Shown here: piece after piece, positions 1 through 64,000 of the stretch
Layout: each line of letters begins with the position of its first letter
How positions within the stretch are numbered: the first letter of the stretch is position 1
Assembly (NCBI GenBank): GCA_944387495.1
Contig: CALXFD010000005.1
Coordinates: forward strand, 1,803-65,802
Origin: an uncultured Clostridia bacterium
GTDB taxonomy: Bacteria > Bacillota > Clostridia > TANB77 > CAG-508
DNA length: 64,000 bases
Direction of reading: 5' to 3'
Position numbers and translations under genes: made by a program
The notes under the pieces: generated by a model
What the model was told of the DNA's origin: nothing
Database searches by the model: none
What the model saw: the letters and a program-made list of their open reading frames with translations, nothing else

Positions 1-3000
1 TACCATCTTCCATCCCATCCATTTGTATTTAGCGCTTTTTTTAGTTTTATTTTTATTTCTTCTAATTTTTCTGAAATTTTTTGTATTCCTTCTTGTTCTT
101 CTTTTTCTTCTCGTTCCTTACATATTGGGATAAATTTGTCTATTATTTTGTACATAAAAAATCCTAACCATACACTTTCACCTTTTCCTTTATTTCCTAC
201 TGTACTAAATCCATCATTCCAATCTCCTGTTCCTATTTTTGGTAATCCATTTTCTCCAAAGTTAAAGCTTTTTTCTAATGCTTTTATACAATGTTCATAA
301 ATTGTTCCTTCTACTTTTCCTTCTTCATATTTATCGTATTTTTCTTCCTCTTCTGGTTTTAAAATTTCTCCTTCTAGATATGGTATTTTAATATCTAATA
401 TTGTTTTGTCACCTGTAAATTTTATATATTCTATTACTAAATATGGCAACCATAATAGGTCATCTGAAAATCTTGTTCTTATCCCTCTTCCTGTTTCTTC
501 ATGCCACCAATGTTCTACATCTCCTTCTATAAATTGATGTTTGCTGTGTTTTATTATTTGTTTTTTCATTGCATCTATATCAAGATATTTTATTCCTATT
601 GTGTCTTGTAATTGGTCTCTATATCCATATGCTCCACCTGATTGATAATAACCACTTTTTCCTAGTAATCTACTTTCTACTGTTTGATATGCAAGCCAAC
701 CATTTAATAATATATTTGTTGATTCTAATGGTGTATATACTTGTAATCTTCCTAGATATTCTTTCCAGTAGTTTTTTACTATATCTAACTCTTGCTTACA
801 ATTTTGTATTTTACTATATTTATATGCAATATTTTTACAGTCTATAATGCTTTCTTCTGCTCCTAAGATTAGTGATATTTCTTTGGTTGAAAAACTTTCT
901 ATTTCTACTTGCAGTTCTATTGCTATACATGAATTTCTTCCTATCGAATTTTCATTGTTTAAACTTACTTTTTCAATTCCAGCTGGATTACTTAATCCAT
1001 TCTTTCCTAAAAAGAAATTTTTATCTCCTGTATAACTTTTAATTGATTCACTTGATGATACATATACTTTTGGACTTTCTATATCATTTGTATATAGATT
1101 TTTTGCTGTAATTACATTATTGTTTCTATCATATCTTATATTTATATGATTATTACTTTTTATTTCATCTTCTCCTAGAACTGGTTTTATATAATAATAT
1201 ATTTTTAATTTTTTCCTATTTGGTGTTGTATTTTTTAGTTTTAATAACCCTATTTTACAACTATCTATTTTAGGTACAAATATTTCTAATTCTTGTTCTA
1301 CTCCTAAGCTTTTATGAATATATTTACAATATCCAAATCCATATATTATACTATAACTTTGAGAATCTGGCATTGGATTTAATCCTAATGACCATGTTTT
1401 CTTTGTTTCTTCGTCTTTTAAATATATAATTTCTGATGGTATATCATAACTTGGGTTATTTCCCCAACTTGTAATTCTGTTTAATCTACTATTTTTATAC
1501 CATGTATATCCTCCCATATTTTCTGTTAATATTGTTCCAAATTTTTCATTTGCTAGTATATGTGACCATACTGTTGGTAATCTATTATTTTGAGATATTT
1601 TTATTAAATATTCTTTTCCATCTTCTGAAAATGCTCCATATTCATTGTAATATTTTAGTTCTTCTTTATTTGCTAATATATCTATTTCATTATTTTCTTC
1701 TGGCAATATATTAGGTTCTTGTCCTTCTTTTCCTACATCTTTGTATTTGCTTATATATTCTTCTTCTAATTCTTTAATATTGTTTTCTATTCCACCTTTA
1801 CTACTATCTATAACTATCTTTGCTATAAATTCTAATAATTCTATATCTTTATTCTCTACTTCTTCTTTATTTAGTATAAATATTCCTCCATTTATATTTT
1901 TTAGATATGACATTTGATTATTTAAAATTGCACTTTCAATTTCTTCTCTTACATAATTTTCATAACTATATTTTTCTTCATCAAGTATTACTACTTCTGT
2001 TTTTATATTTTTAGTTTTAAAAAATTCATATGCTTTTAAAATTTCTTTTATACAATAAATATCATTAACATTTTGTATTTTTACTAATATTATTGGTATA
2101 TCTCCTGATATTCCATATTTCCATAAATCACTTTGTCTATATTCCCTTTTATTTAATTTTTCTGATATAACACTTTTTACTGAGTCATCAAATATAATAT
2201 ATCCTAACATTTTTTGATAGTTTTCTATATCTTTTCCTTTTATACCTAGATATCTACTTTCTGCTTCTATTCTTGCTTTTGATAGTTTAAATTCATTTTT
2301 TATATTTTCTACTGAATTAAATTTTTGTAAATTGTTTAATACTTCTTCTTTTTCTTCTCCTACTGATATTATAAAATTCATATTTATTGATTCTTGTGCT
2401 TTGATTTTTACTATTCTTTTAAGTGCTATTACAGGTTCTGTTACTAATCCAATTTTTTTAGAAAATGGTATTGAATTTTTTACCATGTTTGGTATTCCCA
2501 AGTTTCCTCTACCTATAAATTTTTCCTCTTCTATTTCATATTCTAATTCTCTTATTGTGTCATTACTATTTGAACTTATTGTTGTTGCTAAATACATTTC
2601 TGTTCCGTTTTGTTCTCTCTTTTTTCTTTTTACTATTATGCTATTTGTTTTTTCATCATAATCATATATTAAAAATAGATTATTAAATGCTGGATGTGCA
2701 TAATCTTGTTCTTTTTTTGATAGTACTGGTTCAAAATATCCTGTTACTTCTAATATTTCTTCTTCATTTCCCCTATTTTCTATTTTTATATTTCTTATTT
2801 CTACTGGGTCATTTGATGCAATTGTAGTATCTATTTTTGCTTTTATATTTCCATTAGATATTTCTTGTGATATTTTGTCTGGCATAAAACTTATTTGATA
2901 ATTATTTTCTTTTAATTCATTTTGTGAATAGTATGAACTTATTATATTTTTTGTTCTTATATTTTTTATATTAAATATTATTCCTTGATTATAATCATCT

Positions 3001-6000
3001 GTATTCTTAAATCTATTTATAAATATATCTTTGTATTTACTAATTCCAGCACCTTGCCCATTCATTGCTATAACATAGTTATTTTCATTTGATATTACAT
3101 TACTTCTAATTATTTTTTCATCTATTTTATTATATGTTTTTTCTATATAATTTTCATAATCTTTGTATTTTAATTGTTCTACTTTTTCTTTATCTTCTTT
3201 TGTTATTATTGATTTTTCTGGCATTGTTTCTTGTAATAATATTGTGGTTGCTGATATTTCTGGATTTTCTACAAATCTTTTTTGTAAAATATTATTGTTA
3301 AATAAATTATTAATAGATAATAATATTAATCCTTGATGGTGTGCCATATATGTTTCTACAACAGCTGCTTTTTTACCTTTTTCTACTCTTTCTGGTGTAA
3401 AATCGATTGATTCATAAAATCCATATTTGTCATACATTCCATATTGTTCTAATTGTTTTAAATTTTCTATTACTTCTTTTGGTCTATCTGGTAATGCAAG
3501 TATTCCTCCATATGCTGATACTACTAATTCATCTGCTAGCCCTCTTTTTAAACCTAGCCATGGTATTCCAAATGCTTTATATTGATAATTAGAATGTAAA
3601 TCTTTTAAATTAAATGCTGCTTCTGATATTCCCCATGGTAAATTTAATGTTTTTGAATATTTCATTTGGCTCATTATCATAAAGTTACATGCTTCATCTA
3701 ATAGACTTCCTTTATATTTTGGCATATTAATATTTGGCATAAGATATTCAAATGCTGTTCCAGACCATGATACTAGCCCTTTATATTTTCCTAAACTTGT
3801 TAATGTTCTGCTTAAATTATTCCAATGTTTTGATGGAACATCTTTTTTTGCAATTGCCACAAAACTTGCTTGTCTTGCTTCTGATGCTAGTAAATCATAG
3901 TAAGAATCTGTTAATTTGTTTTCTTCTACATTAAATCCTATTGAAAATATTTGATTTTTGTTATCATATAAATATGCAAAATTTGTATTTTCAATTATTC
4001 TATTAACTATTTCTAATATGTCTTTTATTTTTTCTTCTAATCTATTATCTTCTTTTAAATGTTCTTGTAAAAATGTTCTTGTAACATATAAATATCCTAT
4101 AAAGTTTCCACTATCTACTGTTGAAATATATCTTGGAATTAATGGTTCTTTTGTTTTTATATTATACCAATTATATAAATGTCCATTCCATTTTTGTAGG
4201 CTATCTACTGATTTCATGACATTATATAATAAATCTATTGTTTCATCTATTTCTATATATTTTAAATCATATGCAGAAATTATAGCTAAAATTGATAATC
4301 CAATATTTGTTGATGATGTTCTATCTACAATTTCATTTTTTCTTCCATTTTGAAAATTATCTGTAATTAAATAATTGTTTTGTGGTGTTAAATAGGTTTT
4401 AAAAAATTCCCATGTTCTTTTTCCTATTTCTAATGTATAGTCCTTTTCTTTTTTATTTAATTTTTCTAATGGTTTTTCCTCTTTTATTTCTTTACTTATA
4501 TAACACATTATTGCAGGTGAAATTAGCCATAATGCTCCTAATATTAAGCCTAAAATACTATTTCTAGATATTGAAAATATTATTGTTAATATTCCAAATG
4601 CACAATTAAACCACATTTGTGTAAAATATGAGACATAATCAATTTTAGTTCGTTTTTCTGCTTCTTCTGATGTCATCCATTCTAATAAATGTTCATGTGT
4701 TATGTTTTTTCTGTATATTGTTTTTACTATTGAAACAAATGATATATATGCCTTATTTGGTAAAACTGATAAAGTTATGAGTGCTCTTAAAAACATTCCT
4801 TTATAGCCAGAGATTTTTGGTGTAAAAGTTTTTTGGTTTTTTTCTCCCTCTTTTTTTAATATTAAATTATTTATAATTTCTAATATATATGGAAATATTG
4901 ATATTGCTAAAATTATTGATATTAAATGTCCTATTGGTGAATGTTTTATTACTCCAATTATTGATACAAATATTATTGATATAATTAGTGATATTTCTAA
5001 TAAGCTTCTTCTTAGATTATCAAATATTTTATATTTTGATAAAAAATTTAATGGATTTTTTATTTCTTTTTCTCCATTATTTATTTTATTTGTAAGCCAT
5101 TTGGTTATTTGCCAATCTCCTCTTATCCAACGTGATAGTCTGTTTGTAAAACTATTATATTTTGATGGATATCCATCCATAATTAATATATCTGTTGCTA
5201 GTCCACATCTTAGATAATTTCCTTCTAATAAATCATGGCTTAATACTGTATTTTCTGGTATTGCATTTTTTAAAACTTTTGAAAATATTTCTAAATCATA
5301 TATTCCTTTTCCTGTAAAAATTCCCTCATCAAAATTATCTTGATATATATCTGAAATTGCATTTGTATATGTGTCTATTCCTCCTGCTCCTGCAAATATT
5401 TTTGTAAATAGTGATTTATAACTTATATCTAGGTTTATTCCTATTCTAGGTTGTATAATTCCATGACCTTCTACAACTATATTTTTACTTTCATCTAATT
5501 TTGGTTTGTTTAAAATATGTGCCATTGCACCAACTAATTCAAATGCTGAATTTAAAATTAAATTAGTATCTGCATCTAATGTTATAACATATTTTATTTT
5601 TGGCAAAATGTCTTTATATTGTTCTATTGTATTTTCTTTAAATTCATTTTGAGTATGCTCTAAAATATATTCATTAAATTGGGTAATCATACCTCTTTTT
5701 CTTTCCCAACCCAAATAGCTTCCTTCTTTTTCATTCCATTCTCTTTTTCTATATATAAAATTGAATTTTGGAAATTGAGTCTTTTTACTATATTTTTCAT
5801 TTAATATTTCGCATTGCTTTTTTCCCTCTTCTATTACTTCTAAATCAAATTCTGTATTCTCTATTGTTTCTTCTGAGCAATCTCCAAGTAGAGTAAAATA
5901 TATATTTTCTGATTTATTTGCTATATAATAAATTTCTAAATCTCTCATTAATTCTTTTACTTTTTCTTTTGATTTAATTATTGTAGGTATTATTACCATA

Positions 6001-7412
6001 CATGAATTTTCTTCATCTATTCCTTTTGAAAAATCAATTTTAGGAATTAATTTAGGTTTTACTATTTTACTTAATATATATTGTACTAATTGTATTGATA
6101 CTTCTGATGCTGGTATTAAAAATATTATTATTGATATTAAATATATCCATATATTTTTAGTAAATAAATTTATAATCCCACTTATCCCTATTGATATAAG
6201 TAATGTTAATATTATATTTATTCCTACATAAATTTTTGCTTTTGTTTCATTTTTTAATTGTTCTTTTTTATGATATTGTAATTCATTATATATTTCATCT
6301 ATTCCTTCATCTATTAAATAATATCCTATATGTGAATTTTTGTTACCCACTTCTTTTTTTTGTGCTATTTCTAATATTTTTCTAGCTATATATATTTCTG
6401 ATATTTTTGTTTTTTTAGATATTTCTTTTATTTTATTTCTATAATATTCTTTGGTTTTTAAATCCATTTTGCTATATACTTGTGCTGGATCTTGTCTTAA
6501 TATTTCTTCTACTCCATTTATTTTTTCAAAAATTTCTAGAAAATTTATTCTTTGGATATTTCTAATACTTGTAATGCTATTTCCTATTGATACTTTTTTC
6601 ACTGCAATATCAAAATGTTCTTTTTTGGTTATATCTTGAATTGTATTCCCTGTCATTTCTACTGTTTCTTCTAATGCTTTTAAATAACTATATCCTTTTT
6701 TTCCATATCTTCTTAATATATATGACATGTATTCTATAAATGAATATCTCATATCATCTACTATTTCTTTTTGATTATATTTATTATTTGTTATTATATA
6801 TTTTTGTTCATTTTTATTTCTATTTTCTATTAGCCTTTCTGCAATATTTTCTGCTTTATATTTTTGCATTTGAGTATTATATATTTTTTCACAAATTTCT
6901 CTAATATTTTCTATTATTGCAATTTGCAAGAAAATTCCTATATTCCAGATTTCTTCCATACTTAATGTTTTTTTACTTTGATAACTTTTTAAATAATCTT
7001 CTAAATCTTTTGCTTCTATTTTATTATCTGTATATGCAACTATCTCTCCTGCCAATACGTATATTCTTGCAAATCCTTGATATTTTCCATTTGCTATTCC
7101 TAAAAAATTCACATATTTTTTTAAAGGTAATTCTTTTTGTATTTGCTTTACTGTTTTTTCTATTATATAAAAATTATCTAATAACCACTCTCCTGCTGGG
7201 TGTATTCCTATTCCTAATTTTAAATGTTCATTTAATAAATTATATACCATTTTTATTGTATTATAATTTTCTAATAAACGTGGTATTGGATAAGTTTCTT
7301 TTTTTGCTCTATTTATTAAGTTATGGTTTGTTGCAATTTTTTGAAGCTCATTTTCCAATTGGTTTTTATCTAGCAATGTTCCATCTATTTTTAATATTTT
7401 ACTTGTTTTCAA
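1..7412 (-). CDS. Cyclic beta-1,2-glucan synthase-like giant protein (glycosyltransferase domain plus GH94 glycoside phosphorylase domain); 3' end lies outside the window
   Basis: Absent from the supplied ORF track because there is no stop inside the window. Reading the minus strand from TTG at 7412 (SD AAGGAGTGGG about 6 nt upstream) gives one uninterrupted frame down to position 1. Hand translation shows AGEWLLDNFYIIE (about 7161-7200), ITLDADTNL (about 5558-5586), RLSRWIRGDWQ (5110-5142), HWWHEETGRGIRTRFSDDLLWLPY (about 441-520), GDWNDG (211-228) and NGWDGRW at the window edge. These are typical of Cgs/NdvB-type enzymes. Confidence 0.8.
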   Translation of the reverse strand, partial: MKTSKILKIDGTLLDKNQLENELQKIATNHNLINRAKKETYPIPRLLENYNTIKMVYNLLNEHLKLGIGIHPAGEWLLDNFYIIEKTVKQIQKELPLKKYVNFLGIANGKYQGFARIYVLAGEIVAYTDNKIEAKDLEDYLKSYQSKKTLSMEEIWNIGIFLQIAIIENIREICEKIYNTQMQKYKAENIAERLIENRNKNEQKYIITNNKYNQKEIVDDMRYSFIEYMSYILRRYGKKGYSYLKALEETVEMTGNTIQDITKKEHFDIAVKKVSIGNSITSIRNIQRINFLEIFEKINGVEEILRQDPAQVYSKMDLKTKEYYRNKIKEISKKTKISEIYIARKILEIAQKKEVGNKNSHIGYYLIDEGIDEIYNELQYHKKEQLKNETKAKIYVGINIILTLLISIGISGIINLFTKNIWIYLISIIIFLIPASEVSIQLVQYILSKIVKPKLIPKIDFSKGIDEENSCMVIIPTIIKSKEKVKELMRDLEIYYIANKSENIYFTLLGDCSEETIENTEFDLEVIEEGKKQCEILNEKYSKKTQFPKFNFIYRKREWNEKEGSYLGWERKRGMITQFNEYILEHTQNEFKENTIEQYKDILPKIKYVITLDADTNLILNSAFELVGAMAHILNKPKLDESKNIVVEGHGIIQPRIGINLDISYKSLFTKIFAGAGGIDTYTNAISDIYQDNFDEGIFTGKGIYDLEIFSKVLKNAIPENTVLSHDLLEGNYLRCGLATDILIMDGYPSKYNSFTNRLSRWIRGDWQITKWLTNKINNGEKEIKNPLNFLSKYKIFDNLRRSLLEISLIISIIFVSIIGVIKHSPIGHLISIILAISIFPYILEIINNLILKKEGEKNQKTFTPKISGYKGMFLRALITLSVLPNKAYISFVSIVKTIYRKNITHEHLLEWMTSEEAEKRTKIDYVSYFTQMWFNCAFGILTIIFSISRNSILGLILGALWLISPAIMCYISKEIKEEKPLEKLNKKEKDYTLEIGKRTWEFFKTYLTPQNNYLITDNFQNGRKNEIVDRTSSTNIGLSILAIISAYDLKYIEIDETIDLLYNVMKSVDSLQKWNGHLYNWYNIKTKEPLIPRYISTVDSGNFIGYLYVTRTFLQEHLKEDNRLEEKIKDILEIVNRIIENTNFAYLYDNKNQIFSIGFNVEENKLTDSYYDLLASEARQASFVAIAKKDVPSKHWNNLSRTLTSLGKYKGLVSWSGTAFEYLMPNINMPKYKGSLLDEACNFMIMSQMKYSKTLNLPWGISEAAFNLKDLHSNYQYKAFGIPWLGLKRGLADELVVSAYGGILALPDRPKEVIENLKQLEQYGMYDKYGFYESIDFTPERVEKGKKAAVVETYMAHHQGLILLSINNLFNNNILQKRFVENPEISATTILLQETMPEKSIITKEDKEKVEQLKYKDYENYIEKTYNKIDEKIIRSNVISNENNYVIAMNGQGAGISKYKDIFINRFKNTDDYNQGIIFNIKNIRTKNIISSYYSQNELKENNYQISFMPDKISQEISNGNIKAKIDTTIASNDPVEIRNIKIENRGNEEEILEVTGYFEPVLSKKEQDYAHPAFNNLFLIYDYDEKTNSIIVKRKKREQNGTEMYLATTISSNSNDTIRELEYEIEEEKFIGRGNLGIPNMVKNSIPFSKKIGLVTEPVIALKRIVKIKAQESINMNFIISVGEEKEEVLNNLQKFNSVENIKNEFKLSKARIEAESRYLGIKGKDIENYQKMLGYIIFDDSVKSVISEKLNKREYRQSDLWKYGISGDIPIILVKIQNVNDIYCIKEILKAYEFFKTKNIKTEVVILDEEKYSYENYVREEIESAILNNQMSYLKNINGGIFILNKEEVENKDIELLEFIAKIVIDSSKGGIENNIKELEEEYISKYKDVGKEGQEPNILPEENNEIDILANKEELKYYNEYGAFSEDGKEYLIKISQNNRLPTVWSHILANEKFGTILTENMGGYTWYKNSRLNRITSWGNNPSYDIPSEIIYLKDEETKKTWSLGLNPMPDSQSYSIIYGFGYCKYIHKSLGVEQELEIFVPKIDSCKIGLLKLKNTTPNRKKLKIYYYIKPVLGEDEIKSNNHINIRYDRNNNVITAKNLYTNDIESPKVYVSSSESIKSYTGDKNFFLGKNGLSNPAGIEKVSLNNENSIGRNSCIAIELQVEIESFSTKEISLILGAEESIIDCKNIAYKYSKIQNCKQELDIVKNYWKEYLGRLQVYTPLESTNILLNGWLAYQTVESRLLGKSGYYQSGGAYGYRDQLQDTIGIKYLDIDAMKKQIIKHSKHQFIEGDVEHWWHEETGRGIRTRFSDDLLWLPYLVIEYIKFTGDKTILDIKIPYLEGEILKPEEEEKYDKYEEGKVEGTIYEHCIKALEKSFNFGENGLPKIGTGDWNDGFSTVGNKGKGESVWLGFFMYKIIDKFIPICKEREEKEEQEGIQKISEKLEEIKIKLKKALNTNGWDGRW

Positions 7413-7480
7413 AAAAATCCCACTCCTTGCTAATATGTTTTACACATATTGTTTGCAAAGAGTGGAAATTCTATACATTT

Positions 7481-8476
7481 TTATAATTCATTTTCATAAT
7501 TTTGTTCTAATTTTTCATTAGTTTGTTTATTTTGTTTTTCTACATCTAATATTGATTTTACAAAATTTGTTTTTGCATTAGAATCCTTGAAATTTTCCAT
7601 ATAATTTATTCCATCTGGTATTATTGTACCCATTTCATCCAAAACAGAATCATAATTTTTCATTTCACTATATTTGTCTCCTGGTATTACTCTTATAGGC
7701 ACTCTTTTATCGTCTTTTGTTTGTAATATTATGCTATCAATTATATTTCCATCTTTTGTTTGTATATCATATGTTTTTACATCTTCAAGTATATTATAAT
7801 CAATTCCATCTGCATTTAAGCTTTCTTCTGTTTCCATTGGATTTCTTCCATGTGTTATTATATTATTATTTTCTTTATCCTCAAAAACATAATTTTCTGT
7901 GCTTTCATAAATCATTATATCTTCTGTTGTTAATTTTTCATCTCCTGTTTTTTGCTCATATTTTTCTATATACATATTTTTTAAATATGCTAATACATCA
8001 CTTTCGCTTTGTAGTTCATTTATTTGTGCTTCTAATTCTTTTTGTTCTTTACTTTTTAATTTTTCTTCTTCACTTACTTTATATGCTTGTTTAAATTTAT
8101 CCATATCATTCTTTTTGGTAAAATCATCAACTATGTTCTTAGCATTCTCTTGTATTATTGGTAAGTTCTTATATGTTGCAACTCCTGCTCCTAGTATAAT
8201 AACTGCTAATACAGGATATTTCAAAGCTGCAATTCTTTTTTTCGCCTTTTTGTGAGCTTTTTTCTTTTCTTGTTTAGTTAATGTATTTTTACCAGTGTCT
8301 TCTTTAATTTTTCTTCTCTCTTGCTCTATTATTTGTCTTTTAGTGCTAATTGATATTACATTTTTGTTATTTTTTTTGTCTTGTTTTGGTTTAGCTTTTC
8401 CTCTTTTTTCAAATGTTATTGCATTTAATTCTTTTTTTGGTCCTATAATATTTATTTCACCTTTGTTTTTTGGCAT
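7481..8476 (-). CDS. Hypothetical single-pass membrane protein (Lys-rich N-terminus, one TM helix, acidic extracytoplasmic domain)
   Basis: ORF track 7481..8500. I prefer the ATG at 8476 (MPKNKGE), which is preceded by AGGAGGAAAAACA. TM segment YPVLAVIILGAGVATY. No recognisable family. Confidence 0.6.
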   Translation of the reverse strand: MPKNKGEINIIGPKKELNAITFEKRGKAKPKQDKKNNKNVISISTKRQIIEQERRKIKEDTGKNTLTKQEKKKAHKKAKKRIAALKYPVLAVIILGAGVATYKNLPIIQENAKNIVDDFTKKNDMDKFKQAYKVSEEEKLKSKEQKELEAQINELQSESDVLAYLKNMYIEKYEQKTGDEKLTTEDIMIYESTENYVFEDKENNNIITHGRNPMETEESLNADGIDYNILEDVKTYDIQTKDGNIIDSIILQTKDDKRVPIRVIPGDKYSEMKNYDSVLDEMGTIIPDGINYMENFKDSNAKTNFVKSILDVEKQNKQTNEKLEQNYENEL

Positions 8477-8640
8477 TGTTTTTCCTCCTATGTTTAACAT
8501 TACAATTTTATTATATAATTATGCTAAATTTTTTTCAATACTTTTTATTTATTTTATTTTTGACTTTTTTTTACAACTTTTTTCGTTCTATTTCATAATA
8601 TATATTAACAACAGTTATGTTGTTAGAAAGGATGGTATAT

Positions 8641-9126
8641 ATGGAAAACAATAAACCTTGTTGCCCTATTTTAGATATAGATGGCGTAATTTCAGGAGGT
8701 AAACAATTTGATTTAGATATCACTTTACCAGAAGATAATAGAGATGTAATTTATGGAGTTGTAAAAAATTGCTTTAAAGAGCCAGTATGTGATGCAGTTG
8801 TTAAATTAGTAGAAATCGTTTGCGATTGTGGTAAAGAAGAAAGAAAACCTATTGGTCATACTTTCACAGATAAAGAAGGAGAATTTGTATTTGGACCTCT
8901 TTGTCCTGGTAGACAATACGCTTTACAAATTTGGGTTAATGACACTCAAAAAATGAAAATATGTGCTAAATGTCATCATGAAGGTAGATGTTTAAAAGGC
9001 GCTCGACATGAAAAATGTGACTGTTTTATAGGTGAAGATAAAGAACATTGTGATGATAATCATTGCGATGATAAACACTGTGACAATAAACATTGCGACG
9101 ACAAACATTGTGATGACAAATATTAA
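8641..9126 (+). CDS. Cys/His-rich protein with a carboxypeptidase-regulatory-like (prealbumin-fold) segment and a C-terminal HCDD(K/N) pentapeptide repeat
   Basis: ORF track 8617..9126. The ATG at 8641 is preferred (SD AGAAAGGA at 8625-8632). Segment DAVVKLVEI...TFTDKEGEFVFGPL resembles CarboxypepD_reg-like domains. Five tandem 15-bp repeats lie at 9046-9120. Confidence 0.7.
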   Translation: MENNKPCCPILDIDGVISGGKQFDLDITLPEDNRDVIYGVVKNCFKEPVCDAVVKLVEIVCDCGKEERKPIGHTFTDKEGEFVFGPLCPGRQYALQIWVNDTQKMKICAKCHHEGRCLKGARHEKCDCFIGEDKEHCDDNHCDDKHCDNKHCDDKHCDDKY

Positions 9127-9140
9127 TTTTAGTCTTAGAG

Positions 9141-9178
9141 CCAAAAAATCCAACTTTTTTAGTTGGATTTTTGGTTTT
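9141..9178. terminator. Rho-independent terminator hairpin between convergent genes
   Basis: CCAAAAAATCCAACT / AGTTGGATTTTTGG stem with a TTTTT loop, followed by a T-run. Confidence 0.7.
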
Positions 9179-9216
9179 ATTTAGTTTGAATTTTGCTATT
9201 TTTTTATTTTAATTCA

Positions 9217-9360
9217 TTACATAATCCCCATTTTTTTGGCCATTTTTTTACCTTTTTTGAGCATTTTCTTTTTGTCCATTGCTCCTACACTTTCTGCATA
9301 CATCATTACTAATCCTGTTGTGATTAATCCACCTATCATCATACCTTTTACAAATTTCAT
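9217..9360 (-). CDS. Small hypothetical membrane protein (47 aa), below the ORF-track size cutoff
   Basis: Hand-read: MKFVKGMMIGGLITTGLVMMYAESVGAMDKKKMLKKGKKMAKKMGIM. SD AAAGGATG lies upstream of the ATG at 9360, and the stop TAA is at 9217-9219. Confidence 0.35.
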   Translation of the reverse strand: MKFVKGMMIGGLITTGLVMMYAESVGAMDKKKMLKKGKKMAKKMGIM

Positions 9361-9364
9361 ATTA

Positions 9365-9775
9365 TCATCCTTTCTTTCTAGTTATTTCAATATTTATATT
9401 ATTTGTGTTTTTTTCTTTTTTATACAATTTATAAATGGTATATATTTCATGGATTGCAATTATTAATAAAAAAGCGCCAAAACATTTTCTTAAAATATTT
9501 ACATCTATATTAATTGATATTTTTGCTCCTATTATTGCCCCTATTATTCCAGCTCCTGCTATTATGTTTCCTGTCTTTAAGTCAATATTTTTATTTTTTA
9601 TATTTACTAAAATTGCAATTATTGATGTTGGCACAAAAAATATTAAATTTGTTGCTTGTGCTACATGTTGTTCTACATTTTGGGTAAATGTTAAGAGAAA
9701 TATTAAAATTGTTCCTCCTCCCATTCCTGTTCCACTTACAATTCCCGATATTAAACCAATTAATATTTCCGCCAT
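9365..9775 (-). CDS. TauE/SafE (TSUP) family anion exporter, C-terminal-half-like protein
   Basis: 136 aa, about 4 TM helices, Gly-rich motif GIVSGTGMGGGTILIFLL. Has its own SD (AAAGGAGAAC) immediately after the upstream stop. Confidence 0.7.
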   Translation of the reverse strand: MAEILIGLISGIVSGTGMGGGTILIFLLTFTQNVEQHVAQATNLIFFVPTSIIAILVNIKNKNIDLKTGNIIAGAGIIGAIIGAKISINIDVNILRKCFGAFLLIIAIHEIYTIYKLYKKEKNTNNINIEITRKKG

Positions 9776-9789
9776 ATTTTGTTCTCCTT

Positions 9790-10134
9790 TTAGATTAGCA
9801 TTTTATATGATGCATATAATAAAAATATTGTAAACACTATTTTTAAATATTTTGTTGGAACTTTTTTTAACATTTTTGCACCTATATATCCTCCTATTGC
9901 TCCTCCTATTGAACATAATAGTGCTATTTTCCAGTCTATATAATCATTTTTATAGTAGAATATACTACTTGTTACTACCATTGGCAATATACAAAATATT
10001 GTTGTTCCTCTTGCTTTGGCATCTTGGAATTTTAATAAATATATCAAGGCAGGGACTAAAATCATTCCTCCCCCTGTTGAAAACAATCCACTTATTATAC
10101 CTGCAAATATTCCAATTATAACTTTTTTCCACAT
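9790..10134 (-). CDS. TauE/SafE (TSUP) family anion exporter, N-terminal-half-like protein
   Basis: 114 aa, motif GIISGLFSTGGGMILVPALIYLL, about 4 TM helices. Confidence 0.7.
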   Translation of the reverse strand: MWKKVIIGIFAGIISGLFSTGGGMILVPALIYLLKFQDAKARGTTIFCILPMVVTSSIFYYKNDYIDWKIALLCSIGGAIGGYIGAKMLKKVPTKYLKIVFTIFLLYASYKMLI

Positions 10135-10222
10135 ATTTTTTCCTATTTTTTATTTTTAATTTTTTATATTACTTTTATATTATTTGCTTTTTTTTAAATT
10201 TTATTCTTTATATATTTTTTAT

Positions 10223-10441
10223 CTACGTTTCTTCTCGTATTTTTTTAAACATCTCCTCTGCAACTTTTGTTAATCTCCTATCACATTTCAACATTTGTCC
10301 GACTACAATTATTCTTAGTTCTTCGTCTTTTATATTATCTGCTATGTCTAAAAATTTTTGTAACTCAAATACATACTTCTTGTTAGAGAACTTCCATTTT
10401 TTGTTTGACATCTTTTTTATTATTTCACTTTCTTTTTCCAT
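10223..10441 (-). CDS. Hypothetical small protein (72 aa)
   Basis: ORF only; no recognisable motif. Confidence 0.45.
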   Translation of the reverse strand: MEKESEIIKKMSNKKWKFSNKKYVFELQKFLDIADNIKDEELRIIVVGQMLKCDRRLTKVAEEMFKKIREET

Positions 10442-10548
10442 ATTTTCCTCCTTTTCTTAAATTTTTATTTTATGTGATAATATAATATATCTATTATACA
10501 TATTATTAGAAAAAGAGGACATTTTTTTTACAAAATGCCCTCTTTATT

Positions 10549-11793
10549 TTACAAATCTATATTCTCATCTTTTATATAATATTTTGTACCTAACATTTTA
10601 TCTGGTAAATATTGTTGTTCTACATAGTGTCCTGGAAAATTATGTGGATATAAATATCCTTCATTATATCCTAATTCTCGCATTTTATCTATTGGTGCAT
10701 TCCTTATATGCATTGGAATTTCGCCAGTATCTTTATTTTTTACATCTTCTAATGCATTATTTATTGCCATATATGCTGCATTCGATTTTTTTGATATTGC
10801 TACATATATTGCTGCTTCTGATAATATAATTCTTGCTTCTGGCATTCCTACCATATGTACAGCTTGCATAGCCGAATTTGCAACTACTAACGCATTTGGA
10901 TTTGCTAACCCTACATCTTCTGATGCACATATTACTATTCTTCTTGCTAAAAACATAGGGTCTTCTCCACCATTTAATGCTCTCGCTAAATAAAATACTG
11001 TTGCATCAGGGTCTGAACCTCTCATTGATTTTATAAATGCACTAATATTATCATAATGTACTTCTCCATTTTTATCAAATATTGCTTTTCTATCTTGAAC
11101 ACTATTTTTTATTATTTCATCTGTTATATTTATATATCCATCTTTATCCATATTTGTTGTTAATACTGCTATTTCTAATCCATTTAATGCTGTTCTAACA
11201 TCCCCATTTGCTATAACAGCTAATTTCTTTAATGTTCCATCACTAATTTTTATATTATATTCTCCTAGACCATCTTTTCTTTCTAATGAATTTTTTAATA
11301 TTTGGTAAATATTTTCTTCTGTTAATGGTTCTAGTTTTATTACCATTGACCTAGAAATTAAAGCTTTATTTACTTCAAAATATGGATTTTCAGTTGTTGC
11401 TCCTATTAAAATTATTGTTCCATTTTCTACAAAAGGTAATAATGCATCTTGTTGCAGTTTATTAAATCTATGAATTTCGTCTATAAACAATATACTTTTT
11501 CCAGATGGATTTAGCATGAAATTTTTTGTTTCTTCTATAACTCTTTTTATATCTGCAACTCCTGCTGTTACTGCATTTAATTTATAAAATTTGTATTTAG
11601 TTGTTTCACTAATAACTCTTGCAAGTGATGTTTTTCCACAACCTGGTGGTCCAAATAAAATTATACTAGATAACCTATCTGCTTTTATTGTTCTATATAA
11701 TATTTTATCTTTTCCTAGTACATGTTCTTGTCCAACATATTCTTCTAGTGTTTTTGGTCTCATTCTAAATGCTAATGGTTCATTACTATTCAT
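10549..11793 (-). CDS. rarA: Replication-associated recombination protein A (AAA+ ATPase RarA/MgsA)
   Basis: PLAFRMRPKTLEEYVGQEHVLG, Walker A GPPGCGKTSLA, 414 aa, C-terminal MgsA-type region. Confidence 0.9.
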   Translation of the reverse strand: MNSNEPLAFRMRPKTLEEYVGQEHVLGKDKILYRTIKADRLSSIILFGPPGCGKTSLARVISETTKYKFYKLNAVTAGVADIKRVIEETKNFMLNPSGKSILFIDEIHRFNKLQQDALLPFVENGTIILIGATTENPYFEVNKALISRSMVIKLEPLTEENIYQILKNSLERKDGLGEYNIKISDGTLKKLAVIANGDVRTALNGLEIAVLTTNMDKDGYINITDEIIKNSVQDRKAIFDKNGEVHYDNISAFIKSMRGSDPDATVFYLARALNGGEDPMFLARRIVICASEDVGLANPNALVVANSAMQAVHMVGMPEARIILSEAAIYVAISKKSNAAYMAINNALEDVKNKDTGEIPMHIRNAPIDKMRELGYNEGYLYPHNFPGHYVEQQYLPDKMLGTKYYIKDENIDL

Positions 11794-11924
11794 ATTATTA
11801 TATGGTTTGTTTAATAGTTTAACAAATCATATTTGCCTTCCTTTCTTTTTTTATTTATGTTTTTCTATATTTTATTTTTTTATGTTCGCTATCTTATATA
11901 AGTTCTAATTTTCTAAATTTATTC

Positions 11925-12563
11925 TTAATTTGATAAAAGTACCAATCCTTTTTTTATTAAGTCTTCTGTTGTTAAATTTGCTTTTTCTATTTTCATAAAA
12001 GCTTTTTCTATTTCTTTTTTATTATATCCTAATACTTGTAAAGCTGCTATTGCTTCTTGTACTTTATTATCATCTTCTATTAGTTGTTTTACTTTTATAT
12101 TTGTCTCACTAAATTCTTTATTTGTATTTGATGCATTTGTTAATTCTTGCATTTGTTGTTCTTTCTTAATTTTGTCTTTTAATTCTAAAATTATTCTTTT
12201 AGCAGATTTAGGACCTATACCTGGAATTGATGTTAATACCTTTATATCTTCTGATACAATTGCTAATACAAATTCAGAAGGACTGCACACAGCAAGCATT
12301 GCTAATGCTGTTTTTGCTCCTACTCCACTTACTGATAATAATAGTTCAAACATTCTTAATTCTTCATTTGTATTAAATCCAAATATACTTATATCATCTT
12401 CTCTTACTCTATAATATGTATGTACTTTTACTGTATCTCCAATTTTTCCTAGTTTTTCCATACCTATTGCTGACATAAATACTTTATAACCTAATCCGCC
12501 TACATCTATTACAACATAGTCACTTGCTTTAATTTCTAAAATTCCTTTTATATATGCTAACAT
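11925..12563 (-). CDS. ruvA: Holliday junction branch migration complex subunit RuvA
   Basis: MLAYIKGILE...DVGGLGYKV, HhH motifs (GVGAKTALAML, IPGIGPKSAKRI), 212 aa. Confidence 0.9.
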   Translation of the reverse strand: MLAYIKGILEIKASDYVVIDVGGLGYKVFMSAIGMEKLGKIGDTVKVHTYYRVREDDISIFGFNTNEELRMFELLLSVSGVGAKTALAMLAVCSPSEFVLAIVSEDIKVLTSIPGIGPKSAKRIILELKDKIKKEQQMQELTNASNTNKEFSETNIKVKQLIEDDNKVQEAIAALQVLGYNKKEIEKAFMKIEKANLTTEDLIKKGLVLLSN

Positions 12564-12750
12564 TTCTTACTTATACAATTCTTTTATATTTTTATTAATA
12601 AAAAAATTATATTCTCCCTTATACAATATTTAGGTTTTTATTGGGTACCTATAAACCATTTTTTATATAAATAATGTTCTTTTCTATTTACTTTATTATT
12701 ATCTATAAACTTTTTTCGTTTTGCCTACTGAAATTATTTATAAATTATTT

Positions 12751-13323
12751 TTATGTGTCATAAAAATATGTAGCTTCTAAATCTGCTTCATGTGTTAATA
12801 ATGCTATTGGATATTTTGTATATGCTGAGCCTATTGTATTGTATAATTCTTTTGGTTCAGTATATCCCATATGCCAACGTATTGAATATTTTTCTTCTGG
12901 TGTCAATTTTATATATTCTGTTATCATCATAACAGATTTATCTCCATGCCCATAAGGTATTGTATCATCTATTGTATAATATGGAACTTTTTCCCATACT
13001 CCTAATGCATTTTTAGCATTTCTATAATCTACTTTATAAAAGTTTGTTTTACATATATCATGTAACAAACCTATTATTATAATTGATTCTTCTGGTACTT
13101 TTACTCCTTTTATATTATTTTCCACTTTATGTTTTAGTATCTCATATACTTTCATACTATGTTCAACTAGTCCACCTTCATAATCTCCATGAAATCTTGT
13201 ACTTGCTGGTGCTTTAAAAAAATCTGATTTTTCTAAAAAGTTTATTAAATCTTCTATACCTTCTCTATTTGTGCTTCTTAGTAATTCTAAAAATTGTTCT
13301 TTCATATTTTCTTTATATGGCAT
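12751..13323 (-). CDS. HD-domain phosphohydrolase
   Basis: FHGDYEGGLVEHS ... LLHDICK ... GHGDKS motifs. Confidence 0.75.
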   Translation of the reverse strand: MPYKENMKEQFLELLRSTNREGIEDLINFLEKSDFFKAPASTRFHGDYEGGLVEHSMKVYEILKHKVENNIKGVKVPEESIIIIGLLHDICKTNFYKVDYRNAKNALGVWEKVPYYTIDDTIPYGHGDKSVMMITEYIKLTPEEKYSIRWHMGYTEPKELYNTIGSAYTKYPIALLTHEADLEATYFYDT

Positions 13324-13495
13324 ATTTAATGTTCAAATACCATATGCTCCTTTCTTTATATTTTATATAATTTTAATATATTTTTCTTATGTATTATACA
13401 TATTTATTTGTTAGAAGTCAACCTTTTTAAGAATTTTTGTTCGCGATTTAAAATTAAATTATTATTTCATATTTTATCTAAATATTTAAAAATTC

Positions 13496-13526
13496 ATGAG
13501 TCCCATACTTTTAGTATGAGACTCAT
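13496..13526 (-). terminator. Hairpin downstream of dapL
   Basis: GAGTC-CC-ATACT / AGTAT-GA-GACTC interrupted stem just after the dapL stop. The T-tract is weak. Confidence 0.45.
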
Positions 13527-13540
13527 TTTTTATTATAAAA

Positions 13541-14788
13541 TTATATATTTTTCCAATTTTTTATTCTCTCGATTGCTTCTTGTGTATTTTCTCTTGTTCC
13601 AAATGCTGTTAATCTAAAATATCCTTCTCCATGTGGTCCAAATCCACTACCAGGTGTTCCTACTATATTTACTTCTTCTAATAATTTATCAAAAAATTCC
13701 CAAGATGTCATACCTTCTGGAACTTTTAGCCAAATATATGGTGAATTTACTCCTCCATATACTGTAAATCCTGCTTCTTCTAAACCTTCTTTTATTATTT
13801 TTGCATTTTCTCTATAATAATTAATATTTTCTTCAATTTGTCTTTGTCCTTCTTCTGTAAAAGTAGCTTCTGCTGCTCTTTGTACTATATATGATGTTCC
13901 ATTAAATTTTGTACATGTTCTTCTATTCCACAATTGATTTAAGTCTATTGCTTTACCATCTTTTGTATATCCTTTTACTTCTTTTGGTATAACCACATAT
14001 GCACATCTTACTCCTGTAAAACCTGCTGTTTTTGAAAAACTTTTAAATTCTATTGCAACTTCTTTTGCTCCTTCTATTTCATATATGCTATGTGGGATAT
14101 CATCTTCTGTTATAAATGCTTCATATGCTGCATCATATAAAATTATTGAATTATTTTGTTTTGCATAATCTATCCATTTTTTTAATTCTTCTTTTGGAAG
14201 CACTGTTCCTGTTGGATTATTTGGAAAACATAGATATATCATATCAACTTTTTCTTTTGGTAACTCTGGCATAAAATTATTTTCAGCTGTTACTGGTAAA
14301 TATACTATATTTTCATATGTTCCAGTATTTTGATTATATTCTCCACTTCTACCTGACATTACATTTGTATCTAAATATACTGGATATACTGGGTCTGTTA
14401 TTGCAACTTTATTATCTTGTGCAAATATATCTACTATATTACCACAATCACATTTAGCTCCATCTGATACAAATATTTCGTCTAATTCTAAATCTACACC
14501 TCTTTTTTTATAATCTTTTTCTACAATTGCTTTTCTTAAAAATTCATATCCTTGTTCTGGTCCATACCCTTTAAAACCTTCTTGTGTTCCAATTTCATCA
14601 ACTGCTTTATGCATTGCCTCTACACATGCTGGAACTATTGGTCTTGTTACATCTCCTATTCCTAATTTTATTATTTTTTTATCTGGATGTTCTTCTGAAT
14701 ATTTTGCAACTTTTTTTGCAATGTTGGCAAATAAATAACTTTGTTGTAAATTTAAAAAATTTTCATTTATATAACTCATATTTTTCAA
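13541..14788 (-). CDS. dapL: LL-diaminopimelate aminotransferase
   Basis: 415 aa. N-terminus [20 protein letters not shown]...[11 protein letters not shown] and FSKTAGFTG (PLP lysine region) are typical of DapL. Confidence 0.88.
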
Positions 14789-15049
14789 TCCTTTCTTTTA
14801 ATAATTTTCTTTTTTAAAACAAAATAAACTAGTTAAATTATATGTTGTTACATAATAATTTTTACCAGTTTTAATAAATTCTTTTTATTCATTTTATCAC
14901 CTCTTCTAGGTATTATTAAGTAGAAAAATATAATTATATTTTTCTACTCGCATTTTATCATACTATGGTATTTTTGTAAAGTTTGCTATTTTTGTATTGC
15001 ATAAATTAGTAAAAGGCAAAACCTATTAACATTGTAATATATACATTTC

Positions 15050-15970
15050 TTATTTTAATTTCTTTATTTCTTCTTCTGATAATTTAGTAATTTCACATAT
15101 TTTTTCTATTTCAAATCCCATTTTTAACAATCTTTTTGCTATTTCTCTTTTTTCTTCATTTTTTCCAGCTTTTCTACCTTTTTCAATCCCACGCTTTTCT
15201 CCTCGTCCTTCTGCATCATCTAATCCTGTATAGTAAATCCATCTTGCTATTTCTCTTTCTTCATACATTTCTCTTTCTTTTGGGTCCATGCTCATTACTT
15301 CTAATTCTGTTTTGGCTCTTTTTATTTCTTCATTTACTTTCTCTGCCATTTTGATTTTCTCCCCCTTTCCTACTAATAACCATAGCCATTGTGATAATTT
15401 ACTTTCTACCCCTGGTTCTTTTTCTATGAATTTTGGTAGCTCTATAAAATGGATTTCTGCATTTTCTGTTACTAATCCATTTTCTTCTTTATATCCCTTG
15501 TCTATATATTTTTCTTTTTCTACCTTATCAAATCTCATATGTGCTATATTATGATATGTATTTGTTTTAAAATAGTTGAAGTTTAATATCCAGATTACTA
15601 TCGTTTTTCGCAATTCTTGATATATCTCTCCTACTTTTAATTGAGGACTTATTAGTTTTGATAGATATGCTAAACTTCTATTTCCTAAGTTATGCTCATC
15701 TGATGTCTGCATTTCTATATCTAATGTTATTTCATCATTTATTTTTGCTTTTATATCTAGCCTTGCTAATTTCTCATCTAGTATGTTTTTTGGTATTTCT
15801 GGATTTTTTACTTCTACTTTTTCTATTTTTATTCCTAATATTCCTTCTAATAAGTCTTTTAATTCACTGTTACATTCGTCTTTGGAAAATATCCTTTTAA
15901 ACACATAATCGTTTGTCAGAGGCAAAATCTTTGTCTCTTTTACTTTTTTTATTAGTTCTTCTTTCTCCAT
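15050..15970 (-). CDS. Rpn-family recombination-promoting nuclease / PD-(D/E)XK putative transposase (YhgA-like)
   Basis: N-terminal LTNDYVFKRIF motif, the LDIKAK...DIEMQ nuclease core and a charged C-terminal tail. Confidence 0.8.
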   Translation of the reverse strand: MEKEELIKKVKETKILPLTNDYVFKRIFSKDECNSELKDLLEGILGIKIEKVEVKNPEIPKNILDEKLARLDIKAKINDEITLDIEMQTSDEHNLGNRSLAYLSKLISPQLKVGEIYQELRKTIVIWILNFNYFKTNTYHNIAHMRFDKVEKEKYIDKGYKEENGLVTENAEIHFIELPKFIEKEPGVESKLSQWLWLLVGKGEKIKMAEKVNEEIKRAKTELEVMSMDPKEREMYEEREIARWIYYTGLDDAEGRGEKRGIEKGRKAGKNEEKREIAKRLLKMGFEIEKICEITKLSEEEIKKLK

Positions 15971-16774
15971 TTTCTACTTCCTTTCTATTTTATCAAATTA
16001 ATTATTTTTTAGCAATAATTAATTTGGTAAAAATTTCTTAGTTTTTGTTTGTATTATATAGATTTCTATTTTTTATTAATTCTTTCTTCTATTTTTAAAT
16101 TTTTGGGAATTCTTTTAGAAATTATTATTTTTTTGAGGTTTATTAAAAATGCACTTTGATTTTTTTTGATTAAAATATTAAATTATATATTTTTGTTTTT
16201 TTATATTTGACCTTAAAATTTTTTATACGTGAGATTATAAAATATTTTTCAAGTTTTGTTTATTAACAAGTGTAAATATATATTTTCATTTTTGGGAATT
16301 TTTTAGATTTTTTATTTTAATAACTTTTAATAGTTATTAATGATAATTATTGATTTTAATGATAAAAATTAATTTGTTCATTTTTTAATTTAGTCTAAAT
16401 TTAATTTTTTAGTTATTATTCTTAGCTGTTTATCTTAGTTTTAATTAATTTTTTGATTTTAAATTTTTAATTTTAGAATTCAAATAAAAAATATACTCTC
16501 TGTATAATTATTTATATAACTAACATATTTTGGAATATTTTGCAATAGTTTTTAGCTATTTTATGTAACTTTTCATCGCATTTTTCGACATTTTATGATA
16601 AAAATATGTGAAACTTTTTTCATGTTTTCTCTTGAATTTGTTTCACATTTTAACTGTTTAAGTTCGTATTTGTAAATGGTATAATCTTATGTAGAAAAAC
16701 TTTATTTTATTTTATCCTGTTAACTACTTCACAAATCTTCAAAAACAGTATATAATACTTGCGAGGTGAAATTT

Positions 16775-18265
16775 ATGTTATTAAATAAAGTACTAAAAGA
16801 CGTAGAAATTATTGAAAGCAAAGGAAATTTAGATATAGAAATTACAAATATATCTTCTGATTCAAGAATTGTAAAAAAAGATTGTTTATTTTTTGCAATA
16901 AAAGGATACTCACTAGATGGAACAAAATTTATAAATAAAGCTATTGAAAATGGAGCTACTGGAATTGTAGTTGATGAAACTACTGACATTTCTGAATTAG
17001 CTATTCCAGATAATATTACTATTGTAAAATTAAATAATATAAGACATGCACTTGCAATTTGTAGCTGTAATTTATATGATTATCCTTCACGTAAATTAAA
17101 ACTAATTGGAGTTACTGGTACAAAAGGAAAAACAACATCTACATATATGATAAAATCTATTTTAGAAAAACATGGTCTTAAAGTTGGTTTAATAGGTAGT
17201 ATTTCAATATATATAGGTGACAAAAAACTAGAAGATACTGATAGAACAACACCAGAAAGTTATAAAATACAAGAAACATTAGCTATGATGGTTAAAGAAA
17301 ATGTAGAAGTTGCTATTTTAGAAGTATCATCACAAGCTATGAAATTAGATAGAGTTACAGGTTGTGATTTCGATATTGCTCTATTTACAAATCTATCAGA
17401 AGACCATATAAGCCCAAAAGAGCATAAAGATATGGATGATTATTTTAATGCTAAACTTTCTTTACTAAAATTAGCACCAAATATTGTTGTTAATGTAGAC
17501 AATGAGTGGACTGCAAAAGTTCCTTCTTTATTGCCAGATAAACATATAACAACATTTGGTATGAAAAATAAAGCAGATATTAGTATGAAGAATATTAGAC
17601 CAAGCAACTCTTCTGTTGAGTTTACTCTTGTTATGAATGGAGAAGAAAATGATATAAAAGTATCAATACCTGGTGAATATATGGCATATAATGCATTAGG
17701 AGCTATTGCAGTTTCTTCATATTTTGATGTTACAGTTGATAATATTAAAAAAGCTTTAAATCCATTTAAAGTATTTGGAAGAAGTGAAATGGTTCCAAAT
17801 AAATTAGGTTTAACTATTATGATAGATTATGCACATACTCCATCTAGCTTAGAATCTATTCTAAAAACAGTAAAACCATATACAAAAGGTAGAGTAATTT
17901 GTACATGGGGAGTTGGTGGAGATAGAGATAGTGCTAAACGTCCTATAATGGGAGAAATCTCTGGAAATTTAGCAGATTTTACAATATTAACATCTGACCA
18001 AGTTCGTACAGAAGACCCTAGAAAAATATTAGCAGATATTGAAGTAGGTCTTAAAAAGACAAATGGAAAATATACTGTTATTCTAAATAGAACAGATGCA
18101 ATAAGATATGCTTTATCTATTGCAACAAAAGATGATATTATTGTGTTACCTGGTTTAGGTAGTGACTTATATATTGAGTATATGGGTGTTAAATACCCTT
18201 ATGATGAAAGAGTTGTAATTCATGATATTATTGAAGAAATGTTGGCTAAAAAGAAAGAGGCTTAG
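16775..18265 (+). CDS. murE: UDP-N-acetylmuramoyl-L-alanyl-D-glutamate--2,6-diaminopimelate ligase
   Basis: GVTGTKGKTTST P-loop and the DRTTPES motif; 497 aa from the ATG at 16775 (SD GAGGTGA at 16763-16769). The ORF track starts at a GTG 9 nt upstream. Confidence 0.9.
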   Translation: MLLNKVLKDVEIIESKGNLDIEITNISSDSRIVKKDCLFFAIKGYSLDGTKFINKAIENGATGIVVDETTDISELAIPDNITIVKLNNIRHALAICSCNLYDYPSRKLKLIGVTGTKGKTTSTYMIKSILEKHGLKVGLIGSISIYIGDKKLEDTDRTTPESYKIQETLAMMVKENVEVAILEVSSQAMKLDRVTGCDFDIALFTNLSEDHISPKEHKDMDDYFNAKLSLLKLAPNIVVNVDNEWTAKVPSLLPDKHITTFGMKNKADISMKNIRPSNSSVEFTLVMNGEENDIKVSIPGEYMAYNALGAIAVSSYFDVTVDNIKKALNPFKVFGRSEMVPNKLGLTIMIDYAHTPSSLESILKTVKPYTKGRVICTWGVGGDRDSAKRPIMGEISGNLADFTILTSDQVRTEDPRKILADIEVGLKKTNGKYTVILNRTDAIRYALSIATKDDIIVLPGLGSDLYIEYMGVKYPYDERVVIHDIIEEMLAKKKEA

Positions 18266-19128
18266 AGATAAGCCTTTTCTAATTCCCCATCATATACTTT
18301 TGTACTTATACCTGTCATAAATATTTCATCTGTTTCTTTATTTATTTTTATATTTAAAACTCCACCTTTTAACATCACATTTACATTTTCTCTTACATAT
18401 CCATACAAATTTGCGACTTTTGCTACACAACATGCACCAGTTCCGCACGCATATGTCTCTCCTACTCCTCTTTCCCATACTCTCATTTTTATTGTTCTTC
18501 TATCAATTACTTGTGCAAATTCTACATTTGTTTTATTTAAAAAATACTTTGAATTTTCAATAAACTTTCCTACTTTTTCTACATCTATATTGTCAATTTG
18601 GTTAGTAAAAATAACAAAATGTGGATTTCCTATCGAAATACAATTTCCAATATATTCTGTATTTTCAATATTAAATTTCAAAGTTGTAATTTTACTACTA
18701 TCTTCAACTTGCATATTAGGTGTTAATATTAATTTAGTATCTAAACTTGTTTTCCCCATATTCACTTCTACACTTTCTACTTTATTATTTTTTAAAAATA
18801 ACCTCAATTTTTTTATACCTGCCAATGTTTCAACTGTTATATTTGTTTTATCTGTCAAATTATAATCATAAACAAATTTACCAACACCTCTAATACCATT
18901 TCCACACATCTCAGCTTGACTTCCATCACTATTATATATTCTCATCTTAAAATCAGCAATTTCACTATCCTCAATTAAAATAATACCATCTGCACCTGCT
19001 CCAAAATTTCGATTACTCATATATCTTGCCAATTGTGGAATTTTACTCTCATTTACTACCTCACCATTTTTTGCACAATTTATGTATAAATAATCATTAC
19101 CTAAACCATGAATTTTTGTAAATTTCAT
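18262..19128 (-). CDS. dapF: Diaminopimelate epimerase
   Basis: MKFTKIHGLGNDYLYI, catalytic Cys motifs (EMCGNG, YACGTGA), 288 aa. Confidence 0.9.
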   Translation of the reverse strand: MKFTKIHGLGNDYLYINCAKNGEVVNESKIPQLARYMSNRNFGAGADGIILIEDSEIADFKMRIYNSDGSQAEMCGNGIRGVGKFVYDYNLTDKTNITVETLAGIKKLRLFLKNNKVESVEVNMGKTSLDTKLILTPNMQVEDSSKITTLKFNIENTEYIGNCISIGNPHFVIFTNQIDNIDVEKVGKFIENSKYFLNKTNVEFAQVIDRRTIKMRVWERGVGETYACGTGACCVAKVANLYGYVRENVNVMLKGGVLNIKINKETDEIFMTGISTKVYDGELEKAYL

Positions 19129-19175
19129 TTTGTTACCTCCGTTTTTAGTTTTTCTTCTATTATTTTATTCATCAA

Positions 19176-19447
19176 AAATTTTTTTGTTCAAATTAGTGGT
19201 ATTTAATAGCTGATTATATTTTATAATTTTTCATAGTATCGCCTGGAACAGAGTAAGAAATAGAATTAGTTAGGCTTTTGAATGAGGAATGTTCACGGTA
19301 CCCGAAACGTTAGTGTAGGGGGGCTGAGTGAAAGAGGCTCATGAAAAAGCCTTACTAATTCTTTTCGAACGGCAGTGACCAAGATACTATGAAAAATTAT
19401 AAAATATAATCAGCTATTAAATACCACTAATTTGAACAAAAAAATTT
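19176..19447. repeat. 272-bp palindromic element: perfect 65-bp inverted repeats (19176-19240 and 19383-19447) flanking a 142-bp relatively GC-rich core
   Basis: I verified base by base that the reverse complement of 19383-19447 equals 19176-19240. The core contains a further 18-bp stem with one mismatch (19262-19279 with 19345-19362). Confidence 0.9.
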
Positions 19448-19483
19448 AACTATTTCGTTATTTATTAAAACTTTCTTAATCTA

Positions 19484-19512
19484 TTGTAAATCAATTATTC
19501 TTCAGCTATAAT
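19484..19512 (+). promoter_or_regulatory. Sigma-A-type promoter for the transglycosylase gene
   Basis: TTGTAA (19484-19489), 17-bp spacer, TATAAT (19507-19512), about 25 nt upstream of the start codon. Confidence 0.5.
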
Positions 19513-19537
19513 ATTTTTAGAAATCAGTGAGGTAATT

Positions 19538-20236
19538 ATGAAAATTTTTAGAAAACTATTTTTAATATTATTTATTTTATTAGCAGTAGCATTTGCAATA
19601 GTCTTTATTATCGGTTTCACATACTACTCAAAAGCTCTTGATGAAAAGCCCTTAATAACAAGAATAGATGAAGTCACAAACCAAGAACATTTTGTCACAT
19701 ATAATGAACTTTCCAAAAACTATGTAAATGCCGTTATTGCAGTTGAAGACCACAGATATTATGACCATGGAGCCATCGATTTATATGCAATTGGTAGAGC
19801 TATCTGGACCAATATTCGTTCAGGCAGTCTAGACGAAGGTGGTAGCACCATCACACAGCAAGTTGCCAAAAACATTATTTTTAACCAAGACAAAACCCTT
19901 ATAAGAAAATTAGGAGAAATATTTGCAGCATTTGACTTAGAAAAAAATTATAGTAAAGAAGAAATCTTAGCTCTATATGTTAATACTGCATATTTTGGAG
20001 AAGGTTATTATGGCATTTATGATGCTAGTATGGGATATTATAATAAAGAGCCAAAAGATTTAACAATAGATGAAGCATCTATGCTTGCAGGTGTTCCAAA
20101 TGCTCCTTCTGCATATGCCCCAACTGTTAACCCCGATTTAGCAAACAAACGCCAAAAACATGTATTAGAATGTATGGTAAAATACAATTATATTTCTCAA
20201 TCTGAGGCAGACTCGATTATCAATAATAAGAAATAA
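19538..20236 (+). CDS. Monofunctional biosynthetic peptidoglycan transglycosylase (GT51)
   Basis: N-terminal TM helix; GT51 motifs AVEDHRYYDHGAID, GGSTITQQVAKN and RKLGE. Confidence 0.85.
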   Translation: MKIFRKLFLILFILLAVAFAIVFIIGFTYYSKALDEKPLITRIDEVTNQEHFVTYNELSKNYVNAVIAVEDHRYYDHGAIDLYAIGRAIWTNIRSGSLDEGGSTITQQVAKNIIFNQDKTLIRKLGEIFAAFDLEKNYSKEEILALYVNTAYFGEGYYGIYDASMGYYNKEPKDLTIDEASMLAGVPNAPSAYAPTVNPDLANKRQKHVLECMVKYNYISQSEADSIINNKK

Positions 20237-20251
20237 ATTTAGCTTTACTAA

Positions 20252-20296
20252 AACCAGATAGAAAAATTCAAAGTTTAATTTTTTCTATCTGGTTTA
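20252..20296. terminator. Bidirectional terminator hairpin between convergent genes
   Basis: ACCAGATAGAAAAA / TTTTTCTATCTGGT stem. Confidence 0.6.
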
Positions 20297-20363
20297 ATAA
20301 AGCTTTAAAGATTTTTATCACAAATTTTATTTGCGTTCATTTTGATTTAACCTACAATATTTA

Positions 20364-21416
20364 TTACATTTTATCCACTATTATTCCACCACCAAGCAAT
20401 ACTCCTGTATCATCATAAAAAACTACTGATTGTCCCTTAGTGATTGCTCTTTGTGGTTCTTCAAAATAAACTTCTACATTATTTTCATCAATTATTTTCA
20501 CTTGTGCTTTTGCTTCTTTTGCCCTATATCTAATTTTAGCAAATACTTCTAATTCGTTTCCTTTTACATCTATAAGCCAATTTATATTATTTGCTTTTAA
20601 GCCTGAATTATATAGAGCCTTTTCTTCCCCTACTATTACTTCATTTTTACTTTTATCAATATCTATAACATATAAAGGCTCTTTATATGAAACTCCTAAA
20701 CCTTTTCTTTGTCCTATTGTATAATTTATAATTCCTTGATGTTTTCCTAATATTTCTCCACTTTTTAATACTATATTTCCTTTTTTACTACTTACACTTC
20801 CTTGTTTTAATAAAAAGTTTTTATAATCATTATCTTTTATAAAACATATTTCTTGGCTATCTTTTTTCTTTGCTACTTCTAAACCTGCTTCTTGTGCTAA
20901 ATTTCTTGTATCATCTTTGCTTTCATTATTTTGCAGAGGAAATATTACTTTTTCTATAACATCTTTTGGAATTGAATATAAAAAGTAGGTTTGGTCTTTC
21001 TTTTCCTCGTTTGATTTTCTTATTACTTTTTGCCCATATTTTTCTGAATATTCTGTTTTAGCATAATGACCTGTTGCTATATATTCACAACCTAATTCTT
21101 TTGCTTTTTGTGCAAATAATCCAAACTTAATATTTTTATTACATACAACACATGGATTAGGTGTTCTAGCATTTTTATATTCTTCTATAAAATTTTGTAT
21201 TACATAACACTTAAATTCTTCTCTACAATCTATAACATGATGTTCAATTCCTAACTTTTCACACACTTTTTTTGCATCAATTATTGCTTCTTTATTTTCT
21301 TCTTCTAATAAATTCATTGTACATCCTATTACATTATATCCCATCTGTTGTAGTAAAATAGCAGAGGCTGAACTATCTACTCCTCCGCTCATTCCTAATA
21401 GTACTTTTTTATCCAT
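20364..21416 (-). CDS. mnmA: tRNA 2-thiouridine(34) synthase
   Basis: PP-loop LGMSGGVDSS; 350 aa with typical MnmA layout. Confidence 0.9.
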   Translation of the reverse strand: MDKKVLLGMSGGVDSSASAILLQQMGYNVIGCTMNLLEEENKEAIIDAKKVCEKLGIEHHVIDCREEFKCYVIQNFIEEYKNARTPNPCVVCNKNIKFGLFAQKAKELGCEYIATGHYAKTEYSEKYGQKVIRKSNEEKKDQTYFLYSIPKDVIEKVIFPLQNNESKDDTRNLAQEAGLEVAKKKDSQEICFIKDNDYKNFLLKQGSVSSKKGNIVLKSGEILGKHQGIINYTIGQRKGLGVSYKEPLYVIDIDKSKNEVIVGEEKALYNSGLKANNINWLIDVKGNELEVFAKIRYRAKEAKAQVKIIDENNVEVYFEEPQRAITKGQSVVFYDDTGVLLGGGIIVDKM

Positions 21417-21499
21417 ATATTCTCCTTTTTATATTAATGCTCATATTAATATATCATAGTTCTAATTCTTATATATTTTAATCACCTTATTTAAAATAA

Positions 21500-23242
21500 T
21501 TATAAATCTAATTTGATATGTACATCTTTTAATTGTTGTTCAGATACTGCTGATGGTGCTCTCATTAATACATCTCTTGCTCTTTTATTTTTTGGAAATG
21601 CTATTATTTCTCTTATATTTTGAGAATTTGCTATTAACATCACCATTCTATCAACACCTGGTGCAGCTCCTGCATGTGGTGGTGTTCCATATTGGAATGC
21701 ATTATATAATGCACCAAATCTATTTTTAACTTCTTCTTCACCATATCCTGCTATTTCAAATGCTTTTACCATTATCTCTGGACTATGATTTCTTACAGCT
21801 CCTGATGCCATTTCATATCCATTACATACTAGGTCAAATTGATATGCTAATATTTCTAATGGATTTTGTTCTTCTAATGCTTTTAATCCACCTTGTGGCA
21901 TTGAGAATGGATTATGGTTAAAGTCTATTTTTCCTTCATCAGATAATTCATACATTGGAAAATCTACTATAAAGCAAAATCTAAATACATCTTTTTCTAG
22001 TAAATCTAATCTTTTTCCTAATTCTATTCTAACTAGTCCTGCTATTTTTTGTGCTTTATTGAATTCATCTGCTATAAAGAATATACAAGAATTTTTTTCT
22101 AAACCATATTCTTTTTGCAATTTTTCTTTAATTTCATCTGTTATGAATTTTGCAATTCCACCTTGTATATTTCCTTCATTATCAAATTTAGTCCATGCTA
22201 ATCCTTTTGCTCCAACTTCTTCTGATGTTGCAAATTCTCCCATTTTGTCAAAGAATTTTCTTCCTTGTTCTGCGCCATTTGGAACTATTATTGCTTTTAT
22301 TGTTTTGTCTTTAAATGCATTAAAATCTGAATTTTCAAATAATTTAGTTACATCTTGTATTATTAATGGATTTCTTAAATCTGGTTTATCAATACCGTAT
22401 TTTTCCATTGCTTCTCTATATGGAATACGTATAAAAGAACCTTTATCTACTTTCCAATTTGAGAATTTTTCAAATGTATATGGTATTACTTGTTCTATTA
22501 CATTAAATACATCTTCTTGTGTTGCAAAGCTCATTTCAAAGTCTAGTTGATAAAATTCACCTGGTGCTCTATCTGCTCTCGGGTCTTCATCTCTAAAACA
22601 TGGTGCTATTTGATAATATTTATTAAATCCACCTATCATTAATAATTGTTTAAATTGTTGTGGTGCTTGTGGTAAAGCATAAAATTCACCTGGGTTTAAT
22701 CTACTAGGAACTAAGTAATCTCTTGCTCCTTCTGGTGATGAGTTTGCAAGTATTGGTGTTTGTATTTCTGTAAAATTTAGTTCATCCATTTTATCTCTTA
22801 ATGTTTTTAAGATTTTTGAACGCAATAAAATATTGTTATGCAATTTTTCATTTCTTAAATCTAAAAATCTATATTCTAATCTTAAATCTTCTCTTACTTC
22901 TTGGTCTGTATTTATTTCAAATGGTAAAACATTTTTACATTTTCCTAGTATTTCTATACTTTCTGCAACAATTTCTATTTCTCCTGTTTTCATATTTTTG
23001 TTTTTGTTGCTTCTTTCTACTACTTTTCCTTTTACACTAATACATGTCTCTGTTGTTATCTCTTTTGCCTCTTTTTGTAATTTTTCATCATTTACTACTA
23101 TTTGTGTAATTCCAAATTCATCTCTTAAATCTAGAAATAGCATTCCTCCTAAGTTTCTTATTTTTTGTACCCATCCTGCTAGTTCTACTATTTCAGATGC
23201 ATTTTTTATATTCAATTCTCCACATGTTTTTGTTCTGTACAT
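21500..23242 (-). CDS. aspS: Aspartate--tRNA ligase
   Basis: 580 aa; class II motifs FRDEDPRADR and GVDRMVML; N-terminal OB anticodon-binding domain. Confidence 0.95.
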   Translation of the reverse strand: MYRTKTCGELNIKNASEIVELAGWVQKIRNLGGMLFLDLRDEFGITQIVVNDEKLQKEAKEITTETCISVKGKVVERSNKNKNMKTGEIEIVAESIEILGKCKNVLPFEINTDQEVREDLRLEYRFLDLRNEKLHNNILLRSKILKTLRDKMDELNFTEIQTPILANSSPEGARDYLVPSRLNPGEFYALPQAPQQFKQLLMIGGFNKYYQIAPCFRDEDPRADRAPGEFYQLDFEMSFATQEDVFNVIEQVIPYTFEKFSNWKVDKGSFIRIPYREAMEKYGIDKPDLRNPLIIQDVTKLFENSDFNAFKDKTIKAIIVPNGAEQGRKFFDKMGEFATSEEVGAKGLAWTKFDNEGNIQGGIAKFITDEIKEKLQKEYGLEKNSCIFFIADEFNKAQKIAGLVRIELGKRLDLLEKDVFRFCFIVDFPMYELSDEGKIDFNHNPFSMPQGGLKALEEQNPLEILAYQFDLVCNGYEMASGAVRNHSPEIMVKAFEIAGYGEEEVKNRFGALYNAFQYGTPPHAGAAPGVDRMVMLIANSQNIREIIAFPKNKRARDVLMRAPSAVSEQQLKDVHIKLDL

Positions 23243-23409
23243 TACTATTCCCCCATATAATTAATATGTTATATATTATCACATTTTAATGATTTTTTCA
23301 ATCATTGTTAGATATTTTCCATTCTTCTATACAATTTTAAATATCATTTTTAATAACTTGTTTATAAAATTATTATTTATATTTTTCATTAAATTGTTTT
23401 TAATTAGTG

Positions 23410-23438
23410 TTGCGATTTTTTTTCTTTAATGGTATTAT
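23410..23438 (+). promoter_or_regulatory. Sigma-A-type promoter with extended -10
   Basis: TTGCGA (23410-23415), 17-bp spacer, TGgTATTAT (-10 at 23433-23438). Confidence 0.5.
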
Positions 23439-23459
23439 ATCTTTAAGGAGGTTCTTTTT

Positions 23460-24407
23460 ATGGCTCAACCAGAATTTGATTTTTATGATAAAACAAGTTT
23501 AAAATCATATAACTTAGATAAACAAATGCGTTATCAATTAGATATGCTTGATACTCTTGACGTTTTTACAAGACGTCATTCAGAAAATGTTGCAAACTTA
23601 GTATGTAGAATTTGTGAATATCTACATTGTAATAAAGGTTTTATTGAATATTGCACAATTTGTGCTTATTTGCATGATATTGGTAAACTTTTTATACCAC
23701 CTGCTATTTTGCAAAAACCTTCTAAATTAACTGATGAAGAGTTTGAAGTAATGAAAACACATACTACTCTTGGTTATAATATGTGTATGAAAGATTTAAA
23801 ATTAAGACCATATGCAGCAGGTCCTTTATATCATCATGAAGCTTTAAATGGTTCAGGATATCCACAAGGTTTAACAAAAAAAGATATTCCATATGAAGGT
23901 CAAATTATTCGTGTTGCTGATGAATATGATGCTATTGTTAGTAAAAGGCAATATAAGTCACATGTTGGTATATCAGATACTTTAAAAATAATAATTGATA
24001 ATACAAAACCATCTACATCTCCTGAATACTCAGATGCTTTAAATCATATGGCAGAAAATGTTAGACTTGGAAAAGATAATCCTATAATTGTTAGAGCTTT
24101 GTTTAAAGTTGTTATTGATGATATTGAATATGAAATTTATTGTACACAAGGTTATGTTGAAAAATTGGAAAGTGATATAAAAAGAATTAAACAAATGTTA
24201 AAATATAAGTCTAAAATGGAAATGGCTAAAAAGGAAAAAGACAAGAATTATTATTTTGAAGGAATAAAAATGCTTTTACAGGATGGAGAGAATATAGACA
24301 ATCTTGAAATTTTATATAAAGAATATACAGAAGCTCATTCTACTAGAAAAGCTATTATTGATAATTTGTACCATGAAATTAAAGTTATAAAAAAATTAAG
24401 AGTATAA
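23460..24407 (+). CDS. HD-GYP domain protein (putative cyclic-di-GMP phosphodiesterase)
   Basis: YLHDIGK and HHEALNGSGYPQG motifs; SD AAGGAGG upstream. Confidence 0.85.
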   Translation: MAQPEFDFYDKTSLKSYNLDKQMRYQLDMLDTLDVFTRRHSENVANLVCRICEYLHCNKGFIEYCTICAYLHDIGKLFIPPAILQKPSKLTDEEFEVMKTHTTLGYNMCMKDLKLRPYAAGPLYHHEALNGSGYPQGLTKKDIPYEGQIIRVADEYDAIVSKRQYKSHVGISDTLKIIIDNTKPSTSPEYSDALNHMAENVRLGKDNPIIVRALFKVVIDDIEYEIYCTQGYVEKLESDIKRIKQMLKYKSKMEMAKKEKDKNYYFEGIKMLLQDGENIDNLEILYKEYTEAHSTRKAIIDNLYHEIKVIKKLRV

Positions 24408-24480
24408 TTTATTTTCCTTTTTATTAATTAGTTTTTTATAGATTCTAAATTTATATTATCAAAACTTTAACTGAAAACCA

Positions 24481-24528
24481 AAACTAGCTAAAACCTAATT
24501 TTTTAAGTTTTAGCTAGTTTTTATTTTT
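24481..24528. terminator. Bidirectional terminator hairpin (perfect 14-bp stem)
   Basis: AAACTAGCTAAAAC (24481-24494) pairs with GTTTTAGCTAGTTT (24507-24520), followed by a T-run. Confidence 0.65.
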
Positions 24529-24590
24529 TAGTCTAAAATAGCAATCTTTATTACTTAACTATATTTATAGTCTACTAATATTTATATGTT

Positions 24591-24941
24591 TTATTCTTCT
24601 AGTCCAAAGCTCACTCCAAGAGCATTGTTTACTTGATTTATTATTTTTTCATCATCAATATGACCTATTCTTTCTTTTAATCTGCTTTTATCTATTGTTC
24701 TTATTTGTTCAGCTAATACAACTGAATTATTTTTTAATCCACATGTTTCTGAATCTATCTCTATATGTGTTGGTAATTTTGTTTTTCCTGTTTGAGATGT
24801 TATTGCTGCTGCTATTACTGTTGGGCTATATTTATTCCCTAAATCATTTTGAATTATTAAAACTGGTCTTATTCCCCCTTGCTCTGAACCAACTACTGGA
24901 CTTAAATCTGCATAAAACATATCTCCTCTTCTTATTACCAT
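24591..24941 (-). CDS. mazF: MazF/PemK (EndoA) family type II toxin endoribonuclease
   Basis: [33 protein letters not shown]...PTVI. The ATG at 24941 is preceded by AGGAGTG; the ORF track uses a GTG at 24950. Confidence 0.85.
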
Positions 24942-25017
24942 TTTCTTCACTCCTAATATTATTAGATTATCAAGTATATTACTTATTTTAAATATTAGTT
25001 CAGGTAAGGTTAATGTT

Positions 25018-25638
25018 TTATATATTTAGCTCTACCTTATTATATAATATGTAGACTACTTCCTGTTTGTTATTATCTTTTATTTCTAGTTTAGTTGGTT
25101 TTCCTGTTTTTATATCTATATATAGCTCTTTATATTTTTGATATTTTGAGCCTTTATTATTTTCTGTTTTCATAATTAATTCATTATTTTTTTCTTCACA
25201 TTTTGCTCTTGGATTTTCTTTATATTCTTCTATAAAATTAACCAAATCTAGATAATTTCCTATTACTTCTTTATATCCGCCAAAAATTTTTGTAAGTCCT
25301 ATTCTTGTATTTTCTATTTTCATTCCTTCCTTATCTTTTATTACTTTTAACCCTTTTATATTTTCTGGTTCTATTATTTCTTGTTCTAATATAGCTGGTT
25401 TTATGTATTTTTGTTTTATTATATATTTATTACTATTTTTATTACTTTTTACTTCGACTTCTATTTGGGTTTCGTATGAACTAATATTTAGAATATTATT
25501 TATTATTTCTTGACTACTTTTAGTATTTCCAATTTTAAAATTTTTAGCCGTTTTATTGTTAAAAATTATTAAAAAAATGCTCAAAAAAATTATGATAGGT
25601 AATATTATTATTAAAATTTTTTTAAATTTTTTATTCAA
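25018..25638 (-). CDS. Membrane-anchored hypothetical protein, possibly a YdcC/LolA-like sporulation protein
   Basis: N-terminal TM/signal anchor. The functional guess rests on its position upstream of mazF, as for ydcC in Bacillus subtilis, and on a beta-rich repetitive pattern. The assignment is weak. Confidence 0.4.
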
Positions 25639-25681
25639 AAAAAGCCTCCTTTATATGTTTTACTTCTTGTAAAATCATATT

Positions 25682-26660
25682 CTAGAGACTTTTAAAATAT
25701 TCATTTATATTTTCTAGTAATTCTTCCTTACTTTCTATTTGGTTAATTTTTGCTCTAAATTCACTAGAATTCTTCATGTTTTTTGTATACCATGCTATAT
25801 GTTTTCTTAATTCTTTTATTGCAATCTCGCCTTTTTCTTCTACTGCTAATTCTATATGTTTTTTTATTACTTCTAATTTTTGAGCATTTGATGGCTTATC
25901 TTTTTTATTTCCAGTTTCTAGATAATGTCTAATTTGAGCAAATATCCATGGATTTCCAAAACTTCCTCTTCCTATCATAATTCCATCTACATTAGTATAT
26001 TCAAACATTTTTTGTGCTGACTCTTCATCAATTATATCGCCATTTCCTATTACTGGTATATTTACATTTTCTTTTACTTTTTTTATTATATCTAAATCAG
26101 CATGACCTGAATAAAATTCTGTCCTTGTTCTACCATGTACTGTAATGGCTGAAATGCCAACTTCTTCTGCAATTTTAGCAATTTCTACTGCAACTATATT
26201 TTCTTTATCCCATCCTTTTCTAATTTTTAAAGTAACTGGAACTGTTGAATTTTCCACAACTGCTTGCATTATTGCCTTTGCTTTTGGCAAATCTGTTAAG
26301 AGCTTACTTCCATCACCATTTTTTACTACCTTTGGTGCTGGACATCCCATATTTATATCTATTATATCAGCTATCTTGCTAATATATTTTGCACTATATG
26401 CCATTGTTTCTATATCACTGCCAAAAATTTGCATACTAATAGAACTTTTTTCTCCGTGTTGTATCTAATAATCTTTTTGTTTTTTGGTCATTGTGAAACA
26501 TTGCTTTTGAACTTGCCATTTCTGTACATACTAGTCCAGGGTTTCCTATTTCTTTGCATATAATTCTAAATGGTCTGTTTGTTACTCCTGCCATTGGTGC
26601 TAATATTAAGTTATTTTCTAGTTCAATATTTCCTATTTTTAATTTTTTTATGTATTCCAT
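25682..26660 (-). pseudogene. dusB: tRNA-dihydrouridine synthase (DusB-like) interrupted by a frameshift
   Basis: ORFs 26436..26660 (N-terminal 74 aa, LAPMAGVTNRPFR) and 25682..26434 (MQIFGSD...MGCP...) are consecutive parts of one Dus protein in different frames. Shifting one base near the T6 run at 26446-26451 restores ...LLDTT.GEKSSISMQIFGSD. Confidence 0.8.
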
Positions 26661-26670
26661 ATCTATTTCC

Positions 26671-27777
26671 TTATTTTACAAATATTGTTTTTTGTCTTTT
26701 ACCACTTATATTTAGCAATATTCCTATAAACATGAAATTTGTAATAAGTGAACTTCCACCATAGCTTACAAATGGAAGTGGTACACCTGTTATAGGTAAT
26801 AATCCCATTACCATTCCTATATTTTCAACTACATGGAATAAAAATACTCCTGTAATTCCTATTGCTATTAAAGAACCTGCTTTATCTTTGGCTGTTTTAG
26901 CAATATATATGCATTTGGTTATTAGATATACAAATAGTAGTATTATTCCTCCTGCAACTATAAATCCCATTTCTTCCCCTATAACAGAATAAATAAAGTC
27001 TGTTGTTTTTGGATATAAAAATCCTAGTTGAGTTTGGTTTCCTTTTAATAGTCCCATTCCAGTTAAACCACCAGCACCTATTGCTAATTTTGATTGTATT
27101 ATATTATATCCTGAACCTCTTGGGTCTGATTCTGGATGTAAAAATACATCTATTCTGTTTTTCGCATGTTCTGGTAATACAAAATTATATAATAATGGTA
27201 CTGCAATTACTATTGTTAATATAGTTACTATTATGTATCTTTTATCAATTCCTGCTGAAAATAGCATTAATGCTACTGCTACTATATATGCTAATGCAGT
27301 TCCATAGTCTGGTTGCTTTATAATTAATAAAATTGGTACTGCAATTGTTGCAAATAATATTAATAATCTTGTTGGTCTATTTATTTCTTCTTGCCCTTTA
27401 CGCTGTATTTTTAAAATGGCATATGTAAAAAATAATATTACAGATATTTTTGCAAATTCTCCTGGTTGAAATGAAAATGCACCTATATTAAACCAACTTG
27501 ATGCTCCATTTATTGGTGTTGTAAATAATACTGCAATTAATAATATTATTGAAATACCATATAATACTGGTGATGCTTTTAGTAATAAATTATAATCTAT
27601 AAACATCATTACAACCATTGCAATTAAACTAACTACAAACCATATTATTTGTTTTGTAAATTCTTCATATTCAGTTTCCTGGGTTGCAGAAAATAGTGCA
27701 ACTATTCCTATAGTACATAGAATAATTGCAACTACTAATATCCCCCACTCCATATTTTTTAATTCTCTTTTTCTCAT
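26671..27777 (-). CDS. rodA: SEDS-family peptidoglycan glycosyltransferase (RodA/FtsW/SpoVE family), probably RodA
   Basis: 368 aa, about 10 TM helices, QPGEFAK and PLPFVSYGGSS motifs; located immediately downstream of minDE. Confidence 0.85.
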   Translation of the reverse strand: MRKRELKNMEWGILVVAIILCTIGIVALFSATQETEYEEFTKQIIWFVVSLIAMVVMMFIDYNLLLKASPVLYGISIILLIAVLFTTPINGASSWFNIGAFSFQPGEFAKISVILFFTYAILKIQRKGQEEINRPTRLLILFATIAVPILLIIKQPDYGTALAYIVAVALMLFSAGIDKRYIIVTILTIVIAVPLLYNFVLPEHAKNRIDVFLHPESDPRGSGYNIIQSKLAIGAGGLTGMGLLKGNQTQLGFLYPKTTDFIYSVIGEEMGFIVAGGIILLFVYLITKCIYIAKTAKDKAGSLIAIGITGVFLFHVVENIGMVMGLLPITGVPLPFVSYGGSSLITNFMFIGILLNISGKRQKTIFVK

Positions 27778-27829
27778 TAAATCACTCTTTTTCCTTATAT
27801 TTTTTTGATTTAATTTTTTCTTTTTGTTT

Positions 27830-28480
27830 TTACTTTTTATTTGACTTTTTATTTTTCTTTTTATTGTTTTTGTTATAATTATTATTTGTAGTAGATTTTT
27901 CGTTATCTTTTTCGTTATTTTCTTGACTATCCTCTTTTATTTGAACTTTTTGAGTTAAATCTTCTTTCTCTTCTTCTATTTTTTCAACTTTTTCTTCTTG
28001 TTCTTCATTTTCTTTTAACTCTTTATTTTCTTCATTTTGAACTTGCTCTTTTTCTTTATTTGTCTCTACTTCTTTTTCGTTTTCTTCTTCTACTTTATCT
28101 TTTTTATCATTTTCTTCTTTTTTGATTTCGTCTTTTACTTCTTTTTCATTTTCTTCTTGCTTATTCTTTTCCAATTTTCTAGCTTCATTTTTTATATTAA
28201 TTATTGGAATATTTGCATACAAAGCTGGAGCTCCATTTGTTCCATCTTCATTCTCTTTATTAGTTAATCTAACATCAATTGCACTTTCATCTACTTCTAT
28301 ATATTTTTTTATAACTTCTATTATTTCTTGTTTCATTAATTCTAGGAAATCTGCTGATACATTTGCTCTATCTTGCATAAGCACTAAATGCAATCTTTCT
28401 TTTGCAGCTTCTTTTGAATTTGGTGTTTTTTCTTCTTTATTTCCTACTTTCTTAAAGAATTTTATTATGCTTTCAAACAT
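27830..28480 (-). CDS. minE: Cell division topological specificity factor MinE with a long E/K-rich C-terminal extension
   Basis: The first 95 or so residues (MFESIIKFF...AKERLHLVLMQDRANVS...YANIPIINIK) are MinE-like, followed by about 120 aa of low-complexity E/K/N tail. ATG at 28480 after GGAGGT. Confidence 0.85.
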   Translation of the reverse strand: MFESIIKFFKKVGNKEEKTPNSKEAAKERLHLVLMQDRANVSADFLELMKQEIIEVIKKYIEVDESAIDVRLTNKENEDGTNGAPALYANIPIINIKNEARKLEKNKQEENEKEVKDEIKKEENDKKDKVEEENEKEVETNKEKEQVQNEENKELKENEEQEEKVEKIEEEKEDLTQKVQIKEDSQENNEKDNEKSTTNNNYNKNNKKKNKKSNKK

Positions 28481-28520
28481 TATTGTACTTACCTCCAACT
28501 TTTGTTATTACAATATTTCA

Positions 28521-29315
28521 CTAGGATTTTCTAAATAATCTTTTTAATTTGGCAAAAAATCCTTTTTCTCTACCTGGTATTGTTACTTCTATTTTTTCTC
28601 CTAAAACTCTTTTTGCAATTTCTATATATGCTTTTCCAGATGGTGCTCTTTTATTTTGTATTACAGGTTCACCTTTATTTGTTTGTGTTATGATATATTC
28701 ATCATCTGGTACAACACCTATTAAGTCTATTGATAATAAGTCTACTATATCATCTACATCCATCATTTCGCCTTTTCTTACCATATTTGGTCTAATTCTG
28801 TTTATAACCAATTCTGGATTTTTTATTTCTGATGATTCTAAAAGTCCTATTATTCTATCTGCATCTCTTATTGCTGATATTTCTGCTGTTGTAACTACTA
28901 TTGCTCTATCTGCACCAGCTATTGCATTTTTAAAACCTTGTTCAATACCTGCTGGGCAATCTATTAATATGTAGTCAAATTCTTCTTTTAATTTGCCTAC
29001 TAAGTTTCTCATTTGTTCTTCATTTACTGCGCTTTTATCTCTTGTTTGGGCTGCTGGTAATAGGTACAATTCTTTAAATCTTTTATCTTTTATTAAAGCT
29101 TGTCTTAATTTACATTTTTCTTCTACAACATCTACTATGTCATATACTATCCTATTTTCAAGTCCCATTACAACATCTAAGTTTCTTAATCCAATGTCTG
29201 TATCTATTAAAACTACTTTTTTTCCTTCTAATGCTAAACTTGAACCTAAATTTGCTGTTGTAGTTGTTTTACCTACTCCACCCTTTCCTGATGTTATTAC
29301 TATTACTTCTCCCAT
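28521..29315 (-). CDS. minD: Septum site-determining ATPase MinD
   Basis: Deviant Walker A SGKGGVGKTTTTANLG; 264 aa; C-terminal amphipathic helix KGFFAKLKRLF. Confidence 0.95.
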   Translation of the reverse strand: MGEVIVITSGKGGVGKTTTTANLGSSLALEGKKVVLIDTDIGLRNLDVVMGLENRIVYDIVDVVEEKCKLRQALIKDKRFKELYLLPAAQTRDKSAVNEEQMRNLVGKLKEEFDYILIDCPAGIEQGFKNAIAGADRAIVVTTAEISAIRDADRIIGLLESSEIKNPELVINRIRPNMVRKGEMMDVDDIVDLLSIDLIGVVPDDEYIITQTNKGEPVIQNKRAPSGKAYIEIAKRVLGEKIEVTIPGREKGFFAKLKRLFRKS

Positions 29316-29361
29316 AATTCTCCTCCTTAGGATTTAAAAACACATATTTTTTAACGCTTAT

Positions 29362-29390
29362 ATGATATAACGAAATTGGCAAAAAGTCAA
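29362..29390 (-). promoter_or_regulatory. Sigma-A-type promoter upstream of minD
   Basis: On the minus strand: TTGACT (29385-29390), 17-bp spacer, TATCAT (29362-29367). Confidence 0.45.
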
Positions 29391-29434
29391 TGATATTTAC
29401 ATAAAAAACTTGGATTTGTGGAGAATCCAAGTTT

Positions 29435-30085
29435 TTATTTTTGTTCTTCTATAATTTGCATTATTTTCTGCCTGTTTTTATAAATTTGAGTTTCTCTTAT
29501 ATGTATTGCAAATAATACGACAATTATTAAGAAAATAGCTATATTTTTTATGTATAAAATTAAAATACTTGCTGAAATAGTTAATAAAATAAGTGTTATA
29601 AATGAAATTTTGTTAGAATATTTTTCTGCTTTATTTTTTCCTAATATTATATGTAATAATCCTTTTAAAACTCTTCCACCATCTAGTGGAAATATTGGTA
29701 ACATATTAATTAATATTAAAAGTAAATTTGAATATATTATCATATTTTTCTGATAGTCATTAAGATGTATGAAATTGGCTATTAATATTATTAATAAATT
29801 AGTTATTGGCCCTGCAAGTGCAACTATTATTTTTTTAACTTCTAACATATTTGCTTTTTTAATTTTTTTATTATATTCATCAATTGATATTTTAAAGCTA
29901 ACTGATAATCCAAATAGTTTTAACTCTATTTTTTCTGGTTTCATTCCTAATGTGAGTCCTGTAAGTAAATGCCCTAATTCATGTATAATTGCAAAAAACA
30001 TTATTATTGCATAAAATTCTATTTGTTTTGTTATATAAAATAATATTAATAACAAAAATATTTTTAAATCTATTCTAAATACCAT
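29435..30085 (-). CDS. spoIVFB: M50 site-2 protease, SpoIVFB-like (short form, no CBS domain)
   Basis: HELGH zinc motif (IIHELGHLL) and the FPLDGGRVL motif; 216 aa, polytopic. Confidence 0.75.
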   Translation of the reverse strand: MVFRIDLKIFLLLILFYITKQIEFYAIIMFFAIIHELGHLLTGLTLGMKPEKIELKLFGLSVSFKISIDEYNKKIKKANMLEVKKIIVALAGPITNLLIILIANFIHLNDYQKNMIIYSNLLLILINMLPIFPLDGGRVLKGLLHIILGKNKAEKYSNKISFITLILLTISASILILYIKNIAIFLIIVVLFAIHIRETQIYKNRQKIMQIIEEQK

Positions 30086-30095
30086 TTTTTCTCCT

Positions 30096-30986
30096 TTATA
30101 ATTCTAATATTTTTTGTGGGTCAACTGTTCTTTCTGAAATTCTTATTTCAAAATGTAAATGTGGACCTGTTGAATTTCCTGTTGAACCAACTTCTGCTAT
30201 TTCCTGCCCTTGAACTACTTTGTCTCCTTGTTTTACATACAAATTATTACAATGTGCATAAATTATACTTACTTCCCCTATTTGGATTTTTAAATGTTTC
30301 CCATAATCACCTTCTTCTGATGCTAGTACAACTTCTCCGTCTGTTGATGATTTTATTTTTGTACCTAAATTTGCTGCTATATCTGTACCTGTATGATTTT
30401 TGGGTACACTTCCAGTAGCTTCTTCTCTTCTTCCAAAACTTGAACTTATCGTTCCTTCAATTGGTTTTATAAAACTTGTTGTATTTTTTATATTATTAAT
30501 ATCTTGTTCTTCTTGGCTTAATTTTTGATTTTGTGTTGTTTCATTTTGTTCATTATTATTTTCAGTTGTTTCTATTGCACCTCCTATTGCTTCATTTAAA
30601 TTTGTTTCTTCTTGCTTTTGTTCTTCTTGCTTTTCTTCCTGTTCTTTATTTTGACTATTAAATAAATTTATAATTCCATTTTTTATATTTTCATATAGTT
30701 CCATAAAGTTTGTATCATGTGATAATATCTCATTTGCTTTTTTTAATACATCATTTGAAAAAATATATTCATTATTTTTTATAAGATAAAATGTCGTATA
30801 TATTAAAGAACAGATTAAAAGCTGTACTAGTATTTTTTTTAATAATTTTATATCTTTTCTTTTATCGTTACTTTTTAAGTTATCTTTCATTTTTATTGGC
30901 ATCTCGCCATTTTCGGCTCTTTTTCTTCTTTCATATATTTCCTCAGCTCGTCTAATTTTTTCTTCTACTGTTAATGCTCTTTCCAT
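30096..30986 (-). CDS. M23 (LytM-type) metallopeptidase in the SpoIVFA position
   Basis: HTGTDIAA (HxxxD) and GPHLHFEI (HxH) motifs are intact; N-terminal TM helix and an E/Q-rich linker. ATG at 30986 after GAGGAAGAGGTG. Confidence 0.8.
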   Translation of the reverse strand: MERALTVEEKIRRAEEIYERRKRAENGEMPIKMKDNLKSNDKRKDIKLLKKILVQLLICSLIYTTFYLIKNNEYIFSNDVLKKANEILSHDTNFMELYENIKNGIINLFNSQNKEQEEKQEEQKQEETNLNEAIGGAIETTENNNEQNETTQNQKLSQEEQDINNIKNTTSFIKPIEGTISSSFGRREEATGSVPKNHTGTDIAANLGTKIKSSTDGEVVLASEEGDYGKHLKIQIGEVSIIYAHCNNLYVKQGDKVVQGQEIAEVGSTGNSTGPHLHFEIRISERTVDPQKILEL

Positions 30987-31049
30987 AAAAAATAACACCT
31001 CTTCCTCAGTTTCTTTCTAAACTATATGTTGGGAAAAGGTGTTTTATGA

Positions 31050-31385
31050 CTATTTAATTATTAGTAACAATATTTGCAAAATTATTATTATGCTTGATAT
31101 AAATGAATATGTTTTTAATCTTTTATAACTTTTTTTGTTTTTTAAATTTACTATTACTTTTTTATCTTGATTTTGTATTTTATTTACATATTCTTCTACC
31201 AGCATTTCTGCTTCTTTTACAATATACTCATCTTTCTTATTTATTTGTTGCTTTGTTCGAGCATTCTCTATTTTTTGTAATTTTCGTGCTTGATTCCTTG
31301 ATTTTAATACTACATAAGCTTCTTGAATCAAGTTTGATGGTAAATTTCTTAATATTACCATATTTTTATTATTAATTGTTTCCAT
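31050..31385 (-). CDS. Hypothetical tail-anchored membrane protein (111 aa)
   Basis: ORF with a C-terminal TM helix (FISSIIIILQILLLII); no recognisable family. Confidence 0.5.
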   Translation of the reverse strand: METINNKNMVILRNLPSNLIQEAYVVLKSRNQARKLQKIENARTKQQINKKDEYIVKEAEMLVEEYVNKIQNQDKKVIVNLKNKKSYKRLKTYSFISSIIIILQILLLIIK

Positions 31386-31482
31386 ATTTTTCCTCCTAAG
31401 TATTTTCTTATATTATTTACACTTTTAAGGAATTTATACATCTATTCAAGAAACAATTAAATTTTTATGTATTATATATTTC

Positions 31483-32838
31483 TTAATTTTTTAAACTTTG
31501 CATTGGTGCTGGAATTTGTCCGCCTCTATTAATAAATTTAGCTGATGAATATTTACTAATATTCATTATTGGACCATGACCTAGTAAACCGCCAAAATCT
31601 AATTCTTCCCCTTCTTTTTTTCCTATTGCAGGTATTACTCTAACAGCTGTTGTTTTAGAATTTACCATACCTATTGCAGCTTCATCTGCTATTATTGCAG
31701 AAATTGTTTCTGCTGGTGTATCTCCTGGTATAACTATCATATCTAATCCTACACTACAAACTGCTGTCATTGCTTCTAATTTTTCTATTGTTAATGCTCT
31801 TGTTCTTGCTGAATCTATCATTCCTGCATCTTCTGTAACAGGTATAAATGCTCCTGAAAGGCCTCCTACTTTTGATGAAGCCATAACTCCACCTTTTTTC
31901 ACAGCATCATTTAATAAAGCAAGTGTTGCTGTTGTTCCATGAGTTCCACATTTTTCAAGTCCCATTTCTTCTAATATATGTGCAACAGAATCTCCTACTG
32001 CTGGTGTAGGTGCTAATGATAAATCAACTATACCAAAAGGTACTCCCAAACGTCTTGATGCTTCTGTTCCCACTAGTTGTCCCATCCTTGTTATTTTAAA
32101 TGCTGTCTTTTTTATAATATCTGCAATTTCAGTAATATCAGCATTTTGGGCTTTTTCTAATGCTGATTTAACCACTCCTGGTCCAGATACTCCTACATTT
32201 ATTACGCATTCAGGCTCTCCTACTCCATGAAAAGCCCCTGCCATAAATGGGTTATCTTCTGGTGCATTACAAAATACCACCAATTTCGCTGCTCCTATAC
32301 AATTTCTATCTGCTGTATATTCACTTGTTTTCTTTATTATTTGTCCCATTAATTTGCAAGCATTTAAATTAATTCCGGCTTTTGTAGAACCTATATTTAT
32401 AGATGAACATACTCTCTCAGTTTTGCTTAATGCCTCTGGTATAGATTCTATTAATTTCTTGTCTCCACTACTAAAACCTTTTTGTACTAATGCAGAATAT
32501 CCTCCTATAAAATTTACATTACATGCTATTGCAGCTTTTTCAAGAGCTAATGCAAATTTTACCGGATTTGCATTTGTTGCAGCAGATATTATTGAAATAG
32601 GTGTTACAGATATTCTTTTATTTATGATAGGTATTCCATATTCTCTTTCTATATCTTCTCCTACTTTTACAAGATTGCTTGCATATTTTACAATTTTATT
32701 ATATACATTATCACATGCTTTATCAATGTCACTATCAATACAATCTAATAATGAAATTCCCATTGTTATTGTTCTAATATCTAAATTTTCTTCTTGAATC
32801 ATTTTTATAGTTTCTAATATATCAGTAGTTTTTAGCAT
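31483..32838 (-). CDS. UPF0210 (DUF711) family protein
   Basis: [33 protein letters not shown] is typical of UPF0210. ATG at 32838 after GAAGGAGGT. Paired with the ACT protein upstream, as is usual for this family. Confidence 0.85.
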
Positions 32839-32854
32839 AGTAAGTGACCTCCTT

Positions 32855-33124
32855 CTATATTCGGTGCATAGAGTTAAAAATGTCTTCATGCATTAAATGT
32901 ACTTGAAGTTCATTTTCTTTCCCTACTTCTTCTAACTGATTTTTTAATGATGTAAATCCGTCTGATAAATGCTCTATATCTATTAGCATCACCATTGTGA
33001 AAACTTCTTGTAAAAGTGTTTGATTAATGTCTAATATATTTGCATTATTTTTTGCACATACTGTGCTTATGTTGGCTACTATACTAACTTTGTCTTTTCC
33101 TATAACTGTAATAATTGCTCTCAT
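32855..33124 (-). CDS. ACT-domain protein (UPF0237 family)
   Basis: [36 protein letters not shown]; 89 aa. Confidence 0.85.
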
Positions 33125-33387
33125 ATTTTTCCTCCTTTTTGGTTTTATTATAAAAATTTTGAATAAAATTAATAAGAATGTATTATTTAGCAGTGTTTAT
33201 TCTCATTTCCTATGTTAATTAGTATAGTCTATTTTTACTTATTTGTCTAGCAAACAAAACAAATTTTTACAAAAAAATCCAATAATTACTGATTAAATTT
33301 TTCGATATAATCAATAAGTTTTGGATTTTACTTTTTTTAAAACTATTATTTAAATTTTATATATTCTATTGTAATACTTTCTCAAAT

Positions 33388-34206
33388 CTATGCTGATTTT
33401 AATTCTAATCTTAGTTTATCAGCTATCATTGCTATAAACTCGGAATTTGTAGGCTTTCCTTTACTTGCAGAGATTGTATATCCAAAGATGTTTTCTACTG
33501 CTTCTTGTTGACCTCTTCCCCATGCTACTTCTATTGCATGACGAATTGCTCTTTCTACTCTTGATGGTGTTGTGTTAAATTTTATGGCTATTTGTGGGTA
33601 TAAACTTTTTGTAATTTGATTTATGACATCAATATCATTTACAACCATCATTATTGCTTCTCTTAGATATTGATATCCTTTTATATGTGCAGGTACTCCT
33701 ACTTCATGAATTATATTTGTTACTAATGCCTCTAAATTTTCTTGGCTTTTTTCATTATTTGCTGGCAATTCTATATATTGAGATTTTATTTCTTTTGTAA
33801 TAAAGTTTGTATTTGGTACAGTATTTTTATAGAATTTGAATTCTTTCATTCTTTTTATTAGCAATTCTATATCAAATGGTTTAACTATATAATATTGAGC
33901 TCCTAATTCTATTGCTTTTTTTGTTATTTTGTCTTGTCCAACAGCAGATAACATTATACATATTGGTCTTTTTTCTGTTTTTACTTTATTTATACTTTCT
34001 AATACTCCTAGACCATCTAAATGTGGCATTATAACATCAATTAATGCTACATCTGGATTTTTATCTATTATCTCATCTACCGCTTCATTTCCATCCTTTA
34101 CTCTTGATATTACTTCCATATCTTCTTGTGCATCTATATATGATGCCAATGTTTTGCTGAATTCTTGATTATCATCTGCAATCAAAACTGTAATTTTTTC
34201 TTTCAT
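33388..34206 (-). CDS. spo0A: Sporulation master regulator Spo0A
   Basis: Receiver domain ([16 protein letters not shown]) plus the Spo0A-specific C-terminal domain ([18 protein letters not shown]). Confidence 0.95.
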
Positions 34207-34319
34207 TTTTTCCTCCCACTTTCTTCTGTAAATTTTTTACAGTTTCATTATATTCTTTTATTATATAAAAAGCAATAGTTTTTGGAATTTTTTTCCATTT
34301 TATTTATAAAACGACTATT

Positions 34320-34973
34320 TTAATATACTTTTGATATATATTTTTTATATAAATTTGAAATTTTTTCAATTTTTATATTTTTTTCTTCATAATCCTTTAT
34401 GAATTTAGGTTTTACTTTTTCTTCCATTTCAATTCTACATTTTATTTTTTCGCTATATTCTGTTTCTACAATATTTATTTGTTCGTTTTTACAATAATAC
34501 TTAAATTTTTCAAAATTGTTATATTCTATTTCAACTTCAAGCCCTATTCCTATTGTTTCTTCTATTTTTTTGCTTTTTTCAATTGCTTTCAATAAACTGT
34601 CTGAATATGCTCTAACTAATCCACCTGTTCCTAATAGTATTCCTCCAAAATATCTTGTTACTACTATTAAAACATTTGCTAAATTATTTGTCTTTAAAAT
34701 ATTTAGCATTGGTCCTCCTGCTGTTCCTGATGGTTCTCCATCATCACTTGCTCTTTCTATTATTTGTTCATCTTCTATAATTCTATATGCTATACAATTA
34801 TGTCTTGCATCATGATATTTTTTCTTTATTTCGCTTATTTTTTCTTCTGCTTCTTCTTTACTTTCTACTTTTATTAGGTTGGCGATAAATTTAGATTTTT
34901 TTTCAATTATTTCTGTTTCTACATTGTTTTCTATTGAATAAAATTGATTTATCATTTTTTGTAAATTCTCCAA
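34320..34973 (-). CDS. YigZ/IMPACT family protein (UPF0029)
   Basis: HNCIAYRI and DDGEPSGTAGGPML motifs. Confidence 0.8.
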   Translation of the reverse strand: MENLQKMINQFYSIENNVETEIIEKKSKFIANLIKVESKEEAEEKISEIKKKYHDARHNCIAYRIIEDEQIIERASDDGEPSGTAGGPMLNILKTNNLANVLIVVTRYFGGILLGTGGLVRAYSDSLLKAIEKSKKIEETIGIGLEVEIEYNNFEKFKYYCKNEQINIVETEYSEKIKCRIEMEEKVKPKFIKDYEEKNIKIEKISNLYKKYISKVY

Positions 34974-35065
34974 TCTATTTTTATATTTGGTATCTAATTT
35001 TTATATTTTAATAAATTACTTTATTAAAATGTTTTTATTGTTTTAACTTCTTATTTTCTACTTCT

Positions 35066-36319
35066 TTATTCCTCTAAATTTCCAGCTACAAATCCAGTAG
35101 AATATGCTATTTGTAGATTAAATCCACCTGTATAACCATCTACATCAATTATTTCTCCTGCAAAATATAATCCTGATATTATTTTTGATTGCATTGTTTT
35201 TGGATTTATTTCTTTTATGTTTATTCCACCACTTGTTATTATTGCCTCATCTATTGGTCTAAAATTTTGTATTTTTAATTCAAAATTTTTTAATAATTTT
35301 ACTATTTTTAATCTTTCTTCTTTTGTTATTTCATTTACTTTTTTATTATATTTAATTCCACTTTTTTCTAATATTACAGGTATTAATTTTTGTGGTAATA
35401 ATTTATTTAGACTATTTTTATATTCTTTATTTTTTTCTTCACTAAAATCTCTTAGTATTCTTTCATTTAGCTTTTCTTCTGTTAAAGCTGGTTTTAAGTC
35501 TATTATTAATTTTATTTTTTGCTCTTTTAATAAATTTTCAATTTCTTTATATCGTACTAAATGTGCTGATGAACTTAGGATTATTGGACCAGATACTCCA
35601 AAATGTGTAAATAGCATTTCTCCAAAATCTTCATATATATTTTTATTTTTAGATTCATCTTCTAGCCTTATTTTTACATTTTTCAAACTTAATCCTTGTA
35701 ACTGTTTACAAATATTTTTTTCATATATTTCTAATGGTACTAATGATGGTTTTATTTTTGTTACTGTATGTCCTAATTTTTTTGCTAATATATATCCATC
35801 CCCTGTTGAACCCGTTAATGGATAGCTTTTTCCTCCTGTTGCTAATATTACCTTATCAGCTTTTATTACTCCATTTTGTGTTTTCACCCCTTGTATTTCA
35901 TTGTTTTGGTTTATTATAATTTCTTGGACATTTTCATTATATTTTACATTTATTCCTAATTCTTTAATTTTTTTAGTAAAACATTTTAATACATCAAGTG
36001 ATTTATCTGTTACTGGGAACACTCTATTTCCTCTTTCTTCTTTTACATTAAGACCTTCTTTTTTTAGGAAATTTATTATATCATCATTTGTATATCTCTT
36101 AAATGCACTATATAAAAATTTGCCATTTCCAGGAATGTTTTTTATAAATTCATCAATATTTAATGATGATGTTATATTACATCTTCCTTTTCCTGTTATT
36201 AGCAATTTTTTACCTAGTTGATTATTTTTTTCTAAAATTATAACATCATGACCCTTTTCTTTTGCTGTTATTGCTGATAGCATTCCTGCTGGTCCTCCAC
36301 CTATAATGGCTACTTTCAT
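35066..36319 (-). CDS. NAD(P)/FAD-dependent oxidoreductase, HI0933/BaiN family
   Basis: MKVAIIGGGPAGM dinucleotide fold and GKGRCNITS. The true start is the ATG at 36319 (SD AAAGGATGA). The 50-aa N-terminal extension in the ORF track is read-through of the repeat array. Confidence 0.85.
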   Translation of the reverse strand: MKVAIIGGGPAGMLSAITAKEKGHDVIILEKNNQLGKKLLITGKGRCNITSSLNIDEFIKNIPGNGKFLYSAFKRYTNDDIINFLKKEGLNVKEERGNRVFPVTDKSLDVLKCFTKKIKELGINVKYNENVQEIIINQNNEIQGVKTQNGVIKADKVILATGGKSYPLTGSTGDGYILAKKLGHTVTKIKPSLVPLEIYEKNICKQLQGLSLKNVKIRLEDESKNKNIYEDFGEMLFTHFGVSGPIILSSSAHLVRYKEIENLLKEQKIKLIIDLKPALTEEKLNERILRDFSEEKNKEYKNSLNKLLPQKLIPVILEKSGIKYNKKVNEITKEERLKIVKLLKNFELKIQNFRPIDEAIITSGGINIKEINPKTMQSKIISGLYFAGEIIDVDGYTGGFNLQIAYSTGFVAGNLEE

Positions 36320-36337
36320 TTTTATATCATCCTTTCT

Positions 36338-36501
36338 GACCAATTGGGGACGTTTCTTTTTGGACATTTTTGACCATTTGGGGACGTTTCCTTTTGGACA
36401 TTTTTGACCAACTAGGGACGTTTCCTTTTGGACATTTTTGACCAAAAGGAAACGTCCCCAAATGGTCAAAAATGTCCAAAAAGAAACGTCCCCAATTGGT
36501 T
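36338..36501. repeat. Intergenic array of 34-bp units: three direct copies (36338-36371, 36372-36405, 36406-36439) followed by two inverted copies (36442-36467 truncated, 36468-36501)
   Basis: The unit is GACCA-NNN-GGGGACGTTTC(C/T)TTTTGGACATTTTT. Positions 36339-36397 are perfectly complementary to 36442-36500 (59 bp). Confidence 0.9.
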
Positions 36502-36502
36502 C

Positions 36503-37735
36503 TTAATTTTCCATACTTTCTATCGCTTTTATTACTCCATATTTTCCATATTCATATGTAAGCCCACCTTGCATATATGCTATATATGGCTCTCTCATTG
36601 GTCCATCACAACTTAGTTCTATTGTTGAACCTTCTGTAAATGTTCCTGCTGCCATTATTACTTCATCTTCATATCCTCCCATTGGACTTGGTTCTGGGAT
36701 TACACATGAATCGATTGGTGAGCCTTTTTGTATTCCTTGACAGAATTTTACTAATTTTTCACTATCTCCTAATTTTATTGTTTGTACAATATCTGCTCTA
36801 ATTTCGTCATATTTAGGTTCTACATCATATCCTAATTTTTCTAATATACAACTTGCAAATATTGCTGTTTTTACACTACTTGAAACAACTTGTGGAGCAA
36901 AAAATAGTCCTTTTAATAAATTTGTATTTTGATTTAGTGATGGTCCTATTTCTTTTCCTATACCAGGTGCTGTAAGTCTTTCTGCACATAATTTTATTAA
37001 TTTTTCTTTTCCTACTATATATGCTCCACTTGTAGCTATACCTGCTCCTAAATTTTTCATCAATGAACCAACTGCAATATCTGCTCCTACTTCTATTGGT
37101 TCTCTGTCTTGTACAAATTCTCCATAACAATTATCTACCATTATTATAACTTCTTTGTTAACTTCTCTTATCGCTTTTATTGCTTTTTCTATTTTCTCTA
37201 TTGTTAAACTTTTTCTTGTTGAATATCCTCTTGACCTTTGTATTTCTACTAGTTTTATGTCTTTTTTGGCTAATCTTTCTTTTATTTTTTCGATGTCAAA
37301 ATCATTATCTTTTAGTTCTATTTGCTCATAATTTATTCCAAATGCTTTTAATGAACTTTCGCTTTGTTCTTTTCCTACTCCTATAACTGTTTGTAAAGTA
37401 TCATATGGTGCTCCTGTTATGCTTAACATTATGTCATTTGGTCTTAATAATGCTGATAATGTTACTGCTAGTGCATGTGTACCTGATATAAATTGTGCAC
37501 GTACTAAACTATCTTCTGCTTTAAATATTTTTGCATATATTTCTTCTATTTTATTTCTTCCTGGCTCATCTATACCATATCCTGTTGATGAGGTTAAGTG
37601 CACTTCTTGTAAATTACATTCTTGAAATGCTTCTATTACCTTTATGCTATTTTTTTCGCATATTTCTTCTATTACTTTAAATTGTGGTTGTATTTTTTCT
37701 TCTACTTCTTTTATTAATTCTTTACTTATTTTCAT
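36503..37735 (-). CDS. YnbB-like PLP-dependent protein (Met_gamma_lyase / aluminium-resistance family)
   Basis: 410 aa. The N-terminal pattern ...SSTGYGIDEPGRNKIEEIYAKIFKAEDSLVR is typical of YnbB-type proteins. Confidence 0.75.
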   Translation of the reverse strand: MKISKELIKEVEEKIQPQFKVIEEICEKNSIKVIEAFQECNLQEVHLTSSTGYGIDEPGRNKIEEIYAKIFKAEDSLVRAQFISGTHALAVTLSALLRPNDIMLSITGAPYDTLQTVIGVGKEQSESSLKAFGINYEQIELKDNDFDIEKIKERLAKKDIKLVEIQRSRGYSTRKSLTIEKIEKAIKAIREVNKEVIIMVDNCYGEFVQDREPIEVGADIAVGSLMKNLGAGIATSGAYIVGKEKLIKLCAERLTAPGIGKEIGPSLNQNTNLLKGLFFAPQVVSSSVKTAIFASCILEKLGYDVEPKYDEIRADIVQTIKLGDSEKLVKFCQGIQKGSPIDSCVIPEPSPMGGYEDEVIMAAGTFTEGSTIELSCDGPMREPYIAYMQGGLTYEYGKYGVIKAIESMEN

Positions 37736-37805
37736 ATTTTTTGTTCCTCTTTTCGTTATAATCTTTATATATTTTACTATAAATTTCTATTTTTTTCAAT
37801 ATTGA

Positions 37806-37834
37806 TTGTATTTTATGTTAATTTTTGATATAAT
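37806..37834 (+). promoter_or_regulatory. Sigma-A-type promoter with extended -10 for the orphan gene
   Basis: TTGTAT (37806-37811), 17-bp spacer, TGaTATAAT (-10 at 37829-37834). Confidence 0.45.
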
Positions 37835-37879
37835 ATCATTGTAACTGTAAATTCAGATTCAATATTTAAGGAGGGCTTT

Positions 37880-38605
37880 ATGAAGCTAAAAGAATTTAAA
37901 GTTCAATTTGAGCGGTCTATTGGAGATTTCGCAGAGGTATTCAATTACCTAAATGTCTTAGAAGAATTGGGAATGTATGTTGACCTTAAGATTATCTACA
38001 AATCTTCTGGTTATCGTCTAAATGTGAATCTATATAATTCGCTCGAAGCTTTATTCCCTATTTTGTCTTTTAAAACAAGGATATTACCATTAGAAGATGA
38101 TATTTTGGATTTTATTCAAAATACCAATATGCTTAAAGCATATTTATCATTTTCACTTGATGGTGAAAATCTAAAAGTCAGTGTATATGATAAAGTTTCG
38201 ACAGACACGAGTGTTTCTTATGAACTCGATAATGTAGAAACCAAATTCAGTATACTTTCGTTTAATGTTCTTGTTCAAAAAGAATATAAAGATATGGTAG
38301 AATATCTTATTCCATTGCTCAATCGTTATTCAACGGATTGTTTGTTACGGCAGCGTTACGAAAATGTTATTGAAATCATTTTTGACAAAAACAATTGTCG
38401 TTTAAAAGTAATGTTACCTACAAATGATTCGAAGGTTGTACAGTATTTCATTTCAAAGTTTAATGCTTTACAATCTATAATAACTAATCCAAAAATTAAA
38501 TTTTCATCATTAGCACATAAAAAAACTGTTTTTTTGAAAATAGCAGTATTTGCTAATGATGAAACTGAGCAAAAGACTGCTCTTTCTACCATAAGATTTA
38601 TGTAA
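37880..38605 (+). CDS. Hypothetical protein (241 aa) with no recognisable family and atypical composition
   Basis: SD AAGGAGGG upstream of the ATG. Its codons (CGG, CGT, TCG, GAC, CTC) are rare in neighbouring genes. Possible four-fold internal repeat ending in (L/R)(K/N)V-x-(L/V) strands. Confidence 0.7.
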   Translation: MKLKEFKVQFERSIGDFAEVFNYLNVLEELGMYVDLKIIYKSSGYRLNVNLYNSLEALFPILSFKTRILPLEDDILDFIQNTNMLKAYLSFSLDGENLKVSVYDKVSTDTSVSYELDNVETKFSILSFNVLVQKEYKDMVEYLIPLLNRYSTDCLLRQRYENVIEIIFDKNNCRLKVMLPTNDSKVVQYFISKFNALQSIITNPKIKFSSLAHKKTVFLKIAVFANDETEQKTALSTIRFM

Positions 38606-38629
38606 CAACATTTATCTTATGGTAAAGTC

Positions 38630-38661
38630 AAAAAAAAATCCCAGAACTCTGGGATTTTTTT
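38630..38661. terminator. Bidirectional terminator between the orphan gene and rpsR
   Basis: AAAAAAATCCCAG / CTGGGATTTTTTT stem with an AACT loop. Confidence 0.75.
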
Positions 38662-38671
38662 ATTAAATATT

Positions 38672-38950
38672 TTATTTTTGTGCATATGGTAATAATGCAA
38701 TATGTCTAGCTCTTTTTATAGCTAATGTTATATCTCTTTGATGTTTACTACATGCTCCTGTTGTTCTTCTTGGTAAGATTTTTCCTTTATCACTGATAAA
38801 TTTTCTTAATTGTTCTGGATTTTTGTAATCTAAAACAAAGTTTTTATCACTACATAATAAACATACTTTTTTTCTTTGTTTTCTGAATCTTGGATTATAA
38901 TCCTCATCATAGTTTTTGTTATTTCTTTTATTTTGTTTTTTATCTGCCAT
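38672..38950 (-). CDS. rpsR: 30S ribosomal protein S18
   Basis: C-terminal ...[31 protein letters not shown]. Confidence 0.95.
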
Positions 38951-38970
38951 TTTCCTTTTCCCCCCTTGAA

Positions 38971-39402
38971 TTAGAATGGTAGGTCATCACTTGAAGACAT
39001 TTCAAAATCTGCACCCATGCTTCCTGGTGCTGTATTTCCAAAAGTATTTTCAAAAGAACTTGCACCTGTTGCATCAGCTTCTCTTTTACTATCAGCAAAA
39101 TATGCTTCTTCTGCAATTACTTCTGTTACATAATGTTTTTGTCCTTGGTCATCATCCCAAGTTCTTGTTTGAATTCTTCCAATAATTCCTACTTGTTGAC
39201 CTTTCTTAAAGTATTTGCTACAAAATTCTCCTAATTTGCTCCATGCAACTATGTTTATAAAGTCTGCTTGTCTTTCTTCTCCTTGTCTAACAAATCTTCT
39301 ATTAACTGCTAAACTAAATGAAGAAACTAATGTATTACTTGTTTGTGTATATCTTGTTTCTGGGTCTCTTGTTAATCTTCCCATTAATATTACTTTGTTC
39401 AT
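38971..39402 (-). CDS. ssb: Single-stranded DNA-binding protein
   Basis: [17 protein letters not shown]-fold N-terminus and an acidic C-terminal tip DDLPF. Confidence 0.95.
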
Positions 39403-39467
39403 ATGTTATCACCTTTCTTTACTTTAAATAAAGGCCCCTATCTTTATTTAATAATTTTTGTTTCAAA

Positions 39468-39752
39468 TTAGTCTTCTTTTCTTACAACGATAAATTTGAT
39501 TATATCATCTGTAATTCTGTAAACTCTTTCAAGTTCTGCTATTGAAGCTGGTTCTGCTTCAAAATTGAATAACATGTATGTAGCTTCTGTGAATTTTTTT
39601 ATTTCATAAGCTAATTTTTTCTTTCCCATGTTTTCAACTGATTCAACTTTACCATGTTCATTTATTAATCCTGTAAATTTATCTTCTAATGCTTTTAATC
39701 CTGCTTCATCTACATTTGGATTAACAATGATAATGCTTTCATATTTGTTCAT
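39468..39752 (-). CDS. rpsF: 30S ribosomal protein S6
   Basis: MNKYESIIIVNPNVDE...; first gene of the rpsF-ssb-rpsR operon. Confidence 0.95.
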   Translation of the reverse strand: MNKYESIIIVNPNVDEAGLKALEDKFTGLINEHGKVESVENMGKKKLAYEIKKFTEATYMLFNFEAEPASIAELERVYRITDDIIKFIVVRKED

Positions 39753-39838
39753 TGTCTTTCACCTCCCTATGGATTTATAACCTGCTTTTTCAAACAAGTA
39801 GAGATTAAAAATAGTTATACTATTTTTAAAGCATAACT

Positions 39839-39867
39839 ATTTTACCACATTTTCCTATATTTTGCAA
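39839..39867 (-). promoter_or_regulatory. Sigma-A-type promoter of the rpsF-ssb-rpsR operon
   Basis: On the minus strand: TTGCAA (39862-39867), 17-bp spacer, TGgTAAAAT (-10 at 39839-39844). An 85-nt or so leader follows. Confidence 0.5.
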
Positions 39868-39933
39868 TAGCTCTTTTTTATTTTTTTAGGATACAAAAAA
39901 CTGAGATAATCTTTCTTTATCTCAGTTTATAAA

Positions 39934-40773
39934 TTAGCTATTTTCTCCTCTACCTTCTGGTAATGCTGGATAATCTAATACTACTCTTATCTTCATTACA
40001 TATCTTATTGCTCTTACAACTTTACTATTTTTAATTCTTTGCCATAAGCTTGGTTTTGCTTCAAAAGTTGTTTCTTGAACATATTGTTGTTGTTCAACAT
40101 TTTGTACATTTTCTTGTACTTGTTCTTCAACAATTTGTTCTGGTTCTTCTACTGGTGTTGGTATAGATTTTAATGCATCTGCAACTTCTATTCCAATATA
40201 ACTTAATGCTTTTGATCTATCTTCTATTCTTTCCATATCTATTTCAATATGTAGATTTGATTCTAAGTTATTGATTCTTGCATGTAATAATTTCATTGCA
40301 TCTTGATAGTTTTGAGATTTTTTGCTTTTTGTTTTTCCTACTATATTTAAAGTTTCAATTATATCTTCTGGGAAATCTGCTTCTGCTTCTTTTACTTGTG
40401 TTTTCCAATCTTTTTCTTTATTATCTACACATTCAACTAATTCTTTTAATTGACCAGATAGTGCTATATTTTGTTCTCTTTGTCTTATTAATTCTTCTAT
40501 TTTCTTTGTATTTTCTTCAAATTGATTTGTTGCATATTCTACTAGTCCATATGCAGCTTTATATACACTTGCTGGAAAGTTTTTCTTTTTTGGATATTCA
40601 ATTAAATAAGTTTTTATTGACTCTATTAAATCTTTAAAATATGTGTCATCTTCTAATTGTACAATTTGCTTCTTGCTGTTTGGATTTATTAGTTTTTGTA
40701 CTTTATCTATATTTGATAATATTTTTTCCTCTGTTATAACCATTCTCACATTTACTATGCCAGATCTAGACAT
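39934..40773 (-). CDS. Hypothetical coiled-coil protein (279 aa)
   Basis: Strong SD AAGGAGGT 8 nt upstream of the ATG; no recognisable family. A terminator hairpin (about 39896-39930) follows the stop. Confidence 0.6.
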   Translation of the reverse strand: MSRSGIVNVRMVITEEKILSNIDKVQKLINPNSKKQIVQLEDDTYFKDLIESIKTYLIEYPKKKNFPASVYKAAYGLVEYATNQFEENTKKIEELIRQREQNIALSGQLKELVECVDNKEKDWKTQVKEAEADFPEDIIETLNIVGKTKSKKSQNYQDAMKLLHARINNLESNLHIEIDMERIEDRSKALSYIGIEVADALKSIPTPVEEPEQIVEEQVQENVQNVEQQQYVQETTFEAKPSLWQRIKNSKVVRAIRYVMKIRVVLDYPALPEGRGENS

Positions 40774-41056
40774 TGTAAATTACCTCCTTTATCTTACGCG
40801 TGATTGCTTTTTTACTAATTCATTTATAATTATACATTAATAAACAAAAAACTACAATAGAAACCTTTAATTTTTATGTTAAATTTCTGTTACAAAAATA
40901 TTACATTTTTATTACAAGGTTTTATTGTAATTTTTTATTTTATTTCTATTTAATCCGTAGTATTTATATAAGTTTGTTAAATTTTTATTTAACTTATACC
41001 TCTTATTTTATAAATTACTATAATTTTGCAATAAGAACTTTTTTATGTGACTAATT

Positions 41057-42772
41057 TTATAATACCGTTTTTATTTCTTCAAATCTTTTTACCTTTTGTG
41101 TTGTTGTTTTTATTAATTCTTTATCTGTTATTATTATATCTCTTATATATTTGTATGGTGGCATTGTTTTATTTATCTTTTTAACTTCTTGCCATAATAT
41201 ATTTTTTAATTCTTCTTCATTTTCTGTATTATATATTTCTTTTGCTAATTCTTTATCATATACAAGTTTTGCACAGATTTTATAGTCTCCATCATCTTCT
41301 GGTCTTCCATATACAAATGATTCTTTGATTCCCTCTATTTTATTTAATAATGTTTCCAATTCTTCTGGGAATATATTTTTTCCGTTTTTTAATACAATAA
41401 CAAATTTCTTTCTTCCAGATATAAATATATATCCATCTTTATCTATTTTTGCTAAATCACCTGTATGTAGCCATCCATCTTTATCTAATGTTTCTTTTGT
41501 TGCTTCTTCATTATTATAATATCCTAACATTATTGATGGACCTTTTGCTAATAGTTCTCCTACTCCATCTTCATCTGGTTCATCTATTTTTACATCTAAA
41601 CTTGGAAATGCTTTTCCTATTGAACCTAATCTTCTATATTTGTCATCTTCTGCCGCTATAACTGGTGAGCTTTCTGTTAAGCCATATCCTTGATACATTG
41701 TAAACCCTAATTCATTAAAACCTTTTTCTGCTTCTGGGTCTAATGCAGCTCCACCTGATACAAATAGTCTTACTTTTCCACCTAAATTGTCATGTATTTC
41801 TTTAAATAATTTTTTTCTAATATCTATTCCAAATTTTAATAAAAATTGACTAATCTTTATTCCTTTTTTTACAGTTTCTAATTTACCTTTTTTAGCAATC
41901 CCTTTCATTACCTGTTTATACATTGATTCAAATAATATTGGAACAGATATCATAGCTGTTATTTGATATTCTTTTATATTTTCTGCAATATGTCTTATTC
42001 CCTCACAAAAAGCAATTGCTCCTCCTACTGATATTGGGTATAAAAATCCTACTGTACATTCAAAAGTATGGTGTAAAGGTAAAAATGATAAAAACCTATC
42101 TGTTGGGTATAATTTAATAACTGATGTTATATCTTTTAAATTTGCACATATGTTTTGATGTGATAGCATAACAGCTTTTGACATTGCTGTTGTTCCAGAT
42201 GTAAACAACATTATTGACATTTTTTCATTATCAATTTTTGCATCTAAGAAATCTCTATTTCCTTCTTCTAATAGTTTTTTACCTTGTTCTAGCATTTCTT
42301 TTTGAGAATAGATTCCATTTTCTTCTTTTTCTAAATCCATTGATATAAAATATTTTACATTTGTGTTATTTTGTTCTTTTATTTTATTCATTACTTCATT
42401 ATATTTTTCTGAATAAAAGATTGCTTCTACTTCTGAACGAACTATCAAACTTTCTATTTCATTATCTGGTAATGATTTATCTAGTGGAACTACTACTCCT
42501 ACCCCTGTTACTATTGCTAGATAAGCAACGCCCCAATCATATCTATTTTCAGATATTACTGCTATTCTTTTATCTTTTAATCCTAATTCTACTAATTTTG
42601 TTCCTAAACTTTTTATATCATCTCTAAATTCTTTATGTGTTATTTCTTTAAATTTTCCTGGTTCTTCTGTTTTAAATATATATGCTGGTCTATCTCCAAA
42701 TTTTTCTCCTGTTTTTTCTAGCAGAACTTTTAAATCTGTATATTTTGTAGCTTCATAAATTGGTTTTCTCAT
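41057..42772 (-). CDS. AMP-dependent long-chain fatty acid--CoA ligase (FadD-like)
   Basis: AMP-binding motif MLFTSGTTAMSKAV, YGLTES and GWLHTGDLA. ATG at 42772 (MRKPIY). Confidence 0.85.
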   Translation of the reverse strand: MRKPIYEATKYTDLKVLLEKTGEKFGDRPAYIFKTEEPGKFKEITHKEFRDDIKSLGTKLVELGLKDKRIAVISENRYDWGVAYLAIVTGVGVVVPLDKSLPDNEIESLIVRSEVEAIFYSEKYNEVMNKIKEQNNTNVKYFISMDLEKEENGIYSQKEMLEQGKKLLEEGNRDFLDAKIDNEKMSIMLFTSGTTAMSKAVMLSHQNICANLKDITSVIKLYPTDRFLSFLPLHHTFECTVGFLYPISVGGAIAFCEGIRHIAENIKEYQITAMISVPILFESMYKQVMKGIAKKGKLETVKKGIKISQFLLKFGIDIRKKLFKEIHDNLGGKVRLFVSGGAALDPEAEKGFNELGFTMYQGYGLTESSPVIAAEDDKYRRLGSIGKAFPSLDVKIDEPDEDGVGELLAKGPSIMLGYYNNEEATKETLDKDGWLHTGDLAKIDKDGYIFISGRKKFVIVLKNGKNIFPEELETLLNKIEGIKESFVYGRPEDDGDYKICAKLVYDKELAKEIYNTENEEELKNILWQEVKKINKTMPPYKYIRDIIITDKELIKTTTQKVKRFEEIKTVL

Positions 42773-42843
42773 ATAAAACATTCCTTTCTTTAAAGACACT
42801 TTATTTAATGATTTACACTAAAATATCTTTAATCTCCCTTTTA

Positions 42844-43413
42844 TTATTTTACTTTTAATCCTTCTATTACTGTATTTTCAATTTCCTTATATAAGCTCAT
42901 TATATCTATTTCTGTATTTTTTCTTAATTTATATACTAATATCGAACATATTAAACCATATATTTCTGACGCAATAATTTTTGAGTCACCTTTTTTTATT
43001 TCTCCTTTTTCAATTCCTTTTTTTACTATGTCTTCGATTTTATTTATATATTCATATATATGTTTTTTACATTTTTTATTTCTTTCTTCATTTCCCCAAA
43101 ATTGACTAAGAAGAATTGTGATTAAATCTTCATATTTTACTGCTATCTTTATTTGAATTAAAACTACTGCTTTTAACTTATCTATATAATTTGTATATTT
43201 TGCTGTTTTTATATCTATACTATTTTGTAGCAGTTTCATTCCCTCTTCTATTAAAAAATTAAAAATTTCTTCTTTGCTAGAAAAATGATAATATAATGTT
43301 CCTTTTGCCACTCCAACAGTTGCTGTAATTTCTTCTATACTTGTTGCCTCATATCCTTTTTCTGCAAAAAGTTTCATTGATGTTTCAAAAATTTTTCTTT
43401 TGGTTTTGTTCAT
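42844..43413 (-). CDS. TetR/AcrR family transcriptional regulator
   Basis: N-terminal HTH ...FAEKGYEATSIEEITATVGVAKGTLYYHF. Confidence 0.85.
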   Translation of the reverse strand: MNKTKRKIFETSMKLFAEKGYEATSIEEITATVGVAKGTLYYHFSSKEEIFNFLIEEGMKLLQNSIDIKTAKYTNYIDKLKAVVLIQIKIAVKYEDLITILLSQFWGNEERNKKCKKHIYEYINKIEDIVKKGIEKGEIKKGDSKIIASEIYGLICSILVYKLRKNTEIDIMSLYKEIENTVIEGLKVK

Positions 43414-43653
43414 ATTTTCTTAACATCCTTTCAACACATAATTTAATATTTATATTATATATTCAATTTTACAATATTGCAATATATTTTATTTTTTTAT
43501 ACCAGATATTCTAATCTTGATTGGATTAAATTTTCTTCGTTTTATATTTTTCTTTAAGTTTTAGCTAAATATTTATGATTTGTAATTTTCTACAAACTAA
43601 AAATAGAAATTCTTTAATATACATTATTAGAATTTCTATTTCTACATATCTTA

Positions 43654-44343
43654 CTATCTTAAAAGACATATTAAAGCAAATACAATTACTTGCATTGTTA
43701 CATTAAAAAATAAATTATAATTCACACATTTTATTCCTTTATTGTTTAATTCCTCAAATCCTGCTACCATATCATCTATCTCTTTTTGAGAAGTTATTTT
43801 TTCATCTTCCATATATTCTTTTGCTAAATATTTTGCTTTTATCATTGCATCATTTTCTAAATATGCTCTAACTAGAAAATATATAAATCCCATAAATGTT
43901 AAAATTACTATAAATAACATTTTATATGGTAATACTTTTAATAGTCCTAATATTGAAATTACTATAAAAAATAGCATAAAAATATTTGAATATATAAAAT
44001 TAAATATTAATAATTTTCTATCTTGTACAGAATGTAAACATTCATGTGCAATTGTTTGTATTCTTGTATATGAATCTTTTATATTTGCAATTAATATTTT
44101 GTTTGATATTGCAATATATAAACAACTTTTTATACTTTCATCTTCTACTATTTCTACATTTTCGTTTTTTAGCATTTTTAAATATTTCTTACATATTTCA
44201 GTATTATTTGGGTATTTTTTGGCTATTTCATCTAGTTTTTCATTTTTTGCTAATTCTTCTATTTTTTTAATATTATAACTAAATATAAATTTAAGAAAAA
44301 TTAAACTTAATCCAAATATTATTAAAATTAACACATATTCCAT
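43654..44343 (-). CDS. Membrane protein with an HExxH motif (putative zinc metalloprotease)
   Basis: IAHECLHSVQD motif plus several TM helices. A terminator hairpin lies about 43600-43642. Confidence 0.55.
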   Translation of the reverse strand: MEYVLILIIFGLSLIFLKFIFSYNIKKIEELAKNEKLDEIAKKYPNNTEICKKYLKMLKNENVEIVEDESIKSCLYIAISNKILIANIKDSYTRIQTIAHECLHSVQDRKLLIFNFIYSNIFMLFFIVISILGLLKVLPYKMLFIVILTFMGFIYFLVRAYLENDAMIKAKYLAKEYMEDEKITSQKEIDDMVAGFEELNNKGIKCVNYNLFFNVTMQVIVFALICLLR

Positions 44344-44356
44344 AATTGCTCCTTAA

Positions 44357-44692
44357 TTATTGCATAATATCTCTAATTGCTTCACCAATTATTCTATTTA
44401 CATCAGCTATTACTATATTAAACTTTGTTTCTGCTTCAAAATACTTCTTTGCATCATCTATTGTTATTAATTCTGCATATAAATCTTTCATTTTTTGCAT
44501 TTTTTCTTGGTCTTCTTTTCCTGTTTGCATTTGTGTAATTTGAGCATCATATCTAGCCATTTCAAATTCTTGTATTTTATTTTTTAAATCATTGTTTAAA
44601 TTTATTGTTTGTTTTGCCATTTTATAATTTGTATATTCTTCTGATTGTTTAATTTCTTGTGCTAATCTATTTGCTGTATCATATATGTTCAT
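44357..44692 (-). CDS. YlbF/YmcA family regulatory protein
   Basis: MNIYDTANRLAQEIKQSEEY... and overall helical pattern; 111 aa. Confidence 0.7.
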   Translation of the reverse strand: MNIYDTANRLAQEIKQSEEYTNYKMAKQTINLNNDLKNKIQEFEMARYDAQITQMQTGKEDQEKMQKMKDLYAELITIDDAKKYFEAETKFNIVIADVNRIIGEAIRDIMQ

Positions 44693-44705
44693 TTAGATTC
44701 CTCCC

Positions 44706-45800
44706 TTAATTTGTAGCTGTTGTATTTGTTGTTGGTGTTGTAGCCTCTGCTCCTTCTATTACTACATCTGCATTTATTGGGCAAATATTAACAAACGTAT
44801 TTCCATCATTTACTTCTATTTCATTTCTTTCTAAATCTTTATATACTGTTTTTTCATCTCTTGCTGATTTAGTACATTTTATTTTTATTGCTTTTCCATT
44901 TGTTATATAATATCCATCAAATGTTCCTATATTTTTCAAACCTTGTCTTCCCTTATTTTCTTTATCTGATAATGTATAATTATCACAAAATGTTATTATT
45001 ATATTTTTAGTTGTTATTGCACTTTTCGTATCCCAATCTGTCTGTGCTTTTCCTCTTGCATATCTTTTATATACTTTATTTTCTGAATCATACTCATATT
45101 TTACTGTTTGTAAATCTGAATGTGGTATTGTTACTTCTAATGCTTCTTGTCCATTTTCTAAGTTAATTTCTTCTGCATTATATTTTAATACACTTTCTTC
45201 ATCAGATGTTGTTCTAAATTTTTTATTTTTTGCTGATTGTAATAGCTTTTCTGTACTTGTAACAGCATTATGTGGTGCTAATTTATCTTTTACACGCCAA
45301 AATGTAGTTCCATCTTCTGCAATCCCATTTATATCATTAATACTATATTTTTTTATATCACTTTGTGCTTGTGGACTTTGTCCAAAATGTACATATATTG
45401 CATCATTTTCCATAGCATAATCTATAAAATAATGTCTAGCACTTCTAACTGGTCCTATTTTGTCTAAATCTGCACCTTTAAATAATGCCATTAATCTAGT
45501 TTCTCCGCCTTCAACTACTATTTCATAAATCATATAAGCATCATTTAATCCCGCTTGTGGCCATGCATCACTATGATTGTCTATCATTACTGCTATTGGT
45601 CTATCATTTCCACTAAATATTTGTACTGTTTTTTCTTCTGGTTCTTCTACAACATTTTCTTCTTGTTTAGCCATTGCTGGTTCTTCATTTTCTTTGTCTT
45701 TTATTATTTTTTGTCCTAATACTACTCCTGCTACTATTATTAATATCACTAATATTATTATTAGTGCCTTAATTCCACCTTTTTCCATAGTTTCCTCCAT
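44706..45800 (-). CDS. DUF3048 (YerB-like) secreted/lipoprotein-type protein
   Basis: N-terminal TM helix; RPIAVMIDNHSDAWPQAGLNDAYMIYEIVVEGGETRLMALF. Confidence 0.8.
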   Translation of the reverse strand: MEETMEKGGIKALIIILVILIIVAGVVLGQKIIKDKENEEPAMAKQEENVVEEPEEKTVQIFSGNDRPIAVMIDNHSDAWPQAGLNDAYMIYEIVVEGGETRLMALFKGADLDKIGPVRSARHYFIDYAMENDAIYVHFGQSPQAQSDIKKYSINDINGIAEDGTTFWRVKDKLAPHNAVTSTEKLLQSAKNKKFRTTSDEESVLKYNAEEINLENGQEALEVTIPHSDLQTVKYEYDSENKVYKRYARGKAQTDWDTKSAITTKNIIITFCDNYTLSDKENKGRQGLKNIGTFDGYYITNGKAIKIKCTKSARDEKTVYKDLERNEIEVNDGNTFVNICPINADVVIEGAEATTPTTNTTATN

Positions 45801-46271
45801 TTATCTAGTTATTTCTAGAGATTTCAATATTTTTTCTTCTTTTGGTCTCATAATCTTTTTGTCTTCTTCTTTTATATGGTCATATCCCATTAAGTGATAA
45901 AAACCATGAACTAACATATAGCTTAATTCTCTTTCAAAACTATGTCCATATTCTTCTGCCTGTTCTTTTACTTTTTCTATTGATATAACAATATCTCCTA
46001 AAACATCTTCATATTCAAAATCGTTATTTTCTATTTTCTTGTCCAATTCGTCTTTTTCGAACATAGGAAATGATAATACATCTGTTTCTTTATCAATATT
46101 TCTATATTCTTTATTTATTTTTCTAATATTTTGAGGAGTAGTTAGTATAATTGTCATACATAATTTTGAATTTTGTATTTTTTCTTCTTCAAAGCATTTT
46201 TCTATAACTTTTTTAATGATAGGCTCATACTCTTTATTTTCTTCTATACCTTCATATATTATTTCATACAT
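45801..46271 (-). CDS. ybeY: rRNA maturation endoribonuclease YbeY
   Basis: HGFYHLMGYDH zinc motif. Confidence 0.9.
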   Translation of the reverse strand: MYEIIYEGIEENKEYEPIIKKVIEKCFEEEKIQNSKLCMTIILTTPQNIRKINKEYRNIDKETDVLSFPMFEKDELDKKIENNDFEYEDVLGDIVISIEKVKEQAEEYGHSFERELSYMLVHGFYHLMGYDHIKEEDKKIMRPKEEKILKSLEITR

Positions 46272-46272
46272 T

Positions 46273-47481
46273 TTATGCTACCTTCTTTATTTTTTTAACA
46301 TAATTTCCTTCTGATTTAAAACTATTTTTAAGTTCTCTCATTGCTCCATAATCTATTAATTTTCTTTTATAATATTTTAATAGTTTTGAATAATCAGTTT
46401 TACTATCTTCTATTTTTCTCATATCATTTTTTATAAATAATATTTCTTTTTGTTTTACATATTCTATAAAATCATTTTCTTTTAGTTTTGAAATTTCTTT
46501 ATATTTATTCCAGAATTGCTTGAATTCATCTCTTTCTTTTATATTTTCCCAATATACTTTTGTTGATAATAATTTTATGTTATATTCTTCTATTAAATTA
46601 ATTAACATTGAATATGCTCTTTCACGTTTTGTTGCAATTTTTGTGTCTTGTACTAACATTCTTGCATCTCTAAGTAGTTTTTCATAGCATTGTGTTGCAA
46701 CTATCAATGGCAAGCTATGTGTAAATAATTTTCTACTTATACTTAGTAAAATCACATTTTTTTCGATTGTATCTTTTGTATCTAATTTGCCAACTGTATA
46801 TGATTCAAATTTTTCATATTCGTTTACAACTTCTTTTGCAATCTCATCTCCATTTATTTCTATTTTTAATGATAATATATTTTGTATATAATCTTCTAAT
46901 GTATAAAATATTTTTGTATATATCCAGTCTTTTGAAGATTCATATGAATTTGTTGTATCTGCTAATTTTATTGAATAATTTTTTAAGATTGCTTTATACA
47001 ACATATCCATTTTAGATATATAAAATTCTTCATATCTTTTTATTACTTTTTCTTTTCCAGATATTTTTATTCCTTCATAATCTAATTCCAACAAATATTT
47101 TTGTTTTCTATTTTTATATTCTATATACTCATTTTCTTTTAAGCTTGTTACTTCATAATATTTTGATAATGCATTTTGCTCAAATTCTGTTGCAGAATTA
47201 TTTTTTACTTTTTTATATATAGAATCCATCACATATTTATCTAATGCTTCTAGATAGTTTTCATATGATGTATCATATTTTTTCTCCATTTCATCATCAT
47301 TATATTCTGCCTTACTACTTTTAAAATTTTCATATGCTTTTAAAAGGTTATTTCTTTTTATTGAAATTAACATTCCATTAATTCCTATTTTTGTAGGAAT
47401 TAACATTTTTGTTAATGTTTTTGTTATTTTATTAAAAAATGTTTTATCTTGACCTGTTATTCTTAAACTTCTTTCTTCCAT
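46273..47481 (-). CDS. Hypothetical helical protein (about 402 aa) between yqfD and ybeY
   Basis: ORF track 46273..47514. I prefer the ATG at 47481 (MEERSL), which avoids overlap with yqfD and follows AAGGGATGA. No nucleotide-binding or HD motifs. Confidence 0.55.
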   Translation of the reverse strand: MEERSLRITGQDKTFFNKITKTLTKMLIPTKIGINGMLISIKRNNLLKAYENFKSSKAEYNDDEMEKKYDTSYENYLEALDKYVMDSIYKKVKNNSATEFEQNALSKYYEVTSLKENEYIEYKNRKQKYLLELDYEGIKISGKEKVIKRYEEFYISKMDMLYKAILKNYSIKLADTTNSYESSKDWIYTKIFYTLEDYIQNILSLKIEINGDEIAKEVVNEYEKFESYTVGKLDTKDTIEKNVILLSISRKLFTHSLPLIVATQCYEKLLRDARMLVQDTKIATKRERAYSMLINLIEEYNIKLLSTKVYWENIKERDEFKQFWNKYKEISKLKENDFIEYVKQKEILFIKNDMRKIEDSKTDYSKLLKYYKRKLIDYGAMRELKNSFKSEGNYVKKIKKVA

Positions 47482-47494
47482 AGCTCTCATCCCT

Positions 47495-48679
47495 TCAAAA
47501 TACAATTTTTTCATTAGTTCCTATATTTTCAAGAACCTCGTAAGTAAGGTAAACATCTATACCATTTTCAGTTTCATATGTATTAATTATCTTATTTGTT
47601 ATTTTTGTTTTATCTTCAATTTCTTTATCAAATTCTGCCTCTAACTCTTGTATCCCTAAGTTTTTTGCTTCTTCTACCGTGTACTTTTTTTGTTCTTGTT
47701 TTACTTCATAATTAGTTGTTTTTATTATAGAAATTGGTAAATAGAAATCTGAAAATATCCTTAATTTACTCTCTGTTTCTATTGTATCATAAATTTGAAA
47801 TTTTGAAAGCCCTTTGTACAAATTTATTTTAAAATTATTAAATTTTATTGAATATTTTTCTTCAATATTTCCTGTTTTTGCCTTTTCCGTAGCATTGTAG
47901 TCAATATGTGTATTTTTTGTATGCCAAACTTTTGCTTCTATTTCTCCTTTTGCATGAACATATCTTATTCCTGTATATTTTCCTTCCATCCACCCATTTA
48001 TTAAAGTATCTCCTACATTTATTGTATCTCCTACTTTTACATTTGCAGTTCCTGATTGTGCATTTATTTTTGTTATCACTCCTGCTTTATCTGCTACTAT
48101 ACTGCAATATTCATTTTCATCTATTATTTCTGGTTTTTGAGCTGATTTTACTAATTTAACAATTGCATTTGTTCCTTTTAATTCTATTCCCATCCATGCT
48201 ACATCATCTCTTTTTAATCTTACTTCATTTATTATTTCTTTTGTATTTATTTTTGATTTTTCCTTTCCTACTTTTAATCCTGCTTCTTCTAAGCTTTCCT
48301 GTATATTTTCTAGATTTTTCCCATTTTCTTCTACTATTTCAATATTCCAAACATATTGAGAACTTACCATTATTAAAGCTATTACTAATATTAGTAATAT
48401 TGCAAATATTTTTCTTTTTTTGTATCTATGTAATATAAATGGTAGTCCTTTTTTCTTTTTTATTTTCATTTTACAATGTGTTTCTTTTGCAATATCACAC
48501 ATTTCTTTAAATTGTTTTATTTTTACATTTAATATTATTTTTGTTTCTTTATTTTTTTTGATATTCCATATTAATATTTTTTTATTCCTACATATATTTA
48601 TAAATCTTTCTATATAATATCCTTCTATTATAATTCTTAAATATCCAGAAACATAATTAGTAATTGTTTTTATTATCAT
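47495..48679 (-). CDS. yqfD: Sporulation protein YqfD
   Basis: 394 aa with one central TM helix; sits directly after yqfC; N-terminal GYLRIIIEGYYIERFINIC pattern. Confidence 0.8.
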   Translation of the reverse strand: MIIKTITNYVSGYLRIIIEGYYIERFINICRNKKILIWNIKKNKETKIILNVKIKQFKEMCDIAKETHCKMKIKKKKGLPFILHRYKKRKIFAILLILVIALIMVSSQYVWNIEIVEENGKNLENIQESLEEAGLKVGKEKSKINTKEIINEVRLKRDDVAWMGIELKGTNAIVKLVKSAQKPEIIDENEYCSIVADKAGVITKINAQSGTANVKVGDTINVGDTLINGWMEGKYTGIRYVHAKGEIEAKVWHTKNTHIDYNATEKAKTGNIEEKYSIKFNNFKINLYKGLSKFQIYDTIETESKLRIFSDFYLPISIIKTTNYEVKQEQKKYTVEEAKNLGIQELEAEFDKEIEDKTKITNKIINTYETENGIDVYLTYEVLENIGTNEKIVF

Positions 48680-48704
48680 TATTCTCTCCTTTTATATATG
48701 TAAA

Positions 48705-48983
48705 TTAATCTGTTAATCTTTCGAACTCAAAACTTTCTATTTGACCTGTTACTTTAATATCATCATTTGTCATATTTTCTAAATTCAAATTATATCCATT
48801 AATATTTATTATTCCTATATATGTACTTATTTTTATATAAAATTCTTCATATTCTAATATACCTTTAAAGTTTTCAATAAGCATTTCATCAAATCCCATA
48901 ATTGAAATTTTAGGCATATTTGAATATACTTCTTTTGGCAATTCTAGCATTTTATCTATTCTGTTAAGTTTTTCCTTTTTCAT
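48705..48983 (-). CDS. yqfC: Sporulation protein YqfC (YabP family)
   Basis: LELPKEVYSNMPKISIMGFDEMLIENFKGILEYEE. ATG at 48983 after AAGGAGGA. Confidence 0.8.
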   Translation of the reverse strand: MKKEKLNRIDKMLELPKEVYSNMPKISIMGFDEMLIENFKGILEYEEFYIKISTYIGIININGYNLNLENMTNDDIKVTGQIESFEFERLTD

Positions 48984-48997
48984 ATAATTCCTCCTTA

Positions 48998-49819
48998 TTA
49001 TTCCCATTCATCTAATGACTTAAATTCATAACCTTGCTCTTTTATTTCTTTTATAATACTGTCTAATATATTTGTATTTGTTTTTGAATTTCCATGTAAT
49101 AACATTATTTCTCCATTATGTATGTTATCTAAAATTCTCTTTTTTGCCTCTTCTTCACTTGGTTGCTTTTTTTCGTCCCAATCTTGGTATGCAAATGACC
49201 ACATTACATTTTTATATCCTAATGAATTTGTTACTTTTAATGTTCTTTCACTAAATTCTCCTTTTGGTGGTCTTATATATTTCATTTCATAGTTGAATTT
49301 TTCGTATATTGCTTGGTGTAAGCCCATTACTTCTTTTTTTATTTCTTCATCAGAAATCTCTGGAAGGCTTTTGTGGTTAACTGTATGATTTCCTACTATA
49401 TGTCCTTCATCGAGCATTCTTTTTACTAATTCTTCTTGTGTATTTACATAGTGCGCAGTTATAAAAAAGGTTGCTTTTACATTATTTTGTTTTAAAGTAT
49501 CCAATATTTGACTTGTGTAACCTGCTTCATATCCTTCATCAAATGTTAGATAAATATATTTTTTGTCTGGATTTCCTAGACATATTCCATTATTTTCTTC
49601 TAAAAGCTTTTGGTTTTCTTTTCCTACATCTGGTTGTTCATGTGTATTACTTCTTTTTATTCCCCAGCCTATTTTTTTATTGTTTTCTATTTTAGAACTT
49701 GTTTCTATATAATTTTCTTGTGGATTCATTGTTAATATTGATAATGTTAATATACTTATTGTTAATACAGCTATTATGCTTATTTTTTTAAAGTTTCTTT
49801 TTGCTTTTTTTATATACAT
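48998..49819 (-). CDS. pdaA: Polysaccharide deacetylase, PdaA-like delta-lactam-biosynthetic de-N-acetylase
   Basis: YLTFDEGY, ATFFITAHYV and GNHTVNHKS NodB motifs. ATG at 49819 after GAGAGGAAGAG. Confidence 0.75.
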   Translation of the reverse strand: MYIKKAKRNFKKISIIAVLTISILTLSILTMNPQENYIETSSKIENNKKIGWGIKRSNTHEQPDVGKENQKLLEENNGICLGNPDKKYIYLTFDEGYEAGYTSQILDTLKQNNVKATFFITAHYVNTQEELVKRMLDEGHIVGNHTVNHKSLPEISDEEIKKEVMGLHQAIYEKFNYEMKYIRPPKGEFSERTLKVTNSLGYKNVMWSFAYQDWDEKKQPSEEEAKKRILDNIHNGEIMLLHGNSKTNTNILDSIIKEIKEQGYEFKSLDEWE

Positions 49820-50065
49820 GTTAACTCTTCCTCTCATACAAATTTTATATTACATTATATTTGTTTATTTATTAATATATGTTAAATTTACATTGTTTTA
49901 AATTTAAATATATTTACTTTCTTATTTTTATATCCAATGTGACATTTTTCGTGATATTTTTACTTTAAAATATATTTTATTATTTTTTCTGATATTTTTA
50001 TTTCTATTTTTTAATTTATATGTTACTGATAGTTTTAGCATTTGGATAATTTTGTAAATAGACTA

Positions 50066-50094
50066 TTGACAAGTTTAATTTTTTAGAATATATT
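50066..50094 (+). promoter_or_regulatory. Near-consensus sigma-A promoter upstream of the response-regulator/kinase operon
   Basis: TTGACA (50066-50071), 17-bp spacer, TATATT (50089-50094). Confidence 0.6.
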
Positions 50095-50195
50095 GTTATT
50101 GTTTTTGGAAAAATAAGGTAATATATTTTTTATTGTCGAAACCTTTATTTTTTTAAAACTATATTTTTATCTTATTTTAAGGGGGAGTTAGTCCA

Positions 50196-50909
50196 ATGCT
50201 AAATTTTGCTATTTGTGATGACAATGTTAACATTTTAGACAGATTGCAGAAATTATTAGAAACTATTTTTACAAAAAATAATTTCGAAGCACAAGTTTGT
50301 TTCAAATTTGATAATGTTGAAGATTTACTTACATGTTTTGATAATAATAAAGTTGATGTCTTATTACTAGATATTAATTTAAAATCTAATAAATCCGGAC
50401 TTGATATTGCTGAACAAATTAGAAAGAAAAATAAAGATGTGTACCTTATTTTTACTACTGCACACTTAGAATATGCTATGGTTGCATATAGATACAAGAC
50501 TTTTGACTATTTACCTAAACCTATTACTTATGATAGATTAGAAGATACTATCAAAAGATTATTTGAGGATATCTATGGATTACCAAAGAAATATATTAAA
50601 ATTGATAATAAAAACACCCTTGTTGATGCTAACGAAATTCAATATATTTGTAGAGATGGTATGAAATTGATATTTCATACCACTTCTCGTGATTATGACA
50701 TTTATAGTTCTTTTAATAAAATAAAAAATCAATTACCAGAAAATTTTGTTAGATGTCATAAATCTTATATTGTAAATACAGGTGTTATTAAAGATGTTGA
50801 CCCTGTGTCACTTACTGTTCAGTTTGATAAAAATTCTTATTGTTATATTGGACCTAAATATAAAAATCAGTTTATGGAGGTTATGAAGAAGAATGGAATT
50901 ATTGAATAA
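50196..50909 (+). CDS. agrA: LytTR-family response regulator (AgrA-like)
   Basis: Receiver domain (ICDDN, LLLDINL) plus a LytTR DNA-binding domain (FVRCHKSYIVN). SD AAGGGGGAG. Confidence 0.8.
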   Translation: MLNFAICDDNVNILDRLQKLLETIFTKNNFEAQVCFKFDNVEDLLTCFDNNKVDVLLLDINLKSNKSGLDIAEQIRKKNKDVYLIFTTAHLEYAMVAYRYKTFDYLPKPITYDRLEDTIKRLFEDIYGLPKKYIKIDNKNTLVDANEIQYICRDGMKLIFHTTSRDYDIYSSFNKIKNQLPENFVRCHKSYIVNTGVIKDVDPVSLTVQFDKNSYCYIGPKYKNQFMEVMKKNGIIE

Positions 50910-52239
50910 TATATGGATGGCGTTGAGTACGCCAAATGAATTAATTATGAATGTTATTATAATATTAACTGGTTTTATAGAAGCATTTTTTGCATTTAAA
51001 ATTTTCACTTTAATATTGAATGTAAAATATTCTAATAAACAATTCTTAGCCTATGTCATTTTATGTGGCCTATCTGGTATATTTACTACATTTATTATAC
51101 CTAATCCTCTTAATACTATTATTAATTTTATTTGTATGTTTATATTTAACTTTATAATTTTTAGACTTTCTATTATAAAAACTATTTTTGCCGTTCTTCT
51201 ACCTACACTTATAGTTGCATTAATTACAACTTTAATTATTAATCCATATATAACCATTTTTAACATTTCTTCATCAGATTTATCTAATATACCTATATAT
51301 AAAATTGGTTATTTAGCAATATTATATTTAATAATTTATATAGTTACACTTATATTAAAAAATAAAAATTATGTATTAACAATTCTAGATGATATGGATA
51401 AAAAAAATAAAAGAGTAATTGTAATTAACTTAGTTTTAGGAATATTGGCATTATTAGTACAAGCATTTATAACTTTTTATTATATTGATAAATTACCTGT
51501 TTATATAACATTTTTTAGCTTTATTTCTTTACTTGCATATTTTAGTATTAGTATTTTTAGTATGACCAGAATTATAAAGTTAACACAAACTACTAGGAAG
51601 TTAGAAAGTGCAGAAGAATATAATAAAACTTTACGTATTTTGCACGATAATGTTAGAGGATTTAAACATGATTTTGATAATATTGTAACTACAATTGGTG
51701 GTTATGTAAAAACAAATGATTTAGAAGGCTTAAAAAAATATTATAAACAATTAGAAGATGATTGCCAAAAAGTTAATAATTTATATTTATTAAATCCAGA
51801 AATTATAAATAATCCTGGTGTATATAGTTTACTTACAAATAAATATAATGATGCAATTTCAAAAGATATTAAAGTAAATATTAGTTTTCTTTTAGATTTG
51901 AATACTTTAAAAATGAAAATATATGAATTTGCTAGAATATTAGGTATATTATTAGATAATGCAATTGAAGCTAGTAATGAATGTGATGAAAAAATTATTA
52001 ATATAATTTTTAGAGATGATGAAAAAAATCATAGACAATTAGTTATTATAGAAAATACATATAAAGACAAAAATGTTGATACAGAAAAAATATTTGCAAA
52101 AGGTGTTTCTGGAAAAGAAAACCATACTGGATTAGGATTATGGGAAGTTAATAATATATTAAAGAAAAATAATAATCTTTCTTTATTTACAACTAAAAAT
52201 GACAAATATTTTTCTCAACAATTAGAAATTTATTATTAA
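50893..52239 (+). CDS. agrC: AgrC-like (HPK10) membrane sensor histidine kinase
   Basis: About 6-7 N-terminal TM helices, H-box RGFKHDFDN, and a GHKL ATPase C-terminus (LLDNAIEA, GLGL). Confidence 0.8.
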   Translation: MELLNNIWMALSTPNELIMNVIIILTGFIEAFFAFKIFTLILNVKYSNKQFLAYVILCGLSGIFTTFIIPNPLNTIINFICMFIFNFIIFRLSIIKTIFAVLLPTLIVALITTLIINPYITIFNISSSDLSNIPIYKIGYLAILYLIIYIVTLILKNKNYVLTILDDMDKKNKRVIVINLVLGILALLVQAFITFYYIDKLPVYITFFSFISLLAYFSISIFSMTRIIKLTQTTRKLESAEEYNKTLRILHDNVRGFKHDFDNIVTTIGGYVKTNDLEGLKKYYKQLEDDCQKVNNLYLLNPEIINNPGVYSLLTNKYNDAISKDIKVNISFLLDLNTLKMKIYEFARILGILLDNAIEASNECDEKIINIIFRDDEKNHRQLVIIENTYKDKNVDTEKIFAKGVSGKENHTGLGLWEVNNILKKNNNLSLFTTKNDKYFSQQLEIYY

Positions 52240-52270
52240 ATTAATCTTATTACTAAATTAAAATTTTTAA

Positions 52271-52321
52271 AAAAGCTTAACAAAACTTTTGTATTTTATT
52301 ACTGTTTTGATTAAGCTTTTT
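52271..52321 (+). terminator. Terminator hairpin after the kinase gene
   Basis: AAAAGCTTAACAAAAC / GTTTTGATTAAGCTTTT stem with a one-base bulge, followed by T-rich sequence. Confidence 0.55.
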
Positions 52322-52396
52322 ATTTTATATCTATAAGTTTTATATATTTATTTTTTTAATAATTTTTGTTTAATATTATAATTGTTTATTTTAACT

Positions 52397-52444
52397 AAAT
52401 AGAATTTGAAATATCATTTTATTTAGATATTTCAAATTCTATTT
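52397..52444. terminator. Perfect 19-bp AT-rich hairpin between the convergent agr operons
   Basis: AAATAGAATTTGAAATATC (52397-52415) pairs with GATATTTCAAATTCTATTT (52426-52444); 10-nt loop. Confidence 0.45.
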
Positions 52445-52562
52445 ATTAGTCATAAAAAAATACCTAGAACAACCTAGGCATTTTGTCTTTTGACTTGGAA
52501 TTGTATCAAACTTTTTAGGTTTGTTGGTAAAAATAATTTTTCGTCCTATTTTTACCAATGAA

Positions 52563-52682
52563 TTAATCTTTTTTAATCATGCTTGCTGGCATTTTTGGTT
52601 GATGAAATACCCATAATAATGTGCAAGCTGTATTTGTTGCTTTTGCATATTTTTCTGCTAGTTTTGCTAAGAATTTAAACAT
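52563..52682 (-). CDS. agrD: AgrD-like autoinducing peptide precursor (39 aa), below the ORF-track cutoff
   Basis: Hand-read: MFKFLAKLAEKYAKATNTACTLLWVFHQPKMPASMIKKD. SD AAAGGGGGA lies 8 nt upstream of the ATG at 52682. It sits about 70 nt downstream of agrB. It has an amphipathic N-terminus, a single Cys, and an HQPxxP tail like clostridial AgrD. Confidence 0.65.
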   Translation of the reverse strand: MFKFLAKLAEKYAKATNTACTLLWVFHQPKMPASMIKKD

Positions 52683-52753
52683 TGTAAATTCCCCCTTTGA
52701 ATATTTTTTCTATATTAAAAACATTACCGGTACATGTTTTAATATTGCATATT

Positions 52754-53371
52754 TTATGCAGAAACCTCATTATATACTTCATAACCATATTTATTATTTG
52801 TTAATTTATATGCTATTCTCGTTATGGTTAGAGTTTGGAATAGGTTTCCAAAAATTAATATATTAGAAATTAAACTATTGTTTATTATTAATGCTGCTAG
52901 CATCCCTATTGTAAAAGTTGCAAATGCTATTATTTGTTTTTTTCTTCTGTCTTTTTTAGATAAGATAGGTATGTTTTCTGTATCTGCTGGTGCATACATT
53001 TTTATCATTGTCATTCCAAAAATCCAGATTATAGCGATTAATATACATTTAGTTATAAATCCTAATACAATAATTTTACTAAGAATTACTGTTCCGCAAT
53101 AAAATATTGCAGTTCCTAAAATGCATCCTAGATGAGTTTTTAAATGAAATCCTCCTGATGAACTTCTATATGGAATTAATACTATAAATAAGAATAATAC
53201 TTCTTTTAACATTCCTAAGAAAAATGCAATTATGAATAGTAAAAATGTTTTTGGTATTTCTCCTATTATATTTTGTAATCCAAAGTTTATTACTTCTGCT
53301 CTTTCTTCATCTATTTCTGGCATTTCTTTTTGGATTTTCTTGGTTAAAAATGTACAGATTTTATCTATCAT
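52754..53371 (-). CDS. agrB: Accessory gene regulator B (AgrD-processing membrane peptidase)
   Basis: 205 aa, polytopic; the conserved YRSSSGGFHLKTHLGC region. Confidence 0.9.
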   Translation of the reverse strand: MIDKICTFLTKKIQKEMPEIDEERAEVINFGLQNIIGEIPKTFLLFIIAFFLGMLKEVLFLFIVLIPYRSSSGGFHLKTHLGCILGTAIFYCGTVILSKIIVLGFITKCILIAIIWIFGMTMIKMYAPADTENIPILSKKDRRKKQIIAFATFTIGMLAALIINNSLISNILIFGNLFQTLTITRIAYKLTNNKYGYEVYNEVSA

Positions 53372-53658
53372 TTTCTCACCTCAATTCTTAACTGAGGTAA
53401 TTTTATCATTTTGTTTTTTAGTTATTAATTTTCTTTTATGAAAATAGGATTTTTGTTCATAAAATATTAATTTTTTTATTTTTGTAAAAAAATTATTTTA
53501 TAAAAATGTTTTTCCCTTTATAAATAATGCTTAATATATGTAGTCTAACTTCATATTTTTATTTTATAAAAGTCTTTATGAAAAAATTTTTTAATTTAAA
53601 ATATTTATGAAAAATAAACTATTTTTATAATAAAAAACTCCTCTAAGGTAATAAAACC

Positions 53659-53693
53659 AAAAAAATCCAGTTCGCTCAGAATTGGATTTTTTG
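53659..53693 (-). terminator. Terminator hairpin downstream of the pseudouridine synthase gene
   Basis: AAAAATCCA / TGGATTTTT stem with flanking T-runs on both strands. Confidence 0.5.
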
Positions 53694-53726
53694 TTTATTA
53701 ATTTTTTATTTTATTTCTTTAAATTT

Positions 53727-54401
53727 TTATTTAAGTATACACCATGTTCCATTTGGCTCTGGATAGTCTACAAATTCCATTTTTTCTTTTGTTATAGGGT
53801 GTTCTATTGTAAGTTTATATGCCCATAATGCTATTTGTTTTCCTTTTCCCCTTTTCCCATATTTTTGGTCTCCATATATACTATGTCCAAAATTTGAAAG
53901 TTGTACTCTTATTTGATGATGCCTTCCTGTGTGTAAATTTATTTTTAATAAACTTAGATTTTTCATTTCATTATATTTTACTAATTCATAATCTAATTTA
54001 GCTAATTTTGCATTTTTCTTTTCTTTTTTTACAACTTTACTTATATTATTTCTTTCATCTTTATATAAATAATCTTCTAATGTTCCTGATTTTGGCTCTG
54101 GTTTTCCATCTACAACTGCTAAATATTCTTTTTTAAAAATCTTTTCTCGTACTTGATTACTTAGTCTTGATGCTGATTTTGAAGTTCTTGCAAAAATCAT
54201 TATGCCTCCAACTGGTCTATCTAGCCTATGTACTAAACCTAAATATACATTTCCTAGTTTATTATATTTTTCTTTTATATATTCTTTCACAATTGTTAGC
54301 ATATCTATATCTCCTGTTTTGTCTGACTGTGAAGGAATATTTGGTTTCTTTTCTACTACTATTATTTGATTATCTTCATATATTACTTTTAGATTTTGCA
54401 T
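53727..54401 (-). CDS. RluA-family pseudouridine synthase (short form)
   Basis: HRLDRPVGGIMIFART catalytic-Asp motif; GRHHQIR. Confidence 0.85.
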   Translation of the reverse strand: MQNLKVIYEDNQIIVVEKKPNIPSQSDKTGDIDMLTIVKEYIKEKYNKLGNVYLGLVHRLDRPVGGIMIFARTSKSASRLSNQVREKIFKKEYLAVVDGKPEPKSGTLEDYLYKDERNNISKVVKKEKKNAKLAKLDYELVKYNEMKNLSLLKINLHTGRHHQIRVQLSNFGHSIYGDQKYGKRGKGKQIALWAYKLTIEHPITKEKMEFVDYPEPNGTWCILK

Positions 54402-54407
54402 ATCTTT

Positions 54408-55280
54408 TTATTTCTCCCATCTGCCATATATTCCACATGGTAACACTAATTTTGAGTTTTCCATAGGTAATCCTATTTCTCCTGCTTCAAAATGTCCATT
54501 ATATTTTTTAGGAATTGTTAAATTTAAAATATTTTCTAATACTTTGCTTGATATTCCTGTTGTATATGAATTTATTAGAAAAAATATTGGATTATCTGAT
54601 AATACTTTTGTACATAGTTCAACTAAGTCATATATATTATTTTCAAATTGCCATACTTCCCCTTTTGCACCTCTACCATATGATGGTGGATCCATTATTA
54701 TAGCATCATATTTGTTATTTCTCCTTATTTCTCTATTTACAAATTTAACAACATCATCTACTATAAATCTTACTGGCTTATCTTTTAGTCCAGATGACAC
54801 AACATTTTCTTTTGCCCATGTTGTCATTCCTTTTGAGCTATCTACATGACATACAGATGCTCCTGCTGATAAGCATGCAACTGTTGCTCCACCTGTGTAA
54901 GCAAATAAATTTAATACTTTAATTTCTTTTCTATTCTTTTTTTCTTGTTTTATTTTGTTAATCATCCAATCCCAATTAACAGCTTGCTCTGGAAATAGTC
55001 CTGTATGTTTAAATCCCATTGGTTTTATATTAAATGTTAAATTTTTGTATTTTACTTGCCATTGGTTTGGCATTTTTTTCTTATAATTCCATGCACCTCC
55101 ACCTGTTTTGCTTCTGTGGTATTCTGCATTTATTTCATTCCATTTTTTTGGGTAGCTTTTGTTTTTCCATATAATTTGTGGGTCTGGTCTTGAAAGTATT
55201 ACATCTCCCCATTTTTCTAATTTTTGGCCATCTGCCATATCTAATATTTTATAATCTTTCCATTCATTTGCTAATTTCAT
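54408..55280 (-). CDS. Class I SAM-dependent (rRNA-type) methyltransferase
   Basis: VLNLFAYTGGATVA SAM motif, IIMDPPSYG, and N-terminal MADGQKLEKWGDVILSRPDPQIIW. Confidence 0.8.
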   Translation of the reverse strand: MKLANEWKDYKILDMADGQKLEKWGDVILSRPDPQIIWKNKSYPKKWNEINAEYHRSKTGGGAWNYKKKMPNQWQVKYKNLTFNIKPMGFKHTGLFPEQAVNWDWMINKIKQEKKNRKEIKVLNLFAYTGGATVACLSAGASVCHVDSSKGMTTWAKENVVSSGLKDKPVRFIVDDVVKFVNREIRRNNKYDAIIMDPPSYGRGAKGEVWQFENNIYDLVELCTKVLSDNPIFFLINSYTTGISSKVLENILNLTIPKKYNGHFEAGEIGLPMENSKLVLPCGIYGRWEK

Positions 55281-55468
55281 ATTATTTGGATATTTTTATC
55301 CGTTCCTCCTTGACTTTTTATAATATTATTATTTTACCATAATTTGTTGAAATTTCCAAGGGTTATTTAAGTTTAAGTTTTGTTTTTTGAAGAAATTATA
55401 TCTTTTTCCTTAGCTATTGCTCTCTGTAAAAATGCTTTTTTTGTATATAATCTTTATATTTTAAGCAT

Positions 55469-55500
55469 AAAAAATGGTATACCAATCTAGTGGTATACCA
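55469..55500 (-). terminator. Rho-independent terminator built from two copies of the self-complementary decamer TGGTATACCA
   Basis: On the minus strand: UGGUAUACCA, loop CUAGAU, UGGUAUACCA, then U6 (plus-strand A-run 55469-55474). Confidence 0.7.
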
Positions 55501-55725
55501 CGCTAGTGACTTCAAAAAATTCTTCCAGGTTTACCAACCCGTAATAATTTTTTGAAATTATTATCTTGTTATACTATTATCATCTTTTTTGATTCTCTAC
55601 TTTTCATAATCTTCTACTCTTTCTGATTTTTGGAAAGATAATAATAGAGCTCTTATTTTAATTTGTACATTTTAAATGTTTTTATTTGCATAATCTGATT
55701 AACTACTTTTTCCCAGCGTTCAGTC

Positions 55726-57018
55726 CTACAAGTATAAAGCTGACCTAAAACCGACGTTAACGTCGCTGTAAGAAGGTGTATGGCGGCTACGATAAGAAGC
55801 TGGATAGTCCTCACCTGAAACGCCGTAACCGCCACCTCGAGTAACTCGATAAGTGCTATTGTAAGCTTCCATTGTCCATTCGTAAACATTCCCTGCTAGG
55901 TCATATATATTCTTTACTGCATAATTTGCATTTGAACCTGTCGTTGTTGGAGATAATTGATTATAATATCCTTTATCTGTTGAATTTGCTACAAATGAAC
56001 CTTTGTTATATAATGTTCCATCTTCATTTTTATATTCTGGGTCTATCCATGTCATTATTGCATCCCATTGTATTCCATATATTAATGTACTTGTTACTCC
56101 ATATTTTTCTTTGTCTGTATACATTTCTTTTACCTTTTCTACCGCTCCTCCTGCTGGGTCTGTCATTGAATTTCCCCATTTTATCCAATTATATACATTT
56201 TTTCCTTGTTTAAATACAGCTTCATCATCTATATTATTTTTATCTGTGCTAGTTCTTGCTCCATTTTCTGTTCCTGCCTCATATCTTGCTACATAAAATC
56301 CATCATGGTCTAGTACACTTTGTTTCATTGCATCATATTCTGCTTGCTCTGTTGCATATCCATTTGTAGCTGGTTCTTTACAATTTGATAACATCGTGTC
56401 TAACTTTTTATTATAATACCCTTCATAAGGTCTAAATGCACTATCATCTTCCACTGGCACCCATACAAATTGATTTCCTACTAGTGTTTTTGCTACTTCA
56501 TGGCTTGTTCCTTTTCCTTTATCTGCTGAATTATCTGATATTACTATTCCTTCTTCCTTTGTTCCTCCTACATAATAAAATCCTTTTGGTATTGTTACTC
56601 CTTCTACTTTTTCTCCTTCATCTGGTACTTCTCCTGTTTCTGGTCCTGTTATTGCTCCTGTTCCTTGGTCTATTGTATATTTATGCCCATTTTCAAATGT
56701 TACTGTCAATGTTCCACTTCCACTTGCTGTTCCTGTTGAATTTAGTTTGTCTAACTCTGCATTTAATTCATCTGCTGTTACATCTTCTGCTATTTTATCT
56801 ACTTTTCCTGTTTTTGCTGCTGCATATGCCATTTTTATTTCTTCTTTTTCTTGTCCTATTTCTGTTTGTTCTTTACTTTCTGTTGCTTTTGTTAGCACTC
56901 CATTTTCTCCTGTTAGCATTGCTATACTTACTCCTGCTAAAATTAGAAGCACTATGATAGTTATTACTAAGGCGATTAAAGTTATACCATTATTAGAATT
57001 TTTAAACTTTCTTTTCAT
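55726..57018 (-). CDS. Prepilin-like N-terminal domain fused to an FGE-sulfatase (SUMF1-type) domain
   Basis: N-terminus MKRKFKNSNNG-ITLIALVITIIVLLILAGVSI (type IV pilin-like leader and hydrophobic helix). C-terminus NVYEWTMEAY...RVTRGGGYG...NVGFRSAL is typical of FGE-sulfatase domains. ATG at 57018 after GGGAGAG. Confidence 0.75.
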   Translation of the reverse strand: MKRKFKNSNNGITLIALVITIIVLLILAGVSIAMLTGENGVLTKATESKEQTEIGQEKEEIKMAYAAAKTGKVDKIAEDVTADELNAELDKLNSTGTASGSGTLTVTFENGHKYTIDQGTGAITGPETGEVPDEGEKVEGVTIPKGFYYVGGTKEEGIVISDNSADKGKGTSHEVAKTLVGNQFVWVPVEDDSAFRPYEGYYNKKLDTMLSNCKEPATNGYATEQAEYDAMKQSVLDHDGFYVARYEAGTENGARTSTDKNNIDDEAVFKQGKNVYNWIKWGNSMTDPAGGAVEKVKEMYTDKEKYGVTSTLIYGIQWDAIMTWIDPEYKNEDGTLYNKGSFVANSTDKGYYNQLSPTTTGSNANYAVKNIYDLAGNVYEWTMEAYNSTYRVTRGGGYGVSGEDYPASYRSRHTPSYSDVNVGFRSALYL

Positions 57019-57300
57019 ATATTTTTCTCTCCCTTCTTCTGTCTTTTTCATTTTTCTTTCTTCACTTTTGTTAATTTTCTTTTCCTTTTTTTATCAAATC
57101 TATTTTATAAATAGTTTTCCCTTTATTATTTTTTTCTAACAATGATATTTATTTTTCAAGGTTCTTTTTCTATTTTATAAAATAGATTTAACTGTTTATT
57201 ATTTTATACTTATTCTTTTATTTAGTCAATAATAATTCTATTTAAGTTTTCAATATTTTAATAAAAGTTACTTAAAATAGCTATCGATATATTATCTTTA

Positions 57301-57507
57301 TTAAATTGTTTGTAGTATTTTCATGAAATTATATACCATAATTAAATTAAGTGTAGAAAAAATTATTAATGCTATTACTGTTGTTGAAATTATTTTATGA
57401 TTTCTCATTTTATACCCCAACTTGCTTGTCCAGTTTTTTCTAGTTTTTTTATGGTTTATTTTTGTGTTATAATCTACTTTCAAAATGTTTTCATTTGTAT
57501 TTTGCAT
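57301..57507 (-). CDS. Hypothetical tail-anchored small membrane protein (68 aa)
   Basis: ATG at 57507 (MQNTNE) after GGGAGGGA; C-terminal TM helix. Confidence 0.45.
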   Translation of the reverse strand: MQNTNENILKVDYNTKINHKKTRKNWTSKLGYKMRNHKIISTTVIALIIFSTLNLIMVYNFMKILQTI

Positions 57508-57603
57508 ATACATCCCTCCCAATATATGTATATGCAATATTTTTTTGATTATGACAAATATAACATGAAAAACGGTATAGTTTGGAACTATACCGAAAAA
57601 AGA

Positions 57604-57885
57604 TTAATCTTTTTTATTTTTTTTGTATAATGTATTTGCAACTAATACTGCAAATATAGTTGCAAATATGGTCCAACAGAATGTCTCTTTGGACCAACCA
57701 TTGAAGTAAAAATCTTTGTAGAGTTGAACAATTTGTTTTAAAATCTGAATTATTTTGTCACTCATACAAAAAAAACCTCCAATGAATAGTATTAGGGTAA
57801 AGGCTATTACTGCCTCCATTCCTGTAATAATTATTGCCTTAATGTTCCGTCCTGTTTTTGCTAATTTCTTTGCCATATCCTTCAT
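57604..57885 (-). CDS. Hypothetical membrane protein (93 aa, 2 TM helices)
   Basis: ORF with SD-like AGGAGGGGTAA upstream; two hydrophobic helices. Confidence 0.5.
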   Translation of the reverse strand: MKDMAKKLAKTGRNIKAIIITGMEAVIAFTLILFIGGFFCMSDKIIQILKQIVQLYKDFYFNGWSKETFCWTIFATIFAVLVANTLYKKNKKD

Positions 57886-57989
57886 ATTACCCCTCCTGAA
57901 AAATTTTTTCGTGCTATTTAGCCGTTACTACCTTCATTATACCACAAATTTCTTAATTGGGCAAATTTATGTCAATTTCTGCTAATAAA

Positions 57990-59771
57990 TCAATTACCTT
58001 TTAATCTTTCTGCTAATTCTTTTGTTATTCCTTTTACTTTCATTAATTCTTCTATACTTGCTTGTTTTATTTTTTCAACACTTCCAAATTGTTTTAGTAA
58101 TGCTTGTTTTTTTACTTTTCCTATTCCTTGTATATCATCTAATGCAGATTTTGTTACTTCTTTATCTCTTAATTTTCTATGATATGTTATTGCAGTATCA
58201 TGTACTGTGTCTTGAAATCTTGTTATTAAGTTCATTAGAGCTTCTGAAATTTTTAATTCATTTCTATTTTCGTCCATTAATGCTCTTGTTTGGTGTTTAT
58301 CATTTTTTACCATTCCATATACTGGTATATCTAAATTATATTTTTTTATTGCATTTTTGGTTGCTCTTATTTGTGTAATTCCTCCATCTGCAAATATTGC
58401 GTCTGGCAATGTTCCAAACCCTCCATTTGGATTTTCTATTGAGTGTTTTAATCTTCTTGTTATAACTTCTTCCATACATTTTGGGTCATCTTGTCCATAT
58501 ACAGTTTTTATTTTAAATCTTCTAGATAAATTTTTCTTTATTACTCCATCTTGCATTACACACATTGCTGCTACCATATATTCTCCTGATATATTTGATA
58601 TATCATATGTTTCTATTTTTCTTGGTAGTTGAGCCAATTTTAATACTTCTTTTAATTCCATCAGTATTTCACTTTTATCTTTTTCTTTATTATCTAATGT
58701 GACTTTTGCATTTTTTTCTGCCATTTCTACAAATCTTAATTTTTCGCCTTTTTTTGGTGTTTTTATTTCCACTTTTCTTCCCATTTCTGTGGATAACCAT
58801 TGTTCTATTGCTTCTTTATCTTCTATTTCTTCTCTGAACATTATTTTGCTTGGTACATTTGGGTTATCAAAATAATATTGTTTTATAAATCCTGATAATA
58901 TTTCTTTATCTTCCATATCTTTTAGTTCTGTATAAAAATAATGCTCTCTTCCTATCATTTTACTTCCACGGACAAAAAATATTTCTATACATATTTCTAA
59001 TTCAGATTTTGCTATTCCTATTACATCTATATTATTTTCTGATATATTTGATACTTTTTGCTTTTCTGATACTCTTTCAATTGCCTGTATTTTATCTCTT
59101 ATATATGCTGCTTTTTCATAATCCATTTTTTGTGATGCTTGTTTCATTTGTTCTTCTAATTCTTTTACTATTTTACTTGTTTTTCCTTCTAGTAAATCTA
59201 TTATTTCGTCTATTTGCTTTTTATATTCTTCTTTATCTACATTTCCCATACATGGTGCTAAACATCTATTTATATGATAATTTAAACATGGTCTTGTTCT
59301 TGGTTTTAATGTCCTACATTGATGGATTTTATACCTTTCTTTAATAAAATCTAGCATTTCTTTTGCTGCTCCTGGGTTTGCATATGGTCCAAAATATTTT
59401 GAGCCATCATTTACTATTCTTCTTGTATAATATACTCCCGGATAATCTGATTTTATATCTATTTTTATATATGGATATGTTTTATCATCTTTTAATAATA
59501 CATTAAATTTAGGTCTATTTTTCTTTATTAAATTACATTCTAAAATTAGAGCTTCTGCTTCACTGTCAACAACTATGTATTCAAAACGAGATATTAGACT
59601 TACCATTTTTTGTATTCTTGCTGTTTTATTTGTTTTTCTAAAATATTGCCTAACTCTATTTTTTAGTGAAACTGCTTTTCCTACATATATTATATTGTCA
59701 TCTTTGTCTCTCATTACATATACACCAGGTTTTCCTGGTAATTTCTTTAATTCCTCTTCTATATTAAACAT
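57990..59771 (-). CDS. uvrC: Excinuclease ABC subunit C
   Basis: GIY-YIG N-terminus (PGVYVMRDKDDNIIYVGKA), UvrBC-interaction region, and C-terminal HhH (IQGIGKVKKQALL). Confidence 0.95.
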   Translation of the reverse strand: MFNIEEELKKLPGKPGVYVMRDKDDNIIYVGKAVSLKNRVRQYFRKTNKTARIQKMVSLISRFEYIVVDSEAEALILECNLIKKNRPKFNVLLKDDKTYPYIKIDIKSDYPGVYYTRRIVNDGSKYFGPYANPGAAKEMLDFIKERYKIHQCRTLKPRTRPCLNYHINRCLAPCMGNVDKEEYKKQIDEIIDLLEGKTSKIVKELEEQMKQASQKMDYEKAAYIRDKIQAIERVSEKQKVSNISENNIDVIGIAKSELEICIEIFFVRGSKMIGREHYFYTELKDMEDKEILSGFIKQYYFDNPNVPSKIMFREEIEDKEAIEQWLSTEMGRKVEIKTPKKGEKLRFVEMAEKNAKVTLDNKEKDKSEILMELKEVLKLAQLPRKIETYDISNISGEYMVAAMCVMQDGVIKKNLSRRFKIKTVYGQDDPKCMEEVITRRLKHSIENPNGGFGTLPDAIFADGGITQIRATKNAIKKYNLDIPVYGMVKNDKHQTRALMDENRNELKISEALMNLITRFQDTVHDTAITYHRKLRDKEVTKSALDDIQGIGKVKKQALLKQFGSVEKIKQASIEELMKVKGITKELAERLKGN

Positions 59772-59899
59772 TTTCTTTTATAGATTTTAAATCTATATTC
59801 TCCTTGAATATATTTGAGTTTTTAAAAGGTTACTCATAAACCTTATTTATCCTTTTTTAAAAAAGAAAATTATTTTATAAATAATTTTCTCTTTTATTT

Positions 59900-60403
59900 T
59901 TATTCAATATATCCTATATATGGTAAGTTTCTATATTTTTGATTATAGTCTAAACCATAACCTACAACAAATTTATCTTCTACTTCAAATCCCATATAGT
60001 CTGCTTCAATTTCTACTACTCTTCTTGATGGTTTTGATAATAGTGTTGCTATTTTTACACTATTTGGATTTTTTGCTTCTAAATATTTTTTTAGTTCTTT
60101 AAGTGTTCTTCCTGTATCTATTATATCTTCTATTATCAATACATCTTTTCCTTCTATATCTTCTTTTAGAGCTTTTTTTATTTTAAGATTTCCTGTGCTT
60201 TCTGTTCCTTCATAACTTGAAACTTCCATAAAGTCAAATTTGACTTTCATTTTTAATTTTTTTGCTAATTCTACCATAAAAACAATTGAACCTTTTAATA
60301 TTCCAAGTAGGATTAATTCTTTTCCTTCATATTCTTTATTTATTTCTTTTGCTAGTTCATTTATTCTTTTTTCTATTTTACTTTCACTTATTAGTACTTC
60401 CAT
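59900..60403 (-). CDS. hpt: Hypoxanthine(-guanine) phosphoribosyltransferase
   Basis: PRPP motif VLIIEDIIDTGRT, flexible-loop motif VSSYEGTESTG, and FVVGYGLDY. Confidence 0.9.
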   Translation of the reverse strand: MEVLISESKIEKRINELAKEINKEYEGKELILLGILKGSIVFMVELAKKLKMKVKFDFMEVSSYEGTESTGNLKIKKALKEDIEGKDVLIIEDIIDTGRTLKELKKYLEAKNPNSVKIATLLSKPSRRVVEIEADYMGFEVEDKFVVGYGLDYNQKYRNLPYIGYIE

Positions 60404-60460
60404 TTTTTATTTGTGATAATAATTATCACTTTCCTCCTTTTTTTGTTTATTAGCTATTTT

Positions 60461-60958
60461 TTAAAATTCTTCTATACTTCCTACATATGGTAGATTTCTA
60501 TATAATTGTTTATAATCCATTCCATAACCTAATACAAATTGGTCATGTATTCCAAATCCTATGTATTTAACATTTAGTTCTTCTATTTTTCTTGATGGCT
60601 TAGCTAATAATGTTGCTATTTCTAAACTTTTTGGTTCTAAATTTTCTAAATGTTGTTTTAAAAATGTTATTGTTTTTCCTGTGTCTATTATATCTTCAAC
60701 AATTAGTACGTTTTTTCCCTCTACTACGCTTTTTAAGTCTTTGCTTACTTTTCCGTTATTTTCTTCATCAAATTCTATATCTACAAATTCAAAGCTTACA
60801 TCTATTTTTAATTTTTTAGCTAAATCTACTAAAAATACAACTGAACCTTTTAATACTCCTAGTAAAACTAATTCTTCTCCTTCATAGTCACTATTTATCT
60901 CTTTTGCTAGTTCATTTACTCTTTTTTCTATTCTTGCTTCATTTATTAATACGTTCAT
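60461..60958 (-). CDS. Divergent hypoxanthine phosphoribosyltransferase paralog
   Basis: PRPP motif VLIVEDIIDTGKT and FVLGYGMDY are retained, but the SSY flexible-loop motif is replaced by IEFDEENNGKVS. Confidence 0.8.
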   Translation of the reverse strand: MNVLINEARIEKRVNELAKEINSDYEGEELVLLGVLKGSVVFLVDLAKKLKIDVSFEFVDIEFDEENNGKVSKDLKSVVEGKNVLIVEDIIDTGKTITFLKQHLENLEPKSLEIATLLAKPSRKIEELNVKYIGFGIHDQFVLGYGMDYKQLYRNLPYVGSIEEF

Positions 60959-61173
60959 TTTTTCCCCTCTCGAAATTTTATTATGTATTGATTATATCTT
61001 ATTTTGTTTCTTATATCAAGCTTTATTTTTGTTGCTTTATTAAAAAGTTTAAGAAGATTTTTTAACGTATTTTTAATTTTTTATTAGGACTTGCTTATTT
61101 TTTAATTTTATTATAATATAATACAGTATATTAATGCATGCAGAATTAGATGAAAGGAGTAAAAAAACAAACT

Positions 61174-61335
61174 AGCGCCAGGACACTTAGTTCTAAACAA
61201 GTGTTGACGAGGTTCAGGGTTATCGAAAAATTCGGCGGATGCCTTGATGGCTTACTTATAGTCATTAGTATTAAACAAAAAGTTGTAATATACAATAACA
61301 AAAATTAATACACATAAGTTAAATGCATGCCTTAA
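61174..61335 (+). ncRNA. glmS glucosamine-6-phosphate-activated ribozyme in the glmS leader
   Basis: AGCGCCAGGAC...GACGAGG...TTATCGAAAAATTCGGCGGATGCC matches the conserved glmS ribozyme core immediately upstream of glmS. The 3' boundary is approximate. Confidence 0.85.
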
Positions 61336-61371
61336 ATTCCAAAAACAAAATATTAATTAGGAGGAATGATT

Positions 61372-63210
61372 ATGTGTGGAATTGTAGGTTATATAGGATA
61401 TCAAAAAGCAAGTCCAATTTTAATTAATGGTCTTATAAGACTAGAATACAGAGGATATGACTCAGCAGGGATTTCAACTATTGAATCTGATGGGTTATCT
61501 ATTATGAAAGATAAAGGTAGAGTTAGAAATTTATATGATTTAGATGGAATAGATGATTTGAAAGGTACTATTGGTATTGCACATACTAGATGGGCAACTC
61601 ATGGTAAACCTTCAAAAGAAAATTCTCATCCACATCAAGATAATTCTAAAACATTTAGCGTTGTTCATAATGGTATTATTGAAAATTATAATGAACTAAA
61701 AAAATTCTTAATAGAAAATGGTTATAAGTTTTATTCTGATACAGATACTGAAACTATACCAAATTTAATTCATTATTATTATATGAAAAATAAAAATACA
61801 GGTATTCAAAGATTTCTAGAAGCTGTTAGAAATGCATGTGCAGATTTAAAAGGTAGTTATGCTCTTGAAATTATTTGTAAAGATTATCCAGATAATATGA
61901 TAGTAACAAGAAAAGATAGTCCACTTGTAATTGGTAAAGGAAATGGAGAAAATTATATTTCTTCTGATATTCCAGCTATACTTTCTTTTACAAGAGATTT
62001 TTATTTGTTAAATGATTTTGAAATTGTTCTTCTTTCAAGAGATGAAGCTAAATTCTATGATATGGATTTAAATAATATTGATAAGAAAACAAAAACAATT
62101 GAATGGGATGCTACAAGCAGTGAAAAAAATGGTTTTGATGATTTCATGCTTAAAGAAATTTATGAACAACCTACTGCTATTAGAGAAACTATTGGTTCTA
62201 AATTTAGTGAAAATTCTAAATGTGAATTTGAAGAATTAAATTTTGATAAAGACTTTTTATCAAATATCAAAAGAATTTATATAGTAGCTTGTGGTACTGC
62301 TATGCATGCTGGTTTAGCTGGTAAAAATGCAATTGAAAAACTTTGCAGAATTCCTACTGAGGTAGATATTGCATCTGAATTTAGATATAGAGAGCCATTA
62401 ATTGATGATAAAACATTATGTATTTTTATTTCTCAATCTGGGGAAACAGCAGATACTATTGCTGCATTAAAACTTTCTAAATCACATGGTGCAAAAACTC
62501 TTGCTATTAGTAATGTTATAGGAAGTTCAATTACAAGAGAAGCAGATTATTGTTTATATACACATGCAGGTCCAGAAATAGCAGTTGCATCAACAAAAGC
62601 ATATACTTCACAAGTAATTTTATTAGTAATACTTGCTATATATTTTGCTGAGATATTAGAAATTAATACAGAAAAAGTTAATTCTCTTAAAAAAGAAATT
62701 TTAACATTACCTAAAAAAATAGAAGAAACATTAAAATCTTCTTCACAAATAGAAGATTTTGCTAAAAAAGTATATCAAGAAAAAGACATTTTCTTCTTAG
62801 GTAGAGGTGTTGATGAAAATGTTGCAAAAGAAGGTTCTTTGAAATTAAAAGAAATTTCATATATTCATTCAGAAAGCTATGCTGCTGGTGAATTAAAACA
62901 TGGACCTATTGCATTAATTGAAAAAGATGTAACTGTTATTGGTATAATGACAGATGAAAAATTAGTTGAAAAAACTGTTAGCAATTTACAAGAAGTAATA
63001 ACTCGTGGTGCTAAAACTTTAATTATAACAAATCAAAAAATTGATGAATCTATGTTTGATATGGTTATAAATATACCTAAAATAGATTGTTTTGTATCAC
63101 CAATATTATCTATTATACCTTTACAATTATTTTCTTATTACATTGCAAAGGAAAAAGGATTAGATGTTGATAAACCTCGTAATCTTGCAAAATCTGTAAC
63201 AGTTGAATAG
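61372..63210 (+). CDS. glmS: Glutamine--fructose-6-phosphate aminotransferase
   Basis: N-terminal MCGIVGY (catalytic Cys after Met), SIS domains, C-terminal KSVTVE. ATG at 61372, 7 nt after AGGAGG. Confidence 0.95.
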   Translation: MCGIVGYIGYQKASPILINGLIRLEYRGYDSAGISTIESDGLSIMKDKGRVRNLYDLDGIDDLKGTIGIAHTRWATHGKPSKENSHPHQDNSKTFSVVHNGIIENYNELKKFLIENGYKFYSDTDTETIPNLIHYYYMKNKNTGIQRFLEAVRNACADLKGSYALEIICKDYPDNMIVTRKDSPLVIGKGNGENYISSDIPAILSFTRDFYLLNDFEIVLLSRDEAKFYDMDLNNIDKKTKTIEWDATSSEKNGFDDFMLKEIYEQPTAIRETIGSKFSENSKCEFEELNFDKDFLSNIKRIYIVACGTAMHAGLAGKNAIEKLCRIPTEVDIASEFRYREPLIDDKTLCIFISQSGETADTIAALKLSKSHGAKTLAISNVIGSSITREADYCLYTHAGPEIAVASTKAYTSQVILLVILAIYFAEILEINTEKVNSLKKEILTLPKKIEETLKSSSQIEDFAKKVYQEKDIFFLGRGVDENVAKEGSLKLKEISYIHSESYAAGELKHGPIALIEKDVTVIGIMTDEKLVEKTVSNLQEVITRGAKTLIITNQKIDESMFDMVINIPKIDCFVSPILSIIPLQLFSYYIAKEKGLDVDKPRNLAKSVTVE

Positions 63211-63220
63211 TCTTAAATTT

Positions 63221-63252
63221 AAAAAATCCAACTTTACTAAGTTGGATTTTTA
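63221..63252. terminator. Bidirectional terminator after glmS
   Basis: AAAAATCCAACT / AGTTGGATTTTT stem. Confidence 0.75.
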
Positions 63253-63276
63253 ACTTTCCTATTTAGGTCTTGTTTT

Positions 63277-63660
63277 TTAGCTTATCTGAGAAATAAAATT
63301 CTTTAAAAACTCTCTTTGAGAAAATATTGGTATAATACCGTAAAATCCTTTTATACCTTCAAAATCCTCATCTTTTAAGTACATTGTACTATTAATTATG
63401 GTTGGAATAATTATATCTCTTTTTTCTATTTTTCTTAATATCTCTATTCCCCCATGTGTTACAGTTGTTTTATTATTCTTACAAATTGGTAATTCCATAT
63501 CAAGTATCAGTGCCTGATATTTATTTGTATTTTCGTATAAAGTTTTTAATGCATCACATATGCATGTACAAATATCATACATCACCTTTTTCTCAGATAA
63601 TACCTCTTTTACCCATTTACATTTAACTTTTGGGTTGTCGTCTACTATTAGTATCCGCAT
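63277..63660 (-). CDS. Stand-alone receiver (REC) domain protein
   Basis: MRILIVDDN..., putative phospho-acceptor in ALILDMELP; 127 aa with no output domain. ATG at 63660 after GGAGGAAAAAGA. Confidence 0.65.
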   Translation of the reverse strand: MRILIVDDNPKVKCKWVKEVLSEKKVMYDICTCICDALKTLYENTNKYQALILDMELPICKNNKTTVTHGGIEILRKIEKRDIIIPTIINSTMYLKDEDFEGIKGFYGIIPIFSQREFLKNFISQIS

Positions 63661-63763
63661 TCTTTTTCCTCCTGCTTTTTTCTTTATATATAACATTTAT
63701 TTAATTTATTGTAAAGCATATTATTTTATTTTTTAATTTTAAGTTAAACTTATATATATTTAT

Positions 63764-64000
63764 TTATCCGATAAGTAATTTTACTATTATTAAACATACT
63801 ACACCTGGAATTCCTAATATACCTATTAATATACTAGTTACCAAATTTAGTCCAATATGAAAACCAAAATTTGCTCCTATTATATTTATTAAAAATATAA
63901 CAATTCCACCCAAAACTGAATTTATTATTAATTTTAAAATCTTTTTAATTGGCACAATAAAAATTCTTCCAAATATAAATATCAAACATATACATGTTAA
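63764..64000 (-). CDS. bofA: Pro-sigma-K processing inhibitor BofA (the 5' end probably lies outside the window)
   Basis: NSVLGGIVIFLINIIGANFGFHIGLNLVTSILIGILGIPGV is BofA-like. The frame stays open to the window edge. Confidence 0.7.
   Translation of the reverse strand, partial: LTCICLIFIFGRIFIVPIKKILKLIINSVLGGIVIFLINIIGANFGFHIGLNLVTSILIGILGIPGVVCLIIVKLLIG

Follow-up and report, generated by a model that had tools for sequence, protein, structure and literature searches.

The palindromic element of 272 bp at positions 19176-19447 of the window (the whole 64,000-nt stretch of DNA analyzed here) is likely a diverged, relic copy of a dispersed MITE family, no longer mobile and with arms that have been homogenized. 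A MITE-like insertion was among the explanations offered in the original prediction, and it is supported by homologues at ~40 other sites, by direct repeats of 8-9 bp around some copies and by empty sites in relatives. MITEs are recognized as small, non-coding elements with terminal inverted repeats, dispersed intergenic copies, direct repeats that decay and a stable fold (PMC10969869). The assignment to this class is supported, and the reading of the element as a gene switch is unsupported. The parts of the element are as follows.

19176-19240, no strand assigned: left arm, 65 nt, 17% G+C (16.9% for the arms), perfect inverted repeat
From 19208, inner ~33 nt of the left arm: aligns to the left arm of the repeat family (nhmmer family profile)
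19241-19382, plus strand: core, 142 nt, 43.7% G+C, an imperfect hairpin homologous to the conserved family core
19259-19286, plus strand: 5' half of the inner core stem, pairing with 19338-19365 over 28 nt (86%)
19281-19301, plus strand: 21-mer AATGAGGAATGTTCACGGTAC, signature of the family, apical in the core
19338-19365, plus strand: 3' half of the inner core stem, partner of 19259-19286
19383-19447, no strand assigned: right arm, exact reverse complement of the left arm

The element is shorter than ~500 bp, non-coding and bounded by terminal inverted repeats. A repeat search confirmed that the arms are complementary at 65 of 65 positions and lie 142 nt apart, and among perfect inverted repeats of the 64-kb window whose spacer is ≤600 nt they are the longest. 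A 30-mer from the arm has two sites only in the window, one in each arm, with 0 expected from shuffles. The core had been estimated at about 44% G+C, which holds, with the underlying count corrected from 63 to 62 of 142 nt; G+C is 25.6% for the window, and only 0.19% of 142-nt segments reach the level of the core. The 18-nt inner stem with one mismatch described earlier is present within the longer 28-nt stem, and the motifs GGTACC (19297), TTCGAA (19364), GTGACC (19375) and TATAAA (19398) were all found. With DNA parameters the whole 272 nt folds as one hairpin (-88.2 kcal/mol, z = -20), and the core alone folds far better than shuffles on the two strands (z = -5.5 and -5.9). No ORF of at least 40 aa lies inside 19176-19447 in the ORF list, and short ATG frames in the core are disrupted by indels among the family copies. 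A resemblance to integron attC core sites (GGTTAGGC...GCCTTACC) was dropped, the order of the boxes being reversed relative to attC.

The genes on either side are those originally predicted, namely a DAP epimerase gene (dapF) at 18262-19128 on the minus strand and a gene for a Transgly-domain protein, a monofunctional transglycosylase, at 19538-20236 on the plus strand. Two promoter-like sites were found between them.

19162-19191, minus strand: promoter-like site facing dapF, a consensus match only
19484-19512, plus strand: promoter-like site TTGTAA-17-TATAAT facing the transglycosylase gene, a 10/12 consensus match

In the dapF-facing site, the -35 hexamer TTGAAC (19191-19186) lies in the outer end of the left arm and is followed, after an 18-nt spacer, by a -10 hexamer TAAAAT (19167-19162) outside the element; the left arm may thus donate the -35 hexamer to a dapF promoter. 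The transglycosylase site lies entirely outside and downstream of the element, and a consensus promoter scan found no promoter-like site in the core or at the core junctions. By these matches the element probably sits between two divergent promoter-like sites and belongs to neither transcript.

Sensitive blastn of the element against the retrieved loci gave a match in L024/L025, from the species whose transglycosylase homologue is 75% identical; the core match is 80% identical over 104 nt (E = 6e-20). That copy, flanked by an HD-domain gene and an aminotransferase gene, has long inverted arms of another sequence than those of the window, and the window is empty at the site where L024 has its insertion. 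A search pattern consisting of the 21-mer common to the window and L024 cores, AATGAGGAATGNTCACGGTAC, was found in 43 metagenome contigs representing ~40 distinct flanking contexts. Seventeen of these 43 are contigs of one assembly with 5-6.5x coverage, among them the L024 locus (L076), so the sister species holds at least ~17-20 copies. The hosts are a group of uncultured gut bacteria with ~26% G+C. One contig carries, 4.6 kb from its main copy, a second and much more diverged copy (L084:1284-1442, nhmmer E = 3e-13), which indicates that the 21-mer search undercounts old copies. Family core patterns and a core 22-mer were absent from viral contigs, and blastn of the window element and a family copy against plasmid and phage collections returned no match.

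Family copies are ~290 nt long and non-coding, and reside in AT-rich intergenic DNA. Their termini are conserved, running from TTAC(T)ATATAAT... to ...ATTATATAGTAA(C), that is, TTAC...GTAA(C), and exact inverted arms of 23-42 nt are found at a constant position in almost all copies. The family core is ~135 nt, imperfectly palindromic and 40.6% G+C, compared with 26% for the surrounding contigs. The earlier argument that a GC-rich island in AT-rich intergenic DNA is usually a structured RNA is therefore inapplicable here, since the GC-rich core is a trait of the repeat family. An nhmmer profile of the family matches the window at 19208-19437 (E = 1e-34). In the family alignment, which is oriented by the plus strand of the window core, the inner core stem of the window corresponds to helix 4 and shows compensatory changes. 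The window copy is the most diverged, with ~56% identity in arm columns and 72% in the core, and its arms are poorly placed in the alignment. In contig L094 (768-1030) the left half comes from one copy, and the right half and the flank beyond it are those of the L058 copy; the contig is either a recombinant or an assembly chimera formed through the conserved core. The gene order gdpP-rplI-dnaB seen in a relative, AddA, the glmS ribozyme of the window and the 26% G+C suggest that the host belongs to an uncultured, Firmicutes-like gut lineage of low G+C.

Direct repeats abut several family copies. They are exact in L085 (AAGTAAGT, 8 bp) and L057 (CATATAGAA, 9 bp), and near-exact, with one indel, in L072, L067 and L084. 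In a boundary-anchored test, which used automatic and imperfect boundaries (that of L057, for example, was misplaced), 6/17 copies matched at ≥6/8 positions, as against 12.9% of mismatched-pair controls (P = 0.016); this gives modest statistical support for target-site duplications in the family. A test based on the longest common substring (6.3 vs 5.8) did not discriminate in AT-rich flanks. Many copies have no recognizable direct repeat, as is expected for old insertions (PMC10969869), and none was recognizable around the window copy, whose very AT-rich flanks offer only AA at both boundaries or displaced TTATTT(T)ATT-like matches that are indistinguishable from chance. A parent element with the family termini (TTACTATATAAT...ATTATATAGTAA) was sought using nhmmer profiles of both ends. 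In 766 kb of retrieved loci no autonomous IS with matching termini was found, and the plasmid, phage and viral collections gave no match; the end-profile matches in the 766 kb were complete or truncated copies only. The parent IS may reside elsewhere in these genomes or be extinct. The half-copies L061 and L065, next to an AddA-like helicase gene and to a region where a tyrosine recombinase is encoded, were considered as ends of a parent IS and were set aside as truncations, no transposase being present.

The relatives with the next most similar transglycosylases (84%, 78% and 75% identical) have dapF-transglycosylase spacers of 451, 129 and 274 bp, and the element is in none of these empty sites (L022, L023 and L024). 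The L023 spacer of 129 bp is close to the 137 bp that remain when the 272-bp element is subtracted from the 409-bp spacer of the window. Presence or absence of the element is thus polymorphic among relatives, as for a MITE. The L023 contig (ONAT22-1_SAMEA6814472 scaffold_26449), compared with window 19129-21353, is itself of mosaic make-up. From ~19685 on (the 3' part of the transglycosylase gene and mnmA) its identity to the window is 95%, and strong divergence is seen in dapF, in the spacer and in the first 150 nt of the transglycosylase gene, which places a recombination breakpoint adjoining the element.

Contigs of the window's own species were collected from many samples and assemblers by look-up of the exact flanking proteins and close variants. 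All 27 distinct contigs that span the 409-bp spacer carry the element in the window orientation, and 7 partial contigs that join a flank to the core have the same orientation. Strains carrying the element are 97.5-100% identical to the window, with flank differences up to ~2.4%. Across strains the spacer has three SNPs in the core (19242, 19257 and 19323), one in the flank (19173) and none in the arms, where ~2 would be expected, a difference that is not significant. Low-coverage contig L110 (BRZ_DS NODE_16299, 3.5x) has a 44-bp deletion between short ATTTT repeats (window ~19118-19165) that removes the dapF start codon and ribosome-binding site and leaves the element intact; it may be a real variant or a low-coverage artifact.

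These observations suggest the following history. Family copies would presumably be inserted by a DDE-type transposase acting in trans, with staggered cuts of 8-9 bp as the direct repeats imply. Insertion of the window copy into the spacer that separates the divergent promoters of dapF and the transglycosylase gene would postdate the branching off of the nearest relatives sampled and predate the divergence of strains within the species. Its arms would later have been made exactly complementary over 65 nt, with erasure of a left/right asymmetry, the likely route being intramolecular template switching or arm-to-arm gene conversion. Today the window copy is most likely an immobile relic, and its main possible effect would be architectural, in that it spaces two promoters and may lend the -35 hexamer to dapF.

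Some observations speak against a MITE. Multiple dispersed copies were found for the family as a whole; blastn and nhmmer found no second copy in the window's species, with one copy in 64 kb, and mobility there is unproven. An arm 22-mer gave nothing in metagenome or viral contigs and no true match in GTDB representative genomes, where the sole match, in a Colwellia MAG (L021), was taken as chance. The core is more conserved between copies (87-88% identity) than the arms (73.5%), whereas in MITEs the transposase-binding termini are usually the best conserved part, a hint that the role of the core depends on its sequence. Where copies lie between co-directional genes, 15 are antisense and 3 are sense after de-duplication of sites (P = 0.0075), antisense being defined relative to the alignment orientation that we chose, and a symmetric cut-and-paste element does not predict such a bias. 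Frequently the right end of a copy and the stop codon of the neighboring gene are 2-20 nt apart or overlap. Selection against one orientation, replication-strand bias and gene-end targeting are candidates for the cause of the orientation bias. Fifteen nucleotides before the left end of one family copy is a terminator-like hairpin (L085:5429-5483), and copies may insert beside intrinsic terminators.

Covariation was computed over 71 pairs in an alignment of 24 copies and compared with 500 shuffles. Paired cells make up 95.6% of the alignment, compared with 87.2% in shuffles, and 38 of the 71 pairs show changes on both sides, a number reached in 0 of 500 shuffles; when partners are slid by 1-3 columns, pairing falls to 41-49%. 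Although the arms differ between copies, Watson-Crick pairing within each copy is 93-100%. The arm mismatches comprise 15 G·T and 17 A·C, with no wobble bias on either strand, and this speaks for maintenance of the pairing in the DNA itself and against selection acting on an RNA. Of the long-hairpin RNA once proposed for this element, then, the hairpin is upheld by covariation, while RNA-level pairing is not (15 G·U vs 17 A·C). The pattern of compensated changes points to homogenization of the arms at the DNA level. Replication template switching can create or repair perfect stems in one event (PMC8794818), and DNA-level arm copying of this kind would explain the copy-specific, perfectly compensated arms in every family copy.

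The outer arms of the family provide markers for such copying, the left arm carrying TGTAGAGTAGCTG and the right arm, read as its reverse complement, AAATTAGCCGCTG. Among the 23 other aligned copies, 20 show this left-right asymmetry, two are ambiguous and one (L068) is left-left; in 0 of the 20 left-right copies is the core flipped relative to the asymmetric arms. In L068 (3644-3905) both outer arms are of the left type and there are several mismatches further in, suggesting that two copies recombined or that an arm was replaced. Taken together, these counts indicate that family cores do not invert and that arm-to-arm replacement happens. The window copy has the longest perfect arms and lacks the asymmetry of the family, so at least one of its arms would have been overwritten from the other. 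An assignment of both window arms to the right type was dropped, as it rests on only 1-2 fewer mismatches.

The conservation of the core could also reflect a functional structured RNA under RNA-level selection, such as a small RNA or a hairpin that processes or stabilizes 3' ends, a reading we regard as possible but rather unlikely. It gains from the higher conservation of the core relative to the arms, from bulges and an invariant G·U pair (columns 139-167) kept in 24/24 copies, and from compensatory pairs in the core helices; the preferred orientation relative to flanking genes, the frequent start of copies 2-20 nt after a stop codon and a weak terminator-like hairpin at 19334-19353 also fit. 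The preferred orientation, however, places the complement of the conserved G·U strand, an A·C mismatch, in the flanking transcripts, and the arm mismatches lack the wobble bias expected of pairing in RNA. The window element lies upstream of both promoter-like sites and hence outside both predicted transcripts, and no conserved two-hexamer promoter was found in the family. The Rfam comparison proposed with the original prediction gave no covariance-model match for the window copy or a typical family copy: with Rfam 15 the window copy had no match at E ≤10, at gathering or permissive thresholds, and the family copy had chance-level matches only. A tRNA/tmRNA search found none.

Less probable again, and in our view unlikely, is that the family goes beyond a passive MITE and consists of hairpin elements whose arms are regenerated from each other and whose better-conserved, asymmetric core acts as a module through its specific sequence, perhaps as a recognition site for a protein or an RNA. 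The arms would be regenerated by fold-back or template-switch copying during mobilization, or by an active host process that perfects palindromes. If true, this would account for the orientation-specific placement just after gene ends, and the perfect complementarity of the window arms (65/65) would record a mechanism still at work, not an accident of history.

An invertible, phase-variable promoter is very unlikely. According to this proposal, recombination between the arms flips the core and moves a hybrid promoter, GTGACC-17-TATAAA, between the transglycosylase gene and dapF. The hybrid failed the consensus scan, and the better site for the transglycosylase gene (10/12) lies outside the element. 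An inverted core would create the junctions CATAGTATC to TTGGTCACTG and GTTCCAGGC to GATACTATG. One partial contig, L017 (ERZ24773372 NODE_8836), extends from dapF across the left arm and then matches 133 nt of the core, inverted, at 100% identity, and several assemblies break within the element; inversion of a Correia MITE has also been reported (cited in PMC10969869). At the level of contigs, this one stands against 34 in the window orientation, some of which were assembled by MEGAHIT with k = 87 or k = 141, both longer than the arms, so that orientation is set by k-mers alone. L017 has 3.6x coverage, ends 9 nt before the far core junction and can be explained as an assembly artifact: since the 65-nt arms exceed the usual SPAdes k = 55, traversals of the core would be ambiguous in the graph, and a left junction left uncovered in such a graph would yield a contig of this kind. 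The constant orientation of the core in the 20 marked family copies also speaks against inversion. Pfam lists show no recombinase domain among the neighbors within ~5 kb (an Rpn-family PDDEXK nuclease, an aminotransferase, a Mur ligase, MnmA, AspS and an HD-GYP protein), though a recombinase acting in trans is possible. The Rpn-family gene (PDDEXK_2, "recombination-promoting nuclease/putative transposase") lies at 15050-15970 on the minus strand, 3.2 kb from the element; no link between the two was found, and tblastn against plasmids gave best homologues of its product, from Clostridium perfringens, that are only 37% identical.

Long perfect inverted repeats are a classic signature of fold-back chimeras from library preparation or assembly, but the chance of such an artifact is negligible, as 27 independent contigs that span the element, drawn from different studies, samples and assemblers (including the k = 87 and k = 141 assemblies), share exactly this structure and carry strain-level SNPs in core and flank, and homologous elements of the same architecture occur in other species.

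As a MITE, the window element can be compared with known families. Correia elements (CREE/NEMIS) are 100-155 bp long with 26-bp terminal repeats and a TA duplication, whereas the elements described here are 272-290 bp with 8-9-bp duplications. In Neisseria, these small palindromic MITEs lie adjacent to promoters and can supply promoter hexamers (PMC10969869). Correia elements are thus palindromic MITEs by promoters and the closest precedent for the idea of a MITE combined with a switch, but the promoter role in the window is a consensus match only, and inversion is unsupported here (34 vs 1 contigs; 0/20 family copies flipped). QMITE2 of Coxiella burnetii has direct repeats of 7-9 bp, terminal repeats of 23-29 bp and a core of 113-145 bp (PMC10969869). 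Our family resembles it in direct repeats (8-9 bp), terminal inverted repeats (23-42 nt for the exact arms and 65 nt for those of the window copy), core size (~135-142 nt) and folding into a single very stable hairpin (-88 kcal/mol), a close likeness of layout; no relation in sequence is expected. It differs in its low-G+C gut hosts, in longer arms that are compensated copy by copy and in a core more conserved than the arms.

ERIC/IRU, the bcr repeats of Bacillus cereus and the pneumococcal RUP/BOX/SPRITE repeats are dispersed intergenic imperfect palindromes with compensatory stem changes, and in these respects the present family is like them. Those repeats are often co-transcribed with their neighbors, and their covariation is usually read as RNA-level selection. 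They belong to other sequence families and are mostly shorter, and the lack of wobble bias in our family points to the DNA level instead. Template-switch (quasipalindrome-correcting) mutation (PMC8794818) fits both the copy-specific perfect arms and the lost asymmetry of the window copy; as a process of mutation it is not itself a family of elements, and sequence patterns suggest its action here.

For annotation, a GC-rich palindrome between cell-wall genes that could be taken for a regulatory RNA or a phase switch is thus likely a transposon relic. The analysis defines a repeat family in abundant uncultured gut bacteria, likely of the known MITE class, with copy-specific perfect arms, a core better conserved than the termini and an orientation bias as its unusual traits. 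It breaks metagenome assemblies, with many contigs ending inside copies, and can create chimeras such as L094 may be; it could also serve as a strain or species marker. The copy-specific perfect arm pairs form a natural data set on whether stems evolve by DNA template switching or by selection for RNA pairing.

Elsewhere in the window, a glmS ribozyme at 61163-61321 scores 85.7 bits against a gathering score of 37 and is the only Rfam model above its gathering score in the whole window; directly downstream is an ORF of 614 aa (61366-63210), presumably glmS. A second long palindrome, unrelated in sequence to the 272-bp element, lies at 36333-36500 between two minus-strand ORFs. Its arms (36339-36397 and 36442-36500) are perfect at 59/59 positions, and it is built from a 34-nt unit, GACCAAnTGGGGACGTTTCyTTTTGGACATTTTT, present three times head-to-tail and then about twice inverted. 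The layout is reminiscent of an iteron-like array of binding sites or of a further repeat family.

Follow-up and report, generated by a model that had tools for sequence, protein, structure and literature searches.

A palindromic array, probably of REP type, between ynbB and a flavoprotein gene in an uncultured Clostridia bacterium

The array and its operon

The DNA analysed (the window) was a stretch of 64,000 nucleotides from an uncultured Clostridia bacterium, with a G+C content of 25.6%. At 36338–36501 it carried an array of three direct 34-bp units followed by two inverted ones, of which one was truncated. The array lay between two co-directional minus-strand genes, encoding a YnbB-like PLP enzyme and a flavoprotein, and the genes for YigZ and then Spo0A followed downstream of the flavoprotein gene. 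The features of the locus were as follows.

35066–36319, minus strand: HI0933-like/aminoacetone-oxidase-family flavoprotein gene, downstream in the probable operon (TIGR00275, E 3e-146; ATG at 36319)
about 36331–36337, minus strand: ribosome-binding site GAAAGGA of the flavoprotein gene, abutting the array
36338–36371, plus strand: candidate REP unit 1, GACCAATTGGGGACGTTTCTTTTTGGACATTTTT (profile match, nhmmer E 4.5e-10)
36372–36405, plus strand: candidate REP unit 2, GACCATTTGGGGACGTTTCCTTTTGGACATTTTT (sequence repeat and profile match)
36406–36439, plus strand: candidate REP unit 3, GACCAACTAGGGACGTTTCCTTTTGGACATTTTT, making up most of the large palindrome's 44-nt loop
36440–36467, minus strand: unit 2 inverted and truncated to 28 nt, read on its own strand GACCATTTGGGGACGTTTCCTTTTGGTC, with self-complementary ends GACCA/TGGTC
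36468–36501, minus strand: unit 1 inverted, full, starting with AACC and not GACC
36339–36397, no strand assigned: left arm of the palindrome, 59 bp (exact self-comparison; folds)
36442–36500, no strand assigned: right arm of the palindrome, 59 bp (exact self-comparison; folds)
36503–37735, minus strand: YnbB-like PLP enzyme gene, upstream in the probable operon (Pfam Met_gamma_lyase PF06838, E 8e-170)
37771–37799, minus strand: promoter-like site TTGAAA-17-TAAAAT upstream of ynbB, with the box TATAGTAAAAT at the same position in relatives

Tandem Repeats Finder described the array as a repeat of period 34 with 3.3 copies and 92% matches. Four matches to the unit were observed in the window and none in 100 shuffles of it; GGGACGTTTCC, with one mismatch allowed, occurred five times against 0.02 expected from window shuffles. 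A profile search of the 64-kb window found no further copies of the unit beyond the five of the array.

Positions 36442–36500 were the exact reverse complement of 36339–36397 over 59 nt, with no mismatch, and this pairing could not be extended either way. A second register paired 36373–36434 with 36439–36500 at 56 of 62 positions. The three direct units differed from one another by 2–4 changes, and the inverted units were identical to their partners over the 59-bp arms, the outermost base (AACC vs GACC) being the sole difference between unit 1 and its inverted copy. The core of each unit was a quasi-palindrome centred on ACGT. The units contained 13, 14, 14, 14 (of 28) and 12 G+C, against 24% G+C in the flanking DNA. 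No target-site duplication was found at the array ends, where the flanks were TCCTTTCT and CTTAATTT.

A preliminary description of this DNA, made from the sequence alone, had reported the same units at the same coordinates, the perfect 59-bp palindrome with its 44-nt loop, the alternative pairing of unit 3 with the inverted unit 2 and the higher G+C of the units, and all of these were re-derived. It had also placed the array between the co-directional ynbB and flavoprotein genes, which was confirmed, and had let it fill the whole gap, which needed correction: the array starts 1 nt past the ynbB stop codon but ends at the GAAAGGA of the flavoprotein gene. Another palindrome of the window (19176–19447), which the same description had set beside the array, had no sequence motif in common with it and seems to be a feature of another kind.

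The sole good promoter-like site near the array was the one at 37799–37771 on the minus strand, ahead of ynbB, and a scan of 34900–38100 found no terminator-like site. For these two reasons the ynbB and flavoprotein genes probably form one transcript that reads through the array, and the site ahead of ynbB is its probable promoter. On the transcribed strand the hairpin was followed by AGAAAGGAUG, which contains no U-tract. An intrinsic terminator was thus rejected, in agreement with the preliminary description. A CRISPR array was rejected as well, the units being contiguous, partly inverted and without unique spacers.

In computed folds the array formed one long hairpin, with a free energy of −117.8 kcal/mol for the minus-strand transcript (shuffles −43.7 ± 4.3; z −17) and −80 kcal/mol for the DNA strand. 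A search of Rfam 15 with the array returned nothing at gathering score. The only matches by E-value were to eukaryotic miRNA-precursor models, on both strands and far below the cut-offs, and these are generic long-hairpin matches.

The orthologous spacer in relatives

The ynbB–flavoprotein gene pair was conserved among relatives but the spacer between the two genes was not, as listed below (YnbB identities are to the window's protein).

Window: reference YnbB; spacer 183 nt; five first-family units
L275: YnbB 89% identical; spacer 16 nt; ribosome-binding site only
L276: YnbB 87%; spacer 41 nt; without repeat
L266/L267: YnbB 86%; spacer 53 nt; without repeat
L272/L273: YnbB 82%; spacers 53 and 39 nt; without repeat
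L270/L271 (CAG:575): YnbB 83%; spacers 79 and 80 nt; without repeat
L268/L269: YnbB 87%; spacer 142 nt; AT-rich DNA without repeat
L002: about 79% nucleotide identity; spacer 118 nt; three second-family units (one forward, two inverted)
L265: YnbB 87%; spacer 161 nt; different inverted repeat with a GGGGACGGACTC core

Among named organisms, Clostridium sp. CAG:575 had the closest YnbB (83% identity). Since the spacers of the closest relatives were 16–53 nt long and free of the repeat, the array is an insertion specific to the lineage of the window. Three repeat types have colonised this spacer independently, in the window, L002 and L265.

A dispersed family and the transposase gene it flanks

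To count the 20-nt core of the unit, GGGACGTTTCYTTTTGGACA, exact matches were scanned in one genome per species; the figures are lower bounds. The core was found in at least 118 DNA stretches, with about 32 species-representative metagenome-assembled genomes (MAGs) among the matches listed; these MAGs were labelled uncultured Clostridia, Clostridium, Eubacteriales or Bacillota and came from mouse, chicken, goat and other gut samples. In single MAGs, exact matches to the core fell into at least 15 separate blocks of 8 kb. The preliminary description had counted it against its reading if the unit were to occur nowhere else; in relatives the unit recurs in all these stretches. Searches of plasmid, phage and IMG/VR collections with the array or the core gave no match, and a plasmid or phage origin is thus unsupported.

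With a unit profile made from these matches, 178 copies were detected in 886 kb of relatives' loci. As judged by crude gene calls, which covered 79% of the DNA and left about 21% non-coding, 155 of the 178 (87%) were intergenic, 11 were partly intergenic and 12 lay inside called ORFs, several of the last probably being miscalled starts. The repeats were accordingly dispersed and mostly extragenic in relatives, with one locus in the 64 kb available from the window's own genome. Of 117 cluster edges facing a stop codon, 51 lay within 10 nt of it. Close neighbours were mostly arranged head-to-head (26 of 34) and six were direct, tail-to-tail pairs appearing only as two overlapping double hits; the spacer between the two members of a neighbouring pair ranged from 0 to about 230 nt. 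Single units had no orientation bias with respect to transcription (39 same, 48 opposite), and the family showed no preference among co-directional, convergent and divergent spacers, its distribution matching the background. A strand-specific RNA role for the family was rejected, as there was no orientation or gene-class bias.

Each unit formed an imperfect palindrome some 30 nt long, with the family consensus TGTCCAWTTGG-GGACGTTT-CCTTTTGGACA and a short T-run after it. As DNA, the consensus TGTCCAATTGGGGACGTTTCCTTTTGGACA folded at −5.8 kcal/mol (z −2.8), and with this size (within 20–40 nt) and its stem-loop it had the form of a REP. The single units of the window folded weakly (−1.0 kcal/mol, z about 0 (0.3)). 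In them GACCA replaced the GTCCA of the consensus, making them hybrids whose left arm GACCA was mismatched to the right arm TGGACA; the truncated central unit of the array had matched ends, GACCA/TGGTC. The usual full element in relatives was TGTCCAWTTGGGGACGTTTCYTTTTGGACA-TTTTGTCCATTTTGGGACACATCT, and the window copies consisted of the first module only, with GACCA. A metagenome scan for this GACCA variant, made with a loose pattern of 15 specified bases, gave mostly chance matches, on contigs from soil and sediment; among its four hits of low G+C, three (L182, L191 and L208) carried related units.

A second family, TTGCCA..GGGACGGWCC..TGGCAA, occurred in the same genomes with 45 copies in 23 loci. 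It folded at −5.4 kcal/mol, and its arrays had a spacing of 33–34 nt and orders such as + − − and + + −. A third arm type, ACCAG/CTGGT around the core GGGGACGTTTCC, was present on a few AT-rich metagenome contigs. The arms covaried across the types (GTCCA/TGGAC, TGCCA/TGGCA and ACCAG/CTGGT), a pattern of paired changes that would be given by selection for the stem. GGGAC recurred as a motif of the units. Neither the ends of the unit nor those of the 54-nt composite described below had a GTAG or GTGG head, and GACG was found only centrally.

At two loci of relatives, L053 and L023, an ORF of 264–266 aa lay between inverted copies of the unit, the arrangement of a REP-RAYT pair (REPtron), found here in relatives only. 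The L053 gene (4333–5133) was bracketed by a perfect 54-nt inverted repeat of the unit (4171–4224 and 5144–5197). The L023 gene (775–1569, minus strand) lay between units at 713–745 (plus) and 1689–1722 (minus). The corresponding gene of the P0027 species had inverted GGGACGTTTCC-type units on both sides, and that of the P0045 species had inverted flanking units with a different core, GGGGACAGGTCC.

The L053 and L023 proteins were 63% identical to each other, and both matched Pfam Y1_Tnp (62.5 and 57.4 bits, cut-off 23). Their best NCBIfam model was REP_Tyr_transpos (REP-associated tyrosine transposase, RAYT), with 73.9 and 65.6 bits for the two proteins, just below the curated cut-off of 80. 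A search for homologues gave 2,577 at E <= 1e-10, one of them named RayT by JGI. Many were on contigs of about 1 kb, as would be expected if repeats on either side break assemblies. In 17 aligned sequences the HUH histidines H63 and H65 (NHVHL) and the tyrosine Y122 (RYIHQNP) were invariant, and a C-terminal helix-turn-helix-like segment was conserved.

A single-sequence search of PDB with the RAYT found nothing. In a profile search, the only match with the HUH and Tyr motifs aligned was 4ER8, the E. coli TnpA-REP (E 0.02). Foldseek, run with an AlphaFold model of the RAYT (mean pLDDT 84.3), also placed 4ER8 first (E 7.5e-7, target-normalised TM-score 0.69, rmsd 2.6 Å), above the IS608, ISDra2 and IS200 transposases, which stood at ranks 2–28. 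By these comparisons the Y1/HUH core was nearer to TnpA-REP than to IS200, with an NCBIfam score below the cut-off as given above. The gene order of a small conserved protein, RAYT, radA and disA was constant in four species, the pattern that a vertically inherited gene at a fixed chromosomal position would give. No RAYT gene was found in the 64-kb window.

Relation to REP systems, alternatives and origin

Copies of the unit are scattered, mostly between genes, they bracket the RAYT gene of relatives as inverted repeats, and the closest relatives lack them in the ynbB–flavoprotein spacer. We consider it very probable that the array consists of five REP units, BIME- or REPIN-like, from a family spread by, or co-evolving with, a domesticated single-strand-DNA Y1/HUH transposase (RAYT) in very AT-rich uncultured gut Clostridia. 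A REP/BIME-like extragenic palindrome had been the first of the candidate roles in the preliminary description, and the dispersed intergenic copies and those flanking the RAYT gene bear it out. The system is of the REP-RAYT type in anatomy and would be so in mechanism.

The E. coli REP/BIME elements with TnpA-REP (YafM; 4ER8; Nunvar 2010, PMC2817692; Messing 2012, PMC3479197) are likewise short imperfect palindromes, extragenic, clustered and often in inverted pairs. Their transposase gene is also flanked by inverted REPs and encodes the Y1/HUH fold that was the closest structural match, and copies lie right after stop codons within operons. The Clostridia units differ in having no GT(A/G)G head and in being AT-rich with a GGGAC motif, the Clostridia RAYT exceeds TnpA-REP by about 100 residues and has a C-terminal region that resembles a helix-turn-helix, and the host is a Gram-positive anaerobe. 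BIMEs consist of regularly spaced, alternating REPs with linkers, whereas the 34-bp units of the array, regular in spacing, are contiguous, run + + + − − and have no linker motifs. The array is thus BIME-like as a REP cluster and not in its detailed grammar.

Head-to-head doublets forming a long hairpin also predominate among Pseudomonas REPINs (Bertels and Rainey 2011, PMC3116915, PMC3337134), where several REP families likewise occur in one genome. The conserved synteny of the RAYT in four species would fit the single-copy vertical inheritance of the Pseudomonas REPIN-RAYT system. The Clostridia elements differ in their inter-REP spacers of 0 to about 230 nt, in sequence family and in host phylum, and the window array exceeds a doublet. 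The GTAG- and CGTC-tagged REP superfamilies (Di Nocera 2013, PMC3733652) resemble them as stem-loops, predominantly head-to-head dimers, between co-directional genes, but the units here have neither terminal GTAG nor terminal CGTC, GACG being central only. Neither Firmicutes nor Clostridia are named anywhere in the paper's text (PMC3733652).

Group 1 RAYTs (TnpA-Y1 subclass 2.1) are the only RAYT group reported also in Clostridia (Bertels 2017, PMC5581495; PMC6006769). The 16-mers that flank them were reported to be of low abundance, at about 12 per replicon, and the group to behave to some extent like an IS (PMC5581495; PMC6006769). The present RAYTs are similarly chromosomal and from Clostridia, but their flanking repeat is common, occupying at least 15 separate 8-kb blocks in single MAGs. 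The IS200/IS605 elements (IS608, ISDra2) share the Y1/HUH fold, the recognition of a subterminal DNA hairpin and the lack of a target duplication; they are, however, autonomous and multi-copy with distinct left and right ends, whereas the RAYT here keeps a conserved chromosomal position in four species and appears far outnumbered by the repeats.

Several observations weigh against the REP reading. The 64-kb window has neither a RAYT gene nor a second locus of the unit. The units of the window are poor hairpins and have no GT(A/G)G head, the RAYT scores below the NCBIfam cut-off, and the + + + − − order is without linkers.

An alternative is that the array is a selected cis-regulatory RNA of the ynbB–flavoprotein operon, one that stabilises the mRNA, is cut by RNase III or attenuates read-through. 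It sits inside a probable operon, from the stop codon to the next ribosome-binding site, its transcript hairpin is very stable (−117.8 kcal/mol, z −17), and palindromic arrays occupy the same spacer in three lineages. However, the three filled sites hold three different repeat families, and the spacers of the closest relatives (16–53 nt) are unstructured. The family, moreover, has no orientation bias (39 vs 48), falls into gene-orientation classes as the background does and also flanks a transposase gene. We therefore regard this explanation as unlikely. The array appears instead to be selfish mobile DNA within an operon and not a dedicated regulatory site, because the unit is scattered in relatives' genomes and flanks their RAYT gene. 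By analogy, the array may affect the mRNA, and such an effect would not be the reason for the existence of the family.

The regular 34-bp spacing and the quasi-palindromic, ACGT-centred cores would also suit operator or iteron sites for a duplex-DNA-binding protein that regulates the adjacent genes or the replicon, and the helix-turn-helix-like C-terminal region of the RAYT could bind duplex DNA. Dozens of genomes, however, have copies beside genes unrelated to one another, the neighbours of the array include no regulator or replication gene, the arms covary in a way that preserves a hairpin rather than a fixed duplex sequence, and the array is missing from orthologous spacers. An iteron or operator array, another role put forward in the preliminary description, is thus very improbable.

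The array as a whole, or else its precise number of units and the orientation of its loop, might be a short-read assembly artefact of a palindromic repeat. Identical YnbB protein was encoded on 11 contigs, two of which span the spacer. Four of six contigs carrying the identical ynbB, all from the same strain, terminate within the array (in L122, with the variant junction GGACAAAA), and arms of 59 bp would exceed the usual metagenome k-mers. Against this, the spacer was assembled identically in L119 and, from a different sample, in L120 (99.8% identical over 5 kb), both with the same 183-nt spacer within long contigs and with conserved gene order, and the point changes among the three direct units permit ordering them. 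The array is real, and it is also an assembly breakpoint; an artefact is hardly credible. Short-read assemblies would not guarantee which way round the 44-nt loop lies between its perfect 59-bp arms.

Least probable of all is a classical MITE, i.e. a deletion derivative of a DDE-transposase IS with terminal inverted repeats, as also proposed in the preliminary description: the element is non-coding, 164 bp long and has long terminal inverted repeats, but these are built of a 34-bp palindromic unit that occurs singly elsewhere, no target-site duplication flanks them, no transposase was found between copies of the unit apart from a Y1/HUH enzyme, which is not of the DDE type, and plasmid, phage and viral collections hold no match.

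For an array of REP units, the following origin is proposed. A REP or REP doublet would have entered the spacer of 16–50 nt between the ynbB stop codon and the flavoprotein ribosome-binding site through the cutting and joining of single strands by the RAYT at a replication fork, leaving no target duplication; the absence of a target-site duplication is consistent with Y1 transposition. As suggested by IS200/IS605 and TnpA-REP (PMC3479197, PMC2817692), the RAYT would recognise the folded single-stranded unit, cut beside it and rejoin it elsewhere during replication. The array could then have grown by slippage of the 34-bp period followed by a fold-back (inverted) duplication, which would explain why the arms are identical over 59 bp while the direct units differ. 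Because the direct units differ by 2–4 changes and the inverted units match their partners, the palindrome probably arose recently, by fold-back duplication of an array of two units, or has been kept identical by hairpin-templated repair.

The ynbB–flavoprotein transcript would now carry a hairpin of about −118 kcal/mol right after the stop codon. If it acts as E. coli REPs do, this hairpin could shield the upstream ynbB mRNA from 3′ exonucleases, serve as an RNase III substrate, or lower read-through and with it the expression of the flavoprotein gene. Any such local effect would be a by-product and not the cause of the presence of the array.

To our knowledge, almost all characterisation of REP-RAYT systems has been done in Proteobacteria. 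The literature consulted yielded no account of REP families from Clostridia or Firmicutes, and its sole mention of Clostridia was a passing one, on Group 1 RAYTs (PMC5581495). More tentatively, the array may be one visible copy of an undescribed Gram-positive REP/REPIN-RAYT system, with several families of GGGAC-type palindromes, vertical persistence across the clade and a RAYT that has an extra helix-turn-helix domain and a fixed site beside radA/disA. If true, the “intragenomic replicator” model would extend beyond Proteobacteria and to a head motif other than GTAG. AT-rich gut Clostridia with several REP families and a syntenic RAYT would allow ideas on how REPINs persist and how RAYTs become domesticated to be tested independently.

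In annotations of these MAGs, the spacer and others like it are to be entered as REP clusters, ORF extensions arising from them on both strands as spurious, and contig breaks at these sites as repeat-induced; the unit core is a convenient clade-specific marker. The insertion also puts a very stable hairpin (as computed) between formerly tightly coupled genes, and thereby provides a natural experiment on REPs in operon expression.

Palindrome upstream of the RAYT genes

At all the genes examined for the REP-associated tyrosine transposase, RAYT (L053, L023, L125 and L135, loci from related genomes), a palindrome, AAAGTATAGCA-(N)-TGCTATACTTT, was conserved. It was located between the left REP and the RAYT start codon, ~60–100 nt upstream, in the following regions.

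L053:4225-4332
L023:1570-1688
L125 and L135:1330-1500

This palindrome might act as a promoter or an operator, or as an extra hairpin that the RAYT enzyme recognises. In the list of homologous proteins, many RAYT homologues were recorded solely on contigs of ~0.9–1.3 kb, about the length of the gene and its flanks, indicating that REPs on both sides systematically break short-read assemblies.

Second REP family and nested repeats

A second REP family (TTGCCA..GGGACGGWCC..TGGCAA) was found alongside the first, to which the units of the window belong, in several MAGs. Its arrays contained three contiguous units with a period of 33–34 nt and in mixed orientation, and examples lie at the following sites.

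L002:5094-5211
L010:730-830
L083:2970-3070
L074:5690-5780

L010 and L083 look like one locus in two species, each with a three-unit array of this family. The sequence GATG(N)TTTTTGCTCCGTCCCCAAAA(N)CATC is a further palindromic repeat with dispersed copies; it often adjoined REP units (L019, L022, L098 and L105), and may be an additional family or a terminator-like hairpin.

The ynbB-flavoprotein spacer of the related locus L265 (L265:2436-2597) contained an inverted repeat, GGGAAATCGGGGACGGACTCATTTTTCCCTTTTT ... AAAAAGGGAAAAATGAGTCCGTCCCCGATTTCCC. This repeat appeared to be nested within remnants of one first-family unit (TGTTCAATTGGTGAGACG ... CCCCACTATTTGGACA), suggesting repeated insertion into REPs that were already present.

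Palindrome at 19176-19447

The other long palindrome of the window, which is not related to the REP units, comprised a G+C-richer core of 142 nt between two perfectly inverted arms and was flanked by divergent genes.

18262-19128, minus strand, dapF-like gene
19176-19240 and 19383-19447, 65-nt arms of the perfect inverted repeat
19538-20236, plus strand, ORF

Searching Rfam at E ≤ 1 gave no match for this element. A segment of L075, from a goat MAG (1028-1128), resembled the core (75% identity over 108 nt) and was likewise enclosed by a long inverted repeat, with arms of a different sequence, indicating that the structure of this type of element is kept and the arm sequence is not. Possible identities for the element are a non-coding RNA of long-rod shape and a segment able to invert.

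Other features of the window

On the minus strand from 1 to about 7400, no complete ORF of at least 150 aa was listed before 6917, and this region is probably a single very large gene running past the window start. At 59892-60963, a ~560-bp segment was present in two adjacent diverged copies (72–79% identity), probably two paralogous genes in tandem. An ordinary glmS ribozyme preceded its gene.

61163-61321, plus strand, glmS ribozyme (RF00234, 85.7 bits)
61366-63210, glmS gene, downstream of the ribozyme
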